Below are positions 1 to 64,000 of a DNA stretch of 64,000 nucleotides, in pieces. Below the pieces are notes generated by a model. That model ran no database searches. It saw nothing but the letters and a program-made list of their open reading frames with translations, and was not told the DNA's origin. The translations under genes were made by a program, and so were the position numbers. Location: contig JAWVXD010000001.1 in the NCBI GenBank assembly GCA_033723415.1, positions 352,001 through 416,000 of the forward strand, in the 5' to 3' direction. Source of the stretch: Sulfurospirillaceae bacterium. GTDB lineage: Bacteria; Campylobacterota; Campylobacteria; Campylobacterales; Sulfurospirillaceae. Positions within the stretch are counted from its first letter, which is position 1. Each line of letters begins with the position of its first letter.

Positions 1-1211
1 AATACAACGCCGCCAAGAATCGCATAGTGAAAGTGCGCCACGACAAAGTAAGTACCGTGAAGATAAACATTAAGACCGACTGCGGCCAATATAAGACCTG
101 TCAAACCACCTATAATAAATGTCACAAATGTACCTACAACCCATAGCATCGGTGCTTTAAAGTCGATAGAAGCTTTGTACATCGTCGCAATCCAGTCAAA
201 GAATTTTATACCTGTAGGAACAGCAACAAAAAATGTCAAGACTGAAAATATTAATTGAATTGTATTTGACTCACCTGATGTAAACATATGATGTCCCCAA
301 ACTAAGTAACCAACACCTGCGATCATAGCACTTGAGATAGCTATTGAGCGGTAACCGAATATAGGTTTTCTACAAAATGTCGGTATGATCTCAGATGCGA
401 TTCCAAAAGCCGGAAGGATCATGAGATAAACTGCAGGATGAGAATACATCCAAAACATATTTTCAAGTAGTACGGGATCGCCGCCTTTGGTCGGATCAAA
501 GATCCCTATACCAAATACTCTCTCTATAACAACCATAAGCAATGTAATCCCGATGATCGGAGTCGCAAGAACTTGTATCCAAGACGTTGCATATAGTCCC
601 CAAACAAACAAAGGCATTTTGAAAAAGCCCATACCCGGAGCTCTAAGCCTGTGAATTGTAGCTATAAAATTTAAACCTGTTAAAATTGAAGCCAATCCCA
701 GAAAATACGCCGCAGTCAATGCCAATATAACATTGGTTCCACTTTTTGTACTATATGGTGCATAAAATGTCCAGCCTGTGTCTGCTGAACCGCCATTTGC
801 AAACAACGATACAAAGACCAAAATAGCACCAAACATATATATCCACCAAGAGAGTAGGTTCAATCTAGGGAAAGAAACATCTCTGGCACCAAGTTGCAAC
901 GGAAGCAGAAAATTACCAAGAGTCGCCGGAATTCCCGGAACAATAAATAAAAAGATCATGATAATACCATGCAATGTAAAAGCTTGGTTATATCTCTCGG
1001 GACTCATTATCTGCTGACCCGGGCTAAATAGCTCCAAACGCATCAATAAAGCTATACATACGGCTGCTGTGAAAAATGTAAACATTGCAACGCCGTAAAG
1101 TATAGAGATACGTTTGTGATCTATACTAAATATCCATTGCAGGAACTTATTCTTATGATGCCCAAAAACAGTGTGGGTCTCATGGTAAAAACTTGTGTGA
1201 GTATTACTCAT
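1..1211 (-). CDS. ctaD: Heme-copper (cytochrome c) oxidase subunit I, A2-type; 3' end runs off the window
   Basis: Not in the ORF track; translated by hand from ATG at 1211: MSNTHTSFY...WIFSIDHKRISILY...GGDPVLLENMFWMYSHPAVY...VWGHHMF...HGTYFVVAHFHY, which carries the CuB and heme ligand motifs. Confidence 0.95.
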   Translation of the reverse strand, partial: MSNTHTSFYHETHTVFGHHKNKFLQWIFSIDHKRISILYGVAMFTFFTAAVCIALLMRLELFSPGQQIMSPERYNQAFTLHGIIMIFLFIVPGIPATLGNFLLPLQLGARDVSFPRLNLLSWWIYMFGAILVFVSLFANGGSADTGWTFYAPYSTKSGTNVILALTAAYFLGLASILTGLNFIATIHRLRAPGMGFFKMPLFVWGLYATSWIQVLATPIIGITLLMVVIERVFGIGIFDPTKGGDPVLLENMFWMYSHPAVYLMILPAFGIASEIIPTFCRKPIFGYRSIAISSAMIAGVGYLVWGHHMFTSGESNTIQLIFSVLTFFVAVPTGIKFFDWIATMYKASIDFKAPMLWVVGTFVTFIIGGLTGLILAAVGLNVYLHGTYFVVAHFHYAILGGVV

Positions 1212-2004
1212 GTAAATCATCTCCTTTTTTTCTTTTTCTACTTTTACTTGTAAGAACAAAATATATAAACAACATGATCATGAACAACGTCATGACTGCA
1301 CCAAATATCTTTTTGGTTTCAAAAACGTATTTGTTGCTTTTTGGATCAAATGAAAAACAAAAAGCTACGGCTCTGGCGATAGTAGGTCTAGCTATGCCTT
1401 TGCTTGCTTCGCCTATGGCCATTTGGAGGTCAAAAGGAAGGTAATCTATACCGTTTAGATATCTAGTTATCTTTCCTTTAGGAGAAAGGATAACAAGACC
1501 TGCGGGATGGATATAATCAATAAAACCTTGTTTGTTTATAATCTTTTTAAAGTTATATCCCAAAGCATTTGTAAGAGCATCAACTGTCTTTTTGTCAGGA
1601 GTAGTTAAAAAACTCCAAGCACTCTTGTTGAAGTCTTTTCTTATCACAGCTGTGTGATTTTTCTTGAACCACATCGCATCTTTTGGACCATCTGTAGTTA
1701 CAAAACTTATTGTTAAAGCTTTATAATCTTTACCTTCTTTTAGGTTTAGTTTATCCAGGGACTTTGTCATTCCATCAATCTGAGGACCACAAATACCGGG
1801 ACAATGAAAATAATTTACGGATATGACCGTAGGTTTATTTTCCATAAACTCACCCAAAGTTTTTTTGACGCCGTGTTCGTCTGTAAAAACCAGATTTAGA
1901 GGCACAAATTTACCTAATCTTTCGTAAGTACCAATTTTCGTATCGCTTCCATATAAAAACATAGAAAAATACACTGATAAGAACAATAATAGAAACTTTT
2001 TCAT
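1204..2004 (-). CDS. SCO/SenC family copper chaperone
   Basis: Signal peptide, CPGIC (CxxxC), conserved His (YIHP), C-terminal TM helix; overlaps start of oxidase subunit I. Confidence 0.9.
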   Translation of the reverse strand: MKKFLLLFLSVYFSMFLYGSDTKIGTYERLGKFVPLNLVFTDEHGVKKTLGEFMENKPTVISVNYFHCPGICGPQIDGMTKSLDKLNLKEGKDYKALTISFVTTDGPKDAMWFKKNHTAVIRKDFNKSAWSFLTTPDKKTVDALTNALGYNFKKIINKQGFIDYIHPAGLVILSPKGKITRYLNGIDYLPFDLQMAIGEASKGIARPTIARAVAFCFSFDPKSNKYVFETKKIFGAVMTLFMIMLFIYFVLTSKSRKRKKGDDLHE

Positions 2005-2449
2005 TCTTCTCCCAATTTCTTAATAGAGTTTTTTAAATATTAAATAAATATTAAATTAACATTTATTTAACACTTTTTTAACAAACAAATTCTATCAAAT
2101 ATTATTTTTCTTAAAGGCGTATAAAAATTTTAATCAAGATTATTTATAAATAAAGTTTTAATATTTTAAAAAGGTATTATAAATATAATATTTATTGTAA
2201 TAACAGATTTTATATAAGAGTAAAAATGTCGTATTTAAGCCTAAAATGGATTTAAGATAAATTATATCTTAATTATAAAAACTATATTAATAAAAATATA
2301 TACAAACTTGAAGTTTTATGATTTTTTCTTATATATTGTGATACAATTATATAAGAGATAGACTAGTCTTATCAGGGCTTTTAGAGAAAAAAATAAAAAA
2401 ATTGACAATATAATTCAAGTATATTATATTCTGTATAAAAGGATACAAA

Positions 2450-3421
2450 ATGAGAATTTACAGACTTTTCCCTTTTGTGGTTTTATTGTGCACTTCAATA
2501 ACCTTATATGCCGTAAATACAGGCAATCCTAAATACTTGGGGACTGTGAGTTTAAATGAGATTATTATGAAACCTAATACTTTGATAGTAAATATAAACA
2601 GCAATGGATGTACTGATAAAAAATCTCTTAAAATTGATGTTCAAAAAGATACTTCTATATCAAATCCTGAGCATTATATATTAAATATCAAAAGAATAAA
2701 ACCTGATCTATGTAACAACTTCATACCAAATGGAAAGACTGTGTTTTTTGACCTAAACAGAGATTTGAATATAACAGGTCAATTTAGCTATTCTGTAGTA
2801 AATGGCATAACCAGTGTAATGCATCTTTCAGAGAATAACGATTCATCTACTGCTTTAAGCAAGAACGTGGCACAAACTAAACCTTTAGTAACAGAAGTTC
2901 AACCTAAATCATTCAAAAAATTCTCAGTCATGCATAATTATTTTACCACAGAGATACCGACATCTTGGAAATTATCGTATGACGTAAACAAAGATCAACA
3001 AAATGGTATTTTTGAAATCAGACTAACTAAATCAAACGAATCAAATACCTCTAATACTACGCCTGAACCTATGATATATGTAGGATTTTATGACTCAAAT
3101 AATACTCAAAAAGAAACTTATGACGTGTTTATAAATGAATACAAAAAATTAGCACAGAAGAGGGCAGGTGATCCAAACTATCATTATGAAGATCCAAAAA
3201 CGATAACTTTAAACGGATTACAGGCTATGCAGTTATCATATGAAGTTTATAAAAATACAGACAAGCTTTTGAATCAATTTTGGATGCAAGCCAACTTTAT
3301 TTTATTGAAGACTCAAGAAGGTTTTTATGTATTGGCGTATAAAAGTCCAAAAGAATTCTATGAGAAATTTTTACCAATATTTAATAAAGTCAAAAATACA
3401 TTTAATCCTGGAATATTTTAA
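2450..3421 (+). CDS. Exported hypothetical protein, possible PsbP-like C-terminal domain
   Basis: 323-aa ORF with signal peptide and AAGGA RBS; C-terminal half has a PsbP/Mog1-like pattern (inference). Confidence 0.6.
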   Translation: MRIYRLFPFVVLLCTSITLYAVNTGNPKYLGTVSLNEIIMKPNTLIVNINSNGCTDKKSLKIDVQKDTSISNPEHYILNIKRIKPDLCNNFIPNGKTVFFDLNRDLNITGQFSYSVVNGITSVMHLSENNDSSTALSKNVAQTKPLVTEVQPKSFKKFSVMHNYFTTEIPTSWKLSYDVNKDQQNGIFEIRLTKSNESNTSNTTPEPMIYVGFYDSNNTQKETYDVFINEYKKLAQKRAGDPNYHYEDPKTITLNGLQAMQLSYEVYKNTDKLLNQFWMQANFILLKTQEGFYVLAYKSPKEFYEKFLPIFNKVKNTFNPGIF

Positions 3422-3476
3422 ATTTTAGTATTAAATAGAGTTATTAAATGACTATAAACTAGGCTATAGATGTTGT

Positions 3477-3881
3477 TTATTTACCTAAAATGACAAAATA
3501 AACTATTAAAAATATCACCCATGCTAAAAACATAGCCAAAAATATTTTAATAGTGGAAAGCAAGACTGAACAGTTCCCAAATTGTCTATGTTTTGTTTCC
3601 TGATGAGACATATACAAGATCCAAAGAGATATAACCGGACCGGCTACAGGAAGAGCAACAAAAAGTAGTGCACTGTAAAAATACCAATGAGATAAATAAT
3701 CATTTTGTTTACTTTTAAACTCTACGATAAGTCCGATAGCCATAAGGAATGTACCAAACAAATAAATACAAATACTTAAATCTGCTGAGTTAGAAAAAGG
3801 GATCATTCCGATGATAATAGCAATATAAGACACAATAAGCCCGATTCCTATAAAATTGTTTCCAAAAAGTGTTTTAAACAT
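3477..3881 (-). CDS. Hypothetical integral membrane protein
   Basis: 134 aa with about four hydrophobic segments. Confidence 0.6.
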   Translation of the reverse strand: MFKTLFGNNFIGIGLIVSYIAIIIGMIPFSNSADLSICIYLFGTFLMAIGLIVEFKSKQNDYLSHWYFYSALLFVALPVAGPVISLWILYMSHQETKHRQFGNCSVLLSTIKIFLAMFLAWVIFLIVYFVILGK

Positions 3882-4034
3882 AGGTACTTCTTTTATATAC
3901 TTTTTTATCTCTCAAAAGCTGTCGTCAGCTCACAATTTACCACAAAAGACGAAAACTAAAACTAAGTTTTGCATTATTCGTCATTTCTGCTACCTCTTTT
4001 TTTCACTAATAAATCTAACGTTAAAATAATTATT

Positions 4035-5708
4035 TCAACTAAAAAATGTATTTTCAAGATCTTCTATACTTTCAATATTCTCTTTAATAAAATCTATATA
4101 ATAATAGTCAACCCCAACACCAAACTTTTTAACAAATGCCGTGATCTCAGTTTCATCAAAAACTATATCTTTCCCAATATTTAAAACCAAAAAGTTATCT
4201 CCAAAAAATCTGATGACTATTGAATTTGGATATCTTTGCATGAGTATTTGTGACAAACTTTTTAGTAGCTCATCTCCCTTTTTCCAACCAAATTCTTTAT
4301 TATAAGCAGTCAAATTTTTCAAAGTCAGGCGATATGCATTTACTTTTTTGTAATTATGTAATTTTGTCAAAAGAGCTTTAAGATGATTTATATTATAACA
4401 GCCTGTAAGCTGATCCTTAAGATAATAACAAAATCTCATCTCATCTAATTCATTTTGAGGTATTTGTTCTGCAAAATCAGCTATAGATATGTCTTCCAAA
4501 GCTTTTAGAGCAGCATTTACGATACGAGGGTTAAACTGGTGTCCGCTCTCTTGCCTCAAAATTTCAAAAGTTTCTTCTTTACTAAGAGCGATTTTGTATG
4601 CTCTACTGGTAGTTATAGCATCAAAAGTATCAGCCACGGCGATGATCTGTGATAAGATCGGAATTTTGTCCCCTTGCAAACCCTCAGGATATCCCTTGCC
4701 ATCATATCTCTCATGATGATAAAGTACGATTTTAGAGAGTTCATTAAATGGACCGTGAGATAACAATTGTGCACCAAAAATAGAGTGTGATTTAATTAGT
4801 TCATATTCTTCATTAGATAATTTTTCCGGTTTTAATAAAATAGCATCTGGGATCTCTATCTTTCCTATATCATGTAGCATTGCCGCTCTAAAGAGTAAGT
4901 CTATTTTATCTTTTGAAAGTTCCATGGTCTGGGCTATTTTTGTCGCATAAGAAGCAACTCTTCTACTGTGTCCGGCCGTATATGTATCTCTTCTTTCCAT
5001 CATATCTGCCAGTAGATATATGTTTTCTTCGTAATCTTTCATTCTGGCATTAAAATAATTTCTGCTTTTATAGTTAGACCAAATTATAACAGCCAATCCT
5101 GCCAGCCATGTTATAAAATACGCAAAAACAAGAAAAAAGTATCTTTTTTTATTTGAATTTTCAAAGATCGGTATTTTTATTATGGCATCGACACTGCCGA
5201 TCACATCACCTTCTTTGCTTTCATCATGAATATGACACAATAGACAATTTCTAGTTGCTATTAAGGGTTTTGTAAAATAAACATAAGAATCAGAATTTTG
5301 TTTATATATAACATATTGTTCTTCTTTTGTCTTCTGCATAGTTTTTATTGTTTTTGTTATTTTTTGGGGATAATCTTCAAAATCATCTTCATAAAAAAAG
5401 CTGTTTATATTTAGTGTTATTCCTTTATTTTCATTTATCTTGTGTATTAAGTTGTTTAGTGAGAAGGTCAGTCCTGTTTTTATTTTATTTTTATTTTTTT
5501 CTTCTTTGATTTTTTGTTGAAATATCCATCTTATAATATATTCTGCTTCTTGAGTTGCTTCTTTACTTTGATATATTTGGTTCTCGACTATGTGTTTATT
5601 TTCATTATGAAGTTGGAAATTGAAAAAAATATATGTCAAAATTGTCCATAAGACTGACATTATGAGAGCAATTCTCTTGAAATAAAAATACTTTATTGGT
5701 GCAGGCAT
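4035..5708 (-). CDS. Membrane-bound HD-GYP phosphodiesterase with periplasmic CxxCH sensor and degenerate GGDEF domain
   Basis: Two TM helices, CLLCH, LHDIGK, HHERYDGKGYP, C-terminal DQLTG...RFFGDNF. Confidence 0.85.
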   Translation of the reverse strand: MPAPIKYFYFKRIALIMSVLWTILTYIFFNFQLHNENKHIVENQIYQSKEATQEAEYIIRWIFQQKIKEEKNKNKIKTGLTFSLNNLIHKINENKGITLNINSFFYEDDFEDYPQKITKTIKTMQKTKEEQYVIYKQNSDSYVYFTKPLIATRNCLLCHIHDESKEGDVIGSVDAIIKIPIFENSNKKRYFFLVFAYFITWLAGLAVIIWSNYKSRNYFNARMKDYEENIYLLADMMERRDTYTAGHSRRVASYATKIAQTMELSKDKIDLLFRAAMLHDIGKIEIPDAILLKPEKLSNEEYELIKSHSIFGAQLLSHGPFNELSKIVLYHHERYDGKGYPEGLQGDKIPILSQIIAVADTFDAITTSRAYKIALSKEETFEILRQESGHQFNPRIVNAALKALEDISIADFAEQIPQNELDEMRFCYYLKDQLTGCYNINHLKALLTKLHNYKKVNAYRLTLKNLTAYNKEFGWKKGDELLKSLSQILMQRYPNSIVIRFFGDNFLVLNIGKDIVFDETEITAFVKKFGVGVDYYYIDFIKENIESIEDLENTFFS

Positions 5709-5786
5709 ACTTTATAATCCAAATTTTAAGTAATTAAAATATGATTATATCCTATTTTAGTTAAAAATAAATTAACCTTGTTAAAT

Positions 5787-6692
5787 TTATTTTATAGCTT
5801 CCTTTACCGCATTGATATAACTTTTTAAAGATAACTCCACATTTTTATATGCTTTGTCAAAGCCTGTCCCATGATCAACGGAAGTTCTTGTAATACTTTG
5901 ATTTAATGTAACATTGATACTTTCCTCAAAATAAAGTGCTTTCAAAGGGATAAGTCCTTGGTCATGATACATACAGACAAAATATTTATATTTATCTCTA
6001 TTAGGTTTTGTAAACGCGATATCCGGGACAAGGGGTCCTACAAAGAGTTCTTTCCCTAATATCTCATTTGATTTTTTTATAGCCAAACTGATATCTTTTT
6101 CTTCATTTCCTATAACGCCGTTGTCTCCTGCATGAGGGTTCAATCCCAAAACTGCAATCTGATCGGTCTCAATATAAGTTGAGACATCCAACAAGAATTT
6201 GGCTAATTGTTTTGTTTTTATTTTGGAACTCACATCCTTAAGAGGTATGTGATGTGTAAAGAGTAAAACAAACATCTCCTCACAGCCTAGCATCATAATG
6301 GTCTTGCAGCCAAGAAGATCAGATATGGCATCAGTGTGCCCTTTGTATTTGATATCTGCCAGATTCCAAGAAGCTTTATTTATAGGTAGTGTTACAACTG
6401 CTGATACTTTATTGCTTCTTGCCAGTGCAATCGCCGTTACAAATGAATCAAATGACATCTCTCCGGCAGCCTTTGTAGAAATACCTGGTTCTATATCAAA
6501 TATATCACCACATTCTTTCGTTTTAAATTTCTCCGGAACGTCAAGTCCAAGCATTGCCGCAGCCCAATTTAGCATCGTTTGATTGATACAATAAACAGGT
6601 TTACAAATTTTACTGATCTCTTCATGAGCTCTAAGGGCAATTTCAAGACCTATGCCGTTTATGTCTCCGATACTTATGGCAACTTTTTTCAT
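5787..6692 (-). CDS. pdxA: 4-hydroxythreonine-4-phosphate dehydrogenase
   Basis: AISIGDINGIG, GLNPHAG, MYHDQGL, RTSVDHGT; start moved to ATG 6692, which overlaps the pdxJ stop. Confidence 0.95.
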   Translation of the reverse strand: MKKVAISIGDINGIGLEIALRAHEEISKICKPVYCINQTMLNWAAAMLGLDVPEKFKTKECGDIFDIEPGISTKAAGEMSFDSFVTAIALARSNKVSAVVTLPINKASWNLADIKYKGHTDAISDLLGCKTIMMLGCEEMFVLLFTHHIPLKDVSSKIKTKQLAKFLLDVSTYIETDQIAVLGLNPHAGDNGVIGNEEKDISLAIKKSNEILGKELFVGPLVPDIAFTKPNRDKYKYFVCMYHDQGLIPLKALYFEESINVTLNQSITRTSVDHGTGFDKAYKNVELSLKSYINAVKEAIK

Positions 6693-7471
6693 TTTATAGC
6701 CTCTATCATATCTTTTATTGCTACTTCTAAGCCTGTAAAGACTGATCTGGCAATTATACACTGTCCTATATTTAGCTCTTCTATGCCTTCTATTTTCACT
6801 ATTTCTTTAACATTTTGGTAGTTAAGACCATGACCTGCTGCTACTTTTAGTCCAAGTTTTTTTGCAAGGTGTGTACTGACTCTTAATTTGTCTAAAGCAT
6901 TTGCTAACAATGATTTTAATTCTTCTCTTGATAATTCCAGCTCTTTTATACTGTGTTTTGTTAGCGAAAGATTTGAAAAGAGCATAGCATATATATTTGA
7001 ATAAAGCCCGGTATGCAGTTCTATCCAATCTGCATTCAATTCCTTTGAAAACTCTATAGCTTTATCATCAGGATCAATGAACAAAGATAATTCTATATTT
7101 TTTACTTTAAGTTCTTGTGATATCTTTTTGATGATTTCAAAATTTTTATAAACATCCAATCCGCCCTCGGTCGTGACTTCTTCTCTTTTCTCAGGTACTA
7201 AAGTGATACGGTGAGGGTTTAGCTCGATGACTTTTTTGATCACTTCTTCGTTTATTGAACATTCTAGATTTATCGGTAAGTGTGAATTCTCGACGATTCT
7301 TTTTGCATCATCATCATTGATATGTCTTCTGTCTTCTCTTAGATGTATTGTTATCTGATCTGCTCCGGCTCGCTTTGCCAGAGAGACTGCATCAAGCGGA
7401 TCAGGATCATTGATCTTCCTTGCCTCTCGTAAGACTGCTATGTGGTCTATATTTACACCCAAGAACATCAA
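6689..7471 (-). CDS. pdxJ: Pyridoxine 5'-phosphate synthase
   Basis: LGVNIDHIAVLREAR, HLREDRRHI, AGHGLNY. Confidence 0.97.
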   Translation of the reverse strand: MMFLGVNIDHIAVLREARKINDPDPLDAVSLAKRAGADQITIHLREDRRHINDDDAKRIVENSHLPINLECSINEEVIKKVIELNPHRITLVPEKREEVTTEGGLDVYKNFEIIKKISQELKVKNIELSLFIDPDDKAIEFSKELNADWIELHTGLYSNIYAMLFSNLSLTKHSIKELELSREELKSLLANALDKLRVSTHLAKKLGLKVAAGHGLNYQNVKEIVKIEGIEELNIGQCIIARSVFTGLEVAIKDMIEAIK

Positions 7472-7571
7472 AATCTCCTTTGTGAATATCTTTTAAAACC
7501 ATATATTATACCTATATTAAATAAAAGAATTATTTAGTATAATGATAAAAAACAATCACAAAGGATTTATT

Positions 7572-8330
7572 ATGAGAAAGATATTTTTGATTTTAGTATT
7601 ATTTATAGGGTTAAATTTATTTTCCAGCGAACTTCAAATAAAAACAAAAGATGGATTTATATTAAAGGGTTGGTTGACTTTTCCGAAAGTTTCAGAAAAA
7701 ACTTATCCTTTGGCAGTTTTTGCTCATGAATTTGGCAGTGACCATAAAATGTGGGCAAATATATCAAAACTTATGCGTAAAAGAGGATATGCTACGTTTG
7801 AGATGGATCTAAGAGGCCATGGAAAATCAATTATGCAAAATGGAAAAGAAAATAAGATAATCAGTTTTAAAACCTTGGACCATCTAGAAGCTTCCGTAAA
7901 ACAGAGTGCTATAAAAGTAGATTTTAAAAAAATTCCAAATGACTTATCTGCATGGATCGATAAATTGTCACAGAATAAGAAATTAAAAACAGAAAACATG
8001 GTGTTTTTCGGTGCGTCTTTAGGTGGTGGAGCAATCATATCAATCTTGCTTGATTATGAACCTAAAGTCGTAGTGCTATTCTCACCTGCAGCTCCAAAGA
8101 CTTATGATGAAACTGCCATGAATGACTCTATTTCAAATAGCGAAGCTAAAATACTGATTTTTTCTTCTAGAGATGATTTTGCCAGGAAAACAGCTATTTA
8201 CTACATGACAAAAGCACTGACACCAACACTTATAGTTCTACCTGGCAGTGGACACGGAAGTGCAACATTTGACCTTGCTATGCCTTTTTTAAAAACTTAT
8301 CTTAATAAATATTTACCAATAGAAAAGTGA
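7572..8330 (+). CDS. Exported alpha/beta hydrolase
   Basis: Signal peptide after AAGGA RBS, DLRGHGKS, GASLGG nucleophile elbow, GHG. Confidence 0.85.
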   Translation: MRKIFLILVLFIGLNLFSSELQIKTKDGFILKGWLTFPKVSEKTYPLAVFAHEFGSDHKMWANISKLMRKRGYATFEMDLRGHGKSIMQNGKENKIISFKTLDHLEASVKQSAIKVDFKKIPNDLSAWIDKLSQNKKLKTENMVFFGASLGGGAIISILLDYEPKVVVLFSPAAPKTYDETAMNDSISNSEAKILIFSSRDDFARKTAIYYMTKALTPTLIVLPGSGHGSATFDLAMPFLKTYLNKYLPIEK

Positions 8331-9229
8331 AGATGATAGGTTGTGACCTTGGATCAAATACGCTAAGAATAGTGGAAATTGACTGTAAAACAAAAAAAAG
8401 AGTTATTGAATTTGAGAAGATAGTAAAAACAGGACAAAATTTAAAAAATAGCGGCAAAATATCGGATGAATCGATCAAAAATATCTTTGATGCTTTAGAA
8501 GAAGCTTCAAGTATTTTTGATTTTTCATCTAAAAAAACTAAATGCGTGACAACAGAAGCAATGAGACTGGCATCAAACTCAGATGAAATTCTAAAGACAA
8601 TAAAGGAAAGATTTAATCTTGATTTTCAAATTATCTGCGGAGACACAGAAGCACAGTACACCTTACAAGGCGTCAAAAACTCGTTGAGACTACTGAATAT
8701 ACCAGATGATGATTTTTGTATGTTTGATTTAGGTGGAGGATCTACTGAGATCATCTATGTGCAAGAAAACAATACATCATATAAAAGCTTCCCTTTTGGT
8801 ATTTTGAAGATTTCTGAACAATATCCTGATTTAGAAAGCCTGCAAAATGGCATTTACGAAGAGATTGAACAGATAAATTACTTTATAAAAGGTCATAATA
8901 AACCTAAAAAACTAATTGCGACTGCAGGAACACCTACTACCGTATGCGCATTTTTACAAGATGTGGATTATAGATCTTATAACCATAACAAAGTATCAGG
9001 TAAAATATTGCATATAAACGATTTTAAAAAAGCATATACCCAAATTTTGGCATTAAGTCTTGAAGAACAAGAGAGGTATTGCGGTACTAACCGAAGTGAA
9101 CTGATCAAGACAGGTATTTTGATAATAATAGGATTAATGGAAAAACTAAAGTTTGAAGAATGCCTAATAGTAGACGATGGACTCAGAGAAGGAGTTGCCC
9201 TTTCATTGTGTAATTTTGGCTTTGTCTAA
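8327..9229 (+). CDS. Ppx/GppA family phosphatase
   Basis: DLGSNT, TEAMR, DLGGGSTE, GLREG. Confidence 0.9.
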   Translation: MKMIGCDLGSNTLRIVEIDCKTKKRVIEFEKIVKTGQNLKNSGKISDESIKNIFDALEEASSIFDFSSKKTKCVTTEAMRLASNSDEILKTIKERFNLDFQIICGDTEAQYTLQGVKNSLRLLNIPDDDFCMFDLGGGSTEIIYVQENNTSYKSFPFGILKISEQYPDLESLQNGIYEEIEQINYFIKGHNKPKKLIATAGTPTTVCAFLQDVDYRSYNHNKVSGKILHINDFKKAYTQILALSLEEQERYCGTNRSELIKTGILIIIGLMEKLKFEECLIVDDGLREGVALSLCNFGFV

Positions 9230-9296
9230 GATTTTTTTGATATAATTAACGACTTTTTATATAAAAAAGTAAAAATAAAACTGGAAAGGAGAGGTC

Positions 9297-10991
9297 ATGG
9301 ATTTAAACGGTTCTCAGATGGTCGTAGAAGCACTGCATAAGGAGAACGTAAGTGTAGTCTTTGGCTATCCTGGCGGTGCCATCATGAATGTTTATGATGA
9401 AGTATACAAACAAAACTATTTTGAACACATATTAACAAGACACGAACAAGCTGCAGTACATGCGGCTGATGGATATGCAAGAGCAAGCGGAGAGGTAGGA
9501 GTTGCATTCGTTACAAGCGGCCCAGGTTTTACCAACGCCGTAACAGGACTGGCAACAGCTTATATTGATTCTATTCCTATGGTTGTAATTAGTGGACAGG
9601 TTCCTATAAGTATGATAGGAACTGATGCTTTTCAAGAGATAGATGCAGTAGGAATCAGCAGACCTTGTGTTAAGCACAATTATCTCGTAAAACATGTAAG
9701 TGATCTACCAAGAATTTTAAAAGAAGCATTTTATATAGCAAGAAGCGGAAGACCCGGTCCTGTACATATAGACCTCCCAAAAGACGTTACTGCTCAGGTT
9801 GGAAAATTTGTATATCCTGATGAGATCACAATACAAACTTACAAGCCAACTTATAAAGGTAATTTTAGACAGATAAAAAAAGCCATAGATGCCATAAAAG
9901 AAGCAAAAAGACCTGTACTATATATAGGTGGTGGAGCTGTTAACTCAAACGCTGCCGCTGAAGTAAGAGAATTTGCCAATATTACAGGTATACCGGCTGT
10001 TGAGACTTTGATGGCAAGAGGCGTCATGGGAGATAATAACCCTTTATTACTGGGTATGCTTGGAATGCACGGGTGCTATTGCGCAAATATGTCTATGAGT
10101 GAAGCTGACTTGATGATAGCTTTTGGAGCCAGATTTGATGATAGAGTTACCGGAAAACTAAGTGAATTTGCAAAACATGCAAAAATAATCCATGTAGATA
10201 TTGATCCAAGCAGTATAGGGAAACTAGTAAAAATAGATTATCCGATAGTTGGTGATTTAAAAAATATAGTAAGCGAGATGATCCCTCTAGCTAAAGATAA
10301 AATCGATCCTTCTAAGTATGAACAATGGAGAAAAATACTAAAAAGATATGATGATATACACCCTTTAGGCTACAAAGACAGTCAAACTTGTATAAAACCT
10401 CAATGGGTTATCCAAAGGATTGGCGAACTACTTGGCGAAAAAGCTATAATATCAACAGATGTTGGTCAACATCAGATGTGGACAGCACAATTTTACCCAT
10501 TTGACAGACCTAGACAGTTTATCACAAGTGGCGGACTTGGAACTATGGGATTTGGTTTTCCAGCAGCTATGGGAGTTAAAAAAGCCATAAAAGACAAGAT
10601 TTCGATAAATATCACAGGTGATGGTTCGATTTTGATGAATATACAAGAGCTTATGACAGCATATGAATCAAAGATACCGGTTATAAATATTATATTAAAC
10701 AATGGTTATCTTGGTATGGTAAGGCAGTGGCAAACATTTTTTTATGACAAAAGATACTCATCAACTGATCTAAGCGGAGCTCAACCTGATTTTGTGAAAT
10801 TATCTGAGAGCTTTGGCGGTTTGGGATTTAGAGTTGAAACAAAAGAAGAATTTGATAAAGCTTTACATGAAGCCGTTGAAAGCAATATGGTCTGCATGAT
10901 AGATGTAAATGTTGATAGATTGGAAGATGTTTTACCTATGGTTCCTGCAGGTGGAACACTTTACAATATGATATTAGAGCATAAGGAATAA
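9297..10991 (+). CDS. ilvI: Acetolactate synthase large subunit
   Basis: VFGYPGGA, RHEQ, GDGS TPP-binding motif, GMVRQWQ. Confidence 0.95.
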   Translation: MDLNGSQMVVEALHKENVSVVFGYPGGAIMNVYDEVYKQNYFEHILTRHEQAAVHAADGYARASGEVGVAFVTSGPGFTNAVTGLATAYIDSIPMVVISGQVPISMIGTDAFQEIDAVGISRPCVKHNYLVKHVSDLPRILKEAFYIARSGRPGPVHIDLPKDVTAQVGKFVYPDEITIQTYKPTYKGNFRQIKKAIDAIKEAKRPVLYIGGGAVNSNAAAEVREFANITGIPAVETLMARGVMGDNNPLLLGMLGMHGCYCANMSMSEADLMIAFGARFDDRVTGKLSEFAKHAKIIHVDIDPSSIGKLVKIDYPIVGDLKNIVSEMIPLAKDKIDPSKYEQWRKILKRYDDIHPLGYKDSQTCIKPQWVIQRIGELLGEKAIISTDVGQHQMWTAQFYPFDRPRQFITSGGLGTMGFGFPAAMGVKKAIKDKISINITGDGSILMNIQELMTAYESKIPVINIILNNGYLGMVRQWQTFFYDKRYSSTDLSGAQPDFVKLSESFGGLGFRVETKEEFDKALHEAVESNMVCMIDVNVDRLEDVLPMVPAGGTLYNMILEHKE

Positions 10992-10994
10992 GAT

Positions 10995-11465
10995 ATGAAA
11001 GAAATCAGAAGAGTTTTATCAGTTATTGTAACAAATGAGCATGGTGTACTTTCAAGAATTTCAGGATTATTTGCAGGACGTGGCTATAATATCGATACAT
11101 TGACTGTTGCTCCTATCCCTGATACGAATTTCTCAAGACTTACGATAGTGACATCGGGAAATGAAAATGTACTGGAACAAATCGTTAAGCAGCTGCACAA
11201 ACTTATACCGACATACAAAGTTATAGAATCTGGAGAATTTGTAGAAAAAGAAATGGCACTGGTCAAAATTCCACTCGGTGAGGATTTTAACGGCCTTGAT
11301 GCTATGTTAAAAGCCTACAATGGTACTATAGCCAATAGTGGAGCAGATTTTATAGTTGTAATGGTAGCTGATAATGCAAAAAGAATACAAGATTTTTTAA
11401 AAGCAATTAAAAAATACAATCCGACCGATATGGTTAGAAGCGGTTCAGTGGCTATGGATGTATAA
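10995..11465 (+). CDS. ilvH: Acetolactate synthase small subunit
   Basis: ACT domain [17 protein letters not shown]; follows large subunit. Confidence 0.95.
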
Positions 11466-12427
11466 TGACACTGAAAGATTTAGCAGATAAATTAGATATT
11501 GCGTATAATGGTCAAGATTTTGAGATAGCATCCTTTGCAACCTTACAAAGTGCGCATTCAAAGAATATCACATTTTTTGATGATGCAAAGTTGCTCGAAG
11601 ATCTAAAGAATACAAAAGCTAAAGCAGTCTTAATAAGTGAAAAATTTGCTTCATTTGTACCTGAAGATACACAAGCTTTGATCTGTGACAATCCGCATCT
11701 CTACATGGCTAAAGCTAGCAAGTATTTTGTAAAGGATTCATTTTCTTTTGGTGAAAATATAGAAATTCATCAAAATACAAGAATCTCACCAAATGTGCAA
11801 ATTGGAAGCAATAGCAAGATAGAAGAGGGTGCAATTATATATCCAAATGTCGTAATAGGATCAAATGTATATATCGGTAAAGACACTCTGATATATCCAA
11901 ATGTCGTAATCTATGCAGATTCCGTTATAGGTTCAAACTGTATATTACAGGCAGGTTCCATCATCGGAAGTGATGGCTTTGGTTATGCTCATACAAGAAA
12001 TGGGGAGCATGTAAAAATTCACCATAGTGGAAATGTTGTAATTGAAGATGATGTTGAAATAGGAGCAAATACAACGATTGATAAAGCAGTATTTGGTTCT
12101 ACCGTGATAAAAAAAGGAACAAAAATCGATAATCTCGTCCAAATTGCTCACAATTGTGAACTAGGAGAATATTGTTTGATAGTATCACAAACAGGAATTT
12201 CCGGCTCATCAAAGCTAGGAAGGAATGTAATCATGGGAGGACAAAGTGCAACTGCAGGTCATCTCTCAATTGGCGATTTTGCAACAATTGCAGCAAGAGG
12301 CGGTGTCACAAAGACAATTGATGGAGGAAAAGTTTATGGCGGATTTCCATTGATGTTACAAAAAGAGTGGCTAAAAAAACAAGCAAAAATAGCAAATTAT
12401 TTTAAAAAAATTAATAAAAGGATTTAA
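11465..12427 (+). CDS. lpxD: UDP-3-O-(3-hydroxymyristoyl)glucosamine N-acyltransferase
   Basis: Hexapeptide repeats, [19 protein letters not shown]. Confidence 0.95.
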
Positions 12428-12428
12428 A

Positions 12429-12668
12429 ATGGGTGGAAAGAACACTATACTAAAGGAATTTCCTTTGGCAGATACAAAAAATGGAAGAATTTCAGTTTCT
12501 CATCTAGAAGAGCCTTATGGTGATGGCTCATTCCCAGTTGTTAGCATAGGAATATCTCTAAAAAAGAATGCTGAAGAGCCAGACTGGAAAGCACACATCC
12601 CTTATGACAATTTGGATGAACTCATAGACGCGCTAAAAGAAGCACAAAAAATCTACGGTAAGAAATAA
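12429..12668 (+). CDS. Small hypothetical protein
   Basis: 79 aa with RBS, directly after lpxD and before a terminator. Confidence 0.7.
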   Translation: MGGKNTILKEFPLADTKNGRISVSHLEEPYGDGSFPVVSIGISLKKNAEEPDWKAHIPYDNLDELIDALKEAQKIYGKK

Positions 12669-12676
12669 ATCGAAAA

Positions 12677-12708
12677 GGGTTTACTCATCTAAAAAAATGA
12701 GTAAACCC
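12677..12708. terminator. Probable bidirectional terminator hairpin
   Basis: Perfect 12-bp inverted repeat GGGTTTACTCAT/ATGAGTAAACCC between convergent genes. Confidence 0.75.
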
Positions 12709-12721
12709 AACTTTCTCTTTT

Positions 12722-13891
12722 CTAATAATTCTCTTTTACAAAATCTTTAATTCTAGATATTCCTTCTTCGATACTTTTTGTATCTGTTGCAAATGAAAAT
12801 CTAAAATACCCGTCACTACCAAAACCGATACCAGGAACAGTGGCAACACCTTTATTTTCCAATAATCGTTTACAGAAATCTAAAGAATCATTGGATATTT
12901 TTTTAATATTCACATAAAGATAAAACGCACCGCTTGGTTTGATAACACTTAAACCATCGATTTCATTAAATAACTTTACTGCCACATTTCTTCTTTTTTC
13001 AAATTCAACCCTCATGCTTTCCATATCATTGTTTGCTTCACCCAATAATGCAGGAATTGCCGCTTTTTGAGTAATAGAGTTAATATTTGACGTACTTTGG
13101 CTCTGTAATTTTTTGATAGCAGCCGTTATCTCTTTAATAGGGCAGGCCATATAACCAAATCTCCAACCTGTCATAGCTACGGATTTACTCAATCCATTGA
13201 TCGTGATGGTTCTATCATACATATCTTTACTAATACTTGCCGTAGAAGTAAAGACAAGGTTGTCATAGATCAGTTTTTCATACATCTCATCTGAAGCTAC
13301 TAATACCTTAGTTCCTTTTAATACATCTGCCAATGCTTCAAGTTCAGCCTTCGTATAAACGGATCCTGTTGGATTTGAAGGCGAATTGAGTATTAGAAGC
13401 TTGGTTTTAGAAGTCATCGCATCTTTAAGCTGTTGGGGTGTTATTTTAAATCCTGTAGAATCATCTGTTTGGATTTCAACGACAGTTCCACCTGCATATT
13501 TTATGATCTCAGGATAAGTAACCCAATAAGGGGCCGGAACAATAACTTCATCACCATCATCCACAATAGCTTCCATTAGGTTAAATAATGATTGTTTTGC
13601 TCCAACATTAGAAATAATATCTCCCACTTGATAATCTAACCCATTTTCATTTTTTAATTTAATTTTGATAGCTTCAAGTAACTCCGGAGCTCCAGCAACT
13701 GCAGTGTATTTCGTAAAACCATCATTGATCGCTTTAATCGCTGCATCTTTTATGACTTGAGGAGTGTCAAAATCAGGTTCTCCTGCTGAAAAACTCAAAA
13801 CATCCTTGCCTTCTGCTTTCATTTGCTTTGCTAATGCAGTGATTGCAAGAGTCATGGATTCCGATAGTACTTGTATTCTTCTAGACAACAT
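12722..13891 (-). CDS. PLP-dependent aspartate aminotransferase (class I)
   Basis: AGEPDF, NSPSNPTG, DEMY, SKSVAMTGWRFG. Confidence 0.92.
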   Translation of the reverse strand: MLSRRIQVLSESMTLAITALAKQMKAEGKDVLSFSAGEPDFDTPQVIKDAAIKAINDGFTKYTAVAGAPELLEAIKIKLKNENGLDYQVGDIISNVGAKQSLFNLMEAIVDDGDEVIVPAPYWVTYPEIIKYAGGTVVEIQTDDSTGFKITPQQLKDAMTSKTKLLILNSPSNPTGSVYTKAELEALADVLKGTKVLVASDEMYEKLIYDNLVFTSTASISKDMYDRTITINGLSKSVAMTGWRFGYMACPIKEITAAIKKLQSQSTSNINSITQKAAIPALLGEANNDMESMRVEFEKRRNVAVKLFNEIDGLSVIKPSGAFYLYVNIKKISNDSLDFCKRLLENKGVATVPGIGFGSDGYFRFSFATDTKSIEEGISRIKDFVKENY

Positions 13892-13916
13892 ATTTTCTTC
13901 CTTTTAACCGTTGAGA

Positions 13917-14636
13917 TTATTGTTTTACTGAATTTAAAAACTGTTTATAAATATCTTCAAGTTCTTTGTCAGTCTCTATAAGATTTTTATCCGCATGCTG
14001 TTCATTAACGGCAGTTTCCAAAGCTTTAATCCTCTTAAATAGATATAAAAATAGTTCTTTATTGATATCTGGTATCTTATTATGAGCCATAGGATTTTTA
14101 TCTCTGCCTTTTTCGATTACTCGTGCCGGGATACCCACGGCAGTTGAATTATCAGGGACGGAATTAACGACTACCGAATTAGAACCGATTCTGCAATTTT
14201 TCCCTATCGTGATATCTCCTAAAACTTTTGCTCCTGCACCGATAACCGTTCCACTCGAGATCGTAGGATGTCTCTTTTGACCTCTGTTTAAATTGACTCC
14301 GCCGAGCGTCACTCCTTGGTATATCAATATATCATCCTCGACAACAGCGGTTTCTCCGATCACCACGCCGAAAGCATGATCTAAAAATACTCTTCTTCCG
14401 ATTGTAGCACCAGGGTGGATATCAATATTTGTCACAAACTGATTGATACCCATAATCATCCTAGCCAGTAACTTGAAATCTCGGATATACAGTTCATGTG
14501 CTATTCTATAATTTACGATAGCCCAGACACCTGGGTAATTAAAAAATAGTTCAAATTTTGAATTTATGGCAGGATCGCTTTGAACAGGCTGAGAAAAATC
14601 TTCTTTGATTTTATGCCATAAACTAACTTTGTTCAT
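13917..14636 (-). CDS. cysE: Serine O-acetyltransferase
   Basis: DIHPGATIGRRVFLDH, QGVTLGG, KRHPT. Confidence 0.95.
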   Translation of the reverse strand: MNKVSLWHKIKEDFSQPVQSDPAINSKFELFFNYPGVWAIVNYRIAHELYIRDFKLLARMIMGINQFVTNIDIHPGATIGRRVFLDHAFGVVIGETAVVEDDILIYQGVTLGGVNLNRGQKRHPTISSGTVIGAGAKVLGDITIGKNCRIGSNSVVVNSVPDNSTAVGIPARVIEKGRDKNPMAHNKIPDINKELFLYLFKRIKALETAVNEQHADKNLIETDKELEDIYKQFLNSVKQ

Positions 14637-16474
14637 TGTTCTTCCTTACCATTGATGGTTTTAAGATATCCATTGTCATTTAGGAATAGATAAATTTCGC
14701 CTAATATATACTTCTTTGTCTTATCGTCTATTAAATCTGATTTTTCAATTTTTTCATTTAAGATTTCTTGAACTTCTTTGATATCATAATCTAAATCTTC
14801 GAGTATATCCAAAATACTTTGCGATTCGATTAAATTTTCTATTTCAAATCCTTTGTCATCTATCTTTATTGTTGCTTCTGTAGGATGTGCAAAAAGGTTA
14901 TGATTCATACCCAACACTTCTTGGTATGCACCTACTAGAAAAAATCCTATAAAATAGTCTTCCTTAGTCACATCTAGATCATGTAAAAGTAACGGATTAT
15001 TTCTGTTATAGCTTATCTCTCCATCGCTGTCGCAAGTTATATCCCAAATTGAAGCAGATCTAGTAGGTTTTTCATCAAGTCTGTCAAGAGGCATGGCAGG
15101 GAAGGATTGATCAATTCCCCAAAAATCCGGTAAACTCTGAAAAATTGAAAAATTAACAAGATATCTTTCTTGCACCATATCTTGAATTTGAAGTAACTCT
15201 TTTGTCTTTTTGTCTTTTAAAAGCATAATAGCTTTTTTCATGATCAAATTAACCAATATTTCCGTATTGCTTCTATCAATAAGATCTATATATCCTAAGT
15301 CAAACAATGTCAATAGTGAATCCATATGATCAATGCTGTCATGCAGATATTCTTGAGCATGCAGATGATTCATAGTCGTATACAGATCATATAATTCTTG
15401 TATTAGAGGAGGATTTTTATCCTTTAATTTTAATTTTTCTTCAGTATATTCTTGAGAAAAAAGCTCTAAAACAGGAGCAACCAAAACAGCATGTGATGCT
15501 GCTATATATCTTCCTGATTCTATAAAAATATTTGGTTCGGCGACATTTGCTCTAGTGGATATATCTTTTAATAAAAATGTAATATCATTTGCATATTCAT
15601 TTAAAGAATAGTTTCGATTCATCGTACTTTTTTGCTGTGAATATTCGATCGCGAGCCCTCCGCCTATATTAATCGCATTTAGCCCTGTTGCTCCCATTTT
15701 ATTTAGCTGCACAAATATATTTCCGGCTTCTCTTAGAGCTTTTTTCAAGGGCCCAATATCTGAAATTTGTGAGCCTATATGAAAATGAATCATACTAAAA
15801 CGTTCTATAAGTCCGGCATCCTTTAGCATATTAACAGCTTGCAACAACTCAGTAGAAGTCAAACCGAATTTTGAATTTATACCGCCACTCTTCGCCCATA
15901 TGCCTACACCGGAACTGTGTAATCTTATTCTTAGCCCGATGTTTGGAACCTGTCCGAATCTCTTTTTGGCGATTTTTATTATATTTTCAAGCTCACTTAA
16001 TCCTTCTATGGTTATTGTTATATTGTGACCCATTTCACTAGCAATAAAACCTATATTTATCATCTCTTCGTCCTTAAAGCCATTGACTGTGATAGGTGAG
16101 TTATCGCTATTATACGCCATAGCTAAGAACAATTCAGCTTTACTTCCGGCTTCTAAACCATAATTGTATTTTTCACCTAATCTAACTAGATTTTTTACAA
16201 AATTTGGATATTGGTTTACCTTTAGCGGATAAACAGCATTAAACGAGCCTTTGTATTTGAACTCTTCTCTTGCTTTATTAAATGTTCTGTAAATCAAATC
16301 AATTTGTTTTTCTATCAAATGAGGAAACCTCAATAATATAGGTCCTTTTATATCATCTTCTCTAATTCTTTGTACAATTTTTACTAAAGAAGGGCTACTT
16401 TTATAATTTAGTTTTACTTTTTTATTGTCAATAAAAAAATTATCATCACCCCATATTTTAATTCCATAATCCAA
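14633..16474 (-). CDS. speA: Biosynthetic arginine decarboxylase
   Basis: VYPLKVNQ, GLEAGSKAE, HFHIGSQ, TCDSDG. Confidence 0.96.
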   Translation of the reverse strand: MDYGIKIWGDDNFFIDNKKVKLNYKSSPSLVKIVQRIREDDIKGPILLRFPHLIEKQIDLIYRTFNKAREEFKYKGSFNAVYPLKVNQYPNFVKNLVRLGEKYNYGLEAGSKAELFLAMAYNSDNSPITVNGFKDEEMINIGFIASEMGHNITITIEGLSELENIIKIAKKRFGQVPNIGLRIRLHSSGVGIWAKSGGINSKFGLTSTELLQAVNMLKDAGLIERFSMIHFHIGSQISDIGPLKKALREAGNIFVQLNKMGATGLNAINIGGGLAIEYSQQKSTMNRNYSLNEYANDITFLLKDISTRANVAEPNIFIESGRYIAASHAVLVAPVLELFSQEYTEEKLKLKDKNPPLIQELYDLYTTMNHLHAQEYLHDSIDHMDSLLTLFDLGYIDLIDRSNTEILVNLIMKKAIMLLKDKKTKELLQIQDMVQERYLVNFSIFQSLPDFWGIDQSFPAMPLDRLDEKPTRSASIWDITCDSDGEISYNRNNPLLLHDLDVTKEDYFIGFFLVGAYQEVLGMNHNLFAHPTEATIKIDDKGFEIENLIESQSILDILEDLDYDIKEVQEILNEKIEKSDLIDDKTKKYILGEIYLFLNDNGYLKTINGKEEQ

Positions 16475-16475
16475 A

Positions 16476-17696
16476 TTATTCTCCTAAGAAATCTTCTATT
16501 GCCATACTTTTTTCTTCTTTATTCTCTAAATCTTTTAGCCAAATCAAATTTTTTGCTAATTCATCTTCACCTATACATATACAAAATCTGGCATTTTGTT
16601 TATCAGCATTTTTCAAGTGTGATTTCAGACTTTTCGTCTCATAATTCAATGCAACTTTTTCTTTTCTTCTTAACTGAATTGATAACTTAAAAGTAATATC
16701 CAGTGCTTCTTCACAGAGTGCTCCTATATAATATCCCGATCTTAAACTCTCCGGCATATCAATCAGTTCCATGAGTCTTTCTATACCCATAGCAAATCCA
16801 ATTCCATATGTAGGTTTTCCATCTAAATATTCAACTAATCTATCATATCTACCGCCGCCGGCTATTGCACTTTGAGCACCTATCTCATTACTTACAAACT
16901 CAAATGCAGTCTTATTATAATAATCAAGTCCACGAACTAATTTTGGATTTAACGAGTATTTTACATCAAAATCATTCAAAATTGATGTAAGTTTAGTAAA
17001 ATCACTTTGACAGCCCGTGCACAGATTATCTGTGATCAAAGGAGCTGATTTATAAACCTCTTGGCATCCCTCATTTTTACAATCTAAGACTCTTATTGGA
17101 TTTGTATCTTTTCTTCTTTTGCAATCCTCACAGATCTCACTTTCATGTCTTCCCAAAAAATCTACAAGCTTTTCTCTGTAAAATGGCATGCATTCATTAC
17201 ATCCAAGAGAATTCAGCTCTAATATATAGCTTATGCCAAAGAAATCTAACATCTCTTTTAACATCAAAATGATACTTGCATCTTCTTTTACACTTGATTC
17301 TCCAAAAGACTCGACTCCAAACTGATGAAATTCTCTAAGTCTTCCTTTTTGTGGTCTTTCATATCTGAACATAGGTCCATGATAGAAAAATTTCTTATTT
17401 CCTCCGGCTTTATCAAACTTTTGCTGTATAAAAGCTCTAACTACTCCTGCCGTTCCCTCTGGACGCATACATACGTCATTGCCGCCTTTATCCATAAATT
17501 GATACATCTCTTTACCGACAATATCGCTACTTTCTCCAACACTTCTTTTAAAAAGAGCTGTTTCTTCTAAGATTGGAGTTTCAATATAATTGAATCCATA
17601 GTTTTGTGCTATTCTACTACAGTTTTCAACAAAATATAGATATCTCTCACTGCTTGGTGTCAGTAAATCTTTCATGCCTCTAAGCGCTTGTATCAT
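16476..17696 (-). CDS. hisS: Histidine--tRNA ligase
   Basis: RPEGTA, FRYERPQKGR, VRGLDYY, GGGRYD. Confidence 0.97.
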   Translation of the reverse strand: MIQALRGMKDLLTPSSERYLYFVENCSRIAQNYGFNYIETPILEETALFKRSVGESSDIVGKEMYQFMDKGGNDVCMRPEGTAGVVRAFIQQKFDKAGGNKKFFYHGPMFRYERPQKGRLREFHQFGVESFGESSVKEDASIILMLKEMLDFFGISYILELNSLGCNECMPFYREKLVDFLGRHESEICEDCKRRKDTNPIRVLDCKNEGCQEVYKSAPLITDNLCTGCQSDFTKLTSILNDFDVKYSLNPKLVRGLDYYNKTAFEFVSNEIGAQSAIAGGGRYDRLVEYLDGKPTYGIGFAMGIERLMELIDMPESLRSGYYIGALCEEALDITFKLSIQLRRKEKVALNYETKSLKSHLKNADKQNARFCICIGEDELAKNLIWLKDLENKEEKSMAIEDFLGE

Positions 17697-18270
17697 ATAT
17701 AAATCCCTCTATTTTTTTATAAATATTTTCTATTGTATCAGACGAGTCTATCATTAAGACTTTTACTGAAAGCTTCTTTAATACTTTTTCCATAAGCTCT
17801 TGTACACTCAAAAGATAATCAATCCCTCTTAATTCTATATTGTCATGATCCTTTTGTGATAATCTTTGTCCTATCAACTCTTTTGTTGTCTTAAAAAGTA
17901 CAACTGCATCCGGCAAGTTCCCGCTTAATGCAAATTTATTTAATTCGATTAAAAAATCAATATCTAAACTTTCACTGTTCGCAAGAGCATAAGCGATACC
18001 TGACACTAAACCTCTGTCTGATAAGATCATCTTTTCATCGTTGTCTTTTATATTTTCAGCAAAATTTTGAGCTCTATCGGCTAAGAAAAGAAACAATTCG
18101 GCATTAAAAGAAAGTTTATGTTCACTATTTAAAATAATCTCTCTTAGATTTTTCCCAAGTTCTGTATTTCCAGGTTCTTTGAGAGTTATGATATTTTCAT
18201 GTCTTTGTTTAAAAAGCTCGATCTGAGTACTTTTTCCTGTCGTGTCTATACCTTCAAATATTATGTACAT
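17680..18270 (-). CDS. tmk: Thymidylate kinase
   Basis: FEGIDTTGKST, EPG, SDR. Confidence 0.93.
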   Translation of the reverse strand: MYIIFEGIDTTGKSTQIELFKQRHENIITLKEPGNTELGKNLREIILNSEHKLSFNAELFLFLADRAQNFAENIKDNDEKMILSDRGLVSGIAYALANSESLDIDFLIELNKFALSGNLPDAVVLFKTTKELIGQRLSQKDHDNIELRGIDYLLSVQELMEKVLKKLSVKVLMIDSSDTIENIYKKIEGFIYDTSA

Positions 18271-18746
18271 TATTTCTTCTTAATATATTTTAAGACTTCA
18301 TTTGGGACTAGGTGACTTGCATCACCATTGTGTCTTATGATATCTCTCACAACTGTTGAGCTTATAAAAGCATGTTCTAAGTTTGGCATAAGATAAACAG
18401 TATCTATATTTTTATCCATAGAAGCGTTTGCGTAACCGATCTGAAGCTCAAATTCAAAATCACTTACCGCTCTAAGTCCTCTTATGATCGTATTGACATT
18501 TTGATCCTTACAAAACTTGACAAGCAGGCTATAAAAGGGCAAAACATCAACATTTTCAATATCTTTTACACTGTCTTTTGCCATATTTACTCTTGTTTGT
18601 ATATCAAACATAGGATTTTTATTGCCTGAGTCGGCAATACCTACAATAACTCTATCAAATATTTTTCTAGCTCTTTTTATAACAGAAATATGTCCAATTG
18701 TTATGGGATCAAATGTTCCTGGATATATTGCGACTAGGTGTGGCAT
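18270..18746 (-). CDS. coaD: Phosphopantetheine adenylyltransferase
   Basis: YPGTFDPITIGH, RGLRAVSDFEFE, ISSTVVR; start moved to ATG 18746. Confidence 0.96.
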   Translation of the reverse strand: MPHLVAIYPGTFDPITIGHISVIKRARKIFDRVIVGIADSGNKNPMFDIQTRVNMAKDSVKDIENVDVLPFYSLLVKFCKDQNVNTIIRGLRAVSDFEFELQIGYANASMDKNIDTVYLMPNLEHAFISSTVVRDIIRHNGDASHLVPNEVLKYIKKK

Positions 18747-18750
18747 AGTT

Positions 18751-19272
18751 TTAGCCCTCCCATCTTTTAAATAGATCATGTTTTATTCTAAGTGCATCAA
18801 ACCATTTTCCTATCAGAAAATCTTCCATATCATCTAAAGATTTTATATCTGCATAATATCCTAATATAGGTGGGGATATGATCACTCCCAAATGTGACAA
18901 CTTAGACATGTTATCTAAAGCTATAGCAGAAAATGGCATTTCTCTTGGAGCCAGCAACAAAGTTTTACGTTCTTTTATCATAACGCTTGCACTTCTAGTG
19001 ATAAGATTATCGCTTATACCGCAAGCAATTTTCGCTAAAGTATTCATGCTACAAGGTATGATAACCATAGCATCTGCACCAAATGAACCTGATGATACAG
19101 GAGCAGCTATATCACTGTTGTCAAAGAAAGTTCTATTGTCTTCTTTGCTTAAAACAGTAGAAGAGTTTTCAGAAAAAATAATATATTTTTCAATATCCCG
19201 TGGCAATTTCTTTATAAATTTTTCACCTAATCGAACTCCGCTAGCTCCGCTTATACCAATAACTAATTTCAT
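18751..19272 (-). CDS. ubiX: UbiX family flavin prenyltransferase
   Basis: GISGASG, SSGS, PCSMNTL, PREMP. Confidence 0.92.
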   Translation of the reverse strand: MKLVIGISGASGVRLGEKFIKKLPRDIEKYIIFSENSSTVLSKEDNRTFFDNSDIAAPVSSGSFGADAMVIIPCSMNTLAKIACGISDNLITRSASVMIKERKTLLLAPREMPFSAIALDNMSKLSHLGVIISPPILGYYADIKSLDDMEDFLIGKWFDALRIKHDLFKRWEG

Positions 19273-19293
19273 TTTATTTTGTCCAATCTACTA

Positions 19294-20258
<965 letters not shown>

Positions 20259-20276
20259 TTACAGGTTGAAATTTTA

Positions 20277-21485
20277 TCAAAAAAATCCTTTAAAAAGTAT
20301 TATTTTTACCTCTTCATCTTTAGAAAATTCACTAGTCTTTTCATCTGTAACGAGTAAGGCATTGCTCTCAACTATAGGTAATATCATACCTGAGCCATAT
20401 TTATTTTCCATGGTTACAAAGAACTTTCCATCTTTATAGGTACCTAAAATGAGATTTGATCTATTTGGCTTTATCTTCAGGGATTCATTCATCTTAGCAA
20501 CTATAGTCTGATGACTAAAATCTATATTTCCTTGTATCTTTTTCAACATTGGGATTAAAAATAAAAATGCATTTACATAAGCAGCTAGAGGATTACCCGG
20601 CATTGAAGCAACAATAGTATTATCCATTTTACCTATCATTGTAGGACGACCAGGTTTAATATTTACGCCATGGAACAGAGGTTTAAGACCATTGAAGAGT
20701 AAAGCTTCTTCTACAAAATCAGCTTCACCCATACTGATTCCACCTGTTGTAACCAGAATATCATATCTTTTCATTTGTTGGAAATATGCCTTGCTCTGGT
20801 CTAAACTATCAGGTATTACACCACAATAATCAGCATCAAAACCAAACTCTTTAAACAAAGCAATAAGTGCAGATGAATTTACATTATATATCTCATCAGA
20901 TGCAGCTTCTTCCCAAGGCTCTTTTAATTCATTACCTGTAGAAAAAATTGCAATAGATGGTTTTCTATATACTTCAATTTGGGAAATACCTTGAGATGAG
21001 AGTAGGGCAATTCCTGAAGAATTAAGAAAAGTTCCTTGACTTAACAAGATCTTCCCCTCTGAAACTTCTTCACCTTTTTTTCTAAATGCATTTCCTTGTT
21101 TTATACTTTTTTTGATTTCTATATAGCTTTCATCATACAGTTCTGTATCTTCAAAACCGACTATAGTATCAACATCATCTGGAACTTTTGCTCCTGTCAT
21201 GATCTTATAACATTCATTTTTACCTAATGTAGTTTGACAATTACTACCTGCAAATATAGTATCTTTTATATATAATCTATCATTGATTTCTGAAAATTTA
21301 AAAGCATAGCCATCAAGTGCAGAATTATTAAAAGAAGGCAGATTCTTTTTGCATGGTATATCTTTTGCTACAACATATCCCAAAGCTTGAGAAAGAGGCA
21401 ACAATAAGCTTGAAGATTTATTATCAACTAATCCTAATAGTAGTTTTTTTGATTCTTCCAAAGAAACAGATGTTAGTTTTTGCAT
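20277..21485 (-). CDS. moeA: Molybdopterin molybdotransferase
   Basis: SALDGYA, IMTGA, STGNEL, TGGIS, KPGRP, MPGNP. Confidence 0.95.
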   Translation of the reverse strand: MQKLTSVSLEESKKLLLGLVDNKSSSLLLPLSQALGYVVAKDIPCKKNLPSFNNSALDGYAFKFSEINDRLYIKDTIFAGSNCQTTLGKNECYKIMTGAKVPDDVDTIVGFEDTELYDESYIEIKKSIKQGNAFRKKGEEVSEGKILLSQGTFLNSSGIALLSSQGISQIEVYRKPSIAIFSTGNELKEPWEEAASDEIYNVNSSALIALFKEFGFDADYCGVIPDSLDQSKAYFQQMKRYDILVTTGGISMGEADFVEEALLFNGLKPLFHGVNIKPGRPTMIGKMDNTIVASMPGNPLAAYVNAFLFLIPMLKKIQGNIDFSHQTIVAKMNESLKIKPNRSNLILGTYKDGKFFVTMENKYGSGMILPIVESNALLVTDEKTSEFSKDEEVKIILFKGFF

Positions 21486-21489
21486 ACAT

Positions 21490-22752
21490 TTACTCCTCTA
21501 ATCTTTCGATCTTTGCACCTAATGCAGAAAATTTTCCTTCCAAATTTTCATATCCTCTATCTAGATGATAAATTCTATGTATTTTGGTTGTACCATTTGC
21601 CACCAATGCTGCCAAGATAAGAGCCGAACTGGCTCTTAGATCTGTAGCCATGACATCTGCTGCATTTAAATCGGTATCACCTTCTATTGTAGCGCTATGT
21701 CCTTTTAATTTGATATTAGCGCCCATCCTTCCAAGCTCACTGACATGCATAAATCTATTTTCAAATAGTCTTTCATCAATAATACTAGTTCCTTTTGCTT
21801 GTGTGCAAAGGGCCATAAATTGTGCCTGCATATCCGTTGGAAAGCCTGGATATTCCGTTGTCTCTATATCACAGGATTTTATAACGTCAGCAGGAAGCAA
21901 AGTGATAGATTCTTGATCTATCTCTAAACCAAAACCCATCTGTTTTAATTTTAATGTAATAGATTCTAAATGTTTTGGTATGATATTAGTAATGGTAATT
22001 TCAGAATTGGTGATAGCTCCGGCACACAAATATGTACCTGCTTCTATACGATCAGGTATGACCTTGACGTCTTTCATATCCAACAGCTGACCGCAACTTC
22101 CTACTATACTAATATTTGAAGTGCCTATTCCTTCAAGTTTAACTCCGGCGTCTTTTAAGACTTCACATAACTGCACTACTTCCGGTTCTTTCGCTACGTT
22201 GACTAGATTTGTTACGCCATGAGCCAAACTTGCTGCCATTATAATATTTTCACTTCCAGTAACAGTCACTTTATCAAAGATAATGTTTGCTCCTACTAAA
22301 CCGTTTGGCGCTTTTGCCACTATATAACCTTGTTTGATCTCAATTTCGGCTCCCATTTGTTCTAAGGCTTTTAGGTGAAGGTCTATGGGTCTTTGTCCTA
22401 TCGCACATCCACCTGGAAGAGACACTTCGCAATGCCCAAAACGAGATAAAAGTGGCCCAAGAGTAAGTATTGATGCTCTCATCTTTCTGACAATATCATA
22501 ATTAGCGATAGCAGACTCTACCCCAGTCGTATCAACAGATACAGAGTTTTCTTTATGCGTAAAGATTGAACCTAAATTTTCCAACAGCTTTAGCAGTGTT
22601 TTAACGTCCGCAACATTAGGTAGATTAGAAAGCGTAACGTTGTTTTTTGATAAAAGAGTAGCAGCTAAAAGAGGAAGCGCCGAGTTTTTGGCCCCTGAAA
22701 TAGCAATTGAACCTTTTAGTTTTTGGTTTCCTTCAATAGACAAATAATGCAT
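21490..22752 (-). CDS. murA: UDP-N-acetylglucosamine 1-carboxyvinyltransferase
   Basis: [30 protein letters not shown]. Confidence 0.97.
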
Positions 22753-22911
22753 AAATATAATCCTTGATGTAATTAACTCAATATTGTATAAAAATTATAT
22801 TTAAACCTTGATATGTTCTATGTATATATAATAAGATAAATTTGCTATTTGATACAAATTTTCTTGATTAGCTTTTGGAAAAATTTATTTATTAGTTGAT
22901 ATAATTCAGAC

Positions 22912-23409
22912 ATGAAAAAAATATACTTGATAAGACATGCAAAATCTAGCTGGAAAAATGCGAATATTAGTGATTTTGACAGACCACTAAACAAAAGAGG
23001 CAAAGAAGATATTAAATTTATGTCCAAAAGATTAAAATTTTTTCGGATCATGCCTGATATAATCATATCCAGTCCTGCGAAAAGAGCTAAAAAAACAACT
23101 GAAGGCATTGCCTCAATCATAGGATATGATGAAAGTAAAATAGTATATCAACCGGCTCTATATGAATCTTCCTTTGAAACTTACATGGATTTAATCACAA
23201 ATATAGATGATTCATATAACTCTGTATTTTTAGTTGCACACAACCCTACATTAACAGAAGCAGGTGAGATGTTAAGTGGTGCAATACTCACAAATATTCC
23301 TACATGCTCGATTGTTTGTATTGAATTTGATATAAACTCCTTTGAAGATATAAAAGAGGGTAGTGGGAAAATATTATTTTTTGATTATCCTAAAAAACAT
23401 AGAAAATAA
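22912..23409 (+). CDS. sixA: SixA-like histidine phosphatase
   Basis: LIRHAKS, DFDRPL, SSPAKRA, VAHNP. Confidence 0.88.
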   Translation: MKKIYLIRHAKSSWKNANISDFDRPLNKRGKEDIKFMSKRLKFFRIMPDIIISSPAKRAKKTTEGIASIIGYDESKIVYQPALYESSFETYMDLITNIDDSYNSVFLVAHNPTLTEAGEMLSGAILTNIPTCSIVCIEFDINSFEDIKEGSGKILFFDYPKKHRK

Positions 23410-23738
23410 AAAATAAAATTCCTCTCCAAGATTTTTTATACACAAGATCTAAAATTCTCTTTTTGTTTGTTAGTAACACATTTTTTACTCATAACTTATA
23501 AAATTTAAAATACATATAATTTTACATATAATTTTCCAATATGCCTAAATTTAGGGCTTAAAAGGTCTTATAATTACGGTTTTTTCATCAACTAACATGT
23601 TAGTAATTACATATATTTTAAGATAATGTTTCACGCAAAAACAAAGAAGAAATATGAAAAATATGCTAAAAACACATCTCTATCTAACTTTATTTAAATA
23701 AAAAGAATGTATAATTATCTCCACTTAAAAGGAGTCAT

Positions 23739-24020
23739 ATGTTATACGAAGATGAAGATGATTATTTTGTTGGTAGTCCAAAGAGTAAATTTTTTGATAT
23801 AGTTTTTAATGCAAATCGATCTTTAGTAGAAGAATCCATATCAGGAATTGTAGAAAGATATAGCGCAATGGAATTACTATTGGAAGAATTTATACAGGAT
23901 GAGAGAGAATTAGAATATCGAATAAATGAGATAAAAAACGATAGAAGTGATGAGCTTGTAAATAGAAACAACAGCTTATATATCTTAGCAACAGGTGAAG
24001 TTTTAACTCAGCATGAGTAA
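23739..24020 (+). CDS. Conserved small protein (DUF2018-like)
   Basis: GSPKSKFFDIVFNAN pattern typical of the Campylobacterota gene upstream of ispB; strong RBS. Confidence 0.7.
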   Translation: MLYEDEDDYFVGSPKSKFFDIVFNANRSLVEESISGIVERYSAMELLLEEFIQDERELEYRINEIKNDRSDELVNRNNSLYILATGEVLTQHE

Positions 24021-24453
24021 AAAAATTTTTCTCATAACTCTTTTGCTTGCGAGTATTACATTTGCAAAAAGTCAAAAGATGTGGGAACATCAGCATAGTT
24101 TTGTACTGAAAAAAGACCAAGTTGCCAATATTTATATTGATGAGATAAATATAAAAAATAAGCAAAAAAATAGTTCCTACTTGTTAAAATTCAAATGGGT
24201 AGTATATGAAAACGGTAGTTTGATTTTATTGCTAAATTATATGGGATATCCACATCAATATATATTGAAAAGAGAAAGATCACTAGAGAGTGTTAAAATT
24301 AAGTTGCTAAGTGATCTTAACGGATTTAACAGTGAAGTTTACGCTCTTATCAATTTCTCTAATTTTAACAAAAGTAAGCAGCTTGCCGGTCTTAATGTTT
24401 ATATTAAAGATATGAAAAAAAGAGTGCTGACAAAATTCATAGATCCAAAATAG
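24013..24453 (+). CDS. Exported hypothetical protein
   Basis: Signal peptide; overlaps upstream gene in an operon. Confidence 0.7.
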   Translation: MSKKIFLITLLLASITFAKSQKMWEHQHSFVLKKDQVANIYIDEINIKNKQKNSSYLLKFKWVVYENGSLILLLNYMGYPHQYILKRERSLESVKIKLLSDLNGFNSEVYALINFSNFNKSKQLAGLNVYIKDMKKRVLTKFIDPK

Positions 24454-24477
24454 GATATCAAAAAGTAAGGATACGTA

Positions 24478-25374
24478 TTGTTGAGAAAAGTAGAAACAAT
24501 CATGAAAGAGTATATAACTTCTCTAAATGACAAAAACAGTCTTGATCTATTTGAAAAAGTTCCAAAAGGCAAAAGATTAAGAGCGAAATTGATACTAAAG
24601 ATTGCAGGAGAAAGTGAAGAAGCATACAAATTAGCAGCAATAGTTGAGTTGATCCATGCTGCCAGTCTTCTTCATGATGATGTGATAGATGATGCCTTGA
24701 CACGAAGAGGAGAAGATTCTATCAATGCCATTTTCGGTGACAAGACTTCTATAATGTTGGGAGATATTTTATATTCAAAGGCATTTACTGAATTGACGAA
24801 CTTTTCAAATGCTATTGCCTATAAAATATCAAATGCCGTAGCTCTACTATCTGTTGGAGAGCTTCTTGATGTAGAATTATCAAAAAATTTCAACAACAAC
24901 GAGAAGCTTTATTTTGACATGATATATAAAAAAACAGCCTCATTAATAGAAGCCGCATCAGCCAGTGCAGCCTTATTATCAAATAAAAATGTTGAGACAT
25001 ATGAAACCTACGGTAAAAACCTTGGATTGGCATTTCAAGTTATAGATGACGTTCTAGACATAACACAAAGCAGTGAAAAGCTAGGAAAACCTTCATTAAA
25101 TGACTTTAAAGAAGGGAAAACGACATTGCCTTACCTTTATCTTTATCAAAGAATAAACAATGAGGATAAGCAGAAATTGCAGGACTTGTTTAAAAAGGAT
25201 TTAGAGAAAGATGATAAAATTTGGATTAAAAATAGAATGAAGGAGACTTCAAGCTTGAATGACTCGATTCAATATGCCAAGAACCTTGGTTTGAGAGCAT
25301 TAAATGCGATACAAAATGAACAAAATGAAGATTTAAGCAGGATAATAAAAGAAATGATCGAGAGAGAATTTTAA
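24478..25374 (+). CDS. ispB: Polyprenyl diphosphate synthase
   Basis: GKRLR, LLHDDVID, FQVIDDVLD. Confidence 0.9.
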   Translation: MLRKVETIMKEYITSLNDKNSLDLFEKVPKGKRLRAKLILKIAGESEEAYKLAAIVELIHAASLLHDDVIDDALTRRGEDSINAIFGDKTSIMLGDILYSKAFTELTNFSNAIAYKISNAVALLSVGELLDVELSKNFNNNEKLYFDMIYKKTASLIEAASASAALLSNKNVETYETYGKNLGLAFQVIDDVLDITQSSEKLGKPSLNDFKEGKTTLPYLYLYQRINNEDKQKLQDLFKKDLEKDDKIWIKNRMKETSSLNDSIQYAKNLGLRALNAIQNEQNEDLSRIIKEMIEREF

Positions 25375-26681
25375 TGCATTATCTTACTATAAGCTTTACC
25401 CACAAAAATACTGATATTGCAGTCAGAGAAAAACTAGCACTAAGCGATAAAGAGAAATGCAAAAATTTCCAAGAGATCTTGAATCATTTTGACTCTATAA
25501 ATGAATCCATTGTACTTTCTACTTGTAATAGAGTAGAGATTATTTTAAGCGTTCAAAACTGTGATGAGACAACAAAACTTGTACTTGAAGCACTAAGCCA
25601 AATCAGTGGAGTACCCCTACAGGAGTTAGAAGAAAGAGCAGATGTTTATGAAGATAATGGAGCAATTTTTCATCTATTCTCTGTTATATCTTCATTGGAC
25701 AGTTTGGTCATAGGAGAAACACAGATAGTAGGGCAGCTTAAGGATGCATATAGATTTTCTTTTGACAATGGTCTTTGCGATCAAAAACTTAGTCGTGCAA
25801 TGCATCATGCATTTAAATGCGCCGCATCCGTTAGAAGTAATACTGAAATTTCAAAAAGTTCCGTTTCCGTCTCTAGCGTAGCCGTTTCTATGGCAAAAGA
25901 TCTACTTGGGAACGATCTAGGCGGTTCCACTGCATTGGTCATTGGGGCAGGCGAGATGAGTAGATTGGCTGCAAAGCACTTGATAGCAAATGGCGTAAAT
26001 GTCATTATTATCAATAGAGATGCAGAGCATGCTAAAGCTCTGGCTGATGAATTAGGTGAAATGGCTAGCATAGCTCCTTTCTCAAAATTAACAGATTATA
26101 TCAACAGATACAAATTATTATTTAGCGCAACCGGTGCGCCGCATACTATAATTACCGAAGATCTGATTGAAGAGCGAGAATTTCAGAGATATTGGTTTGA
26201 TATTGCAATGCCTAGAGATATAGAAGATTGTAATATAGACAATATCAATATTTATGCAGTAGATGATTTAAAAGACTTGGTGCAAAAAAACCTTGCACAA
26301 AGAGAAGAACAAGCTAAAATAGCATACTCAATAGTCGGCAAAGCAACAATGGAATTTTTTAAATGGCTTCAGACTTTATGCATTGATCCGATCATCAAAG
26401 AGATTAGAGACAAAGCTCAAGATTGTGCGATCTATGAACTAAACAGAGCTATAAAAAAAGGTTTTATTGACGAATCACAGAAAGAAGCGATCAAAAAAAT
26501 ATTGCATCATTCTTTTAATTCCTTTTTACATACACCGACTAAGAAATTAAAAGGTATTGCAGATTCATCTGAAGCCGATGTGGTTGTACAATCGGTTCAG
26601 TACATCTTCGATATAAATGAAGATCAATCAAAAAAATTAAATATGTATAAATGCGAATACCAAATGGAGGATAATGCATGA
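25374..26681 (+). CDS. hemA: Glutamyl-tRNA reductase
   Basis: STCNRVE, SLDSLVIGETQI, IGAGEM. Confidence 0.96.
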   Translation: MHYLTISFTHKNTDIAVREKLALSDKEKCKNFQEILNHFDSINESIVLSTCNRVEIILSVQNCDETTKLVLEALSQISGVPLQELEERADVYEDNGAIFHLFSVISSLDSLVIGETQIVGQLKDAYRFSFDNGLCDQKLSRAMHHAFKCAASVRSNTEISKSSVSVSSVAVSMAKDLLGNDLGGSTALVIGAGEMSRLAAKHLIANGVNVIIINRDAEHAKALADELGEMASIAPFSKLTDYINRYKLLFSATGAPHTIITEDLIEEREFQRYWFDIAMPRDIEDCNIDNINIYAVDDLKDLVQKNLAQREEQAKIAYSIVGKATMEFFKWLQTLCIDPIIKEIRDKAQDCAIYELNRAIKKGFIDESQKEAIKKILHHSFNSFLHTPTKKLKGIADSSEADVVVQSVQYIFDINEDQSKKLNMYKCEYQMEDNA

Positions 26682-28390
26682 GATTTTCAAAGTTATATGC
26701 CCCTACGACGAAAGATGCGCCAAAAGATGCGACGCTTCCAAGTCACAAATTTCTTTTACGAGCAGGATTTGTAACTCAAAGCGGAAGCGGGCTGTATAGC
26801 TTTTTACCGCTTGGCAAAATTGTCTTAGACAAAATCAGACGAATTGTCAAAGAAGAGATGGATAAATCAGGTGCACAAGAGATAGAGATGGGTGTCGTAG
26901 TTTCAGCAGACCTTTGGAAACAAAGCGGTAGATATGATGTATTTGGGAAAGAACTCTTAAGATTTAAAGACAGGAAGAACAATGAATTTGTCTTGGGCCC
27001 GACACATGAAGAAGTTGTCGTAGATATCGTCAAAAATATCATCACGAGCTACAAACAGCTACCACTTCATTTATATCAAATCACAACAAAATTCAGAGAT
27101 GAAGCAAGACCTAGATTCGGACTCTTGCGAGGTCGAGAATTTATTATGAAAGACGGCTATAGTTTTCATGACAGTGAAGAATCTCTCAAAGAAGAGTTCA
27201 ATGTAATGGAAGAGACTTATACAAAAATCTTCAATAGATTAGGTCTAGATTTTAGGGCAGTAGATGCTGACAGCGGAGCGATAGGCGGAAGTGGAAGCAA
27301 AGAGTTTATGGTACTTGCCGATAATGGAGAAGATGATATTGTAGTTTGTAGTAAATGCCAATATGCTGCCAATGTCGAAGCTGCTAAAAGAGCTAAAAAA
27401 ACAACTTCTGTAGAAGCTCCTATTGCTGATTTTGCCAAATTCCATACGCCTACCCCGGTAAAAGACAGTATAAGACATATAGCAGAATTTTTTAAAGTAG
27501 ATGAGTTTTACACAATCAAATCAGTCATAAAAAAAGCTATTTTTAAAGATGAAGAGAAAATTATATCTTTCTTTATTAGAGGGAATGACACATTACAAGA
27601 GACAAAAGCTCTCAATGCCTGTGGAGCATTGGAGTTAGTTGATGCCAGCGAAGAAGAAGTAAAGAATGCAGGTTTCAATCCAGGCTTTTGTGGACCTGTG
27701 GGATTAAATGAGGATGCTGAATTTTATATTGATAATGAACTAAAAGAAGAAAAAGACTTGATCTGTGGTGCGAACGAAGATGAATACCATTTTGTTGGCG
27801 TTTCTATGTTCAATTTCAAAGATTCAAGATACAAAGACCTAGTACAGGTTGATGAAGGAGATCTTTGCCCTAGCTGTGGTGAAAAACTCCATATTACAAA
27901 AGGTATAGAAGTAGGACACATCTTTCAATTAGGACAAAAATATGCATCGGCTATGGATGCAAATTTCTTAGATAACAATGGTAAATCCAAGCCTTTTTAT
28001 ATGGGATGTTACGGCATAGGCGTAAGTAGATTGGTGGCTGTTATGATTGAGGCAAGTCATGATGAGAAAGGATGTATTTGGAACAAGCAAACTGCTCCTT
28101 ATCTACTAGATATCATTATATCAAATGCAAAAGACGAAACGCAAAATACTTTTGCAAATAACATATATGCAAAATTGCAAGAAAAGAACATAAATGTTTT
28201 ATTGGATGACAGAAAAGAGAGATTTGGTTTTAAGATGGGAGATTTTGAACTTATCGGCTTCCCTTACGCTCTTATTGTAGGGAAAGGATTGGAAAACGAT
28301 GAAGTTGAACTGATAGATAGGGAGACTTTGGAGAAACAAAAAATCAAAACATCTGATATCTTGCAAAAATTAGAGGAAATTTTATCTTGA
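26678..28390 (+). CDS. proS: Proline--tRNA ligase
   Basis: GPTHEE, KFRDEARPRFG, GIEVGHIF, MGCYGIG. Confidence 0.97.
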   Translation: MRFSKLYAPTTKDAPKDATLPSHKFLLRAGFVTQSGSGLYSFLPLGKIVLDKIRRIVKEEMDKSGAQEIEMGVVVSADLWKQSGRYDVFGKELLRFKDRKNNEFVLGPTHEEVVVDIVKNIITSYKQLPLHLYQITTKFRDEARPRFGLLRGREFIMKDGYSFHDSEESLKEEFNVMEETYTKIFNRLGLDFRAVDADSGAIGGSGSKEFMVLADNGEDDIVVCSKCQYAANVEAAKRAKKTTSVEAPIADFAKFHTPTPVKDSIRHIAEFFKVDEFYTIKSVIKKAIFKDEEKIISFFIRGNDTLQETKALNACGALELVDASEEEVKNAGFNPGFCGPVGLNEDAEFYIDNELKEEKDLICGANEDEYHFVGVSMFNFKDSRYKDLVQVDEGDLCPSCGEKLHITKGIEVGHIFQLGQKYASAMDANFLDNNGKSKPFYMGCYGIGVSRLVAVMIEASHDEKGCIWNKQTAPYLLDIIISNAKDETQNTFANNIYAKLQEKNINVLLDDRKERFGFKMGDFELIGFPYALIVGKGLENDEVELIDRETLEKQKIKTSDILQKLEEILS

Positions 28391-28800
28391 TATATTTTCT
28401 CATATATTTATTTTTAGAAGTCACATTTAGTGTCAATATTGCCTCGGGAATTGGAGCTTTTGCTACATTTGCCGAGATTATTATTTCTGCCATGATAGGA
28501 TTTGCTTTACTTGCAAACTTTAGGTACACTTTTTTTGAAACGATACAAGCACTAAATAACAGATCTATTTCGATAGAAGAGTTTCAGAAATTAAACGCTT
28601 TCTCTGTCATAGGAGCACTTTTACTTATATTACCCGGTTTTTTTAGCGATCTGTTGGGTATATTACTTCAATTTAGTTTTTTTGCAACTATTTTTGCAAG
28701 AAAGATTTTAAACGTAAACGATGAAAAACAAAAATTTAACCAGAGGAGAGACGATGAAGTCATTGATGTTGAGATTATTGACGATAATTCTGCTAAGTAG
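28387..28800 (+). CDS. fxsA: FxsA family membrane protein
   Basis: GALLLILPGFFSDLLG motif, acidic VIDVE tail. Confidence 0.85.
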   Translation: MIYFLIYLFLEVTFSVNIASGIGAFATFAEIIISAMIGFALLANFRYTFFETIQALNNRSISIEEFQKLNAFSVIGALLLILPGFFSDLLGILLQFSFFATIFARKILNVNDEKQKFNQRRDDEVIDVEIIDDNSAK

Positions 28801-29602
28801 CACTATATTACTTGCACAGAACACAAACAATATAGAATCAAAGTTAATTAATTTTATAGATAAAGCAGTAAACACGGGCAAGAATTATAAATTTGTAAAA
28901 GCTGAGATATCACACAGTGAAGATGTTCCAAATATGAAAGGTTGGAAAGCTTACTTTTTAAAAATGGATTTACAGATACTCAGCCAAAAAAGAAATATCT
29001 CCGTAAAAGATATAATTTTTTCAAACGGTCAATTCATAAGCAAAGACTTTATAAATATGAATACAGGTAGAAGTATCAAAAGTGATTTTTCATTTCCTGC
29101 AAGTGCAAAACTATATGATGACACACATTTTCTACTAGGCAATAAAAATGCTAAGAACAAATTGATTCTGTTTAGTGATCCTTTATGTCCGTTTTGTATG
29201 GATTTTGTACCGGATTTAGTAAATTTTGTAGAAAAACATCCTAAGCAATTTGCTCTGTATTATTATTATTTCCCATTGTCTATTCATCCTGGAAGCCAAT
29301 ATTTAGTAAGAGCTATTTTGGCAACAAAGAAAATAAAACATATAAAAGATTTGGATAAAAAAGTCTATTCAATGGCCTTTGATTTTCCAAAAGCAAGTGA
29401 AGATGAAGTCATCAACCAATTCAATAAAGCCTTTGATACAAATCTTACAAAAGCAGAATTAAATACCAAAGATATAACTGAACGTATAAATTATGATATG
29501 AAAGTCGCAAATGATCTTATGGTAAGAGGAACTCCGACTTTATATGTAAACGGTAAAAAAGATCCATCAAGATCAATATATAAAAAATTAGTAAAAGAGT
29601 AG
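28754..29602 (+). CDS. Periplasmic DsbA/DsbC-like thiol:disulfide oxidoreductase
   Basis: Signal peptide after [23 protein letters not shown] cis-Pro motif. Confidence 0.88.
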
Positions 29603-29604
29603 AT

Positions 29605-30555
29605 ATGAGAAAATTGATCATTGCCACACGAGGCAGTAAATTAGCTCTATGGCAAGCTGAACATATAAAAGATGTTTTAGAAGAGCTACACAACGGACTT
29701 GAGGTAGATTTAAAGATCATGAAGACAAAAGGCGACAAGATATTGGATACTCCTCTTGCAAAGATTGGCGGCAAAGGACTTTTTACAAAAGAGTTAGAAG
29801 AATCTATGCTAAGAGGCGAAGCTCATATAGCTGTTCATAGTTTAAAAGACGTTCCTGTAGTTTTTCCTGATGGTCTTAAGCTAGCTGTCATAACCAAGAG
29901 AGCAGATGTTCGAGATGCCATGTTATCTGAGAAATATGCTACTTTGGATGATTTACCAAAAGGTGCCATAATAGGTACGACAAGCCTAAGAAGAAGGATG
30001 CAGCTCTTAGAGACGAGACCTGATCTAAAAATCAAAAATCTTAGAGGTAACGTCAATACAAGAATAAGAAAATTAAAAGATGGTGAATTTGATGCGATTA
30101 TTTTAGCAAGCGCTGGAATAAAGAGGCTTGGGCTTGAAAATGAAGTAAAGTACTTTTACCCGATAGACCAAAGCATCATGATACCTGCTTCAGGACAGGC
30201 AGCCCTTGGTATAGAGATAGTAGACGATCCTGAAATCGAAAAACTTGTAAGCGTTTTAAACGATCCAACTGCTATAATAGAAACTGAGATCGAGCGAGAA
30301 TTTGTAAGAAAGTTAGAAGGTGGATGTCAAGTTCCTATAGGTATCAATGCGCACTTAAATGGAGATATTATTGATATATCTTGCCTTATAGGTATGCCTG
30401 ATGGTACAGAGATACTAAAAGAGAAAATACAAATCTCAAAAGATGAATATAAAGGTATAGGCTCAGTATTGGCACAAAAGATGATAGACTCAGGGGCCAG
30501 AGATATACTAAAAAAAGCCGAAGATATGGCTTTAAATGTAATTTTTGAGGGATAA
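29605..30555 (+). CDS. hemC: Hydroxymethylbilane synthase
   Basis: [29 protein letters not shown]. Confidence 0.97.
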
Positions 30556-30556
30556 C

Positions 30557-32365
30557 ATGCAAAGAACAATTGAGCTGTTAAAAAAACATAATTTATTGAA
30601 AATTATAAATGAAGAAGTCGATATCGACTTAGAGATGGCTCATATTGCATATATTGAAGTAAAGCAAGAAAATTCAAAAGCTTTACTTTTTACAAATCCT
30701 GTTTGTAAAAGATTAAATAAAAAATTTGATATTCCGGTTCTTATGAACGTCTTTGGTTCCTTTGAAGCAACTAAATTGATATTTAAAAAAGATCCTGACG
30801 CGATAGCAAAAAAAATAGATGAATTACTACATCTAAAACCTCCTAAAAACATTTGGGATAAATTTAGCATGCTGGGTGAATTATTTAGTTTGAAAAATGT
30901 TTTTCCAAAACGTGTCAATATAAAATCACCTTGTCAAGAAAAAGTTTTAGAAAATATAGATCTACTGGATTTACCAGTTCTAAAAACCTGGCCAGAGGAT
31001 GGCGGAGCTTTTATAACAATGGGTCAAGTATATACCCAGAGTCTAGATGGAACAAAGCAAAATCTAGGTATGTACAGACTGCAGATATATGACAAAACCA
31101 GACTTGGCTTGCATTGGCAAATTCACAAAGACGGTTCGCACTTCTTCAAAGAATATAAAGATGCAGGGGAAAAAATGCCCGTGAGTATAGCAATCGGAGG
31201 TGATCCATTATACATTTGGTGTGGACAGGCTCCTATGCCAAACGGTATGTTTGAACTGCTACTTTATGGTTTAATCAGAGACAAGAATGCTATGCTTGTC
31301 AAATCAAGAACTAATCCTATATATATACCTGCTGATAGCGATATTGTTATAGAAGGTTGGGTAGATCCGCAGAAGAGTGAATTAGAAGGACCTTTTGGTG
31401 ATCACACCGGTTATTATACTCCGATTGAGCCATATCCTGTACTTGATGTCACATGTATAACTACTAAAGAAAAGCCAGTTTATCAAGCCACTGTTGTAGG
31501 GAAACCGCCACTTGAAGATAAATATATGGGATGGGCAACAGAGAGGATATTTTTGCCTCTTTTACGTACAACTACACCTGATTTGATTGACTACTGGATG
31601 CCTGAAAACGGAGTTTTCCATAATCTAATCATTGCTAAGATGAAGACACTGTACCCAGGGCATGCAAAACAATTTATGCACGCATTTTGGGGCGTCGGAC
31701 AGATGAGTTTTGTTAAACATGCATTTTTTCTAAATGATGATGCACCTAGTTTTGAGGACTATGATGATATAATCGATTATATACTTGATAGAGTTTCTGT
31801 TGAGAATATACTGATAAGCGAGGGTGTTTGTGATGCACTTGATCATGCTTCTCCAAATGCATGTTATGGTGGAAAATTAGGGATAGACTGTACTCAAGAC
31901 AATGTTAAGCATCCAAAGAAAACCATAATTAAAGATAGTGAACTTTATGATATAATATCAAATAAAGTTGATGATGTCGTTGGTGTTTTCCAGTATAAAA
32001 CACATACGAAAACTCCAATCGCAGTTTTTGCTATTAATAAAAAACGAGATGTCAAGAAACTTTATAATGATTTAAAAGAGTTTAAGGAATATATGAAACT
32101 CTTAATATTTGTTGATTCTGAAGATAATGACATAGAAAATCCTTATATGCTTATCTGGAGAGTTGTAAATAATATAGATGCAAAAAGAGACATTTTCTTA
32201 AATAAAGAGTTTATCGGGATAGATGCAACAAGTAAAAATATAAAAGATGGCTATAAAAGAGATTGGCCTAAAGATACTGATTGCGATGCAAAAGTATTAG
32301 AATCCCTAATAGAACGGGGATTAATTAAAAACAACAAGGAGTTATTTAAAAACTATCATGTCTGA
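30557..32365 (+). CDS. UbiD family menaquinone biosynthesis decarboxylase
   Basis: NLGMYRLQ, EGPFGDHTGYY, VGKPPLED. Confidence 0.92.
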   Translation: MQRTIELLKKHNLLKIINEEVDIDLEMAHIAYIEVKQENSKALLFTNPVCKRLNKKFDIPVLMNVFGSFEATKLIFKKDPDAIAKKIDELLHLKPPKNIWDKFSMLGELFSLKNVFPKRVNIKSPCQEKVLENIDLLDLPVLKTWPEDGGAFITMGQVYTQSLDGTKQNLGMYRLQIYDKTRLGLHWQIHKDGSHFFKEYKDAGEKMPVSIAIGGDPLYIWCGQAPMPNGMFELLLYGLIRDKNAMLVKSRTNPIYIPADSDIVIEGWVDPQKSELEGPFGDHTGYYTPIEPYPVLDVTCITTKEKPVYQATVVGKPPLEDKYMGWATERIFLPLLRTTTPDLIDYWMPENGVFHNLIIAKMKTLYPGHAKQFMHAFWGVGQMSFVKHAFFLNDDAPSFEDYDDIIDYILDRVSVENILISEGVCDALDHASPNACYGGKLGIDCTQDNVKHPKKTIIKDSELYDIISNKVDDVVGVFQYKTHTKTPIAVFAINKKRDVKKLYNDLKEFKEYMKLLIFVDSEDNDIENPYMLIWRVVNNIDAKRDIFLNKEFIGIDATSKNIKDGYKRDWPKDTDCDAKVLESLIERGLIKNNKELFKNYHV

Positions 32366-32422
32366 TTCATCGTCGAACATGCAGTGCCGTACAAGACAAA
32401 TCTTAATTTTGAGGTTTGCAAT

Positions 32423-33544
32423 ATGACACTGCTACTTATATATTTCAGCTTAGCTGTTGGCGTTTCCTTTCTTTGTTCAATGTTGGAGACTATTCTTCTT
32501 TCTCTAAGTTTATCACATATTAATGTAATAAAAAAAGTAAATTTACCTGTCGGTGAGACTCTTGAAAAATTAAAAAAAGAGATAAACAGGTCACTTGCTT
32601 CGATTTTAGTACTAAATACTGCAGCAAATACTCTAGGTGCTGCGGGAGTAGGGGCACAAGCCTCAAAAATTTTCGGTGCAGAGTATATGTTTTATGTTTC
32701 TGCAATATTGACACTCGTCATCTTATTTATTTCAGAAATAATACCAAAAACCATAGGTGCCCTTTACTATAAAGAATTGGCTCCAATTGCTGCTAGATTA
32801 ATAAGTTTTTTTATCTTTATAACTTATCCGCTGGTAGTGGTCTCTTTATTTATAACAAAAAAAATATCAAAATCCAAAGTTGCACACTCTATCACAAGAG
32901 AAGAACTTTTAGAAAGTACTTTGATCAGTGAACATGGAGGAGTAATAGATGAAAAAGAATCTGACTATATTGAAAATATTTTAAGGATTAACAAAAGTAA
33001 AGTTGAACAAATCTTGACGCCAAGAAGTGTCATGTTTGCATTAAATAAAGATTTGCTGATAAAAGAAGTGTTGCAAAAACCTGGTATCAAGAAATTTTCA
33101 AGAGTACCGGTATATGATAATACTATTGACAATATAGTAGGTGTCGTACTAAGTAAACAAATCTTTGAAGAAGCGATACATAATCAAAGTACAAAATTAG
33201 AAGATTTAATGCAACCAATATTCTCTATAAATGAACATATCCCTGTTTCTTATACTTTGGATTTATTTATCAAAAGAAAAGAGCATATGTTTTTAGTAAC
33301 CGACAGCTATGGACAAACAGAGGGTATCGTTACTTTAGAAGACTGCATAGAGACATTATTGGGTATTGAGATCATGGATGAACGAGATACTACTGAGGAC
33401 ATGCAAAAACTTGCAAAAGATAGGATGAGGCGAAAAAAAAATAAAAAGCTAAAAAGAAAATTGGAAAAGCAAAAGCAACTGTTACAACAATTTCAAGAAG
33501 GAAAAAAGATCGATGAAAGTCGAATAGATTCACATAATACGTAG
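32423..33544 (+). CDS. CNNM/CBS domain membrane protein (CorC/TlyC-like)
   Basis: SEIIPK, tandem CBS domains (FSRVPVY, GIVTLEDCIE). Confidence 0.9.
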   Translation: MTLLLIYFSLAVGVSFLCSMLETILLSLSLSHINVIKKVNLPVGETLEKLKKEINRSLASILVLNTAANTLGAAGVGAQASKIFGAEYMFYVSAILTLVILFISEIIPKTIGALYYKELAPIAARLISFFIFITYPLVVVSLFITKKISKSKVAHSITREELLESTLISEHGGVIDEKESDYIENILRINKSKVEQILTPRSVMFALNKDLLIKEVLQKPGIKKFSRVPVYDNTIDNIVGVVLSKQIFEEAIHNQSTKLEDLMQPIFSINEHIPVSYTLDLFIKRKEHMFLVTDSYGQTEGIVTLEDCIETLLGIEIMDERDTTEDMQKLAKDRMRRKKNKKLKRKLEKQKQLLQQFQEGKKIDESRIDSHNT

Positions 33545-33664
33545 ATTAATAATAAAAACTTTTTGGATTTCATTATTACAATCATACTACTAATTCATCA
33601 TAAAAATAACTATTTTTTATTTGATTTGTGATAGAATTGTACCTTTACAACAATTGCAAAAGAT

Positions 33665-34267
33665 ATGGAGATTAAAGTGGACAAAAAACAGAAGAAAATC
33701 GAACAAATATTAGAAGCTTCATTGGTTTTATTTTCAAAAAAAGGCTTTTATTCTACAACCATACCAGATATTGCCGAAGCTATGAATATGAGCGTAGGGA
33801 ATCTTTATAATTATTTTTCTTCTAAAGAAGAATTAGCCAAAAGTGTTATTAGATATTCATCAGATATTTTAGGTGCAAAGATTAAAGAGATAAATGAATT
33901 AAAGATCAATTCAAAAGAAAAAATCAAAAAGATAGTTGAATTATATTTTAATATGGCCATTACTCAACCACAACATATTGATTTCTTTTTAAGAGTTTAT
34001 TTAGCCAATAAAGAAATCTTTAAAAATGGGTGTGAAGGTATGATCTGTGTGTCTGCATTTGTTACAGAACTTATGATATTTTTTGAAGAAGGTGTCAGGA
34101 ACAAAGAGCTCAGAAATCAAAATTTCTTTTCTGCCTTTGGCCTATTTATGGGATACTTAGGAGGTTTTGTATTTTTAAACGGTGAAGGAATTTTGGATGA
34201 CAAATTAGAGAATTATACTGAAGAAATATCCGAAAATATCTACAATGCTCTAAAAATACAAACATAG
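33665..34267 (+). CDS. TetR family transcriptional regulator (hydrogenase-associated)
   Basis: N-terminal TetR HTH (KKGFYSTTIPDIA...VGNLYNYFSSKEEL). Confidence 0.92.
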   Translation: MEIKVDKKQKKIEQILEASLVLFSKKGFYSTTIPDIAEAMNMSVGNLYNYFSSKEELAKSVIRYSSDILGAKIKEINELKINSKEKIKKIVELYFNMAITQPQHIDFFLRVYLANKEIFKNGCEGMICVSAFVTELMIFFEEGVRNKELRNQNFFSAFGLFMGYLGGFVFLNGEGILDDKLENYTEEISENIYNALKIQT

Positions 34268-34270
34268 ATA

Positions 34271-35167
34271 ATGTCTACCTTTCATAATAAACAAACAATT
34301 GTGTGGATCCATGGAATTACTTGCAACGGTGATTCACACTCTTTTTTTAATTATGAAAATATGAAAAATTTTTCAAAAAATTTTGAAATCATATATCATC
34401 CTCTTCTAACAACTCAATATGATCTAAAATCTATACTAAATAGTACTAAAAATTTTGATTACCTTATTTTTGAAGGTTCTTTCTCTAAAAATAGAGATTT
34501 GATCGAAAGAGTAGGTTTCTCTTTAAATGAAATTTTCAATACTCTTAGCAGTAGAGTAAAACATATCATTTGTGCAGGGACTTGTGCAAGTTTTGGCGGA
34601 ATATTTAGTTTAAGAGATCCTGTTAACATAACTGGTGCGATCTTTTCAGGAGAGAGAAAAGGTGGTTTTTGGAATCAAAATAAAAAGATCATAAATATAC
34701 CTGGTTGTCCATTACACCCAAGATGGCTTGTAGATACGCTCTTTATGCTAAAAGACGGTAAAAGAGTAGCTTTGGACGAATTATCAAGACCAAAAGAAGT
34801 ATTTTCATATTTTGTTCATCATGGATGTCTTAGAAATGAATATTTTGAATGGAAGATAGATGCTAAACAATTTGGAGAAAAAGAAGGATGTTTATTTTAT
34901 GAACATGGCTGTAAAGGGCCGATGACACATGCCAACTGTAATAAGATCTTGTGGAATGAGGTCAGTTCTAAAACAAGAGCAGGATCACCTTGTCTTGGCT
35001 GTACTGAACCAACTTTTCCGACAGAAAATATATATGAAACAAAAAAACATATGTCTTTACCAATGACACCTACAGGAGTAAGTAAAAGAGCATATTTTAC
35101 TATGACTGGTATTGCAAAAAGTTTTAGAATAGATAGGCTAGAAAAAAGATTAATCGATGATAACTAA
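34271..35167 (+). CDS. Cytoplasmic [NiFe] hydrogenase small subunit (group 2-like, no Tat signal)
   Basis: CNGD, GTCASFGG, PGCP, distal cluster Cys motifs; no RR leader. Confidence 0.9.
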   Translation: MSTFHNKQTIVWIHGITCNGDSHSFFNYENMKNFSKNFEIIYHPLLTTQYDLKSILNSTKNFDYLIFEGSFSKNRDLIERVGFSLNEIFNTLSSRVKHIICAGTCASFGGIFSLRDPVNITGAIFSGERKGGFWNQNKKIINIPGCPLHPRWLVDTLFMLKDGKRVALDELSRPKEVFSYFVHHGCLRNEYFEWKIDAKQFGEKEGCLFYEHGCKGPMTHANCNKILWNEVSSKTRAGSPCLGCTEPTFPTENIYETKKHMSLPMTPTGVSKRAYFTMTGIAKSFRIDRLEKRLIDDN

Positions 35168-36500
35168 AGAAATTATAGAAAGAATAGAAGGTGAAGCGCT
35201 ATTGGAGCTTGAATGGCAAAAAAATGAAATTTCATATGCAAAAATTAAATTTTTAAACTACAGAGCCATTGAAGAAATTTTAAAAAAAAGACATCTTTTA
35301 GATGCACTCATGATCACACCTAGAGTTTGCGGAATTTGTTCACACTCACATGCAAATGCAAGTATTTTAGCCATAGAAAATTGCTATAAGCACATAGGAA
35401 TCGACATAAAACTCACACAAAAAGCCAAATATCTTAGAGAATTAATCTTAAATGCTGAAAAAATTCAAAATCATATAAAATGGTTTTATTTTTTAATACT
35501 ACCTGAACTCTTTAAGATGAATAACGAAAAGTTTACACAGACTGAGCCTTTTAGAGATAAAGAATGGTTTGAAGCACAACAAACAATCAGTAATATTTTA
35601 AAAATGGGCGCAATTTTTTCGGGACAATGGCCGCATGGTTCATATCTTATGACCGGAGGTGTAACCTGCGATCCAACAAATAGCGACATAATCAATGCAA
35701 AGAATTACCTAATAAAAACCAAAGAATTTTGTGAAGAAAACTTATATGGATGCAAAATAGAAGATTTGTTTGAGATAGATTCAATGCAAGATATTATAAG
35801 TATTAAATCTACATTAGGAAGTGCTATTTGCTTTATGAAGGAGAAATGTTTTCATGAAGTAGGTAAAAGTTATGATAGATTTTTGGCACTTGGTGGTTAT
35901 AGCAATAACGAAGTAGGTCTAAAAGTGACTAAGACAAGAGTTATAAGAGCTCATAAAAAATTTGTCGAAGAAAATTTGGACAATAGCTTCTTTCAAAATA
36001 AAAATACCGGATACACATACTCAAAAAGTGCAGTATACAAAAAGATGTTTTATGAAGTAGGGCCGTTAGCAAGATTGATGGCATCAAAAGATATACTGAT
36101 CAGAGATTGTCATAGAAGATGTGCTGATTCAACTGTAACAAGAATTGTTGCTAGAGTTAAAGAAATAGCGATACTCATAAAAAGATCTGAAGAGATATTG
36201 AACAATATAGATATAAGAGAAAAATCCGTACAACTTCCCAATAAACTGCCAAAAAACATAACTTCTAGCGGAATAGGGGTTATTGAAGCTGCAAGAGGCT
36301 CTCTAATTCATAAGGTTGAAGTCAAAAATGGTTTAATAAATAGTTATGATATTATTCCTCCTACCGTTTGGAATCTTGGAAACGGCAGTATCGGCAATCC
36401 TTCTATTGCACAAAAGGCTATAATAGGGCTAGACAGCGTTGAAAAAGCCGATTTTGTCTTTAAAAGTTTTGATGTTTGTTCTGTCTGTACAACTCAATAA
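35157..36500 (+). CDS. Cytoplasmic [NiFe] hydrogenase large subunit (group 2-like)
   Basis: RIEGE, RVCGIC (L1) and C-terminal FDVCSVCTTQ (L2) with no cleavable extension. Confidence 0.9.
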   Translation: MITKEIIERIEGEALLELEWQKNEISYAKIKFLNYRAIEEILKKRHLLDALMITPRVCGICSHSHANASILAIENCYKHIGIDIKLTQKAKYLRELILNAEKIQNHIKWFYFLILPELFKMNNEKFTQTEPFRDKEWFEAQQTISNILKMGAIFSGQWPHGSYLMTGGVTCDPTNSDIINAKNYLIKTKEFCEENLYGCKIEDLFEIDSMQDIISIKSTLGSAICFMKEKCFHEVGKSYDRFLALGGYSNNEVGLKVTKTRVIRAHKKFVEENLDNSFFQNKNTGYTYSKSAVYKKMFYEVGPLARLMASKDILIRDCHRRCADSTVTRIVARVKEIAILIKRSEEILNNIDIREKSVQLPNKLPKNITSSGIGVIEAARGSLIHKVEVKNGLINSYDIIPPTVWNLGNGSIGNPSIAQKAIIGLDSVEKADFVFKSFDVCSVCTTQ

Positions 36501-36576
36501 AACACTTCTGTTTAATAAAACTTTAATTTAATACTAATTTTATCCCATTATTTTGTTACCATACTACACAATTAAT

Positions 36577-36659
36577 TGAATATTTATTCACTAAATGAGT
36601 ATTCATTTGTTTTTTTGTCATAATTATGATTTAATTGCTTCATAAATAAATATTCATTT
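36577..36659. promoter_or_regulatory. Cluster of TGAATA/TATTCA-type palindromic operator candidates upstream of hydA
   Basis: TGAATA-TT-TATTCA at 36577-36590, AAATGAGTATTCATTT at 36593-36608, AAATAAATATTCATTT at 36644-36659. Confidence 0.5.
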
Positions 36660-36691
36660 ATAAAATGATGTATATAAAAAGGAGCGGTTTT

Positions 36692-37849
36692 ATGGAGCAA
36701 GATGAATTGTACCAGAATCTAAGGGCGAGACTAGGTAAACTTACACATTTCCCAAAATTGATTGATAACGGTAAGTCAATATCAACTTTATTGGAAGATA
36801 ATGGCATCTCCAGAAGAGATTTTATGAAGTGGGCTGCTGGTATGACGGCAATGTTGTCTTTGCCTGCAGCATTTACACCACTCGTTGCAAAAGCTGCTGA
36901 GCTGACTGACAGATTACCTGTAATATGGTTGCATATGGCAGAATGTACAGGATGCAGCGAGAGCTTACTTAGAAGTGATGCGCCTACTGTTGATAGTCTA
37001 ATTTTTGACTATATTTCACTAGAGTATCATGAAACACTTATGGTTGCTTGTGGATGGCAGGCTGAAGAAAACTTAGAAAATGCTATAAAAAAATATCATG
37101 GAAAATATATCCTTATGGTAGAGGGTGGAATTCCTGCCGGAAAAAGTAGTTTTTATCTTACAGTGGGTCCACAAGGACAAACAGGAGAATCTCACGCAAT
37201 AGAAGCAGCAAATGGGGCAGCAGCTATATTTGCAATAGGAAGCTGCTCAAGTTTTGGTGGTGTTCAAGCTGCATATCCAAATCCAACAAATGCACAACCT
37301 CTACACAAAATCACGGATAAACCTGTTATAAACGTTCCAGGTTGTCCACCTAGCGAAAAAAATATAGTAGGACAGGTTCTACATTATCTTCTTTTCGGAA
37401 CTCTTCCTGCATTAGATGCATACAATAGACCAAAATGGGCATACGGTCTAAGAATTCATGATCTATGTGAGAGAAGAGGTCACTTTGATGCAGGTGAGTT
37501 TGTTCAAGAATTTGGTGATGAAGGAGCAAAAAAAGGATATTGCCTCTACAAAGTTGGTTGTAAAGGTCCGTATACTTTTAATAATTGTTCTAGAGAAAGA
37601 TTCAATCAACATACTTCTTGGCCTGTTCAAGCAGGACATGGTTGTATAGGATGTTCTGAGCCTGATTTTTGGGATAAAATGGGGCCATTTGAATCTCCTC
37701 TTGCAGACAAACTTTATCATAGCGTTTTTGGCGGACTTGGTGCAGATGCAACAGCTGACAAAGTAGGTATCACTGTTCTTTCAGCTGCTGCCATCGGTAT
37801 TGCAGCACATGCAGCGATTTCTTTAATAAAAAATCCGAAGGAGAAATAG
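36692..37849 (+). CDS. hydA: Membrane-bound uptake [NiFe] hydrogenase small subunit (group 1b)
   Basis: Tat motif SRRDFMK, ECTGCSES, C-terminal TM anchor; AAGGAG RBS. Confidence 0.95.
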   Translation: MEQDELYQNLRARLGKLTHFPKLIDNGKSISTLLEDNGISRRDFMKWAAGMTAMLSLPAAFTPLVAKAAELTDRLPVIWLHMAECTGCSESLLRSDAPTVDSLIFDYISLEYHETLMVACGWQAEENLENAIKKYHGKYILMVEGGIPAGKSSFYLTVGPQGQTGESHAIEAANGAAAIFAIGSCSSFGGVQAAYPNPTNAQPLHKITDKPVINVPGCPPSEKNIVGQVLHYLLFGTLPALDAYNRPKWAYGLRIHDLCERRGHFDAGEFVQEFGDEGAKKGYCLYKVGCKGPYTFNNCSRERFNQHTSWPVQAGHGCIGCSEPDFWDKMGPFESPLADKLYHSVFGGLGADATADKVGITVLSAAAIGIAAHAAISLIKNPKEK

Positions 37850-37850
37850 A

Positions 37851-39572
37851 ATGTCAAAAAGAATAGTTGTTGATCCTATAACTAGAATAGAGGGACATTT
37901 GAGAATAGAGGTAATGGTTGATGATAATAATGTTGTGACAGAAGCATACTCTTCATCTACGCTATGGAGAGGCATTGAAACAATTTTAAAAGGAAGAGAT
38001 CCAAGGGATGCAGGATTTTTCACACAAAGGATTTGTGGCGTTTGTACATATTCACATTATAAAGCAGGAATAGAGGCAGTAGAAGATGCTCTTGGTATAG
38101 AACCTCCTTTAAATGCAAAGCTGGTAAGAGATCTAATGAACGCAGCACTGTTTTTACATGATCATCCGGTACATTTTTATCATCTTCATGGTTTAGATTG
38201 GGTTGATGTAGTGTCGGCACTTAGTGCAAATCCTCACAAGGCAGCAGAGGAAGCATTTAAATATACGCCAAATCCTATTGCTTGTGGAGCTGACAGTTTG
38301 GTTGCAGCACAGAAAAAAGTTGCAGAATTTGTCAAAAAAGGTCATCTTGGACCATTTGCAAATGCTTATTGGGGAAATAAAACTTATAAATTAACTCCTG
38401 AACAAAATCTTATAGCACTTTCGCATTATCTAAAAGCTTTGGAAATGCAAAGAACTGCAGCACAAATGATGGCTATCTTTGGCGCAAAACAACCTCATCC
38501 TCAAAGCTTGAGTGTTGGCGGTGTTACTTGTATTATGGATTTAAAAGATCCTGCAAGACTTGGTGAATATCTGACAAAATTTCAAGAAATGGCAGATTTT
38601 GTAAATAGAGCTTATTATCCGGATATTGTTATGGCAGGAATTGCTTATGCAGGCGAGCCAAGTGTAAATGCAGGACTTGGAACTGCAAACCTAATAGCAG
38701 GTAAATCTTTCTTACTTGCAAAAGACAAGTACCTTTTTGAAGACGGTGTCATTTTAAACGGCGATATTTCAAAAGTATTTCCTATAGATGAAAGTAAAAT
38801 CACAGAAGAAGCAACTCACTCTTGGTACTCGGACAATGAAGCATTGCATCCATATAACGGAAAAACCAATCCAAATTATACCGGATTTAAAGATGCCAAG
38901 ACTGTAAATGGCAAAGGAGAAATGGAAACAACAAAAGTTCTAAAAGAAGAGGGCAAATATTCTTGGGTAAAATCTCCAAGATATGATGGAAATCCTATGC
39001 AAACAGGACCATTGGCAAATATAGTAGTAAACTATGCCAAAGGAAATCCAAAAGTTGTAAAAGTTGTCGATCAATTTTTAAAAGATACCGGACTACCTAT
39101 AACTGCTGTATTCTCAACACTTGGTAGAACTGCTGCACGTATGCTGGAAACTAAAATCATAGCTGATAATGCACTAGAGACTTTTAATTCTCTGATACAG
39201 AATTTTAAAGTAGATGAATCTACTTACACGACTTATAGCATAGACAAGAATAAAGAGTATAAAGGCAGGTATATAGGTGAAGTGCCTAGAGGTATGCTAA
39301 GTCATTGGGTAAGAATCAAAAACGGCGTCATAGAAAACTATCAAGCAGTTGTTCCAACCACTTGGAATGCTAGTCCAAAAGATGCAAAAAAAGTAAGAGG
39401 TCCATATGAGGAATCTCTGATTGGATTAAAAATATCTGATTTATCACAGCCTCTTGAGATAGTTAGAGTAATTCATTCTTTTGATCCTTGTCTCGCTTGC
39501 GCCGTACATGTCATGGACACGAAGGGTAATGAGTTAAGTGAGTACAAAGTTGATTTAAATTGCTTTTGCTAG
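37851..39572 (+). CDS. hydB: Uptake [NiFe] hydrogenase large subunit
   Basis: DPITRIEGH, QRICGVC, FDPCLACAVH plus cleavable tail. Confidence 0.96.
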   Translation: MSKRIVVDPITRIEGHLRIEVMVDDNNVVTEAYSSSTLWRGIETILKGRDPRDAGFFTQRICGVCTYSHYKAGIEAVEDALGIEPPLNAKLVRDLMNAALFLHDHPVHFYHLHGLDWVDVVSALSANPHKAAEEAFKYTPNPIACGADSLVAAQKKVAEFVKKGHLGPFANAYWGNKTYKLTPEQNLIALSHYLKALEMQRTAAQMMAIFGAKQPHPQSLSVGGVTCIMDLKDPARLGEYLTKFQEMADFVNRAYYPDIVMAGIAYAGEPSVNAGLGTANLIAGKSFLLAKDKYLFEDGVILNGDISKVFPIDESKITEEATHSWYSDNEALHPYNGKTNPNYTGFKDAKTVNGKGEMETTKVLKEEGKYSWVKSPRYDGNPMQTGPLANIVVNYAKGNPKVVKVVDQFLKDTGLPITAVFSTLGRTAARMLETKIIADNALETFNSLIQNFKVDESTYTTYSIDKNKEYKGRYIGEVPRGMLSHWVRIKNGVIENYQAVVPTTWNASPKDAKKVRGPYEESLIGLKISDLSQPLEIVRVIHSFDPCLACAVHVMDTKGNELSEYKVDLNCFC

Positions 39573-39591
39573 CATATAAAGGGAGATTATC

Positions 39592-40266
39592 ATGTTAAAT
39601 AATAGAAAGAAAAAGTTTGAATTCTCATCCGGTCTTAGATGGACGCATTGGATTAGAGTTGTTACGATCATTGCTTTAACTGTTACAGGATTTTATATAG
39701 CTTTCGTATTTATATCACCTGAGCCATCTAGTTCGCCTACCGTCTTTTTAAATGCAAAATTTAGAATGTGGCATGAAGTAGCCGGTTTTGTACTGATTGC
39801 TGTGACTCTTTATAAAGCTTACCTGTTTATATTTACAAGATTGAGTAGAAATGAGAGAGTATCTATGTATGATATTTTAAGTCCTAAAATTTGGATACAG
39901 CAGATAAAATACTACCTTTTTATAGGTAAACATCCTAAACTCAAAGGTGTGTATAATCCATTGCAGTTTGCTGCATATGTATTTTTATATGCCCTTATCT
40001 TTTTGATTTCTATAACAGGACTTGTATTATATGTGAGAGGGTACCATCAAGGCTTAGGTGGATTTTTATTGCCTTATATGGAACCTGTAGAAGCATTTAT
40101 GGGAGGTTTAGCATCCGTTAGAGAAATTCATCATATAGCAATGTGGGGTATTTTGATCTTTATTCCTATACACATATATATGGCTGTTTTCAACTCTATC
40201 ATGAGCACAGAAGGTTCTATAGATGCTATAGTCAGTGGATATAAATTTACAAAACACCAAGATTAG
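39592..40266 (+). CDS. hydC: Hydrogenase b-type cytochrome subunit
   Basis: RWTHW, YNPLQ, REIHH...IHIY. Confidence 0.94.
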   Translation: MLNNRKKKFEFSSGLRWTHWIRVVTIIALTVTGFYIAFVFISPEPSSSPTVFLNAKFRMWHEVAGFVLIAVTLYKAYLFIFTRLSRNERVSMYDILSPKIWIQQIKYYLFIGKHPKLKGVYNPLQFAAYVFLYALIFLISITGLVLYVRGYHQGLGGFLLPYMEPVEAFMGGLASVREIHHIAMWGILIFIPIHIYMAVFNSIMSTEGSIDAIVSGYKFTKHQD

Positions 40267-40274
40267 GAAAAGAC

Positions 40275-40817
40275 GTGAAAGTCTTAGTACTTGGTATAGG
40301 CAATGTGATGTTCTCCGATGAAGGCGTCGGGGTTCATCTCTGCCGCCTTATGGAAGAAAAGTATCAGTTTTATTCTGATTCACACACAATTGATTTTGTA
40401 GACGGTGGTACGCTCGCTGAGAGATTGATACCTATAATCGCTGAATATGATCATGTGATTATATTCGATTGTGTTGATGCTAATAAAGCTGATATAGGAG
40501 ATGTTTATTTTTTTGACTTTGAGAATATACCGGATAGCATAACATTTCAAGGTAGTGTTCACGAAGTCGAAATGCTTCAGACACTCAGTATGATGGATAT
40601 GCTTGGTGATAGACCTACTACAAAGATTATCGGCATCATCCCAAAGGTGATAGAAGAAACTACTTTGAAATTAACTGACAAAGTTATTGCAGGTAGCTAT
40701 TATATGGAAAAAATATTTTTAAAACATATACAAAAGGATCTTGGATTTTCATGTGCTTTAAAAAATGACATAGATATACAAAGTGTGGCATATAGAGCTT
40801 GTACACAATTTGAATAA
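40275..40817 (+). CDS. hydD: Hydrogenase maturation protease
   Basis: LGIGNVMFSDEGVG, DGGT, SVHE. Confidence 0.94.
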   Translation: MKVLVLGIGNVMFSDEGVGVHLCRLMEEKYQFYSDSHTIDFVDGGTLAERLIPIIAEYDHVIIFDCVDANKADIGDVYFFDFENIPDSITFQGSVHEVEMLQTLSMMDMLGDRPTTKIIGIIPKVIEETTLKLTDKVIAGSYYMEKIFLKHIQKDLGFSCALKNDIDIQSVAYRACTQFE

Positions 40818-40841
40818 TAAAGGTAGAGAAAGGTAAAGGAA

Positions 40842-42530
40842 ATGACATTAGCTTATCAATTTGAATATATATCGATAAACATGGTATTAGAAAATTTTTT
40901 AAAAGTTATTTGTGATGACTTTAAAATCAAATATTCTATTAATAAACTAGATACTGTCGCTACATTGTTTGTAAGTGATACAGAAGAAAGACTACATAAG
41001 TTTGCTGATTATATCGCATACTATTTGCCATTGTCTATATTCTTAAAATCAACCAATGCAGAGGTTGTTGGAGATATATATGAAAAAAGCATTAGCCCAA
41101 AAGAGTGTACCATTGCTTTACCTTTCACAAAAAGAGCTATCACTTTAGCACAAGATCCTAGTTCTGTCTTTTTCAATAACCCTTTTACTCCAAATGAAGT
41201 AGGCAAAAACTGTGAGAATTGTGATGCCTCTCTTATTTTCAGTAAAGAAAACAATATATTAATAGCAAATAATTCACTTTCATATCAGCAAGTATATGAC
41301 GAAGTCGCAGATTTAATTGCCAGAAATAAATCTGTGACTATAAAAACTCCAACCGGAAATTTTGAATTTTCTAAAGTTTCAAAAAAACAATTGCGAAATA
41401 AAAATAATTTTGAAATAATACCTACTGATTTGTCAAACGTACAAAAAATGGTAATTTTAGATGAAAATGAGATCAGAAATCTAGCTTCAATAGAAAAACC
41501 CATAATAAGAGCTAAAATCAATTCTATATATGCCTCAACAAATATTTTATCACAAAAAACTGTCAAAATAAGGATGCCAAATACTCTACTGTTACAATTT
41601 ATCTGTGATAAATTATATAAAATCGGCGTAGATTTTATAGTAAAAACAAAAATAGATATAGAAGAACAATACTTTATAGACTATGATGCAAGAACACCTA
41701 AGATAGATGATATAGAGATTTGTGTTTTAGAGAACAATGAAGTTCTTATCTTAAAAGGTCATGATGATCTTCCTTCAGAACTGGTTAATGGACTAGAGAG
41801 TATAGAAGTCCCGGCTATAAAGCAATATGCTTCAATATTAAAAGAAAGAGATCTTTTTAACTACAAAAGCAGTTGTTTTTATTTTAGTAAAATTCATGAT
41901 GATGCAATAATGTTTTTTAATGAAAAAGAAGAAATTCTAGAATTTGTAAAATTTCATACTTTTACTTCTATAGAAGAGATTTTCAAAAAGATAGAAGAAG
42001 AGGGCAAAAGCGGACAAACTCTTGTAAAAAACTATAAAAATACATATCCTGATATATATGAAGCTGCACAAGATACTGAAATTCCGGAAACTTTAGCCCA
42101 AAATTTATTTAGTTTATTTGCCTTTGCATCCATTATTTTAGGATTTAGCTACGATTTTGAAGAAGCTGCAGAAATATTGATTGAGAATGCCGAAGCTTAT
42201 GGCGGTCAAAAAGGCCCTAGGATTGAATTTTCTCTAAGAGAAAACAACAAAATAAAGTCCGATTTTGATGCTATAAAAATGATAAGAAGTGCTATGAGCT
42301 TCAAGTTGGCAGGAACCGAAGATCTAACTCTCAGCTTTGGCTTTTTAGATAGTTTTTCATACTTTCTATCTGATATTGCAGATACACACAAAGCAACATT
42401 GCAAAGCTCAAAAATAACTTTAGGAGGCTCATTATTTGGCTATAAAAGACTTACTGAGATGACATGTAAAAATCTACTCTCAAGTCATAAAATTTACTTT
42501 AATAGAGAATTACCTATAGATGATCTTTGA
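40842..42530 (+). CDS. hydE: Campylobacterota hydrogenase accessory protein HydE (degenerate HypF-like)
   Basis: Position after hydD, size, YYLPLSIFL and GQKGPRI motifs. Confidence 0.8.
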   Translation: MTLAYQFEYISINMVLENFLKVICDDFKIKYSINKLDTVATLFVSDTEERLHKFADYIAYYLPLSIFLKSTNAEVVGDIYEKSISPKECTIALPFTKRAITLAQDPSSVFFNNPFTPNEVGKNCENCDASLIFSKENNILIANNSLSYQQVYDEVADLIARNKSVTIKTPTGNFEFSKVSKKQLRNKNNFEIIPTDLSNVQKMVILDENEIRNLASIEKPIIRAKINSIYASTNILSQKTVKIRMPNTLLLQFICDKLYKIGVDFIVKTKIDIEEQYFIDYDARTPKIDDIEICVLENNEVLILKGHDDLPSELVNGLESIEVPAIKQYASILKERDLFNYKSSCFYFSKIHDDAIMFFNEKEEILEFVKFHTFTSIEEIFKKIEEEGKSGQTLVKNYKNTYPDIYEAAQDTEIPETLAQNLFSLFAFASIILGFSYDFEEAAEILIENAEAYGGQKGPRIEFSLRENNKIKSDFDAIKMIRSAMSFKLAGTEDLTLSFGFLDSFSYFLSDIADTHKATLQSSKITLGGSLFGYKRLTEMTCKNLLSSHKIYFNRELPIDDL

Positions 42531-42540
42531 GACAAATAAT

Positions 42541-43764
42541 TTATTGATCTAATTTTCTTGCCGTGTTGTTCCAAAGTTTTGGCAAAAATATCAACATGAT
42601 CACAATAGATGAGACTCCTTGCAATGTTATAGTATACTGTGCTCCTATATAGTGAGACATAGTTCCTACAAGCAAAGCTCCCAAAGGCTGCATGCCAAAA
42701 AATGCCATAGCAAAGTAACTAATAACTCTTCCTCTCATCTCCACTGATGATGTTGTCTGCAACAAAGTATTGATTATTGCTATGAGCATCATCATGCCAA
42801 AGCCTGTGATTGAAGCAAATAATAAAGCTAGCACTAAAGTGTGAGTATTTGAAAACAATATCAAACCAATGCCAAATATTGCATTTGCAAATATAAGAAT
42901 CTTCCTTAGATCGGCACTTGATTTAAAAGAAGCCAAGGTAATCGCTCCACAAAATGCACCTATACCTATAAAGCTATTAAGATATCCATAAGTTGAGGCA
43001 TTGCCTCCTAGTGTAACTTTAGCTATAACAGGGAGTAAAGCAACATATGGCAAAACAAGAAGACTTACTAAAGACAATAATAAGATCAATATACCGATCC
43101 TTGGAGTAGTTACTATATAAGCCAAACCTTCTTTTAGATCCTCTAGCACTTTTTTGGAACTCACGGTAGGAATGTAATCAGGTAACCTCATCATGAGAAG
43201 AGAAATAATAACAGCTATAAAACTAAAAGAATTTAGTGCAAAACAAAAACCTGCTCCAAATTTATCTAACACTATACCTGATATCGCAGGACCAAAGAGT
43301 CTTGCCAAATTCACCATAGAAGAGTTTAGAGCTATGGCATTGCCAAGATGCTCTTTGTTATCAACCATATGATGAACCAAAGATTGTCTCGTTGGTACGT
43401 CAAAAGCATTTATAATCCCAAGTAAAATGCTTAGTGCCAATATCTCCCACACCGTATATGCGGTAAAAAATACGATCAATGTCATGAGTATTGCTTGAAT
43501 CATCGATGCGATCTGTGTTGCCAGCAACATCTTGTATCGATTGTGTCTATCGGCGATGGTACCGCCTAAAAGTGAAAATAAAAATGAAGGAAATTGTGTA
43601 GCAAAGACGGCAACTCCAAGCATAAAAGCAGACTGTGTTTTTGCATAGATTATCCAATAAACTGCTGTTCTTTGTATCCAAGTACCTGTCAGAGATATGG
43701 ATTGTCCAAAAAAGAACAGCCTGTAGTTGCGACTGCGAAATGCGTTAAAGGTGTTGATATTCAT
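42541..43764 (-). CDS. MFS transporter
   Basis: About 12 TM segments, GGTIADRHNRY motif A, MRGRV. Confidence 0.9.
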   Translation of the reverse strand: MNINTFNAFRSRNYRLFFFGQSISLTGTWIQRTAVYWIIYAKTQSAFMLGVAVFATQFPSFLFSLLGGTIADRHNRYKMLLATQIASMIQAILMTLIVFFTAYTVWEILALSILLGIINAFDVPTRQSLVHHMVDNKEHLGNAIALNSSMVNLARLFGPAISGIVLDKFGAGFCFALNSFSFIAVIISLLMMRLPDYIPTVSSKKVLEDLKEGLAYIVTTPRIGILILLLSLVSLLVLPYVALLPVIAKVTLGGNASTYGYLNSFIGIGAFCGAITLASFKSSADLRKILIFANAIFGIGLILFSNTHTLVLALLFASITGFGMMMLIAIINTLLQTTSSVEMRGRVISYFAMAFFGMQPLGALLVGTMSHYIGAQYTITLQGVSSIVIMLIFLPKLWNNTARKLDQ

Positions 43765-43866
43765 GAGTTTTGGCTGCTTTGTTTTTATCTGTTTTTATCT
43801 TGAAATGCTATCACTTTTATACTTAATTTTTGTGTTATAATATCGAAATTTTAAAGAAGGCTACTT

Positions 43867-45381
43867 TTGAGCGACATTATATTATGTACATTTAACGCAA
43901 GATACACTCATACATCCATAGGACTCCGATATATCTATGCTAATCTAAAAGAACTAAGAGAAAATTCAAAGATCATAGAATTTGTTATAAATACAAGCAT
44001 AGAAGATGCGGTAGAAAAAGTTTTGAATGAAAGTCCAAAGATCATAGGCATAGGAGCTTATATCTGGAATGCCGTAGAAGTCAGTGATTTTATAGATCTA
44101 GTGAAAAAAATCTCACCTGATACGATTATTGTAGTAGGAGGGCCGGAAGCGAGTTATTTTCCTCACAGAGTCGATTTCAGCCAGGCCGATTACTTTATAC
44201 TAGGCGAGGGTGATGTTGCTTTTTATGACCTGTGTAAAGCTATATATGAAGATAGGGCACCAAAAGAGAAAAATATAAAAGCACCCATAGTAGATATGAG
44301 CCAGATTGAACTTCCGTATAAATATTATGACGACAATGATGTAGCCCATAGGTACGCATATGTAGAAGCAAGCAGGGGCTGTCCTTATAAGTGTGAATTT
44401 TGTCTCTCTTCACTTGATAAAAAAGTACGTCACATTGATGCCGCTAGATTTTTAGATGAGATTGAAATACTCTGGAATAGAGGAGTGAGAAGTTTCAAGT
44501 TTATAGACAGGACATTTAATCTTAGGATAGAAACGGCAAATAAATTGATGGATTTTTTCTTATCAAAAGAGGGAACTTATTTTGTGCATTTTGAAGTCAT
44601 ACCTGATCATTTTCCTGAGTCTTTAAAAGAGAGGATCGTGCAGTTTCCACCAGCTTCTTTACAGCTAGAAATAGGGATTCAGACACTCAATCCTGATATT
44701 TCCAAAAACATAAATAGAAAACTTAATATAAAGAAGATCCAAGAAAATCTTGCTTTTTTAGAAAATCAAACAAAAGCACATCTTCATGTAGATTTGATTG
44801 CGGGACTTCCAGGAGAGAGCTTGGAAGGCTTTGGAGAAAATCTTGACAAATTACATAAAATGACAAACTGTGAGATTCAACTGGGTATACTCAAAAAACT
44901 CTCAGGCACGACACTAAATAGACATGACAAAGAATACGGGATGGTATACTCAGACAAACCGCCATATGACATACTGCAAAATGATCTTATACCGTTTGAA
45001 AAAATGCAAGAAATGAAACGATTTGCAAGATTTTGGGATTTAGTATATAACAGTGGAAATTTTAAAAAATGTGTCGATTATATCTGGAGTGATGGAAAAG
45101 TTTACGACGGATTTTTGGCCTTTTCAAACTGGTTGTACAAGCAGACAGAATCTACATGGCAAATTTCTCTAGATAGACTGGCTAAGCTTTTATATGAGTA
45201 TTTAACTATAGAGTTAAATGTAGATATGATAGAGCTAAAAGATCGACTCATAGAAGACTTAAGTGTAGTAAGAGGACGTAAAATACCAAAATTTTTAAGG
45301 ATTGAAGATAACAAACAAAATAAAAAAGAAAACGATACTCCTACGTTCAACAAACGACAACTAAAACATTCCGGGATATAG
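43867..45381 (+). CDS. B12-binding radical SAM protein (DUF4080-like C-terminus)
   Basis: VGGPEAS, SRGCPYKCEFC. Confidence 0.9.
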   Translation: MSDIILCTFNARYTHTSIGLRYIYANLKELRENSKIIEFVINTSIEDAVEKVLNESPKIIGIGAYIWNAVEVSDFIDLVKKISPDTIIVVGGPEASYFPHRVDFSQADYFILGEGDVAFYDLCKAIYEDRAPKEKNIKAPIVDMSQIELPYKYYDDNDVAHRYAYVEASRGCPYKCEFCLSSLDKKVRHIDAARFLDEIEILWNRGVRSFKFIDRTFNLRIETANKLMDFFLSKEGTYFVHFEVIPDHFPESLKERIVQFPPASLQLEIGIQTLNPDISKNINRKLNIKKIQENLAFLENQTKAHLHVDLIAGLPGESLEGFGENLDKLHKMTNCEIQLGILKKLSGTTLNRHDKEYGMVYSDKPPYDILQNDLIPFEKMQEMKRFARFWDLVYNSGNFKKCVDYIWSDGKVYDGFLAFSNWLYKQTESTWQISLDRLAKLLYEYLTIELNVDMIELKDRLIEDLSVVRGRKIPKFLRIEDNKQNKKENDTPTFNKRQLKHSGI

Positions 45382-45382
45382 A

Positions 45383-46114
45383 TTACTTCCAGATATCTTC
45401 TTCGTCTAAAGATGGATTATTTTGCAATATCTTGTATGGTTCGTAATTTGCTTTGTAATTTAGACTATTGCAGTCTTTTACATAATAGCCAAGATAAATC
45501 CAGTCTAAGTTAAAATTTTTAGCAAGTTGAATTTGAACATAGATTGAATATCTACCAAGCGAAAAGTCTGCATATTCTGGATCATAATAAAAATAAATGG
45601 AAGAAATTCCATTGTCCATAAAATCAATAAGATCAACTGCTACAAGTTTATTATCGATAAAGTAAAGCACCTCTTTACCAAATTTTCCTGCTCCTGACAT
45701 ATATAGATCAAAATAACTACTTGGTTTTATTTTATAGCTTTTCCAACCTTTTTTATATTCCATATGTGCATGATACTTTTCATAAATTTCAAGATGTTCA
45801 TTTGAAAGGGTTGGTTTTTGTATAGTATATACTGTTTTTTGATTTTTCCGGATGGTTCGTCTTGCACTTTTGCTAAAAGTATAATTTTTTGCATCTATTT
45901 TCAGACTTTTACATTCGTTGCAATTATCACAATTTGGTCGGGAGTAATAATTACCAAATCTTCTCCAGCCTCTTTTTACCAGTTTATCGTTTAAACTACT
46001 AGTACAGTTCTCTATATATTTATATTCCATTCTAGAGCGTTTATCACTAAGATAAGAACATTGATTCGCTAAAGTTGAAAACTCGATAATTTTGGTGGAT
46101 AGCTGCATATTCAT
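45383..46114 (-). CDS. Arginyltransferase/Bpt family protein
   Basis: CSYL, GWRRFG, YFYYDP, YLGY...YK. Confidence 0.9.
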   Translation of the reverse strand: MNMQLSTKIIEFSTLANQCSYLSDKRSRMEYKYIENCTSSLNDKLVKRGWRRFGNYYSRPNCDNCNECKSLKIDAKNYTFSKSARRTIRKNQKTVYTIQKPTLSNEHLEIYEKYHAHMEYKKGWKSYKIKPSSYFDLYMSGAGKFGKEVLYFIDNKLVAVDLIDFMDNGISSIYFYYDPEYADFSLGRYSIYVQIQLAKNFNLDWIYLGYYVKDCNSLNYKANYEPYKILQNNPSLDEEDIWK

Positions 46115-46118
46115 TGAG

Positions 46119-46289
46119 TTAGCCTATTTTTTTAATACCGCTATCTTTGACAAATTCTAAAAACTCGTCTTTTAATTTTTTTTCTTTTCTTGCTTTCTCT
46201 TCTTCAATTCTCTTATCATTCTCTATTTTTTCATTTTCTTTCATATTATTTTTTAAATTTTTTAAATCGTCAAATAACGAATTTTGCAT
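46119..46289 (-). CDS. Small charged coiled-coil protein (56 aa; below ORF-track cutoff)
   Basis: MQNSLFDDLKNLK...DEFLEFVKDSGIKKIG with GGAG RBS, co-oriented between two minus-strand genes. Confidence 0.7.
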   Translation of the reverse strand: MQNSLFDDLKNLKNNMKENEKIENDKRIEEEKARKEKKLKDEFLEFVKDSGIKKIG

Positions 46290-46316
46290 TTTATCTCCAA
46301 GCTATATTTTTATTAA

Positions 46317-47114
46317 TTATATCAAAATAAATTCATTCTCCAATAAATTTGAAATCATAATATGATCACCTAGTGTTTTTCCCAATCCCAATATGATCTT
46401 TATAGCCTCGCTACATTGCACTGAAGCTGCAAATGTCACAGAGAATGAAGGATTTCCTATACTCTTTTCAATCCCGCTACTACCGGTCTTATAGAGATTT
46501 TCTAGTGTTAAGTTTGTACAGAACTGACCATTTAATCCGGCTATGGCACCATGTACGAAGTTTAATCCATTTTCCTTACACTCAATTGACAATTCAAGCT
46601 TTGTTCCAGGGTTGTCTAATGCATCTATTACAACATTTGCAGTCGAGATAAAATCAAGATCATTTTTTGGTTTAAACTTTTTTACATAAGCGTTTATCTG
46701 AATAGACGGATTGATCCTTTCTAGTTCCTCTTTTGCAACTAGGACTTTTTCTCTGCCAAGTGTTGCATAATTTGAAAAATTTTGCCTGTTAAGATTGTGC
46801 TCTTCAAAAATATCAAAATCAAATAAAGAGAGTTTTCCAACTCCGATTCTGGTCAAAATTTCTGCTATATGCCCACCGAGACCTCCACATCCTATAATAG
46901 CAATATGCGATTCCAAAAGTTTTAGCTGATCTTTTACACATATCGTTGATTGATTTCGCTTATATCTAAGAGGAGTTATATTATTTTTTAGTGCTATCTT
47001 CTCAACTTCTCGCAAAGTCGTTTGAAATTTTTGTGCAGCCTTCTTATGTAGGTCCATAGGCAAATAATTGTCATATAAGTTGTCTAACAAATAATTTAAT
47101 ATTTTTTGTTGCAT
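46317..47114 (-). CDS. ThiF/MoeB/HesA family adenylyltransferase
   Basis: RYKRN, IIGCGGLGG, HNLNRQ, DALDN. Confidence 0.9.
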   Translation of the reverse strand: MQQKILNYLLDNLYDNYLPMDLHKKAAQKFQTTLREVEKIALKNNITPLRYKRNQSTICVKDQLKLLESHIAIIGCGGLGGHIAEILTRIGVGKLSLFDFDIFEEHNLNRQNFSNYATLGREKVLVAKEELERINPSIQINAYVKKFKPKNDLDFISTANVVIDALDNPGTKLELSIECKENGLNFVHGAIAGLNGQFCTNLTLENLYKTGSSGIEKSIGNPSFSVTFAASVQCSEAIKIILGLGKTLGDHIMISNLLENEFILI

Positions 47115-47177
47115 TCTAAATCCTATTAGTGTTATAATTGTTCATAAATACTTCAAATAAAGTCTGGAGGCAAACAA

Positions 47178-47465
47178 TTGATAAAAATCACTTTTAATGC
47201 TTTCTCATTTTTGAGAGAAAAGCTCAAAAAGCAAAATATCCCATATGTCAATGCCCTTATGGAATTTCCAGATAATTATACACCAAACCTTATAATAAAA
47301 AAGTTTGGCTACGATGATAGAGAAGTGGAAGCAGTATTTATAAACGGAAAAGTAATGCCAAAAGATACTGTTTTAAAAACTGGCGATAGACTAGCTCTAT
47401 TGCCTCCTGGAACTCCTGGATGTTATCGCCTGATACTCGGCATAAAACAAGAGGAGGGTGCTTGA
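47178..47465 (+). CDS. MoaD/ThiS-like beta-grasp protein lacking C-terminal GG
   Basis: AVFING...LKTGDRLALLPPG followed by an extension; TTG start with GGAGG RBS. Confidence 0.7.
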   Translation: MIKITFNAFSFLREKLKKQNIPYVNALMEFPDNYTPNLIIKKFGYDDREVEAVFINGKVMPKDTVLKTGDRLALLPPGTPGCYRLILGIKQEEGA

Positions 47466-47711
47466 TCAGCCCCCTCCAACTTTAGGGAATATAGAAAAAA
47501 TATGTCCATCCTCTAGCACAAAATCTTCTTCTATGTGTCTTCCGTTTACCATTAAAACACCGATAGGAAGCCTTTCTTGATCAATACCAATATCTTCTAG
47601 AACAAATTTGGCAGTAGTCCCTTTTGGGTACTGCCTAGTATCTGCTTTAAATCTGCCTTCTCGATATTGTGCGAAAAGCTTCACGGTGATTGTAATCATC
47701 TCGGCCATCAA
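47466..47711 (-). CDS. MoaD/ThiS sulfur carrier
   Basis: TVKLFA...VNGR...FPKVGGG C-terminus; overlaps aor stop. Confidence 0.88.
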   Translation of the reverse strand: MMAEMITITVKLFAQYREGRFKADTRQYPKGTTAKFVLEDIGIDQERLPIGVLMVNGRHIEEDFVLEDGHIFSIFPKVGGG

Positions 47712-49450
47712 AAATTCCAGAACTCATCAATCTCTTCATTTGTAAAGTCCCAAGTTACATTATGTGGTGGAAGAGCTTCGTATTTCATAAACTCAGGTAG
47801 TCTGTCGTCATGTTTAGTTAATCCTGCGTTTAGGTTAAACTCATGTTCTGTTTTGAGTATGTTTTTACCAAGATTCATAACATCATCAGTTGTTAAATTT
47901 ATACCAAATCTTGCATTTATCATATCTATCAAAGCAGGCAAACACTTCGGATCATCAAGCGCCGGGAATGCAACAAAGATACACATGCCAGTACTGTCAA
48001 CAGCGGCAGATGCTATCTGAAGATTACGCGCTAACTCTACTTGACCTTCTTTCTTTAATGGATCTACATGACCACCACTGTTTAATATATTTGTGGCAAC
48101 TGCATAACCTGCAGTATGATCAGCACCCATTGGAGTAGTTGCATAAGTGATACCTTGACCTTTTACGGCTCTTGGTTCATAAGCAGGAATACTTTGGTTC
48201 TTTACAACAGGTACACGAACTAATCCATACAATTTACCTAGATTACCGGCACCTGAACCTACGATTCTACCAAGATGAGTTCCTTCGCAAACTTCATACT
48301 TTAGTATCTCGTATGCTCTGTCTCCATCTCCAAATTCAATAAGCCCGGCATCAACTGCAAGTCCAAGAGTTACACCTGTTTCGATTGCATCGACTCCCAT
48401 ATCATCCATCAAAGCATCTATCTTTGCAATCTGATCCAAGTCTCTAATACCTAGATTTGCACCAAAAGCCCAAATCATCTCATATTCAAAACCGGAAGTT
48501 AGATATTTACCTTCTTTATCGTTATATGTTTGAGAACACTGAATAACGCAGCCTGCATGACAACCGTGAGTCGTGCTACCGCCTCTGGCTTTAATATTTT
48601 CAGCCATTGTCTCGCCACAGATATTTTCTGCATTATCAGAATAACCTGATCTGAAATTTCGAGTCGGTAAGCCTCCTGCCTCATTTATGATATTTACCAA
48701 AACATTTGTTCCAAACGCCGGTAATCCTTCACCGCTGATAGGATTGTCTTGAAGAGCTTTTGTAAAAATCTTACTCGCTTCTTTGAATTTTTCTACATCT
48801 ACGATACTTGCACTGGCTTCATTGAACTTTTCTGCATCTACGGTGATACACTTGATCTTTTTAGAACCCATAACAGCACCGAGTCCACCACGTCCGTGAC
48901 TTCTTAGTTTTCCTTTTGGATCTTTTACAGAAACATTGGATATGAGCATTTTCATCTCTCCCGGACGTCCTATACTCATCACTGCTACTTTTTTATCATA
49001 TTTTTCCATCATAGCATCTAAAACAAAATAGTTATCTTTTCCAACAAGTTCAGGAACTTTGTGTATTTCTATGTTTTCTTTTGTTACATGGATATGATAA
49101 AACGTACTATCATCTTTAGGCATACCTTCGATTATCAGTGCTTTTACACCGAGTTTTGCCATAATACCGGCAGATGTTCCGCCGACATTACTTTCTTTTA
49201 TACCGCCTGTCAATGGACTCTTTGCCCCAAGAGAGTTTCTTCCGCTGTTTGACGCACTTGTACCGGAAAGCAGTCCCGGAGCAAAAACAAGCTTGTTATT
49301 TGGCCCAAGAGGGTGACATTCCGGATCAACTTCCGCAGCAACGATTGTAGAGGTCAATCCTCTACCTCCTAATCCCATCCAAGCCTCAGGAACATTTTCA
49401 ATCTTAAAACTAAGATCTGACATATTCACTCTGTAAATTTTGTCTGACAT
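47708..49450 (-). CDS. aor: Aldehyde:ferredoxin oxidoreductase (tungstopterin family)
   Basis: GLGGRGL, KSPLTGGIKESN, GRGGLGAVMGSK, CHAGCVIQC, EYE, GADH, DDRLP. Confidence 0.93.
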   Translation of the reverse strand: MSDKIYRVNMSDLSFKIENVPEAWMGLGGRGLTSTIVAAEVDPECHPLGPNNKLVFAPGLLSGTSASNSGRNSLGAKSPLTGGIKESNVGGTSAGIMAKLGVKALIIEGMPKDDSTFYHIHVTKENIEIHKVPELVGKDNYFVLDAMMEKYDKKVAVMSIGRPGEMKMLISNVSVKDPKGKLRSHGRGGLGAVMGSKKIKCITVDAEKFNEASASIVDVEKFKEASKIFTKALQDNPISGEGLPAFGTNVLVNIINEAGGLPTRNFRSGYSDNAENICGETMAENIKARGGSTTHGCHAGCVIQCSQTYNDKEGKYLTSGFEYEMIWAFGANLGIRDLDQIAKIDALMDDMGVDAIETGVTLGLAVDAGLIEFGDGDRAYEILKYEVCEGTHLGRIVGSGAGNLGKLYGLVRVPVVKNQSIPAYEPRAVKGQGITYATTPMGADHTAGYAVATNILNSGGHVDPLKKEGQVELARNLQIASAAVDSTGMCIFVAFPALDDPKCLPALIDMINARFGINLTTDDVMNLGKNILKTEHEFNLNAGLTKHDDRLPEFMKYEALPPHNVTWDFTNEEIDEFWNF

Positions 49451-49687
49451 TTTTTCTCCTTTTGAGACATCTGCTATGTATGCCTTATTGTCCCTATTTT
49501 ACGTCTTTTATAATTAAAATAGTATTAAATTTTTTGAATCATTAAATAAAGAAAATATGCAAAATTTGCATATCTTTTTTTACACACTTTTTTAATTTAG
49601 ACAACATAAAAAGTGAATTTTTGCTATCATAACGGGGAAATTTTAAATCCGATAAAAAATCTTTGATTGTAGGGAACAGAGTAAAAT

Positions 49688-50848
49688 ATGATATCAAAAA
49701 AACAAATCTTGATCATGTCAGCAGCAGCCGGAGTAAATGCCGCAAATATTTATTATTCTCAGCCTATCTTGAATAATATTGCATTAAATCTAAATCTTAG
49801 TCATGGACAGGTTGGAAATCTTCCTGTATTCACACAGGTTGGTTATGGACTTGGATTGTTCTTTTTAACTCCGCTTGGAGATATGATAGATCGAAAAAAG
49901 TTGATAGTATTTTTACAGATCTCATTAGTATTTACTTTATTTGGTATGACGATCATAGATAATATAAATTCTCTATACATATTGAGCCTTATGACAGGAC
50001 TTTTTGCTGTTGCTCCACAAGTAATCATACCTATGGCAGTCTCTATGAGTCCAAACACAAAAGGCAAGGTTGTAGGTACCATATTTAGCGGCCTATTGAT
50101 AGGCATCTTGATAGCTAGGACTTTTAGTGGATATATGGCACATTGGTTCTCTTGGCATACGGTATATGGATTATCTGCTTTATTTGTTTTTCTCTGCATC
50201 GTCTTGGTTCAAAAGACTCTACCAAACATAGAACCAAATTATTCAAGCAGTTATATATCACTTTTAAGATCAACTTTTGTGCAGATGAAACGATTTGCTC
50301 TTTTGAGAAAAGTTTCACTTTTGGGAGTTTTTTCATTTGGTATTTTTTCATCTTTTTGGACTACACTGACGTTTAGATTAAGTGAGGGGCCATTTCATTA
50401 TAGTAGCGGCACTATAGGGTTATTTGGTATTTTAGCAGTAGGAGGTGCTCTTCTAGCTCCAAAACTTGGTAAACTTTCTGATAGGGTCAATCCTCAATTA
50501 ACAAAATTTTTGGCTGTTTTTACTATCATAATATCCATACTTATGATTAGATGGTTTGACACATATGTATTGGCTTTTGTTCTAGCTACTATTTTACTTG
50601 ACATAGGTGTTCAGGCTATCCAGATAAACAATTTTGCGCAAATTTATACCTTGGATGAAGAAGCTCACAGCAGGATAAATACAGCATACATGACAAGCAT
50701 GTTCCTGGGTGGATCTATCGGTACGTTTATAGGTGTAAAATGCTGGGAGTTTGGCGGATGGAACTTTGTCACTATACAACTTTTATCATGGTCGCTCATA
50801 GCCTTGATTATAGTATCTTCAAGCTATAAAAGTATAAAAAAAACTTAA
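49688..50848 (+). CDS. MFS transporter
   Basis: NIYYSQP, PLGDMIDRKK, multiple TM segments. Confidence 0.9.
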   Translation: MISKKQILIMSAAAGVNAANIYYSQPILNNIALNLNLSHGQVGNLPVFTQVGYGLGLFFLTPLGDMIDRKKLIVFLQISLVFTLFGMTIIDNINSLYILSLMTGLFAVAPQVIIPMAVSMSPNTKGKVVGTIFSGLLIGILIARTFSGYMAHWFSWHTVYGLSALFVFLCIVLVQKTLPNIEPNYSSSYISLLRSTFVQMKRFALLRKVSLLGVFSFGIFSSFWTTLTFRLSEGPFHYSSGTIGLFGILAVGGALLAPKLGKLSDRVNPQLTKFLAVFTIIISILMIRWFDTYVLAFVLATILLDIGVQAIQINNFAQIYTLDEEAHSRINTAYMTSMFLGGSIGTFIGVKCWEFGGWNFVTIQLLSWSLIALIIVSSSYKSIKKT

Positions 50849-50982
50849 ATATTTTTCTTCCGACAAGAATCCAAACCTAAAAAATATAGTAAGTACCTTT
50901 TAAGCAAACGGTTCTTATAATGCACCTATAATTTAGGAATAACTTTGCCTAAAACAAGGCAAAAAACTTTATAAGGAAATCC

Positions 50983-51738
50983 ATGAAAAATCCAACTATT
51001 GCACAATTACAAAATAGAAAATCGATCCGACAATTTACAGGAGAAGAGGTTAGTGATTCTGACTTAGATCTTATATTTAGAACTGCTCAAAGAGCACCTA
51101 CTTCGATTAACGGGCAGCAAATAAGCCTTATCTACACAAAAGATAAAGCGATGCTTGAAACAATAGCTGATCTTTGTGGAGGACAAACTCACATAGCCAC
51201 AGCTTCTGTTTTTGTAGGAGTCGTCATCGACTTTAACAGAACCAGTACCATTGTAGAGAGTATAGGTAGGAAACATGTCATAGAACAAAGTGCTGAGGGT
51301 ATTATGGTCGGTGCCGTTGATGCAGGTATCATGTTAGATCACCTCCAAAGTGCCGCAGAGGCCTTAGGCTATGGCACAACTGCCATTGGTGCGGTGCGTG
51401 GTAGGGCAGATGAGATGATCAAGCTTTTTAAGTTGACACAAAAAACATTTTTAGCAGTAGGATGCACGATAGGTGTACCTACAGAAGCTGCAAAAAATGC
51501 CCCGCTGAAACCTCGGGTATCATTGGATAGTTTTGTTATGGAAGGTTCATATGATAGTGAGAAAGTAAAAGCCGGCGCATTAGAGTATGAAAATACTCTC
51601 AAAACTTTTAGAGATGAAACAGGCAGTGGTTCAATGCCGACTTATGCTGAAATGACATCAAAATATTATGCTGATATTTACTATCGAAAAACAGGTAAAA
51701 CCTTGGAAGCGCAAGGATTTGCTTTTAAAGACGAGTAG
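50983..51738 (+). CDS. NfsA/Frp family nitroreductase
   Basis: NRKSIRQF, APTSINGQ, KPR. Confidence 0.88.
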   Translation: MKNPTIAQLQNRKSIRQFTGEEVSDSDLDLIFRTAQRAPTSINGQQISLIYTKDKAMLETIADLCGGQTHIATASVFVGVVIDFNRTSTIVESIGRKHVIEQSAEGIMVGAVDAGIMLDHLQSAAEALGYGTTAIGAVRGRADEMIKLFKLTQKTFLAVGCTIGVPTEAAKNAPLKPRVSLDSFVMEGSYDSEKVKAGALEYENTLKTFRDETGSGSMPTYAEMTSKYYADIYYRKTGKTLEAQGFAFKDE

Positions 51739-51776
51739 TTATCTTTAAAAAAGGGATAGGCACAAGGGTGGACTAA

Positions 51777-52508
51777 ATGGCTAAAATATTTATCACGGGA
51801 TCAACAGACGGTTTGGGATTTTTGGCTGCACAGATGCTGCTAAAACAGGGGCATAAGGTTGTTCTGCATGCACGAAATAATGAGAGGGCAGAGCAAGTAC
51901 GGCACAAACTCCCGACTGCTGAGAAAGTATTGATTGCGGACCTCTCAAATATCGAAGAGACTAAAAGATTAGCAACTTCAGTCAATGCCTTGGGCCCTTT
52001 TGATGCTATTATACATAATGCGGGAGTTTATCAGGTTTCAAAACAGCTTATCTTTGCTGTCAATACGCTAGCGCCGTATATCTTGACTTGCTTGATACAA
52101 AAACCTAAACGCCTCATCTATATCGGTTCAGACTTGCATCTTCAGGGTGATCCAACTCTTCAAGACTTCTCTCTTGAAACGGGAGCAAGTTATTCTGATT
52201 CTAAATTTCATGTTTTGTTACTCTCCATGGCTGTAGCGCGTAAATGGCCAGATGTTTATGTCAATACCGTTAATCCAGGCTGGGTACCGACGAAAATGGG
52301 TGGTTCGAGTGCGACGGATGATCTGCAAAAAGGGGCTGAGTCACAAGTGTGGCTTGCTGTGAGCAGTGATATTAGAGCTCAAGTAAGTGGTCGTTATATT
52401 TTCCATCAACAAGAAGCGCATTATTTACCAGAAGCAGACGATATAGATACGCAAGAAAAATTGTTGACACTTTGTGAACAGATCAGCGGAATCCATTTTC
52501 CAGATTAG
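51777..52508 (+). CDS. Short-chain dehydrogenase/reductase
   Basis: TGSTDGLG, HNAG, YSDSK, PGWVPT. Confidence 0.9.
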   Translation: MAKIFITGSTDGLGFLAAQMLLKQGHKVVLHARNNERAEQVRHKLPTAEKVLIADLSNIEETKRLATSVNALGPFDAIIHNAGVYQVSKQLIFAVNTLAPYILTCLIQKPKRLIYIGSDLHLQGDPTLQDFSLETGASYSDSKFHVLLLSMAVARKWPDVYVNTVNPGWVPTKMGGSSATDDLQKGAESQVWLAVSSDIRAQVSGRYIFHQQEAHYLPEADDIDTQEKLLTLCEQISGIHFPD

Positions 52509-52616
52509 AAGAAACCCGTAAATATTATGTTGATATCTACTACCATTTGCTAGTTTAGGATATAAAAAGTATAATTTTCATATAAAAATTAAAACAAGCA
52601 ACATATTGGAGTAAAA

Positions 52617-55478
52617 ATGTCCGAGACTTGCAATCGTAGACCAAAGTGTACACATCAAAAATATGGTGATTCTACGAAGTGTATCTTGCATTGTGATAAA
52701 TCAAATTTTAACGATGATGATATAAGATTTTTTTGGGAAAAAATACGGGAAGAATATATTCAGTACTCTTATCCTGATATTTCTAATGAGATTATCATAG
52801 AAGATGTAATCTTCCCTAAATTTGGAATTTTTAACAGGTATAACACATATTTTTTTCAAGGCAATTGTAGATTCCTTCATAATGTAAAATTTATAAAGTG
52901 TATTTTTACAGATAATTTTGATTTATCACAAGCCGAATCTAGCCAAAAGATAACATTTGATAATTGTACTTTCTATGGAGATATTCAGTTCAGCCAGTCA
53001 AATACAATAGAGATAATAAATAATTCTCAGTTTAAAAATGAAGTCTCATTTGGACATTCCTGCTGGAATAAATTAGAGATAAAAAGCACCAAGTTTTTTC
53101 AAGATACAAAAATATACATAAAAAATGATTTAAATATAGATGATTGTACTTTTAATAATGATGTCTTAATAGATGGTTTTACTACTTTGAACTTAGGTAT
53201 TAAAAACGGATCATATAAGAAACTAGTAACCATAAGTAATACCAAAAGTATAAAGCTTGAAGATGTTAAATTGAACTCAGATGTAAATTTCAGTGGGACT
53301 AATGATAATATCGATATAAAAAATATCGAATTTAAGAAAGATGTGACTTTTGATGCATTTAATAATTTACACTTAAACAACACCCAGTTTCATCAAAAAA
53401 GCAATTTTAGTCCAAACCCATATCATGACATCACTTTTGACAACACAAAAATGAATGATGTGGAATTACATTCTGGGAATACTTTGACTATCGTTAATTC
53501 TAGTGAAGTCAATGGAAATCTAAAGCTAAACGAAGTATATCAAAAGTTAAATATTGAAAATTGTAATATTAAGAAAAACTTGAATGTTGGCAATGTCAAG
53601 GAGATTATATTAAAGTGGAGTAGACTTGAAAAAAACTCAGTATTTAGCGGTGTATATAATGATGTAGATATCTTGGAATGCTCATTTAAAGACTTGACAA
53701 TAAATGCAACCAATACAATAAAAATAAGTGACAGTAAAATTACTGGTGACCTTGATTTGCTTGGACAAGACTATAAAGATATATCTGCCAGCCACACTGA
53801 GATTTCTGGTACGATACAAATAGGTAAAGCGACAAAAATAGAGTTAATTGATCTAAAACCAAATCCATCTCTAAAACTGATAAATGATGAATATGAAGAT
53901 GTCAATATAAAAGACTCAAGATTTACCGATGTTAAAATGAACTCTATAAAGGTATTAAATATTCAAAAGACTACAATAAATGGTATATTTAGTTTATTGG
54001 GAGAACAAAATCAAAATTTAACCTTTAATACGGTTAAATTTAAAAATAGATGTGATTTTCCTAATATTACTAAGTTGATTTTCAATAAAAGCAGTTTTGC
54101 AAAAGATGTGAATTTTAATACTTTAGGCAGGTTAGTTTCAAATCAAACTCAATTCAATGAAGACGTGAAATTTTTAGCAGAATGCACAACTATTGAACTT
54201 GAAAATTGCGAATTTCATCAAAAAATGCAACTCTCAAAAGTTACAAATTCGTTGGATTTCAAATCTTGTTGCTTTAAAGGGGAGGTCGATTTCAGGAATG
54301 GTGAATTTAAGGTAGTAAATATACTTTCTTCAACTTTTGAAGGTGATTTATTGTTATCCTCATCCATAATAGAAAAAATTCATCTAGATAAGATAACAGA
54401 AGAATTGGCTGAAAATAACTCATTTTCTTCCGTAGATTTTACTGAATCACAAATTAAGTATATTACTATAGCCAACTCTAATTTTAGTGGTACATTAAAA
54501 TTTACAAAGTTACAGCAAACACAATCTTTATTATCCTTAGATAATATTACAACGTCGACTATTGAATGTTTGATGATTGAACATAGTACGATAATGAACT
54601 TATTTAGGAGTTCCAAGCATCTAATAATTAACAATTTTACACTAGAAAATGTAAAATTAGACACAAATAGTTCAGAAATAGATTTAACAGATATAAAAAT
54701 AAGTGAACTAAAATTCAATAAAATAAGTATCTTAAAAAATATGAATTTTAGTGAAATGAAGATAAAAAAATTCATAATAGGCAATTCAAACATAGAACAT
54801 GTATTTAGAATAAAATACTCTGATATAGGTACTTTTACACTCATATCTAGTACTTTTGAAGACTTACAGATAATAGACAATAAATGTGAGCATTTTGATG
54901 AAGAAAAAAAATTAATATTGAGAAACACGACAATAAAAAATGCTGTATTAGACAAATTAAGATATAACAGTTTTATTATGAATGATGCTCATGTAAGTGA
55001 TGTTAAAATAGGTTATGTAAAGTTCAAAAAGGGGAGTAGAGAAACAAATAGATTTTTCAAAAATTATTATGATTCAATTAGTGATTATATTACAGCAAAT
55101 ACATATTATAAACAAGAGATGGAAGAACAACTCAAAGCTTCTTCTACTGATAACGGGGAGAAATTTGTTTTATGGATAGGGAAAACAGTTTCTAATTTTG
55201 GGCAAAGTTGGAGTCGACCTCTTTGCTTAATGATTTGTTTTTCAATTTTCTTTTTTATGTATATGCATTGGCAAATATTTTATAGCTACGGATGGCATTA
55301 TTTATGGCAAAGTAAATTAACTATTTGGAATGAATTTTGGGAATTTTTAAATCCATTTGTAAGAACAATTGATCCACAATACAAAGGAAGTTATAGTATT
55401 TGGATATTTCATAAAATATTGATGGCTATTCTCATGTATCATTTTATTGTAGCAGTAAAAAGAAAAACAAAAAGATAA
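52617..55478 (+). CDS. Large pentapeptide-like beta-solenoid protein with C-terminal membrane domain
   Basis: N-terminal CILHC, long F-x-x-x-x-F repeat region, SNFGQSWSRP followed by TM helices. Confidence 0.7.
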   Translation: MSETCNRRPKCTHQKYGDSTKCILHCDKSNFNDDDIRFFWEKIREEYIQYSYPDISNEIIIEDVIFPKFGIFNRYNTYFFQGNCRFLHNVKFIKCIFTDNFDLSQAESSQKITFDNCTFYGDIQFSQSNTIEIINNSQFKNEVSFGHSCWNKLEIKSTKFFQDTKIYIKNDLNIDDCTFNNDVLIDGFTTLNLGIKNGSYKKLVTISNTKSIKLEDVKLNSDVNFSGTNDNIDIKNIEFKKDVTFDAFNNLHLNNTQFHQKSNFSPNPYHDITFDNTKMNDVELHSGNTLTIVNSSEVNGNLKLNEVYQKLNIENCNIKKNLNVGNVKEIILKWSRLEKNSVFSGVYNDVDILECSFKDLTINATNTIKISDSKITGDLDLLGQDYKDISASHTEISGTIQIGKATKIELIDLKPNPSLKLINDEYEDVNIKDSRFTDVKMNSIKVLNIQKTTINGIFSLLGEQNQNLTFNTVKFKNRCDFPNITKLIFNKSSFAKDVNFNTLGRLVSNQTQFNEDVKFLAECTTIELENCEFHQKMQLSKVTNSLDFKSCCFKGEVDFRNGEFKVVNILSSTFEGDLLLSSSIIEKIHLDKITEELAENNSFSSVDFTESQIKYITIANSNFSGTLKFTKLQQTQSLLSLDNITTSTIECLMIEHSTIMNLFRSSKHLIINNFTLENVKLDTNSSEIDLTDIKISELKFNKISILKNMNFSEMKIKKFIIGNSNIEHVFRIKYSDIGTFTLISSTFEDLQIIDNKCEHFDEEKKLILRNTTIKNAVLDKLRYNSFIMNDAHVSDVKIGYVKFKKGSRETNRFFKNYYDSISDYITANTYYKQEMEEQLKASSTDNGEKFVLWIGKTVSNFGQSWSRPLCLMICFSIFFFMYMHWQIFYSYGWHYLWQSKLTIWNEFWEFLNPFVRTIDPQYKGSYSIWIFHKILMAILMYHFIVAVKRKTKR

Positions 55479-55504
55479 TAGAAACACAATATCAATTTCC
55501 CTTA

Positions 55505-56560
55505 TTAAAACAGATCCGTGGTTTTTTTCAATCTCTCTTGGTCAAAATGCGTATAAATTCTGGATGTATTGATATCTGCATGACCGAGGGATTCTTGAAC
55601 GAGTACCAAATCTCTGTTTTTTTGGTAGAGCAGGGTGGCAAACGTGTGTCTTAGCATATGGCAACCGTTTTTCTCTTTCCTTAAGCCCGCACTCATAAGT
55701 ATCTGCTCAACTAAGCGGCTTAGATAGGCTTGTGTTAATTTTGTGCCCTTTTGATTGCAGAACATCAGCCCGTCTTCACAATTTCTGATCTCAAGCCATG
55801 CAGCCAAGTCCTCTTTGATCACGCGCTCTCTTATCATGACGACTCTGGATTTATTTCCTTTTCCTGTTATCTTTATGATGTAATTATCTTCTTCTTTGAA
55901 AAAGTCCTTGATCTTGACACTGATCGCTTCTCCGACTCTGATGCCTGTATAAAGGATTAGTTTTATGACCAAGCGGTTCCTAGCGCCAAGTTCAGGAGTT
56001 TTGTAATCAAATGCATCGATTGCATTGATAAATCTAGAGGCTTCTTCTTTGTTAAGAAAAGAGGGCAGTTTGACACCGCTTTTCCCGCTCAAACCGCCCC
56101 AATTTTTAAGCTCTATACCATATCTGTAGGCGTTGCCGTTTTCATCTTCATTTTGTTTATCTATATAACCAAAAAAGCCAAGTAGGGCGATACGGTAGTT
56201 TTTTTTACTCGCATCTGACAAACTTGAAGTCTCACTCGCTAAAAAATCACTCAGAAGCTCTTCATCGATCTCTTTCATAGAACCTGCACCAAATCGCATA
56301 AGATACTCATATAGCTTTTCAAGTGGACGGTAATAGACATGAACGCCACTCATACCTATATTTCTCGCTTCTTTTAAAAGATTTGTTAGAGTTTTTATAT
56401 CACTGGTACCTTTTGCTAGATTTTGGATAATGATTGCCAGTTTGTCTTTGTCCGTTACTTGTCGATTTGAAAGAGTCGTAACCTTGTTGCGTATAAATCT
56501 ACTAAGCCAAAAAAGATACGTTTGACTAAAAGTCGACTCAAGATCAAGAGAATACCTCAT
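55505..56560 (-). CDS. xerH: Tyrosine recombinase XerH
   Basis: Catalytic R-K-HxxR-H-Y (GIRVGEA, GKGNK, HMLRH, LGH, SRIYTH); N-terminus LFWLSRFIRNK..LSN typical of XerH; adjacent difH. Confidence 0.92.
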   Translation of the reverse strand: MRYSLDLESTFSQTYLFWLSRFIRNKVTTLSNRQVTDKDKLAIIIQNLAKGTSDIKTLTNLLKEARNIGMSGVHVYYRPLEKLYEYLMRFGAGSMKEIDEELLSDFLASETSSLSDASKKNYRIALLGFFGYIDKQNEDENGNAYRYGIELKNWGGLSGKSGVKLPSFLNKEEASRFINAIDAFDYKTPELGARNRLVIKLILYTGIRVGEAISVKIKDFFKEEDNYIIKITGKGNKSRVVMIRERVIKEDLAAWLEIRNCEDGLMFCNQKGTKLTQAYLSRLVEQILMSAGLRKEKNGCHMLRHTFATLLYQKNRDLVLVQESLGHADINTSRIYTHFDQERLKKTTDLF

Positions 56561-56606
56561 AATGTGCCTTTTTTTGATATTTTCATATTATAGCAAAATT
56601 TAGCTT

Positions 56607-56640
56607 AATTGTATTGGAAACTGTAATTTCCAAACTCTTA
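56607..56640. other. difH chromosome dimer-resolution site; probable left attachment junction of the provirus
   Basis: AATTGTATTGGAAA-CTGTAA-TTTCCAAACTCTTA: inverted arms around a 6-bp spacer, closely matching Campylobacter difH as recalled; about 50 bp upstream of xerH. Confidence 0.85.
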
Positions 56641-56708
56641 TTTGGATTTATTGGCTTGAAACTTAAACGAGTGAGAAATTATGAGTTAAAACTTAAAAAG
56701 AGTATGTC

Positions 56709-57332
56709 ATGATAGACATAAAACTCATTGATAAGTTTAAAAATGGCCGTACAACGGTTGAGAATGATATTTTACTAGATAGTACCTTGACAGCAACTGA
56801 AAAGATAGTCTATATGTACATCGAAATGCTATCGCACAAAGATAACTACTGTTATGCGACAAATATACAGATATCGGATCTTACCGGACAAACAATAGAC
56901 TCATTGAAACAAGCATTTAAAAAACTCAAAAAGAAAAAATACATTGTAGTCGATACGCTACAAACGCGCACACCATACAAGCGCCGTATATTCACGGAAA
57001 CACGTTTTTTACGTGCTTGGAATCAAAACACCCTACCCCGTGACTGTACGGTAAAAGAGCCAATAAAACGGCCTGACGAGCTAGATAGACAAGCAATCAG
57101 CAAGTCATTTCCAAAGTTTAGGAAATTCATAAAATTATATCTTACAGAAAATCAATTTAACATCACTACACCGGGCGAACTTCAAAACAAAACTATCATG
57201 ATCAAAAAGAACGGCTACTACACAAGCATTTGGGATGCGCGAGATCTCACAAAAGATGAAAGCGTAACGTTTGAAATGCTGATGTTCGATAAACGCGAAA
57301 CATTGCTAGATAATTTTTTCAATAAGGAGTGA
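56709..57332 (+). CDS. Winged-helix phage replication initiator-like protein
   Basis: LLDSTLTATEKIVYMYI...YCYATNIQISDLTG...LKQAFKKLKKKKYI resembles HTH_36-type phage replication N-termini. Confidence 0.65.
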   Translation: MIDIKLIDKFKNGRTTVENDILLDSTLTATEKIVYMYIEMLSHKDNYCYATNIQISDLTGQTIDSLKQAFKKLKKKKYIVVDTLQTRTPYKRRIFTETRFLRAWNQNTLPRDCTVKEPIKRPDELDRQAISKSFPKFRKFIKLYLTENQFNITTPGELQNKTIMIKKNGYYTSIWDARDLTKDESVTFEMLMFDKRETLLDNFFNKE

Positions 57333-57520
57333 AAATGCAAATCAAAAAAGGTGATATTATTGTCTATAAAGTCGGTAAGAATACAAAGCAAAGCAAAGTT
57401 AGAAAGATGAACTTTGATAATAGTGCTTCAATTTTTGCAAAAGAAAAGATCATACCTTGGGATAATATTTTAGGCGTATGCTCTACTATAAAGGATCATC
57501 ATGATAATCGAAATAAATGA
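57329..57520 (+). CDS. Phage hypothetical protein
   Basis: 63 aa, AAGGAG RBS, overlaps upstream stop. Confidence 0.6.
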   Translation: MKMQIKKGDIIVYKVGKNTKQSKVRKMNFDNSASIFAKEKIIPWDNILGVCSTIKDHHDNRNK

Positions 57521-57716
57521 GGAAGATTATGACTTTATCATGTATCTTATCAGAGAGGAAATATATGATAAAAAAGACAGTTTAGAGATACTTAAAGGCA
57601 AAGATCATTTTTATGGTAACGAAGATCCATATAGGATAAAGAGGATCAAAGAGTTAAAAAGAGAGATTAGAAAGATTATTGAACTAAGGAGAGCTTTAAA
57701 ACGAGGAATAAAATAG
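57501..57716 (+). CDS. Phage hypothetical protein
   Basis: 71 aa, AAGGA RBS, basic coiled-coil C-terminus. Confidence 0.6.
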   Translation: MIIEINEEDYDFIMYLIREEIYDKKDSLEILKGKDHFYGNEDPYRIKRIKELKREIRKIIELRRALKRGIK

Positions 57717-57726
57717 CTGTTTAACT

Positions 57727-57787
57727 CTCATATAGGGATACCGTAATTTCCCTATATGAGCGTTTTCATGTTACGGAATGAAAGCGC
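57727..57787. promoter_or_regulatory. Twin hairpins with complementary loops between early and late genes
   Basis: CTCATATAGGGA..TCCCTATATGAG (loop contains CCGTAA) abutting GCGTTTTCAT..ATGAAAGCGC (loop contains TTACGG). Confidence 0.55.
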
Positions 57788-57812
57788 CTTTATATCAAAA
57801 TAAAGGCATAAA

Positions 57813-58262
57813 ATGGGAATAACAAATTTTTTCAGCGGTTTATTTAGCAGCGGAGCCGCAAAAGTAGTCGATGCGATCGGCAATGCAGCAGATAAACTCT
57901 TTACAAGCGATGCAGAGCGTTTACAATTCCGTAATGATCTACAAAAAGAGCTAGACGATCTCAAAGTCAAACTCAATGATGCACTTGCGGCATACGACAA
58001 AGAGATCACGACACGCTGGCAAAGCGATAACGAACACATCATCACGCGCTTAGTGCGCCCTCTTTCGTTTATATACGTTCTCGTCATATTTTCATTTATG
58101 GCGCTACTTGACGGAAATATCGGAACATTTCATATCAACACGGCTTATTTGCCTATATTTCAAGGGTTACTTGGAACTATGGTTGTCGCCTACTTTGGCA
58201 GTCGTGGTATCGAAAAAGTATCAAACATAATAAAAAAATCAAATCAAGGAGATAACCAATGA
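57813..58262 (+). CDS. 3TM holin family protein
   Basis: DKLFTSDAER...RWQSD...VRP...YFGSRGIEK pattern of GTA_holin_3TM-like holins. Confidence 0.8.
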   Translation: MGITNFFSGLFSSGAAKVVDAIGNAADKLFTSDAERLQFRNDLQKELDDLKVKLNDALAAYDKEITTRWQSDNEHIITRLVRPLSFIYVLVIFSFMALLDGNIGTFHINTAYLPIFQGLLGTMVVAYFGSRGIEKVSNIIKKSNQGDNQ

Positions 58263-58594
58263 GTACAAAAAAGCAAATAGATCAGATCGAAGAGATAGAA
58301 GATCTACCCGATCAACTTGATCCACCAAATCCAGAGATTGAAAAGGAAAAGCCGGAAGTTGAGATAAAAGAAACTTTGACACCGGATCTCGAAAAAAAGA
58401 TTGATGAGATTGAACATAAATTAGATCAATATCATGTTCAATCTATCAAAAAAGAATTTGAAGATCATTCAAAAGAAAAACTACAAAGATCAAAATCTAA
58501 ATTTATTTGGTTATTTGGTAGTATTTGTGTTGCTAGTATTGGCTTAATACTTATAAAAAACGCTAAAAACAGCGAAACGGAGGCTAATGGATGA
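58259..58594 (+). CDS. Phage membrane-anchored protein
   Basis: Acidic N-terminus, C-terminal TM helix; ATGA overlaps on both sides. Confidence 0.7.
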   Translation: MSTKKQIDQIEEIEDLPDQLDPPNPEIEKEKPEVEIKETLTPDLEKKIDEIEHKLDQYHVQSIKKEFEDHSKEKLQRSKSKFIWLFGSICVASIGLILIKNAKNSETEANG

Positions 58595-59154
58595 GTAAAG
58601 AAGCGGTTGACGGAACGGATAATGGCGTAGAAAGGAATATTCCTTTTGAAGAAATGGGAAACAGTACGGAGGGCATTACCCGTACTGAGTTAATGGAAAA
58701 AACCGGCAAAGAACTAGCAAAAATGGCATTGCCTTATACAACTTGGAAAGAGAGTACATTATCAAAGTTATCTAAGCCAGAACTATGTGATATCATACTA
58801 ACAAAAGGAGCAAATAAAGAGCAGCAAGAGCCGAGAGCTAGAGCAGCAAGAGCCACGAGTGATAGTGAAGCAATTATCGAGACATTTCTTGCTATTGCAG
58901 AGAGTTTTAAGCTTAAAAGAGAAAAAGAGCCTTTAAATGCTACAGCCAAACAGATCTTTAAAAATAATGCCGTTAATTTAGTCGATAAAAAGGTTGAAGA
59001 GGAAACGTTAAGCAGCCACGGTGTAAATGTTACAGTGGCATTTATTGCCGGTACATTTTTAGCTATAGACGGGCTTATAGGCTTAGCAAACATCCCAACA
59101 TTCTTTTCAAAGATAAAGAGCAAACTAAATGTTAATAAAACAGAAGCAAAATAA
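58591..59154 (+). CDS. Phage membrane-anchored protein
   Basis: 187 aa with C-terminal hydrophobic segment, GGAGG RBS; directly upstream of ATPase. Confidence 0.7.
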   Translation: MSKEAVDGTDNGVERNIPFEEMGNSTEGITRTELMEKTGKELAKMALPYTTWKESTLSKLSKPELCDIILTKGANKEQQEPRARAARATSDSEAIIETFLAIAESFKLKREKEPLNATAKQIFKNNAVNLVDKKVEEETLSSHGVNVTVAFIAGTFLAIDGLIGLANIPTFFSKIKSKLNVNKTEAK

Positions 59155-59785
59155 GATAATTACAGTTATCGGACATAAGGGCTATGGAAAAACAGCTTTA
59201 ACAGAAGCCCTTATGCTTATGTATGATAAACCGACAATTATCGCAGATCCACGATTTCAATACTCTACTTTTCAAAAGCGCCGTGTAAGCTTTAGATCTG
59301 TAGGTGATTTTAGAAAGTGGATCTATAACACGGCAAATTTCAAAGATTTTTATAAATACAAACTCGAACTCGTCGTAAATGCTTTTGATGATACATTTGA
59401 AGAGTTAGCACATATTGTGAGACAAATGAGATCTTTGATGTTTGTCGTCGATGAAGTAGATATGTTCTTAGATCCACGGGCTACAAAAAACAACTCCTTG
59501 AACAAAATTATTCAGTATGGTAGACACCACGAGATCGACATCATAACTACTTCTAGGAGACCGGCAAACATCTCGCGTAACTTAACATCTCAAACAGATA
59601 TATTTTATTTCTCTAAGTTACGCGAGCCAACTGATAAACTGTACATAAAACAAGCGATAGGTGCAGAATATGTCAGTACCGTTGAAAACTTAGAGAGATT
59701 TAGCTTTTTAGAGTTTGAAGACGAAGAACACCAAAAGATCATCACTACTTCTGAAAGAGATCTTGAACTATTACAAAGAGGGTGA
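59129..59785 (+). CDS. FtsK/HerA-superfamily genome packaging ATPase (P9/A32-like)
   Basis: Walker A GHKGYGKT, Walker B FVVDEVD, arginine-finger region YGRHHEIDIITTSRRPANI...SQTD; about 220 aa, no TM. Confidence 0.85.
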   Translation: MLIKQKQNKIITVIGHKGYGKTALTEALMLMYDKPTIIADPRFQYSTFQKRRVSFRSVGDFRKWIYNTANFKDFYKYKLELVVNAFDDTFEELAHIVRQMRSLMFVVDEVDMFLDPRATKNNSLNKIIQYGRHHEIDIITTSRRPANISRNLTSQTDIFYFSKLREPTDKLYIKQAIGAEYVSTVENLERFSFLEFEDEEHQKIITTSERDLELLQRG

Positions 59786-59810
59786 GGAAAAATCTTTGAA
59801 AGGAGGAAAA

Positions 59811-59906
59811 ATGCAAGCAAAATTGATGAAAGGCTTTGTCTTAGGTATCACCGTAGTTGTTATAAGTGGCGTTGTGGGTAAATGGATCCCATCCGTAAAA
59901 ATATAA
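59811..59906 (+). CDS. 31-aa phage membrane protein
   Basis: MQAKLMKGFVLGITVVVISGVVGKWIPSVKI preceded by AGGAGG; the track's 59715 start is probably too long. Confidence 0.75.
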   Translation: MQAKLMKGFVLGITVVVISGVVGKWIPSVKI

Positions 59907-59932
59907 AAAAATTTATCATATAAGGAAAAAAT

Positions 59933-60040
59933 ATGAATATCACAAAACTTGATGTTTATTTGGCAGCAGGTATCTTAGTTGGCATTGCAGCCGGGAAAAA
60001 ATTTGTTGATCCGATCTTAGTTTCGGTTTTGGGGGCATAG
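59933..60040 (+). CDS. 35-aa phage membrane protein (not in ORF track)
   Basis: MNITKLDVYLAAGILVGIAAGKKFVDPILVSVLGA preceded by TAAGGA; stop lies 1 nt before capsid gene start. Confidence 0.78.
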   Translation: MNITKLDVYLAAGILVGIAAGKKFVDPILVSVLGA

Positions 60041-60041
60041 T

Positions 60042-61001
60042 ATGGCGCAATCATTAAAAGTAAAAGAAAATTCCGCAACGTGGGCAGCTTCTACTCAATC
60101 CAGGATCCCTCTTAGTAGAAATTATCATGTGGAAAATTACCTTGTGAAAATAAAAGTAACACATGATAACGGGGCAACCCCTGTGTTTTATAATGAGGGC
60201 GTTTTTTCTTTAATTAACAATATACAGTTGATTGGAAATGGCAATGAAAATATTAAACAAATGCCAGCAAACAAATTATATATCGACAGTATTTTAAGAA
60301 GTGGGAAAAATGGCGGTAACTCTCTTGATACTACAGCAAACAAAACCGGACTTACAAGCTATGTTTGGGCCCGTATCAATCTAAGTATGCCAAATTCTGT
60401 TCGACCTTGGGACACTATCCTATGGACAAAACCATTCCAATCTCTCGATCTTATGATTGATTGGGCTTCAAGTGCAAATATCGGATCTAATATTACTGTA
60501 ACAGCAGCAGAAATGACAGTATTTTCAAATCAGTTAATCGGATATAGTAGAGCAAAAGGCGAAGTGATTAAATACTATGAAGAAACAGCACTTAAAGAAG
60601 AAGTGACTGGAACAAATGCTCAATTAACTTTCAATTTACCAGTAAATAAACTTTATAGAGCTATTTCTATAGTATCAACAATTAATGGCTTAAGAGCTGA
60701 TACTGTGATAAACTCTATTAAGCTAAAAAGCGGGCAAACAGTTTTTTGTGATTGGGATGCTGAAGCATTTAACGAACACAATAAAGAAACATATCGTATT
60801 GAATCATCAACAGATTTTAAAGGAATCTATGTAGTTGATTTTGCAGAGCGTGGAAGACTAAGCGATATGCTGAATACAATCGTAGCACAAGGTGGTTACA
60901 ATACTTTAGAACTTGTTTTAAACGTCACAAAACAAACGGGATCAAACTTTGTAGACGTCTATTTTGACACGGTAAAACAGACTACAGCAACGGAGGTTTA
61001 A
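60042..61001 (+). CDS. Putative double-jelly-roll major capsid protein
   Basis: 319 aa, beta-strand-rich two-domain pattern reminiscent of STIV/PM2 capsids; located two small genes after the packaging ATPase. Confidence 0.75.
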   Translation: MAQSLKVKENSATWAASTQSRIPLSRNYHVENYLVKIKVTHDNGATPVFYNEGVFSLINNIQLIGNGNENIKQMPANKLYIDSILRSGKNGGNSLDTTANKTGLTSYVWARINLSMPNSVRPWDTILWTKPFQSLDLMIDWASSANIGSNITVTAAEMTVFSNQLIGYSRAKGEVIKYYEETALKEEVTGTNAQLTFNLPVNKLYRAISIVSTINGLRADTVINSIKLKSGQTVFCDWDAEAFNEHNKETYRIESSTDFKGIYVVDFAERGRLSDMLNTIVAQGGYNTLELVLNVTKQTGSNFVDVYFDTVKQTTATEV

Positions 61002-61002
61002 T

Positions 61003-61308
61003 ATGCCTAATTATAACGGGGATGGCACAAACGGCGGTATTTCCACCGCCTCCACTCCAATTTCAGGAACGGTAAATGGTACTGATTGGTTATCAAATAT
61101 TTTAAAGCCTATTAGTAATGCCGTTGTTACAGTTGCACAAACACAAGCACAAGTTGACGCACTAAAATCACAGACCGCTACACAACAAAATTATCAAAAT
61201 ACACAAAACGCAATTGGATCTAAAAATATCATTGGCGGTGTGGATAACAATATCTTACTTTTGGGTTTAGTTGGTGTAGTCGGAATTTACATGTTTATGA
61301 AAGGGTAA
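61003..61308 (+). CDS. Virion membrane protein
   Basis: G/S/T/Q-rich with C-terminal TM (ILLLGLVGVVGIYMFMK); follows capsid gene. Confidence 0.7.
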   Translation: MPNYNGDGTNGGISTASTPISGTVNGTDWLSNILKPISNAVVTVAQTQAQVDALKSQTATQQNYQNTQNAIGSKNIIGGVDNNILLLGLVGVVGIYMFMKG

Positions 61309-61311
61309 ATT

Positions 61312-61698
61312 ATGGGTTTCTTTGGTGGAAGTGCTAGTAGTAGCGGAATTGTAACAAGTAGCATTAATTTTAACCCGTCAATGCAGTTTGGCACAGATAA
61401 TACAGCAAAGCCCTCTCAATCAGTAAGTCAGACACCCAAATTGACACAAACTACAAAGGATCAAGGGCTAGCAGCCGCCGCAAGTGTTGGGCTTGGTTTT
61501 GGTGGGAGTGGATCTGCAGGGCCGGCAAGTTTGGCAGAAGCTCCTCTGGTTGGATCTGCACAAACTGGAAGCGCTGCACAGCCTTTAAGTACTTTGGCAT
61601 CTAATTACAAAAAATATTTGCCTTTACTTGGCTTAGCCGGAGTTGGTGGATATATGCTAATTGTAAATGATAAGTCTGGAAAAAAGGCTAAAAAATGA
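61312..61698 (+). CDS. Virion membrane protein
   Basis: G/S/A-rich, C-terminal TM then basic tail. Confidence 0.7.
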   Translation: MGFFGGSASSSGIVTSSINFNPSMQFGTDNTAKPSQSVSQTPKLTQTTKDQGLAAAASVGLGFGGSGSAGPASLAEAPLVGSAQTGSAAQPLSTLASNYKKYLPLLGLAGVGGYMLIVNDKSGKKAKK

Positions 61699-62009
61699 GT
61701 TGGTTAAGTAGTCTTTTAGGTGGTGGAGGCAGCACAAGCTCCACTACCTCAAACACAACGGTAAGTGTAAGTCCAACTACAATTATAAATACCGATAAAC
61801 TGGCTCAAGCTATAGCAGACGGAAATGCAACACAAGCACAACTTGCACAAGCAACAATCACAGCACAAGTAGCCGAACAAAACGCAAAATTGCAACAAAA
61901 CGCGCAGATCTTTGATACCTTAAGAGCAGGCGCAAAAAAATATGCTTTTTTAAGTTTGCTAGGCTTTGGAGTTTACAAGATTTTTAAAAACAAAAGAGGT
62001 AAAAAATGA
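61695..62009 (+). CDS. Virion membrane protein
   Basis: S/T-rich then Q/A coiled coil, C-terminal TM and basic tail. Confidence 0.7.
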   Translation: MSWLSSLLGGGGSTSSTTSNTTVSVSPTTIINTDKLAQAIADGNATQAQLAQATITAQVAEQNAKLQQNAQIFDTLRAGAKKYAFLSLLGFGVYKIFKNKRGKK

Positions 62010-62560
62010 ATTACAACGTAATTACAAAAGATATATCTAACGGGCTATCTCTTAGTCAAAGCAATACACTTGGAAAAGGAGATTATATTATCTTAAGATA
62101 TGCGCCGGATCTTGCGAATGTACGAGTGAGATTAAACAGCCCTGATGCTCCTGCAATAAGTATGATACAAGATGACAGCATCAATGCAAAAGGCATAAAT
62201 CTTGTATATATCGAGTGTGACCCAGTAGCAGCAGAAAAGATAATCTTTGCCCAGGGCAATACAGATCTAGACTTTCAAATCAATCCGGCTCCTGCTCTTA
62301 AAACTGTAAATGTAAACGGATCTTTTATGCCGCGTACGGATCAAAAACAAACGATAGCTGCAGGAGCAAATTTTATATTAGACACAACGACACTTAAAGC
62401 GATCAGGTTTCTAGCTACTGATTACGTTGATGTGTCACTCAATGGCAGTGCAATAAACTATCAAATGCTAGAAGATGAGATCTACACGGGTAATATCACG
62501 TCGTTAAAGTTTACAAACAACACGGCTTCAGCCATTGATCTTGTAATATGGGAGATGTAA
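62006..62560 (+). CDS. Putative vertex/penton protein
   Basis: 184 aa, beta-rich, two similar-looking halves, in structural block. Confidence 0.45.
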   Translation: MNYNVITKDISNGLSLSQSNTLGKGDYIILRYAPDLANVRVRLNSPDAPAISMIQDDSINAKGINLVYIECDPVAAEKIIFAQGNTDLDFQINPAPALKTVNVNGSFMPRTDQKQTIAAGANFILDTTTLKAIRFLATDYVDVSLNGSAINYQMLEDEIYTGNITSLKFTNNTASAIDLVIWEM

Positions 62561-62561
62561 A

Positions 62562-62942
62562 ATGTTAGGTATTTCAAGAGCTTTGGTAGAAAAACTTTTC
62601 GCAAAAAAAAGCGACAAAAATCAGTGTACAGCTTGGGTTGTATTTGACGGAACAACAACTCCTCCAACAATAAAAGATAGTTATAATGTTATTTCTGTTA
62701 CTAAAATTGCAGTCGGTGTCTACGATATAAATTTTACAATACCTATGAAAAATATAAACTACCAAACAAGTGGATCTGTAACAGATGATAATTCTTCTAG
62801 TGGGTTTATCTATGAAAGAGGCACTTTTGCACAAAATAGAACCGTTAATAAATGCAGAATTGTAACTATTCAGATATCTGGAGGTAATACAAGTACAGTT
62901 GATCGTTCAGGGATAACATTCAGCGCAATTGGAGGTATCTAA
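62562..62942 (+). CDS. Putative receptor-binding/spike protein with tail-fibre-type domain
   Basis: TAWVVFDG...IKDSYNVISVT...GVYDINFTIPM.N.NY motif common in phage tail-fibre C-terminal domains. Confidence 0.65.
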   Translation: MLGISRALVEKLFAKKSDKNQCTAWVVFDGTTTPPTIKDSYNVISVTKIAVGVYDINFTIPMKNINYQTSGSVTDDNSSSGFIYERGTFAQNRTVNKCRIVTIQISGGNTSTVDRSGITFSAIGGI

Positions 62943-63253
62943 TGGGATATTTTAAAGTAGTTAACGATTATGTTCAAACGTGTAGTAAAAAAATAGATGA
63001 TACTTGGTTTCCAATTACTAGAGATCAAAACGGAAATATCATCGGGCCGAGTGTTCTAGTCACGCAAATTGCAGATGAACAAAAAGCAACTTCAAACGCA
63101 AAAATAATGCAGCAGATAACAGCACTTGAAAGTGAACTGATAAGACCGATGCGAGAGCTTTTAAGCTCAATTGTAACAGACAAAACCTATGCTCAAACAA
63201 AGGTAAATGACATCGAAACAAAAATTGAAGCTTTGAGGGCTCAAATTGTCTAA
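62942..63253 (+). CDS. Putative fibre-associated chaperone-like protein
   Basis: ITALESELIRPMRELL...IETKIEALRAQI helical motif like proteins encoded next to phage fibre genes. Confidence 0.5.
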   Translation: MGYFKVVNDYVQTCSKKIDDTWFPITRDQNGNIIGPSVLVTQIADEQKATSNAKIMQQITALESELIRPMRELLSSIVTDKTYAQTKVNDIETKIEALRAQIV

Positions 63254-63314
63254 GAAAAAAATAATAGCCTATGGCTCTTTTTTGGTGTCATTGGTATATT
63301 TTAGGAGTTTTTTT

Positions 63315-63779
63315 ATGTACGGATTAATTTCAAAAAAACATTTGGACGAAATTATCGTCAATGTAGTTAATACACTAGGTGGAGGTCAAAATGCTATAGA
63401 TCTTTTAAGCGAAACGGCTATGTCGGAGACACACTACGGAGATACACCGGACCTACACTTACACAGCGGTTATGGAATTTTTCAATTTGATAAGCCAGGC
63501 TTTGATGATGTAGTTGCCAGAACACCGCAAAGTACAAAGGATCTCATCAAAAAAGTCTATGACATTGACATCGATCAAGTCAGCATATTGGCGCTGCAAT
63601 GGTCGCCGCTTTTAAGTACGATCTTTGCACGACTTTTTTACATGCTTCGCCCTGGTGCGATCCCTGATACAATTCAAGGACGGGCACAGTATTGGAAACA
63701 GTATTACAACACTTTTGCGGGAGCAGGAACGGTGCAACATTATCTTAATGCAAACCAAACCGAAAGGTTTAACGCATGA
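63315..63779 (+). CDS. Lysozyme-like endolysin/lytic transglycosylase
   Basis: LLSETAMSET catalytic-Glu-like helix, GYGIFQFD, YWKQYYNT.AG.GT; ATG 63315 has AGGAG RBS (alternative TTG at 63246). Confidence 0.7.
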   Translation: MYGLISKKHLDEIIVNVVNTLGGGQNAIDLLSETAMSETHYGDTPDLHLHSGYGIFQFDKPGFDDVVARTPQSTKDLIKKVYDIDIDQVSILALQWSPLLSTIFARLFYMLRPGAIPDTIQGRAQYWKQYYNTFAGAGTVQHYLNANQTERFNA

Positions 63780-64000
63780 CACCAACTTTAAATAATAATT
63801 TAGCGGATATGTTTGTTGCGTCCACACCGGTTTTGCAGACGGCACCGATACAGTCAAGCAATTTAAGTACATTTGATAAGATATTATACGGTTATGATAA
63901 TATGATCTCAAATGCTAGTAATTCAGCAGATCAAACGCTTACAGATCAAGCGATTGCACAAGAAAAATTTAAACAAAATGCATCGAATATGTATACAAAT
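63776..64000 (+). CDS. Phage hypothetical protein, truncated by window end
   Basis: ATGA overlap with lysin stop; open for 75 codons (MTPTLNNNLADMFVAS...NASNMYTN). Confidence 0.7.
   Translation, partial: MTPTLNNNLADMFVASTPVLQTAPIQSSNLSTFDKILYGYDNMISNASNSADQTLTDQAIAQEKFKQNASNMYTN

Follow-up and report, generated by a model that had tools for sequence, protein, structure and literature searches.

A tailless double jelly-roll provirus at difH of a Sulfurospirillum-like bacterium that probably exploits the host recombinase XerH

How does a block of phage genes come to sit in the site at which its host resolves chromosome dimers? The question is raised by a 64,000-nucleotide stretch (the window) of a Sulfurospirillaceae genome (G000), in which the initial annotation had placed phage genes about 70 bp after a difH site beside xerH and had proposed a tailless double jelly-roll (DJR) virus using XerH/difH. 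We located difH at 56613-56636 and the first ATG of the block at 56709. The provirus, of about 9.2 kb, occupies the window from 56613 to 64000 and continues to window-equivalent position 65850, with all its genes on the plus strand. The features are as follows.

55505..56560, minus strand: host xerH, single Xer tyrosine recombinase, 351 aa (Pfam and H. pylori XerH matches), outside the element
56613..56636, plus strand: attL, complete palindromic difH, ATTGGAAA-CTGTAA-TTTCCAAACT (site comparison, consensus, GC skew)
56709..57332, plus strand: HTH_36 protein, 207 aa, terminal gene beside the attachment site (Pfam HTH_36, 2.8e-8)
57329..57716, plus strand: two small ORFs, 63 and 71 aa (no Pfam or PHROG family match)
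57813..58262, plus strand: holin-like membrane protein, 149 aa (PHROG 3427 holin, 8.8e-14)
58259..59154, plus strand: two conserved proteins, 111 and 187 aa (translations, conservation)
59129..59785, plus strand: genome-packaging ATPase of FtsK/HerA type, 218 aa (STIV2 B204, HerA, PHROG and Pfam)
59715..60040, plus strand: two very small ORFs containing hydrophobic segments, between the ATPase and capsid genes (translations; no Pfam or PHROG match)
60042..61001, plus strand: predicted double jelly-roll capsid protein, 319 aa (AF2 fold, Foldseek)
61003..62009, plus strand: three small proteins, 101, 128 and 104 aa, with hydrophobic C-termini (translations; no firm Pfam or PHROG match)
62006..62560, plus strand: two-domain beta-sandwich (jelly-roll-like) protein, 184 aa (AF2 pLDDT 80.8)
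62562..63253, plus strand: receptor-binding-like protein, 126 aa (PHROG 11355 'tail fiber', 2.5e-12), and a 103-aa protein (no match)
63246..63779, plus strand: conserved protein, 177 aa (PHROG 3108, unknown function, 3.6e-23)
63776..64000, plus strand: 126-aa protein, start only, crossing the window end
Beyond the window, to 65850: 56-aa hydrophobic ORF, 132-aa protein with a lipoprotein-like N-terminus (read from the sequence), a non-coding stretch of about 0.8 kb containing palindromic repeats, and attR
G000:C1:417827-417850, direct orientation relative to attL: attR, second site, GGTGTCAA-CTATAA-TTTCCAAACT (central region and right arm kept)

A second dif-like site had been foreseen at the right end, and extending the contig revealed it: the element runs on for 1.85 kb past the window end to attR, 9214 bp from attL and in direct orientation. 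In the whole 2.43 Mb genome the exact 13-mer RTAATTTCCAAAC is found in attL and attR only. attL is separated from xerH by 52 nt and from the ATG of the first element gene by 72 nt. Apart from one symmetric G/C change per arm it conforms to the difH consensus of PMC2731167 (Table 2), and the contig's cumulative GC skew reaches its maximum there. Its left arm derives from the host and its right arm and right flank from the element. This right flank, CTCTTATTTGG, is common to the full difH of G000 and of G013, a genome of the same genus, both of which carry the element.

The xerH product matches PF18644 (5.9e-56) and PF00589 (1e-31) as well as H. pylori XerH (5jjv, E 1.6e-100, residues 11-349). 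Orthologs were found in 19 of 30 relatives (20 of 31 genomes counting G000), and a difH-like site lies within 1.5 kb of xerH in 11 of the 19 relatives' xerH loci retrieved. Since the pair also occurs in relatives that have no capsid gene (G003, G008, G012 and G017 combine xerH with a nearby difH-like site), xerH is, judged from this distribution, a host gene and not cargo of the element.

The packaging ATPase, the small membrane proteins and the 319-aa capsid candidate all lie where they had been annotated. The ATPase matches the STIV2 B204 packaging NTPase (4kfr, E 2.5e-6, residues 9-197), HerA, PHROG 2666 (5.6e-22) and Pfam AAA_22; a PHROG label of 'terminase large subunit' was read instead as packaging ATPase. 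For the 319-aa protein, the AF2 model (pLDDT 91.9, pTM 0.87) agrees with Foldseek searches of the PDB, which returned P3 of PRD1/PR772 (3e-21), STIV (2.6e-18) and P2 of PM2 (1.7e-15), and with the tectivirus and STIV capsid proteins matched in BFVD. By its modelled fold, this protein is the double jelly-roll capsid protein that had been proposed. The 101-, 128- and 104-aa proteins are candidate internal-membrane proteins by analogy with PM2 and PRD1, and it is such small hydrophobic proteins that suggest an internal membrane in the virus. The 184-aa protein aligned in VIA-align mostly with generic cupin and jelly-roll chains (Z 7-9.7), with PR772 chain O at Z 7.1 (residues 1-93) and PM2 chain L at Z 7.3 but an rmsd of 10.3; on its model it may be a vertex or penton protein. 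Next to it, the 126- and 103-aa proteins together form a candidate spike module, the 'tail fiber' label of the former being read as a receptor-binding domain.

The 207-aa HTH_36 protein, which matches PHROG families for replication initiation (4e-9 and weaker), is a candidate replication initiator or regulator, and an HTH_36 gene is also the first gene in three circular relatives (L004, L034 and L041). Counterparts of the holin-like protein in relatives match Pfam GTA_holin_3TM. Conservation of the 187-aa protein extends to G013 (74%), G001, G275, G241 and L040, and that of the 35-aa ORF between the ATPase and capsid genes to G001 and G275. The 177-aa protein had been labelled a lysin, a name that stays tentative: beyond its PHROG of unknown function it had no Pfam, NCBIfam or PDB sequence match, and its position corresponds to that of a lysin in one relative, L040, where the ORF is a Peptidase_M15_3. 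Pfam and PHROGs scans of the element ORFs to the element end, all but the 56-aa ORF, gave no convincing match to integrase, terminase, portal or tail families, in keeping with what had been reported for the visible part. The small ORFs matched no Pfam family, so that no candidate Xer-activation factor was found among them, including one with the XafT-type domain known from TLC-φ.

The same arrangement recurs in a second species, G013, where a full difH and a half site 9159 bp apart enclose a related element (capsid 69.5% and ATPase 90% identical). In G008 a 1174-bp insert separates a full and a half difH, and in G001, of the same genus as G000, this site is empty and adjoins the same flanking gene. 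The empty difH that had been anticipated in relatives was thus found beside the G008 flanking gene. None of the close relatives has an empty site with the right-hand neighbours of G000; in the other genomes of the genus cbpA and xerH are on different contigs. The left-end difH-like site of the G275 element has the opposite orientation with respect to the first gene, and the right end of that element is lost where the contig stops.

Related viruses are flanked by classical dif in XerCD-type hosts, in one complete genome (G241) and one metagenome contig (L040) that share a gene neighbourhood. G241 has no XerH ortholog (best match 33% identity) and no difH; its element, at about 51% of the one-contig genome, is flanked by a 31-nt repeat that, compared by eye, agrees at 26 of 28 positions with the classical dif published for Sulfurimonas denitrificans (PMC2731167). 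Terminal overlaps in 4 of 28 loci tested revealed circular metagenomic relatives of 8.5-8.9 kb, and L041 has the att site twice, 9086 bp apart. In the attP of L004/L044, L034 and L041 the XerC-side arm and central region are conserved and the outer XerD arm is degenerate. Classical dif flanks in XerCD hosts, together with the matching circular attP, indicate that the attachment site follows the Xer system of the host. In the second site of L040 the XerD-side arm is retained instead of the XerC-side one, so a rule that the same half is always copied fails across the whole group. Nor is the group uniformly recombinase-free, since L030 and L036 encode a serine recombinase of the Resolvase family.

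Because the element has no integrase of its own and is located in the dimer-resolution site beside xerH, it probably borrows the host XerH for integration, and an integrative element exploiting XerH is the explanation that we favour as the likely one. The flanks, the G013 element and the relatives at host-matched dif sites all support the annotated reading, with XerH as the enzyme presumed to be used. We consider it probable, to the same degree, that the element is a temperate tailless virus of 9.2 kb with PM2/PRD1/STIV-type architecture and without a recombinase of its own, residing at difH of a Sulfurospirillum-like host; virions would be formed. Its genome would be a circular dsDNA whose attP imitates difH in its central region and right arm and has a degenerate left arm. 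XerH, the sole Xer recombinase of the host, would synapse attP with difH and exchange strands at the 6-bp central region. The xerH-proximal junction, attL, would then be a complete and functional difH, so that the host would retain dimer resolution. The distal junction, attR, should recombine poorly because it lacks the left arm, which H. pylori XerH needs for binding and first cleavage (sites without it are poor substrates; PMC5241119), and this would help to hold the prophage in place. Catalysis by XerH, the order of strand exchange, a bypass of FtsK control and excision would all be parts of this scheme. In the mapping of the same authors difH's left arm is the XerD side and the right arm the XerC side, so the XerH-type attP and the G241-type attP would copy the same half of the site (PMC5241119). 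As an observation on attP itself, the poor performance of sites without the left arm in H. pylori is a point against recombination of an attP in which that arm is degenerate (PMC5241119).

Could the element have entered at difH and now be an immobile or domesticated remnant, inherited vertically from one ancient insertion shared by G000 and G013, with no ongoing XerH mobility? The two genomes are mutually closest relatives and carry the element at the same position and in the same orientation; nucleotide identity is 67-79% in the element and 77% in the flanking host genes, and synonymous sites are near saturation in both. With divergence so similar, G000 and G013 may not represent two independent integrations, and one old vertical insertion could underlie them. 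Moreover, the single run holding the element, kept as contigs, contains the integrated form alone, with no free or excised form seen. Against this, no element ORF is disrupted in either genome, and dN/dS is 0.06-0.16 where computable, by which measure the genes are under purifying selection between the two. Divergence is also a mosaic that fits viral gene flow better than strict co-descent: the 187-aa, ATPase and 132-aa genes have a dS of about 1.0, compared with 1.6 to saturated for host genes, and other genes are only 36-62% identical. The degenerate left arm of attR differs between G000 and G013, G001 carries a relative on a separate contig while its own difH is empty, and circular relatives exist. 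On balance we regard a remnant as unlikely.

Integration by another enzyme, with the dif-like repeat as the target of that enzyme, seems to us more doubtful still. The candidates would be a lost serine recombinase such as that of L030 and L036, or an integrase supplied in trans by another prophage, and G000 does encode two more tyrosine recombinases, located on C6 and C3. But the C6 enzyme belongs to a separate inovirus-like prophage and is 23% identical to XerH over a local alignment of 145 residues, what is repeated is the difH core of the host itself, a sequence unique in the genome and adjacent to xerH, and the classical dif used by relatives in XerCD hosts is hard to square with a single foreign enzyme; the L004, L034 and L041 circles are complete without any recombinase. 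Least credible, to the point of being barely tenable, is that the half site reflects coincidence or faulty assembly and does not delimit the gene block as a discrete element. It is true that attR equals attL at only 19 of 24 positions, and that a search of G000 with the 24-mer gave a third match, with three mismatches, in a coding region of C6. Yet among 61 family genomes the 17-nt difH core is absent from 45, single in 13 and doubled in just three (G000, G013 and G008), all with an insert at difH, and the reversed 17-mer had no match in any of the 61. G013 has the same architecture, G000/G013 homology stops at the half site, and one contig of the source run spans the whole region with zero differences.

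Exploitation of XerH by a DJR virus, our preferred reading, has close parallels. The initial annotation had described Xer-exploiting elements as mostly filamentous and XerCD-dependent, a picture now outdated by DJR phages that integrate at dif via XerCD in Vibrio and Pseudoalteromonas (PMC9966536, PMC11630473, PMC12715192) and by the XerL-dependent element LME-1 (PMC9765430). The NO16-like 'Asemoviridae' and PM2-like Cr39582 are likewise small tailless DJR viruses at a dimer-resolution site, many without integrase; their attP corresponds to the whole site or to a single arm with the central region, a complete dif is restored at one junction, as here, and in their genomes, of about 10 kb, the capsid gene directly follows the ATPase gene, likewise as here (PMC9966536, PMC11630473, PMC12715192). 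They differ in using XerCD and a 28-bp classical dif in Gammaproteobacteria, whereas our element has a Campylobacterota host, difH and a single XerH; their conserved lysogeny module of P16/RstR repressor and P15/XafT went undetected in our element, whose terminal gene encodes the HTH_36 protein (PMC9966536, PMC11630473, PMC12715192). Our capsid protein also stands apart in sequence, scoring 23.5 bits against Pfam P2_C, just below the 25-bit cut-off, and giving no tblastn match among 50,697 deposited phage records.

LME-1 of Legionella pneumophila is also a mobile element with a dif mimic at the dif of a single-recombinase system, but its recombinase family (XerL) and site are different, its dif and xerL are more than 400 kb apart, and its XerL dependence is experimental, whereas we infer dependence on XerH; the sections of that report covered do not describe LME-1 as a DJR virus (PMC9765430). 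CTX-φ, VGJ-φ, TLC-φ and the gonococcal genetic island (GGI) share the lack of an integrase and a dif-like attP, and in TLC-φ and GGI the XerC arm and central region are retained and the XerD arm diverges, which parallels the right-arm, XerC-side half seen here and in G241; unlike our element they are ssDNA filamentous phages or, for GGI, a genomic island, and depend on XerCD, and no counterpart of the XafT activator of TLC-φ was found here (PMC5357621). Closest in host phylum are Sulfurimonas-linked DJR phage contigs of 7.4-10.7 kb with an ATPase-capsid pair and HTH proteins, one of them a provirus and one with terminal repeats, which may overlap our dif-type relatives L004 and L005/L041 (PMC11531552). 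The term 'Xer' is absent from the main text of that study, the sections covered hold no analysis of integration sites or dif, and Sulfurospirillum-like hosts and difH-type elements are outside its coverage (PMC11531552).

The combination had been put forward as undescribed. This stands for XerH/difH, for which we found no integrative element in the literature searched, and does not stand for a DJR virus at dif or for an element using a single-recombinase system. The new part is thus the probable exploitation of XerH/difH, which joins the dif-integrating DJR phages and the single-recombinase case already known.

The element lies between two copies of the core of difH, the chromosome dimer-resolution site served by XerH: a full site (attL) beside xerH, and a half copy (attR) at its right end.

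Features of the xerH region and of the element, in window positions unless stated (the window is G000:C1:352001-416000; L002 is the 20 kb locus around its right end, and L002 position = window position minus 55000)
55505-56560, minus strand: xerH, 351 aa (Pfam PF18644, 5.9e-56, and PF00589)
56613-56636, intergenic, 52 nt beyond the xerH start: full difH, ATTGGAAA-CTGTAA-TTTCCAAACT
From 56709, plus strand: HTH_36 protein, first gene (Pfam 2.8e-8; PHROG replication-initiator families)
After the HTH_36 gene, plus strand: two small ORFs
Plus strand: holin-like protein (PHROG 3427, 8.8e-14)
Between the holin-like and ATPase genes, plus strand: two conserved proteins of unknown function
Plus strand: packaging ATPase, 218 aa (STIV2 B204 packaging NTPase, E 2.5e-6, residues 9-197; HerA helicase matches)
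Between the ATPase and capsid genes, plus strand: two tiny ORFs with hydrophobic stretches
Plus strand: capsid protein, 319 aa (by fold search)
3' of the capsid gene, plus strand: three proteins with hydrophobic C-termini
Plus strand: 184-aa protein, two predicted beta-sandwich domains
Plus strand: 126-aa protein ('tail fiber' PHROG match, 2.5e-12)
After the 126-aa 'tail fiber' protein, plus strand: 103-aa protein
Plus strand: 177-aa protein (PHROG 3108, unknown function)
Crossing the window end, plus strand: second 126-aa protein
Beyond the window, plus strand: 56-aa hydrophobic ORF
Beyond the window, plus strand: 132-aa protein, N-terminus lipoprotein-like on reading of the sequence
Between the 132-aa gene and attR: a non-coding stretch of about 0.8 kb that contains three palindromic repeats of 23 nt
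L002 10827-10850 (contig 1 of the source genome, G000:C1:417827-417850), direct orientation, 9214 bp after the first site: attR, GGTGTCAA-CTATAA-TTTCCAAACT

The 351-aa protein matched H. pylori XerH (5jjv/5jk0) over residues 11-349 with an E-value of 1.6e-100, and its gene is the single XerH-like gene of the source genome (G000), where two other tyrosine recombinases are distant from XerH. The site next to it has the layout of difH, with two inverted arms flanking a 6-bp centre, low G+C and a position adjoining xerH, and its sole difference from the published consensus (TGAAAAC---A-TTTTCAAA; PMC2731167, Table 2) is a symmetric change, giving TGGAAAC and TTTCCAAA. The left arm is, by eye, one base longer than the right arm, and H. 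pylori difH likewise is described with one extra base in the left arm (PMC5241119). The cumulative GC skew of the contig is maximal at 400-420 kb, which is the position of difH, so that the site is near the terminus as given by skew. XerH orthologs (E <= 1e-40) were present in 20 of the 31 genomes searched, G000 included, and a difH-like site lies within 1.5 kb of xerH in 11 of the 19 xerH loci fetched from relatives; eight of these sites are identical to the query 21-mer except at its central position (A instead of the G in the left site of G000), and the remaining three are of the TTGAAAA type. Four genomes (G003, G008, G012 and G017) contain xerH and difH and lack the capsid gene. As judged by comparison of these loci, xerH and difH belong to the host and not to the element. 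A core motif found 3.1 kb from xerH in another genome (G009) was rejected as an insert, because there is only one difH there, a full one, and the two genes that separate it from xerH are host-like. On the side of xerH away from difH, a gene at window 52617-55478 (plus strand) codes for a 953-aa protein with pentapeptide-repeat and DUF3737-like matches, and the G+C around it is 24-29%, against 34% genome-wide.

The initial annotation had proposed a candidate XerH-exploiting provirus at difH, and the second difH-like copy that this would leave at the right end was found as a half site 9214 bp downstream of the full one. In attR the right arm and the central region are retained together with several bases of the flank (22/24 over AACTRTAATTTCCAAACTYTTATT), and the left arm is degenerate. 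A search of the 2.43 Mb genome with the 24-mer difH gave three matches at up to five mismatches, namely the two flanks and one within a coding region of contig C6; the exact 13-mer core is confined to the two flanks. Of the 61 family genomes, 45 lack the 17-mer AACYRTAATTTYCAAAC, 13 have it once and exactly three (G000, G013 and G008) have it twice, and the reversed control pattern gave no hits in any of the 61. These counts and the clean control indicate that the core is a one-per-genome site, doubled only where something has inserted. The C6 match was rejected as a copy of difH: it belongs to a separate prophage, inovirus-like (G000:C6:114000-121600; L075 4077-11595), and sits inside the replication-protein ORF at its 3' end. 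This prophage encodes an assembly ATPase of the Zot family, a Rep of the rolling-circle type (REP_ORF2-G2P / Phage_GPA) and a tyrosine integrase of 302 aa, which is one of the two tyrosine recombinases of G000 besides XerH. The palindrome there has difH-like arms, three mismatches to the 24-mer and a different centre, and is placed about 450 bp before the integrase gene.

At the flanks of the element, the central region reads CTGTAA in the left site (window 56621) and CTATAA in the right one (window-equivalent 65835). The latter is also found in the xerH-adjacent difH of eight relatives, and the former at the junction of a related element in genome G275. The difference may be a trace of the central region of attP, the site on the circular form, or a later mutation; we did not read the order of strand exchange from it, one base being too little to establish that.

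All the genes of the element from 56709 onward are on the plus strand, the first starting 72 nt past difH, with 257 nt between the ATPase gene and the capsid gene downstream of it. The B204 and HerA matches bear out the packaging ATPase proposed from the sequence and place it in the FtsK/HerA superfamily, and the PHROG 'terminase' label, which falls on this same protein, was rejected as evidence of a terminase. Pfam and PHROGs on the ORFs of the window, together with Pfam on three ORFs beyond it (the 56-aa ORF aside), gave no integrase, recombinase, portal or tail family, so that the absence of integrase, portal and tail genes noted at the outset holds for the ORFs scanned. The small ORFs of the element matched no Pfam family, the 132-aa protein was likewise without a match in Pfam, and Rfam gave only sub-threshold matches on the element (best 25.7 bits, gathering score 47). 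A 60-aa ORF running across attR, of which 37 of 57 residues are kept in G013, was not counted as a gene because the differences at the three codon positions (13, 12 and 9) show no third-position excess. The 23-nt palindromic repeats are ACCTAGTGTCTCATAGACACCAG-like, and three copies of TTAAGTTTCAAA are also present in the right end, two of them running into ...CCTTAA; the repeats are at L002 10453-10528, 9455-9596 and 10599-10615 (window-equivalent 65453-65528, 64455-64596 and 65599-65615), and CCTTAAAC-type motifs also adjoin the attachment sites of relatives. We regard the right-end repeats as candidate operator or origin repeats. To the right of attR follow a Sel1-repeat-like protein (on reading of the sequence), hspR, cbpA, a two-component pair, lolE and secA.

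Counting the capsid protein itself, 34 database entries matched it at E <= 1e-3, and 33 of them were aligned, without row P0016, whose 279-aa form spans 82% of the query. The AlphaFold model built from this alignment (pLDDT 91.9, pTM 0.87) matched P3 of PR772/PRD1 (E 3e-21, TM 0.76), STIV (2.6e-18) and P2 of PM2 (1.7e-15) in a Foldseek search of the PDB, and tectivirus and STIV capsid proteins in BFVD. The double jelly roll suspected for this candidate is thus borne out, and by its modelled fold the 319-aa protein is a double jelly-roll capsid protein, with PRD1 and STIV ranking above PM2. A sequence search of the PDB with the capsid profile gave nothing significant, the matches coming from the fold search alone; Pfam P2_C scored 23.5 bits against a cut-off of 25 bits, and some of the homologs carry precomputed P2_C or P2_N matches. 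A tblastn search with the capsid protein gave no match in 50,697 phage records, and none of the 129 pattern matches in IMG/VR viral contigs encodes a relative of the element. The small hydrophobic proteins are the only pointer to a virion that would be tailless and icosahedral, with a lipid membrane inside. The 184-aa protein was modelled as two beta-sandwich domains (pLDDT 80.8), which match cupin/jelly-roll chains generically (cupins Z 7-9.7), PR772 chain O with Z 7.1 (residues 1-93) and PM2 chain L with Z 7.3 (rmsd 10.3); a vertex or penton protein is plausible, and this assignment is a guess because the matches are generic and the Z values middling.

Related elements, or inserts at difH, were found in other genomes. 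In G013, of the same genus, one occupies the same place, where the full difH is followed by 9159 bp and then by GTTGGCAA-CTATAA-TTTCCAAACT. The proteins of the two elements are 90% identical for the ATPase, 78% for the HTH_36 protein, 69.5% for the capsid protein and 36-85% for the others, and homology between the genomes resumes at hspR. The interval from attR to hspR codes for a 590-aa Sel1-repeat-like protein in G000 (L002 10920-12692) and, in G013 (L026 11562-14420), for an M23 peptidase (Pfam), a 430-aa DEAD-box-helicase-like ORF and a 164-aa thioredoxin-like ORF, the last two labels being our reading of the sequences. By this comparison, the region adjoining difH is variable between the two species.

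A further genome of the genus, G001, carries a relative of the element on a 5.5 kb contig, and two other contigs end just past difH beside a histidine-phosphatase gene (loci L066 and L069, G001 contigs C156 and C233, and locus L003, G001 C235). Because these two contigs overlap across it, difH appears unoccupied in G001, an arrangement that could reflect a mixed population of occupied and empty sites or an episomal form. An apparently empty difH in a related genome, for which the initial annotation had suggested looking, was seen, and none with the right-hand flank of G000 occurs in the loci compared: neither SLR nor hspR nor cbpA is to the right of difH in the xerH loci of the 19 relatives or in loci L027 and L028, a weak cbpA-like match in locus L010 is on the opposite side of xerH, and in the other genomes of the genus cbpA and xerH are on different contigs. 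In G008, 1174 bp are inserted at the same place, between a full and a half difH (L027 3004-4200; G008:C19, about 69004-70200), coding for two small overlapping ORFs of 131 and 115 aa with no Pfam match, and G001 has the insert-free version of the same junction between difH and the histidine phosphatase; the insert looks like a miniature element at difH. The relative in G275 starts beside the best difH-like site of that genome, ATTGTTGAAAA-CTGTAA-TTTTCAC, which is inverted relative to the first gene. The contig ends within the capsid gene, and a query with the 177-aa protein recovered no right half. Few genomes carry the capsid gene: 5 of the 401 sampled across the order, one of them a weak case, 4 of the family's 61, and 4 of the 353 in the family to which G241 belongs.

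This last genome has no XerH ortholog (best matches 33% and 32% identity) and no difH pattern. Its element is at about 51% of the single 2.56 Mb contig, between 31-nt direct repeats 9503 bp apart. The left repeat is AGTTAACATAA-TGTATA-TTCTCTTGAAA, whose reverse complement agrees by eye at 26/28 positions with the published classical dif (the XerCD counterpart of difH) of Sulfurimonas denitrificans (PMC2731167), and the right repeat has a degenerate outer XerD arm. Carnoy and Roten placed Sulfurimonas and Sulfurovum in the XerCD/classical-dif group of the phylum (PMC2731167). A metagenome contig (L040) holds a relative in a neighbourhood like that of G241, with TetR-POR on one side and a response regulator and gltX on the other, and has a full dif plus a second copy retaining the XerD-side arm. 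Terminal overlaps of 55-127 nt, a signature of circular assembly, were detected in 4 of the 28 loci tested (L004, L034, L036 and L044), and L041 has its att site twice, 9086 bp apart. The att of L004/L044, L034 and L041 contains ...ATAATGTAAATTCTCTTGAAAA..., made up of the XerC-side arm and central region plus the inner part of the XerD arm, and a scan of L004 (which shares its att site with L044, left out of the scan), L034 and L041 found no recombinase. A difH-like attP in the circular relatives was rejected, as Sulfurospirillum difH as query gave nothing convincing and a classical-dif-like attP was found instead; no circular difH-type relative was recovered among the loci tested. In L030 (2299-2967) and L036 (1489-2190), a Resolvase-family serine recombinase replaces a recognisable dif-like attP, L036 being a circular assembly, from which it follows that modules for integration or resolution are exchanged within the virus group. 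In a maximum-likelihood tree built on 12 capsid proteins, one clade contains G000, G013, G275, G001 and L030 (support 89/93) and a separate clade the classical-dif elements (support 100/100). Across the hosts compared, the attachment site follows the Xer system of the host.

We propose that the circular genome, with an attP mimicking half of difH, would recombine with difH through XerH, in which case the xerH-side junction would regain a complete difH and the other junction would be left without a left arm. The left arm of H. pylori difH is described as more tightly bound, cleaved first and needed for activity, and is equated with the XerD side (PMC5241119). With this mapping, the attP of the difH type and that of the G241 type would copy the same XerC-like half, which TLC-phi and GGI are reported to copy too (PMC5357621), L040 being the exception. 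Xer-mediated integration is the simplest account of the element, and the comparative evidence supports integration at difH, putatively through XerH. As to whether we are looking at a purely inherited relic, a comparison of G000 with G013 shows purifying selection on the genes of the element, with dN/dS of 0.06-0.16 where synonymous sites are unsaturated. dS forms a mosaic, about 1.0 in three element genes against 1.6 to saturated in host genes, which makes such a relic less probable. The only public run with this DNA, which is kept as contigs and may be the source of this assembly, contains one contig that spans the region in its integrated form. Neither an attP nor an empty-site joint is among the contigs listed, a negative that is silent on excision, and no circular form of this element was seen.

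Double jelly-roll phages that target dif via XerCD have been described in Vibrio and Pseudoalteromonas, including variants whose attP has a single arm and cases in which one junction restores dif (PMC9966536, PMC11630473, PMC12715192). In the Vibrio-type dif phages a P16/RstR repressor and a P15/XafT regulator flank attP; the element, judged by Pfam families, has the HTH_36 gene at one end and non-coding DNA and the 132-aa protein at the other. In the portions covered, the 2007 survey of PM2-like prophages mentions XerC/D solely through CTX-phi, as an example of a phage that integrates with no recombinase of its own (PMC1950889), and the 2017 Xer review treats integrative elements for XerCD only (PMC5357621); LME-1 with XerL is reported as a single-recombinase case (PMC9765430). 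The Sulfurimonas phage paper reports five double jelly-roll contigs and describes standard prophage tools as poor on non-tailed phages, and the main text covered contains neither the word 'Xer' nor an analysis of integration (PMC11531552). We found no description of an element exploiting XerH in the full-text literature searched, whose coverage does not extend to most subscription journals. The combination first taken to be undescribed is thus new in part: XerH/difH and Campylobacterota are the new part, and the Xer-exploiting double jelly-roll provirus is itself known at XerCD/dif.

We consider it possible, though somewhat doubtful, that one lineage of small double jelly-roll viruses has retargeted its att site between non-homologous systems, XerCD/dif in Sulfurimonas-type hosts and XerH/difH in Sulfurospirillum-type hosts, the best-resolved cases copying the second-cleaved (XerC-like or right) arm and the central region. 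If so, the virus group would have a portable, FtsK-independent means of Xer activation, possibly via one of the unassigned small proteins of the element, and the element would be the first natural one exploiting XerH. The authors of the XerH-difH structure wrote that the role of FtsK needs further work (PMC5241119), and a natural element that recombines with difH when the cell is not dividing would make the activation of XerH directly accessible to study in a single-recombinase system. A duplicated dif or difH core is a practical search signal for such small proviruses. The finding would extend the exploitation of Xer by tailless membrane-type viruses from Gammaproteobacteria to Campylobacterota, and would show one virus group tracking its hosts across two different Xer systems.

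Follow-up and report, generated by a model that had tools for sequence, protein, structure and literature searches.

Hairpins that hide the Shine-Dalgarno (SD) sequence are known before phage lysis genes, as in lambda S (sdi), and in T4 late genes on early transcripts; we know of no kissing pair of hairpins upstream of either. Tailless double jelly-roll (DJR) phages are abundant, and the timing of their lysis and the upkeep of their lysogeny are poorly known. In the plasmid ColIb-P9, according to PMC8383071, translation of repZ is opened by a pseudoknot upstream of the ribosome-binding site (RBS), and an antisense RNA blocks the same site; the I-complex pseudoknot switch is also treated in PMC10724649, which cites Asano and Mizobuchi (1998). 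The CI RNA of phage P4 pairs with two complementary sites, seqA and seqC, and keeps the prophage quiet (PMC4825925). A precedent for loop pairing in cis is provided by the enterovirus 3' UTR, where the loops of hairpins X and Y kiss over 6 bp (PMC9189406). In Vibrio, tailless DJR prophages of the dif type (IMEX) rely on the Xer of their host at dif and carry a P16/RstR repressor and P15/XafT (PMC12715192), and DJR viruses have been reported from Sulfurimonas (PMC11531552). Neither of these two papers mentions "antisense" in its main text.

Gene map of the provirus

The window, that is, the whole stretch of DNA analysed here, comprises 64,000 nucleotides from a Sulfurospirillaceae bacterium. 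It ends inside a provirus of about 9.2 kb, which covers window positions 56610-64000 and a further 1.85 kb past the window end (locus L001). The left end is a difH site (attL, 56610..56637, plus strand, built as 11 + 6 + 11) adjoining xerH (55505-56560, minus strand; Pfam Phage_int_SAM_6 and Phage_integrase). The right end, past the window, is a second, partly degenerate dif copy (attR, L001 11825-11852). It is the left arm of attR that is degenerate, and integration splits an 80-aa ORF coupled to rep; the related provirus L006 has the same layout.

The provirus encodes an HTH replication initiator, two small ORFs, a holin-like gene, a P-loop ATPase and a capsid protein. The initiator gene rep (56709..57332, plus strand) matches Pfam HTH_36 and PHROG replication initiation families; its leader, the iteron-like repeats and attR are found at the opposite end of the provirus, 1.5-1.9 kb past the window. 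The end of the last early ORF (71 aa, 57501..57716, plus strand) overlaps a TAAAAT -10-like box. The first late gene (149 aa, 57813..58262, plus strand) is holin-like by PHROG 3427 (E 8.8e-14), its score against Pfam GTA_holin_3TM being 16.3 bits, under the cut-off of 24.8; it presumably encodes a working holin. Its stop codon overlaps the next start codon, and in the window overlapping junctions continue as far as the gene of the packaging ATPase (59129..59785, plus strand), the type of which is suggested by P-loop families and gene order. Overlap or abutment of stop and start codons after the first late gene also occurs in L006 and L008; it is not clear in L007. The product of 60042..61001 (plus strand) is the putative major capsid protein, probably a double jelly-roll similar to PM2 P2. 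It scores 23.5 bits against Pfam P2_C, just below the cut-off of 25, and its homologues carry PF25513/PF18628 and share the weak PM2 P2_C match; a sequence search of the PDB gave no match. We infer from gene content that the provirus is a PM2-like tailless virus integrated at difH. The names of its close matches suggest a host similar to Sulfurospirillum. No repressor family was matched among its scanned ORFs. The DNA read set of the host gave a single contig with no excision joint and is uninformative on the activity of the provirus.

Other features of these viruses are as follows. Three iteron-like repeats lie within L001 11454-11529, near the right end of the provirus; such repeats, with inner dyad symmetry, differ from virus to virus (also L006 ~12125-12205 and L013 ~8320-8360). 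A 30-nt direct repeat (L001 10456-10485 and 10568-10597) is located between the last structural gene and a 132-aa lipoprotein-like ORF, the latter conserved in L006. A rep-like gene beside a difH-like site is also found in L014 and L008, and in L008 a near-perfect 23-bp hairpin (~6183-6235), absent from the window's virus, directly follows rep. In L017 (2350-3851) and L023 (~1500-3288), which are close capsid relatives, a resolvase-like gene and a cysteine-rich replication protein replace the HTH initiator, judging by the ORF text. Different small proteins (PHROG 31219, 3427, 2524 or none) fill the holin slot in related viruses (L006 4396-4794; L017 4038-4457; L027 4366-4812; L023 3344-3595). 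The capsid gene of L008, in genome G024, ends at 279 aa and is followed by short-palindrome repeats and non-viral-looking sequence (L008 9098-10257), so that this provirus is truncated in the capsid gene and may be decaying. Near-identical difH copies with shared downstream sequence are located at contig ends in genome G001 (C156 9616-9634 and C233 5555-5573), perhaps due to a strain mixture or an integration.

Two hairpins with complementary loops

A pair of abutting hairpins had been described, from the DNA letters alone, between the early genes and the holin operon. Both parts of this description agree with our results: the stop codon of the 71-aa early ORF lies 10 nt upstream of hairpin 1, the holin-like gene lies downstream, and the twin-hairpin fold at this position has a z-score of -7.20, with none of 200 shuffles equally stable. 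Hairpin 1 (57727..57760, plus strand) has 12 perfect pairs in the window and a 10-nt loop containing the strand CCGUAAU (DNA CCGTAA(T), 57741..57747, plus strand), which is the candidate for kissing. Hairpin 2 (57760..57787, plus strand) has a stem of 9-10 bp (10 pairs including one G.T) and an 8-nt loop, GTTACGGA (RNA GUUACGGA; 57770..57777, plus strand). The pairing between the two loops covers 7 bp, six of them Watson-Crick and one G.U. The sequence-only reading had given TTACGG as the complement of CCGTAA, which is exact, and had counted one base pair fewer in the kiss. Its stem lengths, 12 bp and 10 bp with one G-T, are right for each hairpin taken alone and not for both at full length: G57760 is common to the two, hence only 12 + 9 or 11 + 10 pairs can form together. 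In the same manner, G57786-C57787 are common to hairpin 2 and to a third hairpin discussed below.

Both strands of the host genome (4.86 Mb) were scanned for abutting hairpins, each of at least -7.5 kcal/mol, with at least six pairs between the loops. Four matches were obtained, namely the element on each strand and two weaker ones, the element being the strongest.

Homologous copies and covariation

Capsid searches detected the virus in four of the 61 genomes of the host family, the genome of the window included, and further relatives at 7 genome and 25 metagenome loci, some of which are duplicates. In all four host-family proviruses (the window, L006, L007 and L008) the first late gene is immediately preceded by three hairpins. 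A covariance model trained on the window, L006 and L007 recovers the L008 copy over its full length and in the corresponding position (28.1 bits, rough E 5e-4 in 52 kb). The window and L006 agree at 78 of 82 positions of the element (95%), the highest value among the regions compared, with the rep leader (92%) next; the capsid gene has 66%, rep 74% and the ATPase gene 83%, so that an element of about 90 nt is kept more strictly than the capsid or ATPase genes. Identity in the 100-nt bins just upstream of the element is 17-52% in three out of four and 71% in the nearest one. In L006 the holin-like gene is swapped for a different membrane protein and the RNA element is retained; hence the element is not transported with the holin gene.

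Hairpin 1 has the same length in the four copies and aligns without gaps, with a stem of 11-12 bp and a loop of 10-12 nt. Its 11 core pairs give 44 cells in the four copies, 43 of which are standard pairs, and in eight of the 11 pairs at least one copy differs from the window at both bases. In L007 and L008 most of the stem sequence has changed, the pairing and the length being kept. Pairs were counted on coordinates, given that the MAFFT alignment (A4) placed L008 one column off.

The loops are identical in three copies, and in L008 they are CUGAAU and AUUCGG. Compared to the window, the L008 kiss has three pairs unchanged, two double changes and one C-G pair turned into U.G, whereas the seventh pair is lost. 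The loop complementarity, conservation of which in homologues had been suggested as a check, is thus kept in four copies out of four, in L008 via compensatory changes. The chance of keeping the six core pairs under an equal number of random changes is 0.6% (p 0.006), and the chance of any 6-bp kiss is 1.7% with random changes and 1.9% with shuffled L008 loops. As the other three copies have identical loops, the covariation of the loops comes from L008, and we treat it as support and not as proof. Two features of kissing-loop elements are found here, two stable hairpins with conserved covarying stems and, in L008, complementarity kept by compensation over 6 bp. We are fairly confident that the element is a conserved kissing-hairpin RNA structure.

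The evidence on the strand is mixed. The U.G wobble pair of the L008 kiss works on the plus strand only, the minus strand giving a C.A mismatch. The plus-strand mismatches in hairpin 1 of L006, the loop-closing pair of L007 and hairpin 2 of L008 would become G.U pairs on the minus strand, which is also the better-folding strand in L006 and L008, by 1.5-1.8 kcal/mol. A signal at the DNA level, recognised by the replication or packaging machinery as a double cruciform in the supercoiled genome or as a fold of single-stranded DNA, would account for the wobble pairs being split between the strands, for the almost equal folding of the two strands of the element, and for the loops forming an inverted repeat, which makes the kiss possible on both strands in three copies. 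Against it are the C.A mismatch in the L008 minus-strand kiss, the location of the iterons and att sites elsewhere, the existence of relatives with the same ATPase and capsid and without the element, and the constant position of the third hairpin over the SD sequence (see below). We consider a DNA signal quite improbable. A replication origin at the hairpins, another early suggestion, is unlikely, the three iteron-like repeats being at the other provirus end.

Distribution of the element

Ten other related viruses in which the region is assembled (L011, L012, L013/L031, L014, L017, L021, L023, L027, L029 and L032) have no element at this place, and the element is therefore dispensable in the wider group. 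Five of the ten have a homologous holin (tblastn). The covariance model (R1) applied to nine of these loci gave at best 23.8 bits, off-position and without the loops. Among 101 relatives it found only the three training copies and a 27-bit repeat without the loops in genome G046; with the stricter filters of that search the genome of L008 was not recovered. The G046 repeat, identical over at least 150 nt at three places (L234-L236), has a hairpin and an AAAGG-ATG end similar to that of L007, and is probably the end of a mobile element. The scan for twin hairpins was not exhaustive, since it missed the L008 copy, and other divergent copies may be missed as well.

The loop-word pattern gave 59 matches in IMG/VR and two in 401 genomes of the phylum, and none of these 61 folds as twin hairpins. 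Comparison of the element with phage and plasmid collections yielded short chance matches only; among the plasmid matches listed, coverage of the element does not exceed 35%. Scanning IMG/VR with the capsid and the ATPase detected no relative. Regions upstream of holin homologues were taken from the best 80 of 385 IMG/VR loci, 69 of them remaining after removal of duplicates and short ones and 67 being usable after exclusion of L121 and L134 at contig edges. A kiss of at least 6 bp was found in none of the 67, one region having a weak 5-bp match (L123), and none of these holin loci matches the capsid or ATPase. Holin homologues elsewhere are thus without the element, which follows the virus and not the holin. 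The capsid and ATPase trees do not resolve the four element-bearing viruses as a clade, and so gain and loss of the element cannot be ordered.

Likeness of hairpin 1 to difH

The centre of hairpin 1 had been reported to match the difH core at 14 of 16 positions. This is correct for the window, and the core of L006 also has 13 matches to the dif-like site of its own host, which is what speaks for the proposal of a secondary XerH site or a folded attP as in CTXphi. In L007 and L008 only 11 and 4 of the 16 core bases match. Taking the whole 28-nt site, the matches are 15, 14, 12 and 5 of 28 (the window, L006, L007 and L008), and the outer arms match at one of 12 positions in all four copies. For the binding of XerH in H. 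pylori the outer arm bases are of importance (PMC5357621), and in the genuine attR 10 of the 11 bases of the right arm are retained. Moreover, hairpin 1 lies 1.1 kb inside the provirus and not at the virus-host junction; the dif copies are the provirus ends. Apart from difH and hairpin 1, the 2.43-Mb genome has three sites that match the difH core with at most two mismatches. The likeness is uncommon in the genome, yet not conserved. Given the decay of the core, the outer arms and the att sites at the ends, a role of the element as a XerH site or attP is hardly credible.

Hairpin 3 and the switch model

A third hairpin, missed in the first reading, is located at 57786..57807 (plus strand) and overlaps hairpin 2 by two bases. 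Its 3' arm is the SD sequence of the holin-like gene (57802-57806, plus strand), which lies in the stem. In all four copies hairpin 3 tracks the SD sequence 6-7 nt before the ATG, including L006, where the downstream gene is different. Three compensatory double changes in L008 leave the SD sequence paired. The competition of hairpins 2 and 3 for the junction bases is also kept in the four copies with different bases.

The consequences of this competition were computed by folding the four copies. The SD sequence is free in 0.2-1.7% of cases, as opposed to 19-36% with hairpin 2 forced to full length; the opening cost from the SD sequence to the ATG is lowered by 1.5-3.3 kcal/mol in the forced state, and the forcing itself costs 1.7-3.5 kcal/mol. 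A full hairpin 2 is a crude proxy for the kissed state, and in three copies a hairpin 3 of 5-7 bp can persist beside it, the SD sequence being mostly paired. With this proxy, weakening of the RBS hairpin in the pseudoknot state, a feature of the ColIb-P9 type, is predicted for all four copies; the computation suggests that the SD sequence opens when hairpin 2 is full.

With somewhat better than even confidence we favour the interpretation of the element as a cis-acting translational switch of the holin-like gene, based on a loop-loop pseudoknot and similar to that of ColIb-P9. It builds on features read from the aligned DNA, namely the three hairpins with their conservation and covariation, the loop complementarity, the pairing of the SD sequence and the overlapping junctions. 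In the OFF state hairpin 3 would sequester the SD sequence. Kissing of loops 1 and 2 over 6-7 bp would hold hairpin 2 at full length; the full hairpin 2 would take the shared junction bases, and the weakened hairpin 3 would allow ribosome loading (ON). The overlapping stop and start codons after the holin-like gene, by which the switch could reach the ATPase, would relay the ON state in that direction. Any binder of loop 2 in place of loop 1 would keep the holin-like gene OFF, and the best candidate for such a competitor is a predicted antisense RNA opposite the rep leader with a loop equal to the 7-mer of loop 1. Energies of the bare loop duplex are -6.9 kcal/mol in the window and -3.3 kcal/mol in L008, and, set against the forcing cost, the kiss could pay for the change. 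The kiss presumably forms in cis. It probably needs a full hairpin 2, which would give the ON polarity; the polarity may as well be reversed, as the junction state with a 1-nt linker may suit a side-by-side kiss better. The idea of a structured RNA switch for late genes operating via a kissing loop, already present among the roles offered from the sequence, is supported by loop complementarity conserved with compensatory changes.

The kiss may be real and its function structural. The hairpins would then be a cap for stability or processing (for example, an exonuclease block at the 5'-end of the late mRNA or the 3'-end of the early mRNA) or a part of a weak terminator or attenuator, and hairpin 3 would be a separate fixed damper. 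The fixed stem lengths would suit such a rigid fold, and hairpin 2 with its tail passes a terminator pattern scan in the window, where the T run after it is interrupted. In L008 the T run is lost and changes together with the SD strand, which weakens the case for a plain terminator. A -10-like box is found 18 nt (the window and L006) or 37 nt (L008) before hairpin 1, and hairpin 1 could therefore be the 5'-end of the late mRNA; however, L007 has no such box in the 70 nt upstream. The overlap of hairpins 2 and 3, present in all four copies with different bases, would be needless for a fixed cap. In our opinion this explanation is unlikely.

The rep leader and a predicted antisense RNA

The rep leader (L001 11585-11705; L006 12275-12394) has convergent -10 boxes: in both viruses a sense -10 box precedes it and a perfect TATAAT stands behind it on the minus strand. 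Over L001 11585-11687 the leader is identical in L006 at 95 of 103 positions. It contains the only other TTACGG on the plus strand of the provirus (L001 11670). This word lies in a hairpin loop, the hairpin masking the SD sequence of a short ORF; in the circular form this ORF has 80 aa, and its stop codon overlaps the rep start. The loop of this RBS hairpin (L001 11669-11675) is the exact complement of loop 1. The predicted minus-strand RNA of about 90 nt forms two hairpins with interior loops, the first loop being CCGUAAU, the same 7 nt as the kissing strand of loop 1. Together with its 5' neighbour, this loop pairs with loop 2 over 8 positions (counted by eye), one more than loop 1 does. The few differences between the leaders of the window's virus and L006 are compatible with the predicted antisense fold, and an antisense RNA with the matching loop is predicted in both viruses with an assembled leader, the two not being independent.

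From its frequency in the genome, 0.007 occurrences of the 7-mer would be expected in the leader and 0.6 anywhere in the provirus; among 1932 long ORFs a single one carries it no more than 25 nt from the start. On the other hand, the match was found by browsing, and two of the 7-mer bases belong to the SD sequence. The leaders of the G001 and G024 viruses are not in the assemblies, one contig ending at the iterons and the other provirus being cut in the capsid gene, and no further leader copies were found in IMG/VR, plasmids and 401 genomes of the order. Long duplexes between the leader and the element were discarded on account of their many large loops, and so was an antisense promoter just behind the element, which is not conserved.

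The predicted antisense RNA may exist and compete for loop 2. A bolder extension, which we offer tentatively and regard as possible rather than probable, is that this RNA of about 90 nt from the right end of the prophage kisses both the RBS loop of the rep leader and loop 2 before the holin-like gene, and thereby gates replication and lysis. Bound to the rep leader it would switch replication off, and in trans on loop 2 it would keep the late genes off. Hairpin 1 would be a built-in mimic of the antisense loop that wins in cis as late transcripts outnumber the antisense RNA; its win would form the loop-loop pseudoknot and open the RBS of the holin-like gene.

The same matches may be read without involving the holin. 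The loops could act on replication, loop 2 being a decoy for the rep antisense RNA, or loop 1 a second antisense loop. The decoy would mean positive feedback towards lytic replication, loop 1 acting on the RBS of the rep leader would mean negative feedback, and the cis kiss, in which both loops are masked, would set the threshold. The complementarity of loop 1 to the leader RBS loop, the seven bases shared by loop 2 with the latter, the rarity of the 7-mer near starts and the high conservation of both element and leader are consistent with this. Nevertheless, the browsed match concerns two closely related viruses only, leaders are missing from two assemblies with no further copy found, and hairpin 3 is left unexplained. 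We assign this reading a low probability. We assign an equally low one to the possibility that loop 2 and the leader RBS loop are CsrA sites and that loop 1 masks the site in loop 2, which would explain the shared word ACGGA with no antisense link. The CsrA consensus is ANGGA in a hairpin loop. All four host genomes have csrA, and ACGGA is present in loop 2 of three copies and also overlaps the leader SD sequence; yet loop 2 of L008 has no GGA, and the kiss is kept there. A GGA conserved in the loop, expected of a CsrA site, is thus seen in three copies of four.

Leaders with other loops, found in Sulfurimonas-type relatives upstream of rep (L012 1092-1243 and 10185-10329; L021 813-986; L031 7332-7509), all four have a sense extended -10 box and two abutting hairpins, and a perfect extended -10 box on the opposite strand 144-177 bp downstream. 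The 6-nt hairpin loops are identical within a leader and differ between leaders (CGCCAA, CTGCAA, CGGCAA and TTGCAG, the last being CTGCAA flipped), and L012 carries two leader variants on one contig. These leaders look like plasmid-type antisense copy control with incompatibility variants. As all four have the same convergent-promoter layout, antisense control of rep seems usual in the group.

Comparison with known systems

A search of Rfam with positions 56400-64000 (E up to 5) gave one chance match elsewhere in this region, CRISPR-DR58 with 20.6 bits, and no description of such an element was found in the main text of open-access papers. If the switch model is true, the element is a cis-regulatory RNA uncatalogued in Rfam and a compact natural kissing-loop switch, the L008 loops being natural compensatory mutants that ease its testing; it is possibly also an RNA-only link between replication control and lysis. 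If the antisense extension is true as well, a repressor-free tailless phage would run its life cycle on one 7-nt RNA address, with plasmid-type copy control and the lysis decision joined by loop mimicry.

As a prophage, the virus is similar to the Vibrio IMEX in being a tailless DJR prophage that exploits host Xer at dif. It differs in using XerH and difH and in having no match to a repressor family among the scanned ORFs. As in lambda S and the T4 late genes, a hairpin covers the RBS of a putative lysis gene that follows early genes. The enterovirus oriR X-Y pair likewise consists of two hairpins of one short element with loops paired over 6 bp; that element, however, is a replication origin at the 3'-end of an RNA virus with no SD hairpin, and we claim no sequence relation. 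With phage P4 the virus would share silencing of the prophage by an RNA instead of a protein repressor, acting via two target sites. In P4, CI is processed from the very transcript under its control and brings about termination; in the present virus an RNA from the opposite strand would act on translation, and the target has a built-in loop mimic.

The likeness to the IncI plasmid ColIb-P9 with its Inc RNA and RNAI lies in the proposed loop pairing in cis upstream of an RBS and in the predicted antisense competitor. The rep leader of the virus, with the 80-aa ORF overlapping the rep start and the convergent -10 box, is similar to those of plasmids too. ColIb-P9 uses a linear segment near its RBS as the cis partner, the element the loop of a second hairpin. 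The gene under control is holin-like instead of rep, and a second target of the antisense RNA, reached in trans, would lie about 1.3 kb away on the circular genome. The Inc/RNAI family has the loop UUGGCG, unlike loop 2 of the element, GUUACGGA. The element would work like the ColIb-P9 switch and is not a member of that family, differing from it in sequence, in the gene controlled and in pairing loop to loop.

Follow-up and report, generated by a model that had tools for sequence, protein, structure and literature searches.

A 9.2-kb tailless prophage of the STIV group that probably uses host XerH to integrate at difH

The window, a stretch of 64,000 nucleotides from a Sulfurospirillaceae bacterium (positions 352,001 to 416,000 of contig C1 in the genome analysed, G000, 2.43 Mb), carries towards its end a prophage of 9,214 bp which lies between two difH-type sites and continues 1.85 kb beyond the window; positions past 64000 are counted on. 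Outside the prophage is the host xerH gene (55505..56560, minus strand) coding for the single Xer recombinase, a protein of 351 aa with the Pfam domains Phage_int_SAM_6 and Phage_integrase. An intact difH at 56610..56636 (plus strand), about 50 bp upstream of xerH and recognized from the published difH tables (PMC2731167; PMC3325230), is the left junction, attL. The right junction, attR, is a degenerate difH at 65824-65850 (G000:C1:417824-417850) whose centre and right arm agree with attL in 17 of 18 positions. Just outside xerH, at 52617-55478, a low-GC gene codes for a protein of 953 aa with pentapeptide repeats and, C-terminally, a membrane region; it is absent from the corresponding place in G075, a genome with a related prophage of 9,159 bp.

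The phage genes are all on one strand (plus), starting at 56709 with a gene for a replication initiator of the HTH_36 type (207 aa; 56709..57332; PF13730, E 3e-8, and the PHROG replication initiators). It is followed by two small soluble ORFs of 63 and 71 aa (57329..57716), to which the Pfam and PHROG scans assigned no function and of which the 71-aa one is kept in G075 with a pN/pS of 0.34, and by a holin gene (149 aa; 57813..58262; phrog_3427 holin, E 9e-14, and weakly PF11351). Two membrane proteins of 111 and 187 aa, recognized by their hydrophobic segments (58259..59154), are encoded directly upstream of a packaging ATPase of the FtsK/HerA type (218 aa; 59129..59785; phrog_2666; PDB B204, E 2.5e-6). 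Neither membrane protein belongs to an informative Pfam or PHROG family, and the 187-aa protein has no usable Atlas match; the two accompany the ATPase in most relatives, even the one with a different capsid, and we infer that they form an assembly module with it. The best match of the ATPase, both in PDB and with phmmer, is the STIV-type packaging NTPase B204, with YY scoring nearly as high; in the ATPase tree, which has no rows for L075 and L076, its grouping with STIV2 B204 is without support.

Two tiny hydrophobic ORFs with ribosome-binding sites (31 and 35 aa; 59811..60040) take the position of PM2 gene VII, to which they were compared by position alone. They precede the gene for the major capsid protein (60042..61001, 319 aa). 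Downstream, three small proteins rich in Gly, Ser and Thr (101, 128 and 104 aa; 61003..62009), whose order is kept in relatives and which have no informative family in Pfam or PHROG, could be internal-membrane or cement proteins. The next gene (62006..62560) codes for a 184-aa protein modelled with a pLDDT of 79 as two beta-sandwich domains; with a Z of 7.4 its matches to chains of PR772 (rmsd 2.9, 85 aligned) and of PM2 are in the range that beta-sandwiches commonly reach by chance, and the protein is probably the vertex protein (penton or spike). A variable receptor-binding region with ORFs of 126 and 103 aa (62562..63253), the former matching phrog_11355, tail fibre, with E 2.5e-12, differs among the relatives. 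It is followed by a conserved 177-aa protein with an N-terminal hydrophobic segment (63246..63779; phrog_3108 of unknown function, E 4e-23), which was found in most relatives examined and may be a lytic enzyme. Another 126-aa ORF (63776..64000) only begins inside the window. Past the window end there are ORFs of 40 and 44 aa followed by a terminator, a lipoprotein-like ORF of 132 aa (64659-65057) and three 23-bp palindromic repeats at 65453-65528, spaced by 32 and 21 bp, a number and spacing equal to those in G075; the repeats are a putative iteron origin near the right end of the prophage.

Compared to G075, nine phage genes have pN/pS values between 0.13 and 0.61, that is, in the purifying range; the lowest value is that of the ATPase (0.13), and the capsid gene has 0.31. 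A promoter scan of the element was uninformative. An ORF preceded by a strong ribosome-binding site would cross the attP junction and stop on the rep start in three of the five difH elements, G000, G075 and G367 (80, 80 and 90 aa; here L001:15684-15866 joined to 56637-56712); its first 50 codons have a pN/pS of 1.29, and it is therefore not claimed as a gene.

The product of 60042..61001 was put forward in the initial annotation as a capsid candidate with a double-jelly-roll (DJR) fold, and all five peptide stretches quoted there are present in the ORF. Among 1121 candidates 33 are homologues, nearly full length and 28-69% identical, the closest being labelled by its source as a Sulfurospirillum species, and a search of 1.84 billion representatives at 50% identity gave 288 relatives at E<=0.001. 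An AlphaFold model made from an alignment of 150 rows has a pLDDT of 97.2, a pTM of 0.92 and two beta-barrels. The 13 best structural matches of this model are without exception viral DJR capsid or scaffold proteins, and a best match to a non-capsid or HK97 fold, which the annotation had named as the result to speak against it, was not obtained. Model and searches together support a DJR capsid. Used as a single sequence the protein found no capsid in PDB, and nothing in the phage collection, and its likeness to STIV is therefore visible only by profile: the PDB match has E=1.2 with a profile of 34 rows and E=2e-16 with 150 rows. Neither the capsid alignment nor the ATPase retrieved relatives from the viral contigs scanned.

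The group to which the capsid belongs is a separate matter. VIA-align of the model against 48,161 chains gave a Z of 28.9 for STIV (rmsd 2.6, 292 aligned) and, tied with it, 27.9 for PRD1 (rmsd 2.9, 302 aligned), and PM2 came under both with 23.6 (rmsd 2.8, 252 aligned). The structure searches by themselves do not part STIV from the tectiviruses, and a capsid closer to PRD1, GC1 and Wip1 than to STIV has to be considered, since Foldseek puts PRD1/PR772 first (E 8e-24) with STIV at rank 30, and in the BFVD ranking the tectiviruses GC1 and Wip1 lead with STIV fifth. The Foldseek rmsd is, however, lower to STIV, as is that of VIA-align, the 150-row profile finds STIV chains alone in PDB, hhalign gives 98.1% with STIV2 over 276 columns, and the element has no DNA polymerase gene; we regard a tectivirus affinity as very improbable. 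Even less credit can be given to the reading of the element as a divergent corticovirus of the PM2 group. It draws on the gene layout, which is collinear with PM2, on the Pfam family P2_C, which matches the capsid at E 6e-5, under the curated cut-off (82 of 150 capsid family members match P2_C and 30 match P2_N), and on the matches of the ATPase to YY and Jorvik. The hhalign value with PM2 is only 3.9%, however, the VIA Z is well under that of STIV, and the bit scores of the capsid profile against four references are 64.9 for STIV2, 13.2 for PM2, 7.3 for YY and 1.4 for Jorvik. In a capsid tree of 36 rows, which has no tectivirus rows and leaves out the long-branch capsid of G193, the PM2 group is separated from all others at 100/100, so that the capsid does not fall inside the corticovirus clade. 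In this tree 13 Campylobacterota-linked rows and two unlabelled proteins form one clade (90/87), which joins STIV2 at only 81/80; an earlier, quick tree was likewise made without tectivirus capsids.

Profiles and tree thus bear out the STIV-type capsid proposed from the sequence, and support a place in the STIV group outside both the corticoviruses and the Turriviridae. The latter have an archaeal host, their own integrase and a genome near 17 kb; the present element is integrated beside xerH in a chromosome of Campylobacterota type, has 9,214 bp and gave no recombinase match. The PM2-like gene order which had also been noted holds for the layout only (ATPase, small membrane genes, capsid, membrane genes, vertex, lytic gene): none of the element proteins tested matched a PM2 protein at E<=0.05, and in the STIV2 genome the ATPase adjoins the capsid gene as well. 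Against PM2, Jorvik and YY, phmmer gave no homologues of P3, P8, gp-j or a rolling-circle Rep beyond two borderline matches, though short proteins may escape such a search.

Inspection of the xerH/difH neighbourhood, also suggested in the annotation, led to the prophage ends. The last 18 bases of the difH at 56610-56636 are found again, with one mismatch, at position 65833; nowhere else does the genome have a sequence within two mismatches of them, and 0.02 matches at one mismatch would be expected genome-wide. The left arm of attR has diverged. A first difH motif search missed the site at 56610 because the lineage carries a variant (56616-56632), in which paired changes in both arms keep the palindrome, and a repeat search of the window was blind to attR because this site is beyond the window end. 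The variant adjoins xerH in 12 of 30 loci of the host family, in which 55 of 61 genomes have an xerH orthologue, and its right arm is also present in attR. Three relatives without the phage (G406, G409 and G412) have one intact difH beside xerH and, in the stretch fetched, no second copy on the far side.

No recombinase was detected inside the element, either by two queries at E<=1 or by Pfam, searches which a novel fold would escape; xerH is the only tyrosine recombinase match by tblastn in the genome. A DUF3653/XafT-like activator was not found among the proteins scanned. The element has features of an IMEX (integrative mobile element that exploits Xer): two dif-like sites, repeated in the same orientation, bound it, it has no recombinase of its own by these two queries and Pfam, and one junction restores the host dif at the terminus, the left site being the family variant and the cumulative GC skew of contig C1 peaking at 415 kb, within the prophage. 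In G000, G075, G367 and L020 the degraded arm of the second site is the left one. According to Bebel et al. (PMC5241119), the left arm is the first to be bound and cleaved by XerH and is to be equated with the XerD arm, which is the arm degraded in the TLC and GGI elements (PMC5357621); by this equation the attachment design matches the known IMEX class in a system with one recombinase. A difH-type attP was seen on none of five free circles. A search of sequencing runs gave one run with the element, probably the source run, and no RNA run among the matches listed; a contig of that run covers the element without a break and lacks an attP/attB joint, a result that says little since rare forms are lost from contigs.

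The capsid profile matched eight of 401 genomes of the phylum, one of them through the distant contig of G106, and the ATPase also matched eight of 401; by family the ATPase profile was found in 3/251, 3/173 and 5/61 genomes. The contigs L017 (G106), L075 and L076 are more distant members of the STIV group and were excluded from the clade counts. L017 (G106:C25) is a terminally redundant contig of 9.5 kb whose capsid groups with STIV2, and it may be foreign to genome G106.

A dif pair is present in each of the eight full-length elements whose two flanks are host DNA. Five pairs are of the difH type: G000, G075, G367 (9,954 bp), G193 (10,564 bp), where both sites deviate and the right one is the sole full core match, and L020 (9.1-9.2 kb), which has a weak right site for which there are two candidates. 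The remaining three (G253, G244 and L064) are of the XerCD type, the degenerate arm in L064 being that of XerC and not XerD, and in G253 and G244 there are two short Xer-like genes and no match at the xerH level. G430 has a difH-like site at its single available end. Of five distinct terminally redundant contigs, three (L021/L068, L022 and L058) have, some 200 bp ahead of rep, an attP of the XerCD type in which the XerD arm is degenerate. The circles L054 and L060, close relatives of 8.5-9.0 kb, gave no convincing dif-like site and have a resolvase-like gene and an unrelated cysteine-rich Rep candidate; they are possibly plasmid-like prophages, and a part of the capsid clade thus lives differently. 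A resolvase-like gene is also found in G193 and G325. In G312 four truncated ATPase/capsid remnants are found at separate loci (contigs C14, C105, C121 and C133), with no convincing dif-like sites at these places. The XerCD users fall into a single nested group (quick tree, SH-aLRT 98; 36-row tree, 96/96) and the difH users are scattered over the capsid tree, a pattern that would agree either with difH use being older or with plain tracking of the host. A non-viral element flanked by difH was encountered in G333: a 1.17-kb cassette (L097:7008-8200; G333:C19) lies between an intact difH and a copy with a degenerate left arm, and has two ORFs, one of which is weakly RelE/HigB-like (E 0.03).

The element of G244 (L093:5754-9989; G244:C7) combines an autolykivirus-like capsid module with the chassis of the STIV relatives. 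To the relatives with STIV-type capsids its ATPase is 82-88%, its Rep 40-45% and its lytic enzyme 66-69% identical, and it shares with them the two membrane proteins, a small regulator and the type of attP. Its capsid, of 276 aa, shares 68% identity with that of the autolykivirus-like contig L116 and has a 265-aa DJR capsid (9t9v) and PM2 P2 as PDB matches; three genes downstream of it match L116 at 35-38%, and the L116 proteins gave no significant match to the G000 ATPase. The ATPase tree nests G244 among the XerCD users with STIV-type capsids (97/99), and forcing its capsid together with theirs was rejected (p-AU 5e-52). The capsid type was seen in one of 251 genomes, in a single assembly for which a chimera is possible. 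Taken as it stands the sequence indicates a capsid swap which breaks the usual congruence of capsid and ATPase. The capsid and ATPase trees of Varidnaviria have been described as congruent overall with small differences (Woo et al., PMC8328091), and G244 would be a close-range exception; autolykivirus-like DJR elements of Sulfurimonas have been catalogued, with no remark on such incongruence in the part of the source covered here (Li et al., PMC11531552), and no report of this kind was found in the literature by title or abstract start. G244 and its relatives make up a matched pair for asking whether the ATPases pump DNA or act in concerted assembly, alternatives left open by the NO16 paper (PMC13552765). 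In L110 (G451:C47) a capsid of the clade is paired with a far more divergent ATPase, 31% identical to that of G000, possibly a second module exchange.

We propose, with a probability of about 0.8, that the element is a temperate tailless dsDNA phage of 9.2 kb of the STIV group, probably membrane-containing, which has no recombinase and integrates at difH by means of the host XerH. Integration through host Xer, as an IMEX, is most likely because no integrase could be detected and a dif pair is present in all of the full-length integrated relatives. The circular phage genome would carry a dif mimic, attP, with centre and right arm intact and the left arm degenerate, and XerH would recombine it with difH at the replication terminus. 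The host would thereby keep an intact difH, the other copy being crippled so that excision is slowed, and the circle would be opened with the putative iteron origin on one side of the cut and the rep gene on the other. Upon induction the genome would recircularize and replicate in the theta mode from the iterons with the HTH Rep, the ATPase module would help to build the DJR shell around a membrane, and the holin and the 177-aa enzyme would lyse the cell.

The strongly degraded left arm of attR, the fact that no Xer activator was recognized among the proteins scanned, and the decayed remnants in G312 could instead mean that the prophage did enter via XerH and is now locked in, making no virions. 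This is rather unlikely: all genes are open and the nine tested are under purifying selection, a degenerate arm is normal in TLC- and GGI-type elements, and relatives of the XerCD type do occur as circles. Still less likely is that the dif pair came about through insertion by other means, be it an integrase since lost or supplied by a helper, or a serine resolvase, acting at a terminus hotspot, and not through XerH. Some relatives do encode a serine resolvase and dif regions attract mobile DNA generally (PMC2731167), but the G000 element gave no resolvase match, its second site copies the dif variant of the host's own lineage, and the site becomes XerCD type in hosts without xerH.

Returning to integration by XerH, we lean, by a narrow measure, towards a wider proposal: that small STIV-group phages form a family found throughout the phylum, are the first known exploiters of XerH/difH, retune attP between two unrelated host Xer systems (difH and XerCD dif) with neither an integrase nor a known activator, and have an ATPase-membrane module which serves the capsids of two deeply separated DJR groups. 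From the last point it would follow that the "packaging" ATPase does not recognize the shell. In the literature considered, IMEXs have been described for XerCD and, once, for XerL, and an XerH IMEX would offer a natural substrate for studying how a dif system with one recombinase accepts a crippled first-cleavage arm. Exact ends are now given for a phage group which prophage tools score as low-quality fragments.

The lineage itself is only partly new. The initial annotation suggested a distinct DJR lineage in Campylobacterota and a clade is indeed found in the trees, but Li et al. (2024; PMC11531552) have published two STIV-group (vOTU_60 and vOTU_61) and three PM2-group DJR contigs from Sulfurimonas. 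The accession of their vOTU_61 is that of our locus L022, which has the same clade and gene order as G000 and a capsid 42-43% identical. These vOTUs were described as genome fragments, whereas the G000 element is complete, integrated and bounded; "xer" does not occur in the main text of that paper, and the part of it considered here describes neither an attachment site nor an origin of replication nor a swap of modules. The bacterial STIV group of Yutin et al. (2018; PMC5894146) likewise has an STIV-related capsid, a packaging ATPase and a beta-sandwich gene, but many of its members encode a tyrosine integrase themselves and have replicons of the RCRE, MCM or polymerase kind, and nothing of this sort was detected in the G000 element; Campylobacter, Helicobacter and epsilon have no occurrences in its main text.

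STIV and STIV2 (Turriviridae) provide the best profile match of the capsid and the best PDB match of the ATPase, but they have archaeal hosts, 16.6 kb, their own integrase and capsids only 13-16% identical. The capsid of STIV has a membrane-contacting C-terminal tail. This tail has no counterpart here, the STIV capsid being 345 aa compared to 319 aa and the present model ending in a strand.

In their mode of integration the closest systems are others. The dif-type DJR prophages of Vibrio (PMC12715192) are integrase-less with a dif-mimic attP, as proposed here, but they have PM2-like genomes, use XerCD and carry a P15/XafT and P16 module; neither "XerH" nor "STIV" occurs in that source. LME-1 of Legionella (PMC9765430), a different element, is likewise an IMEX depending on a single recombinase, with one intact and one modified dif, but uses XerL and not XerH. 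XerH is mentioned solely as an alternative machinery in bioRxiv 2021.09.09.459576, and the literature searched, which left out most subscription journals, contained no XerH-exploiting element. Judged by these comparisons the new parts are the proposed XerH integration route, the apparent switch between Xer systems and the putative capsid swap, in a lineage that was partly known.
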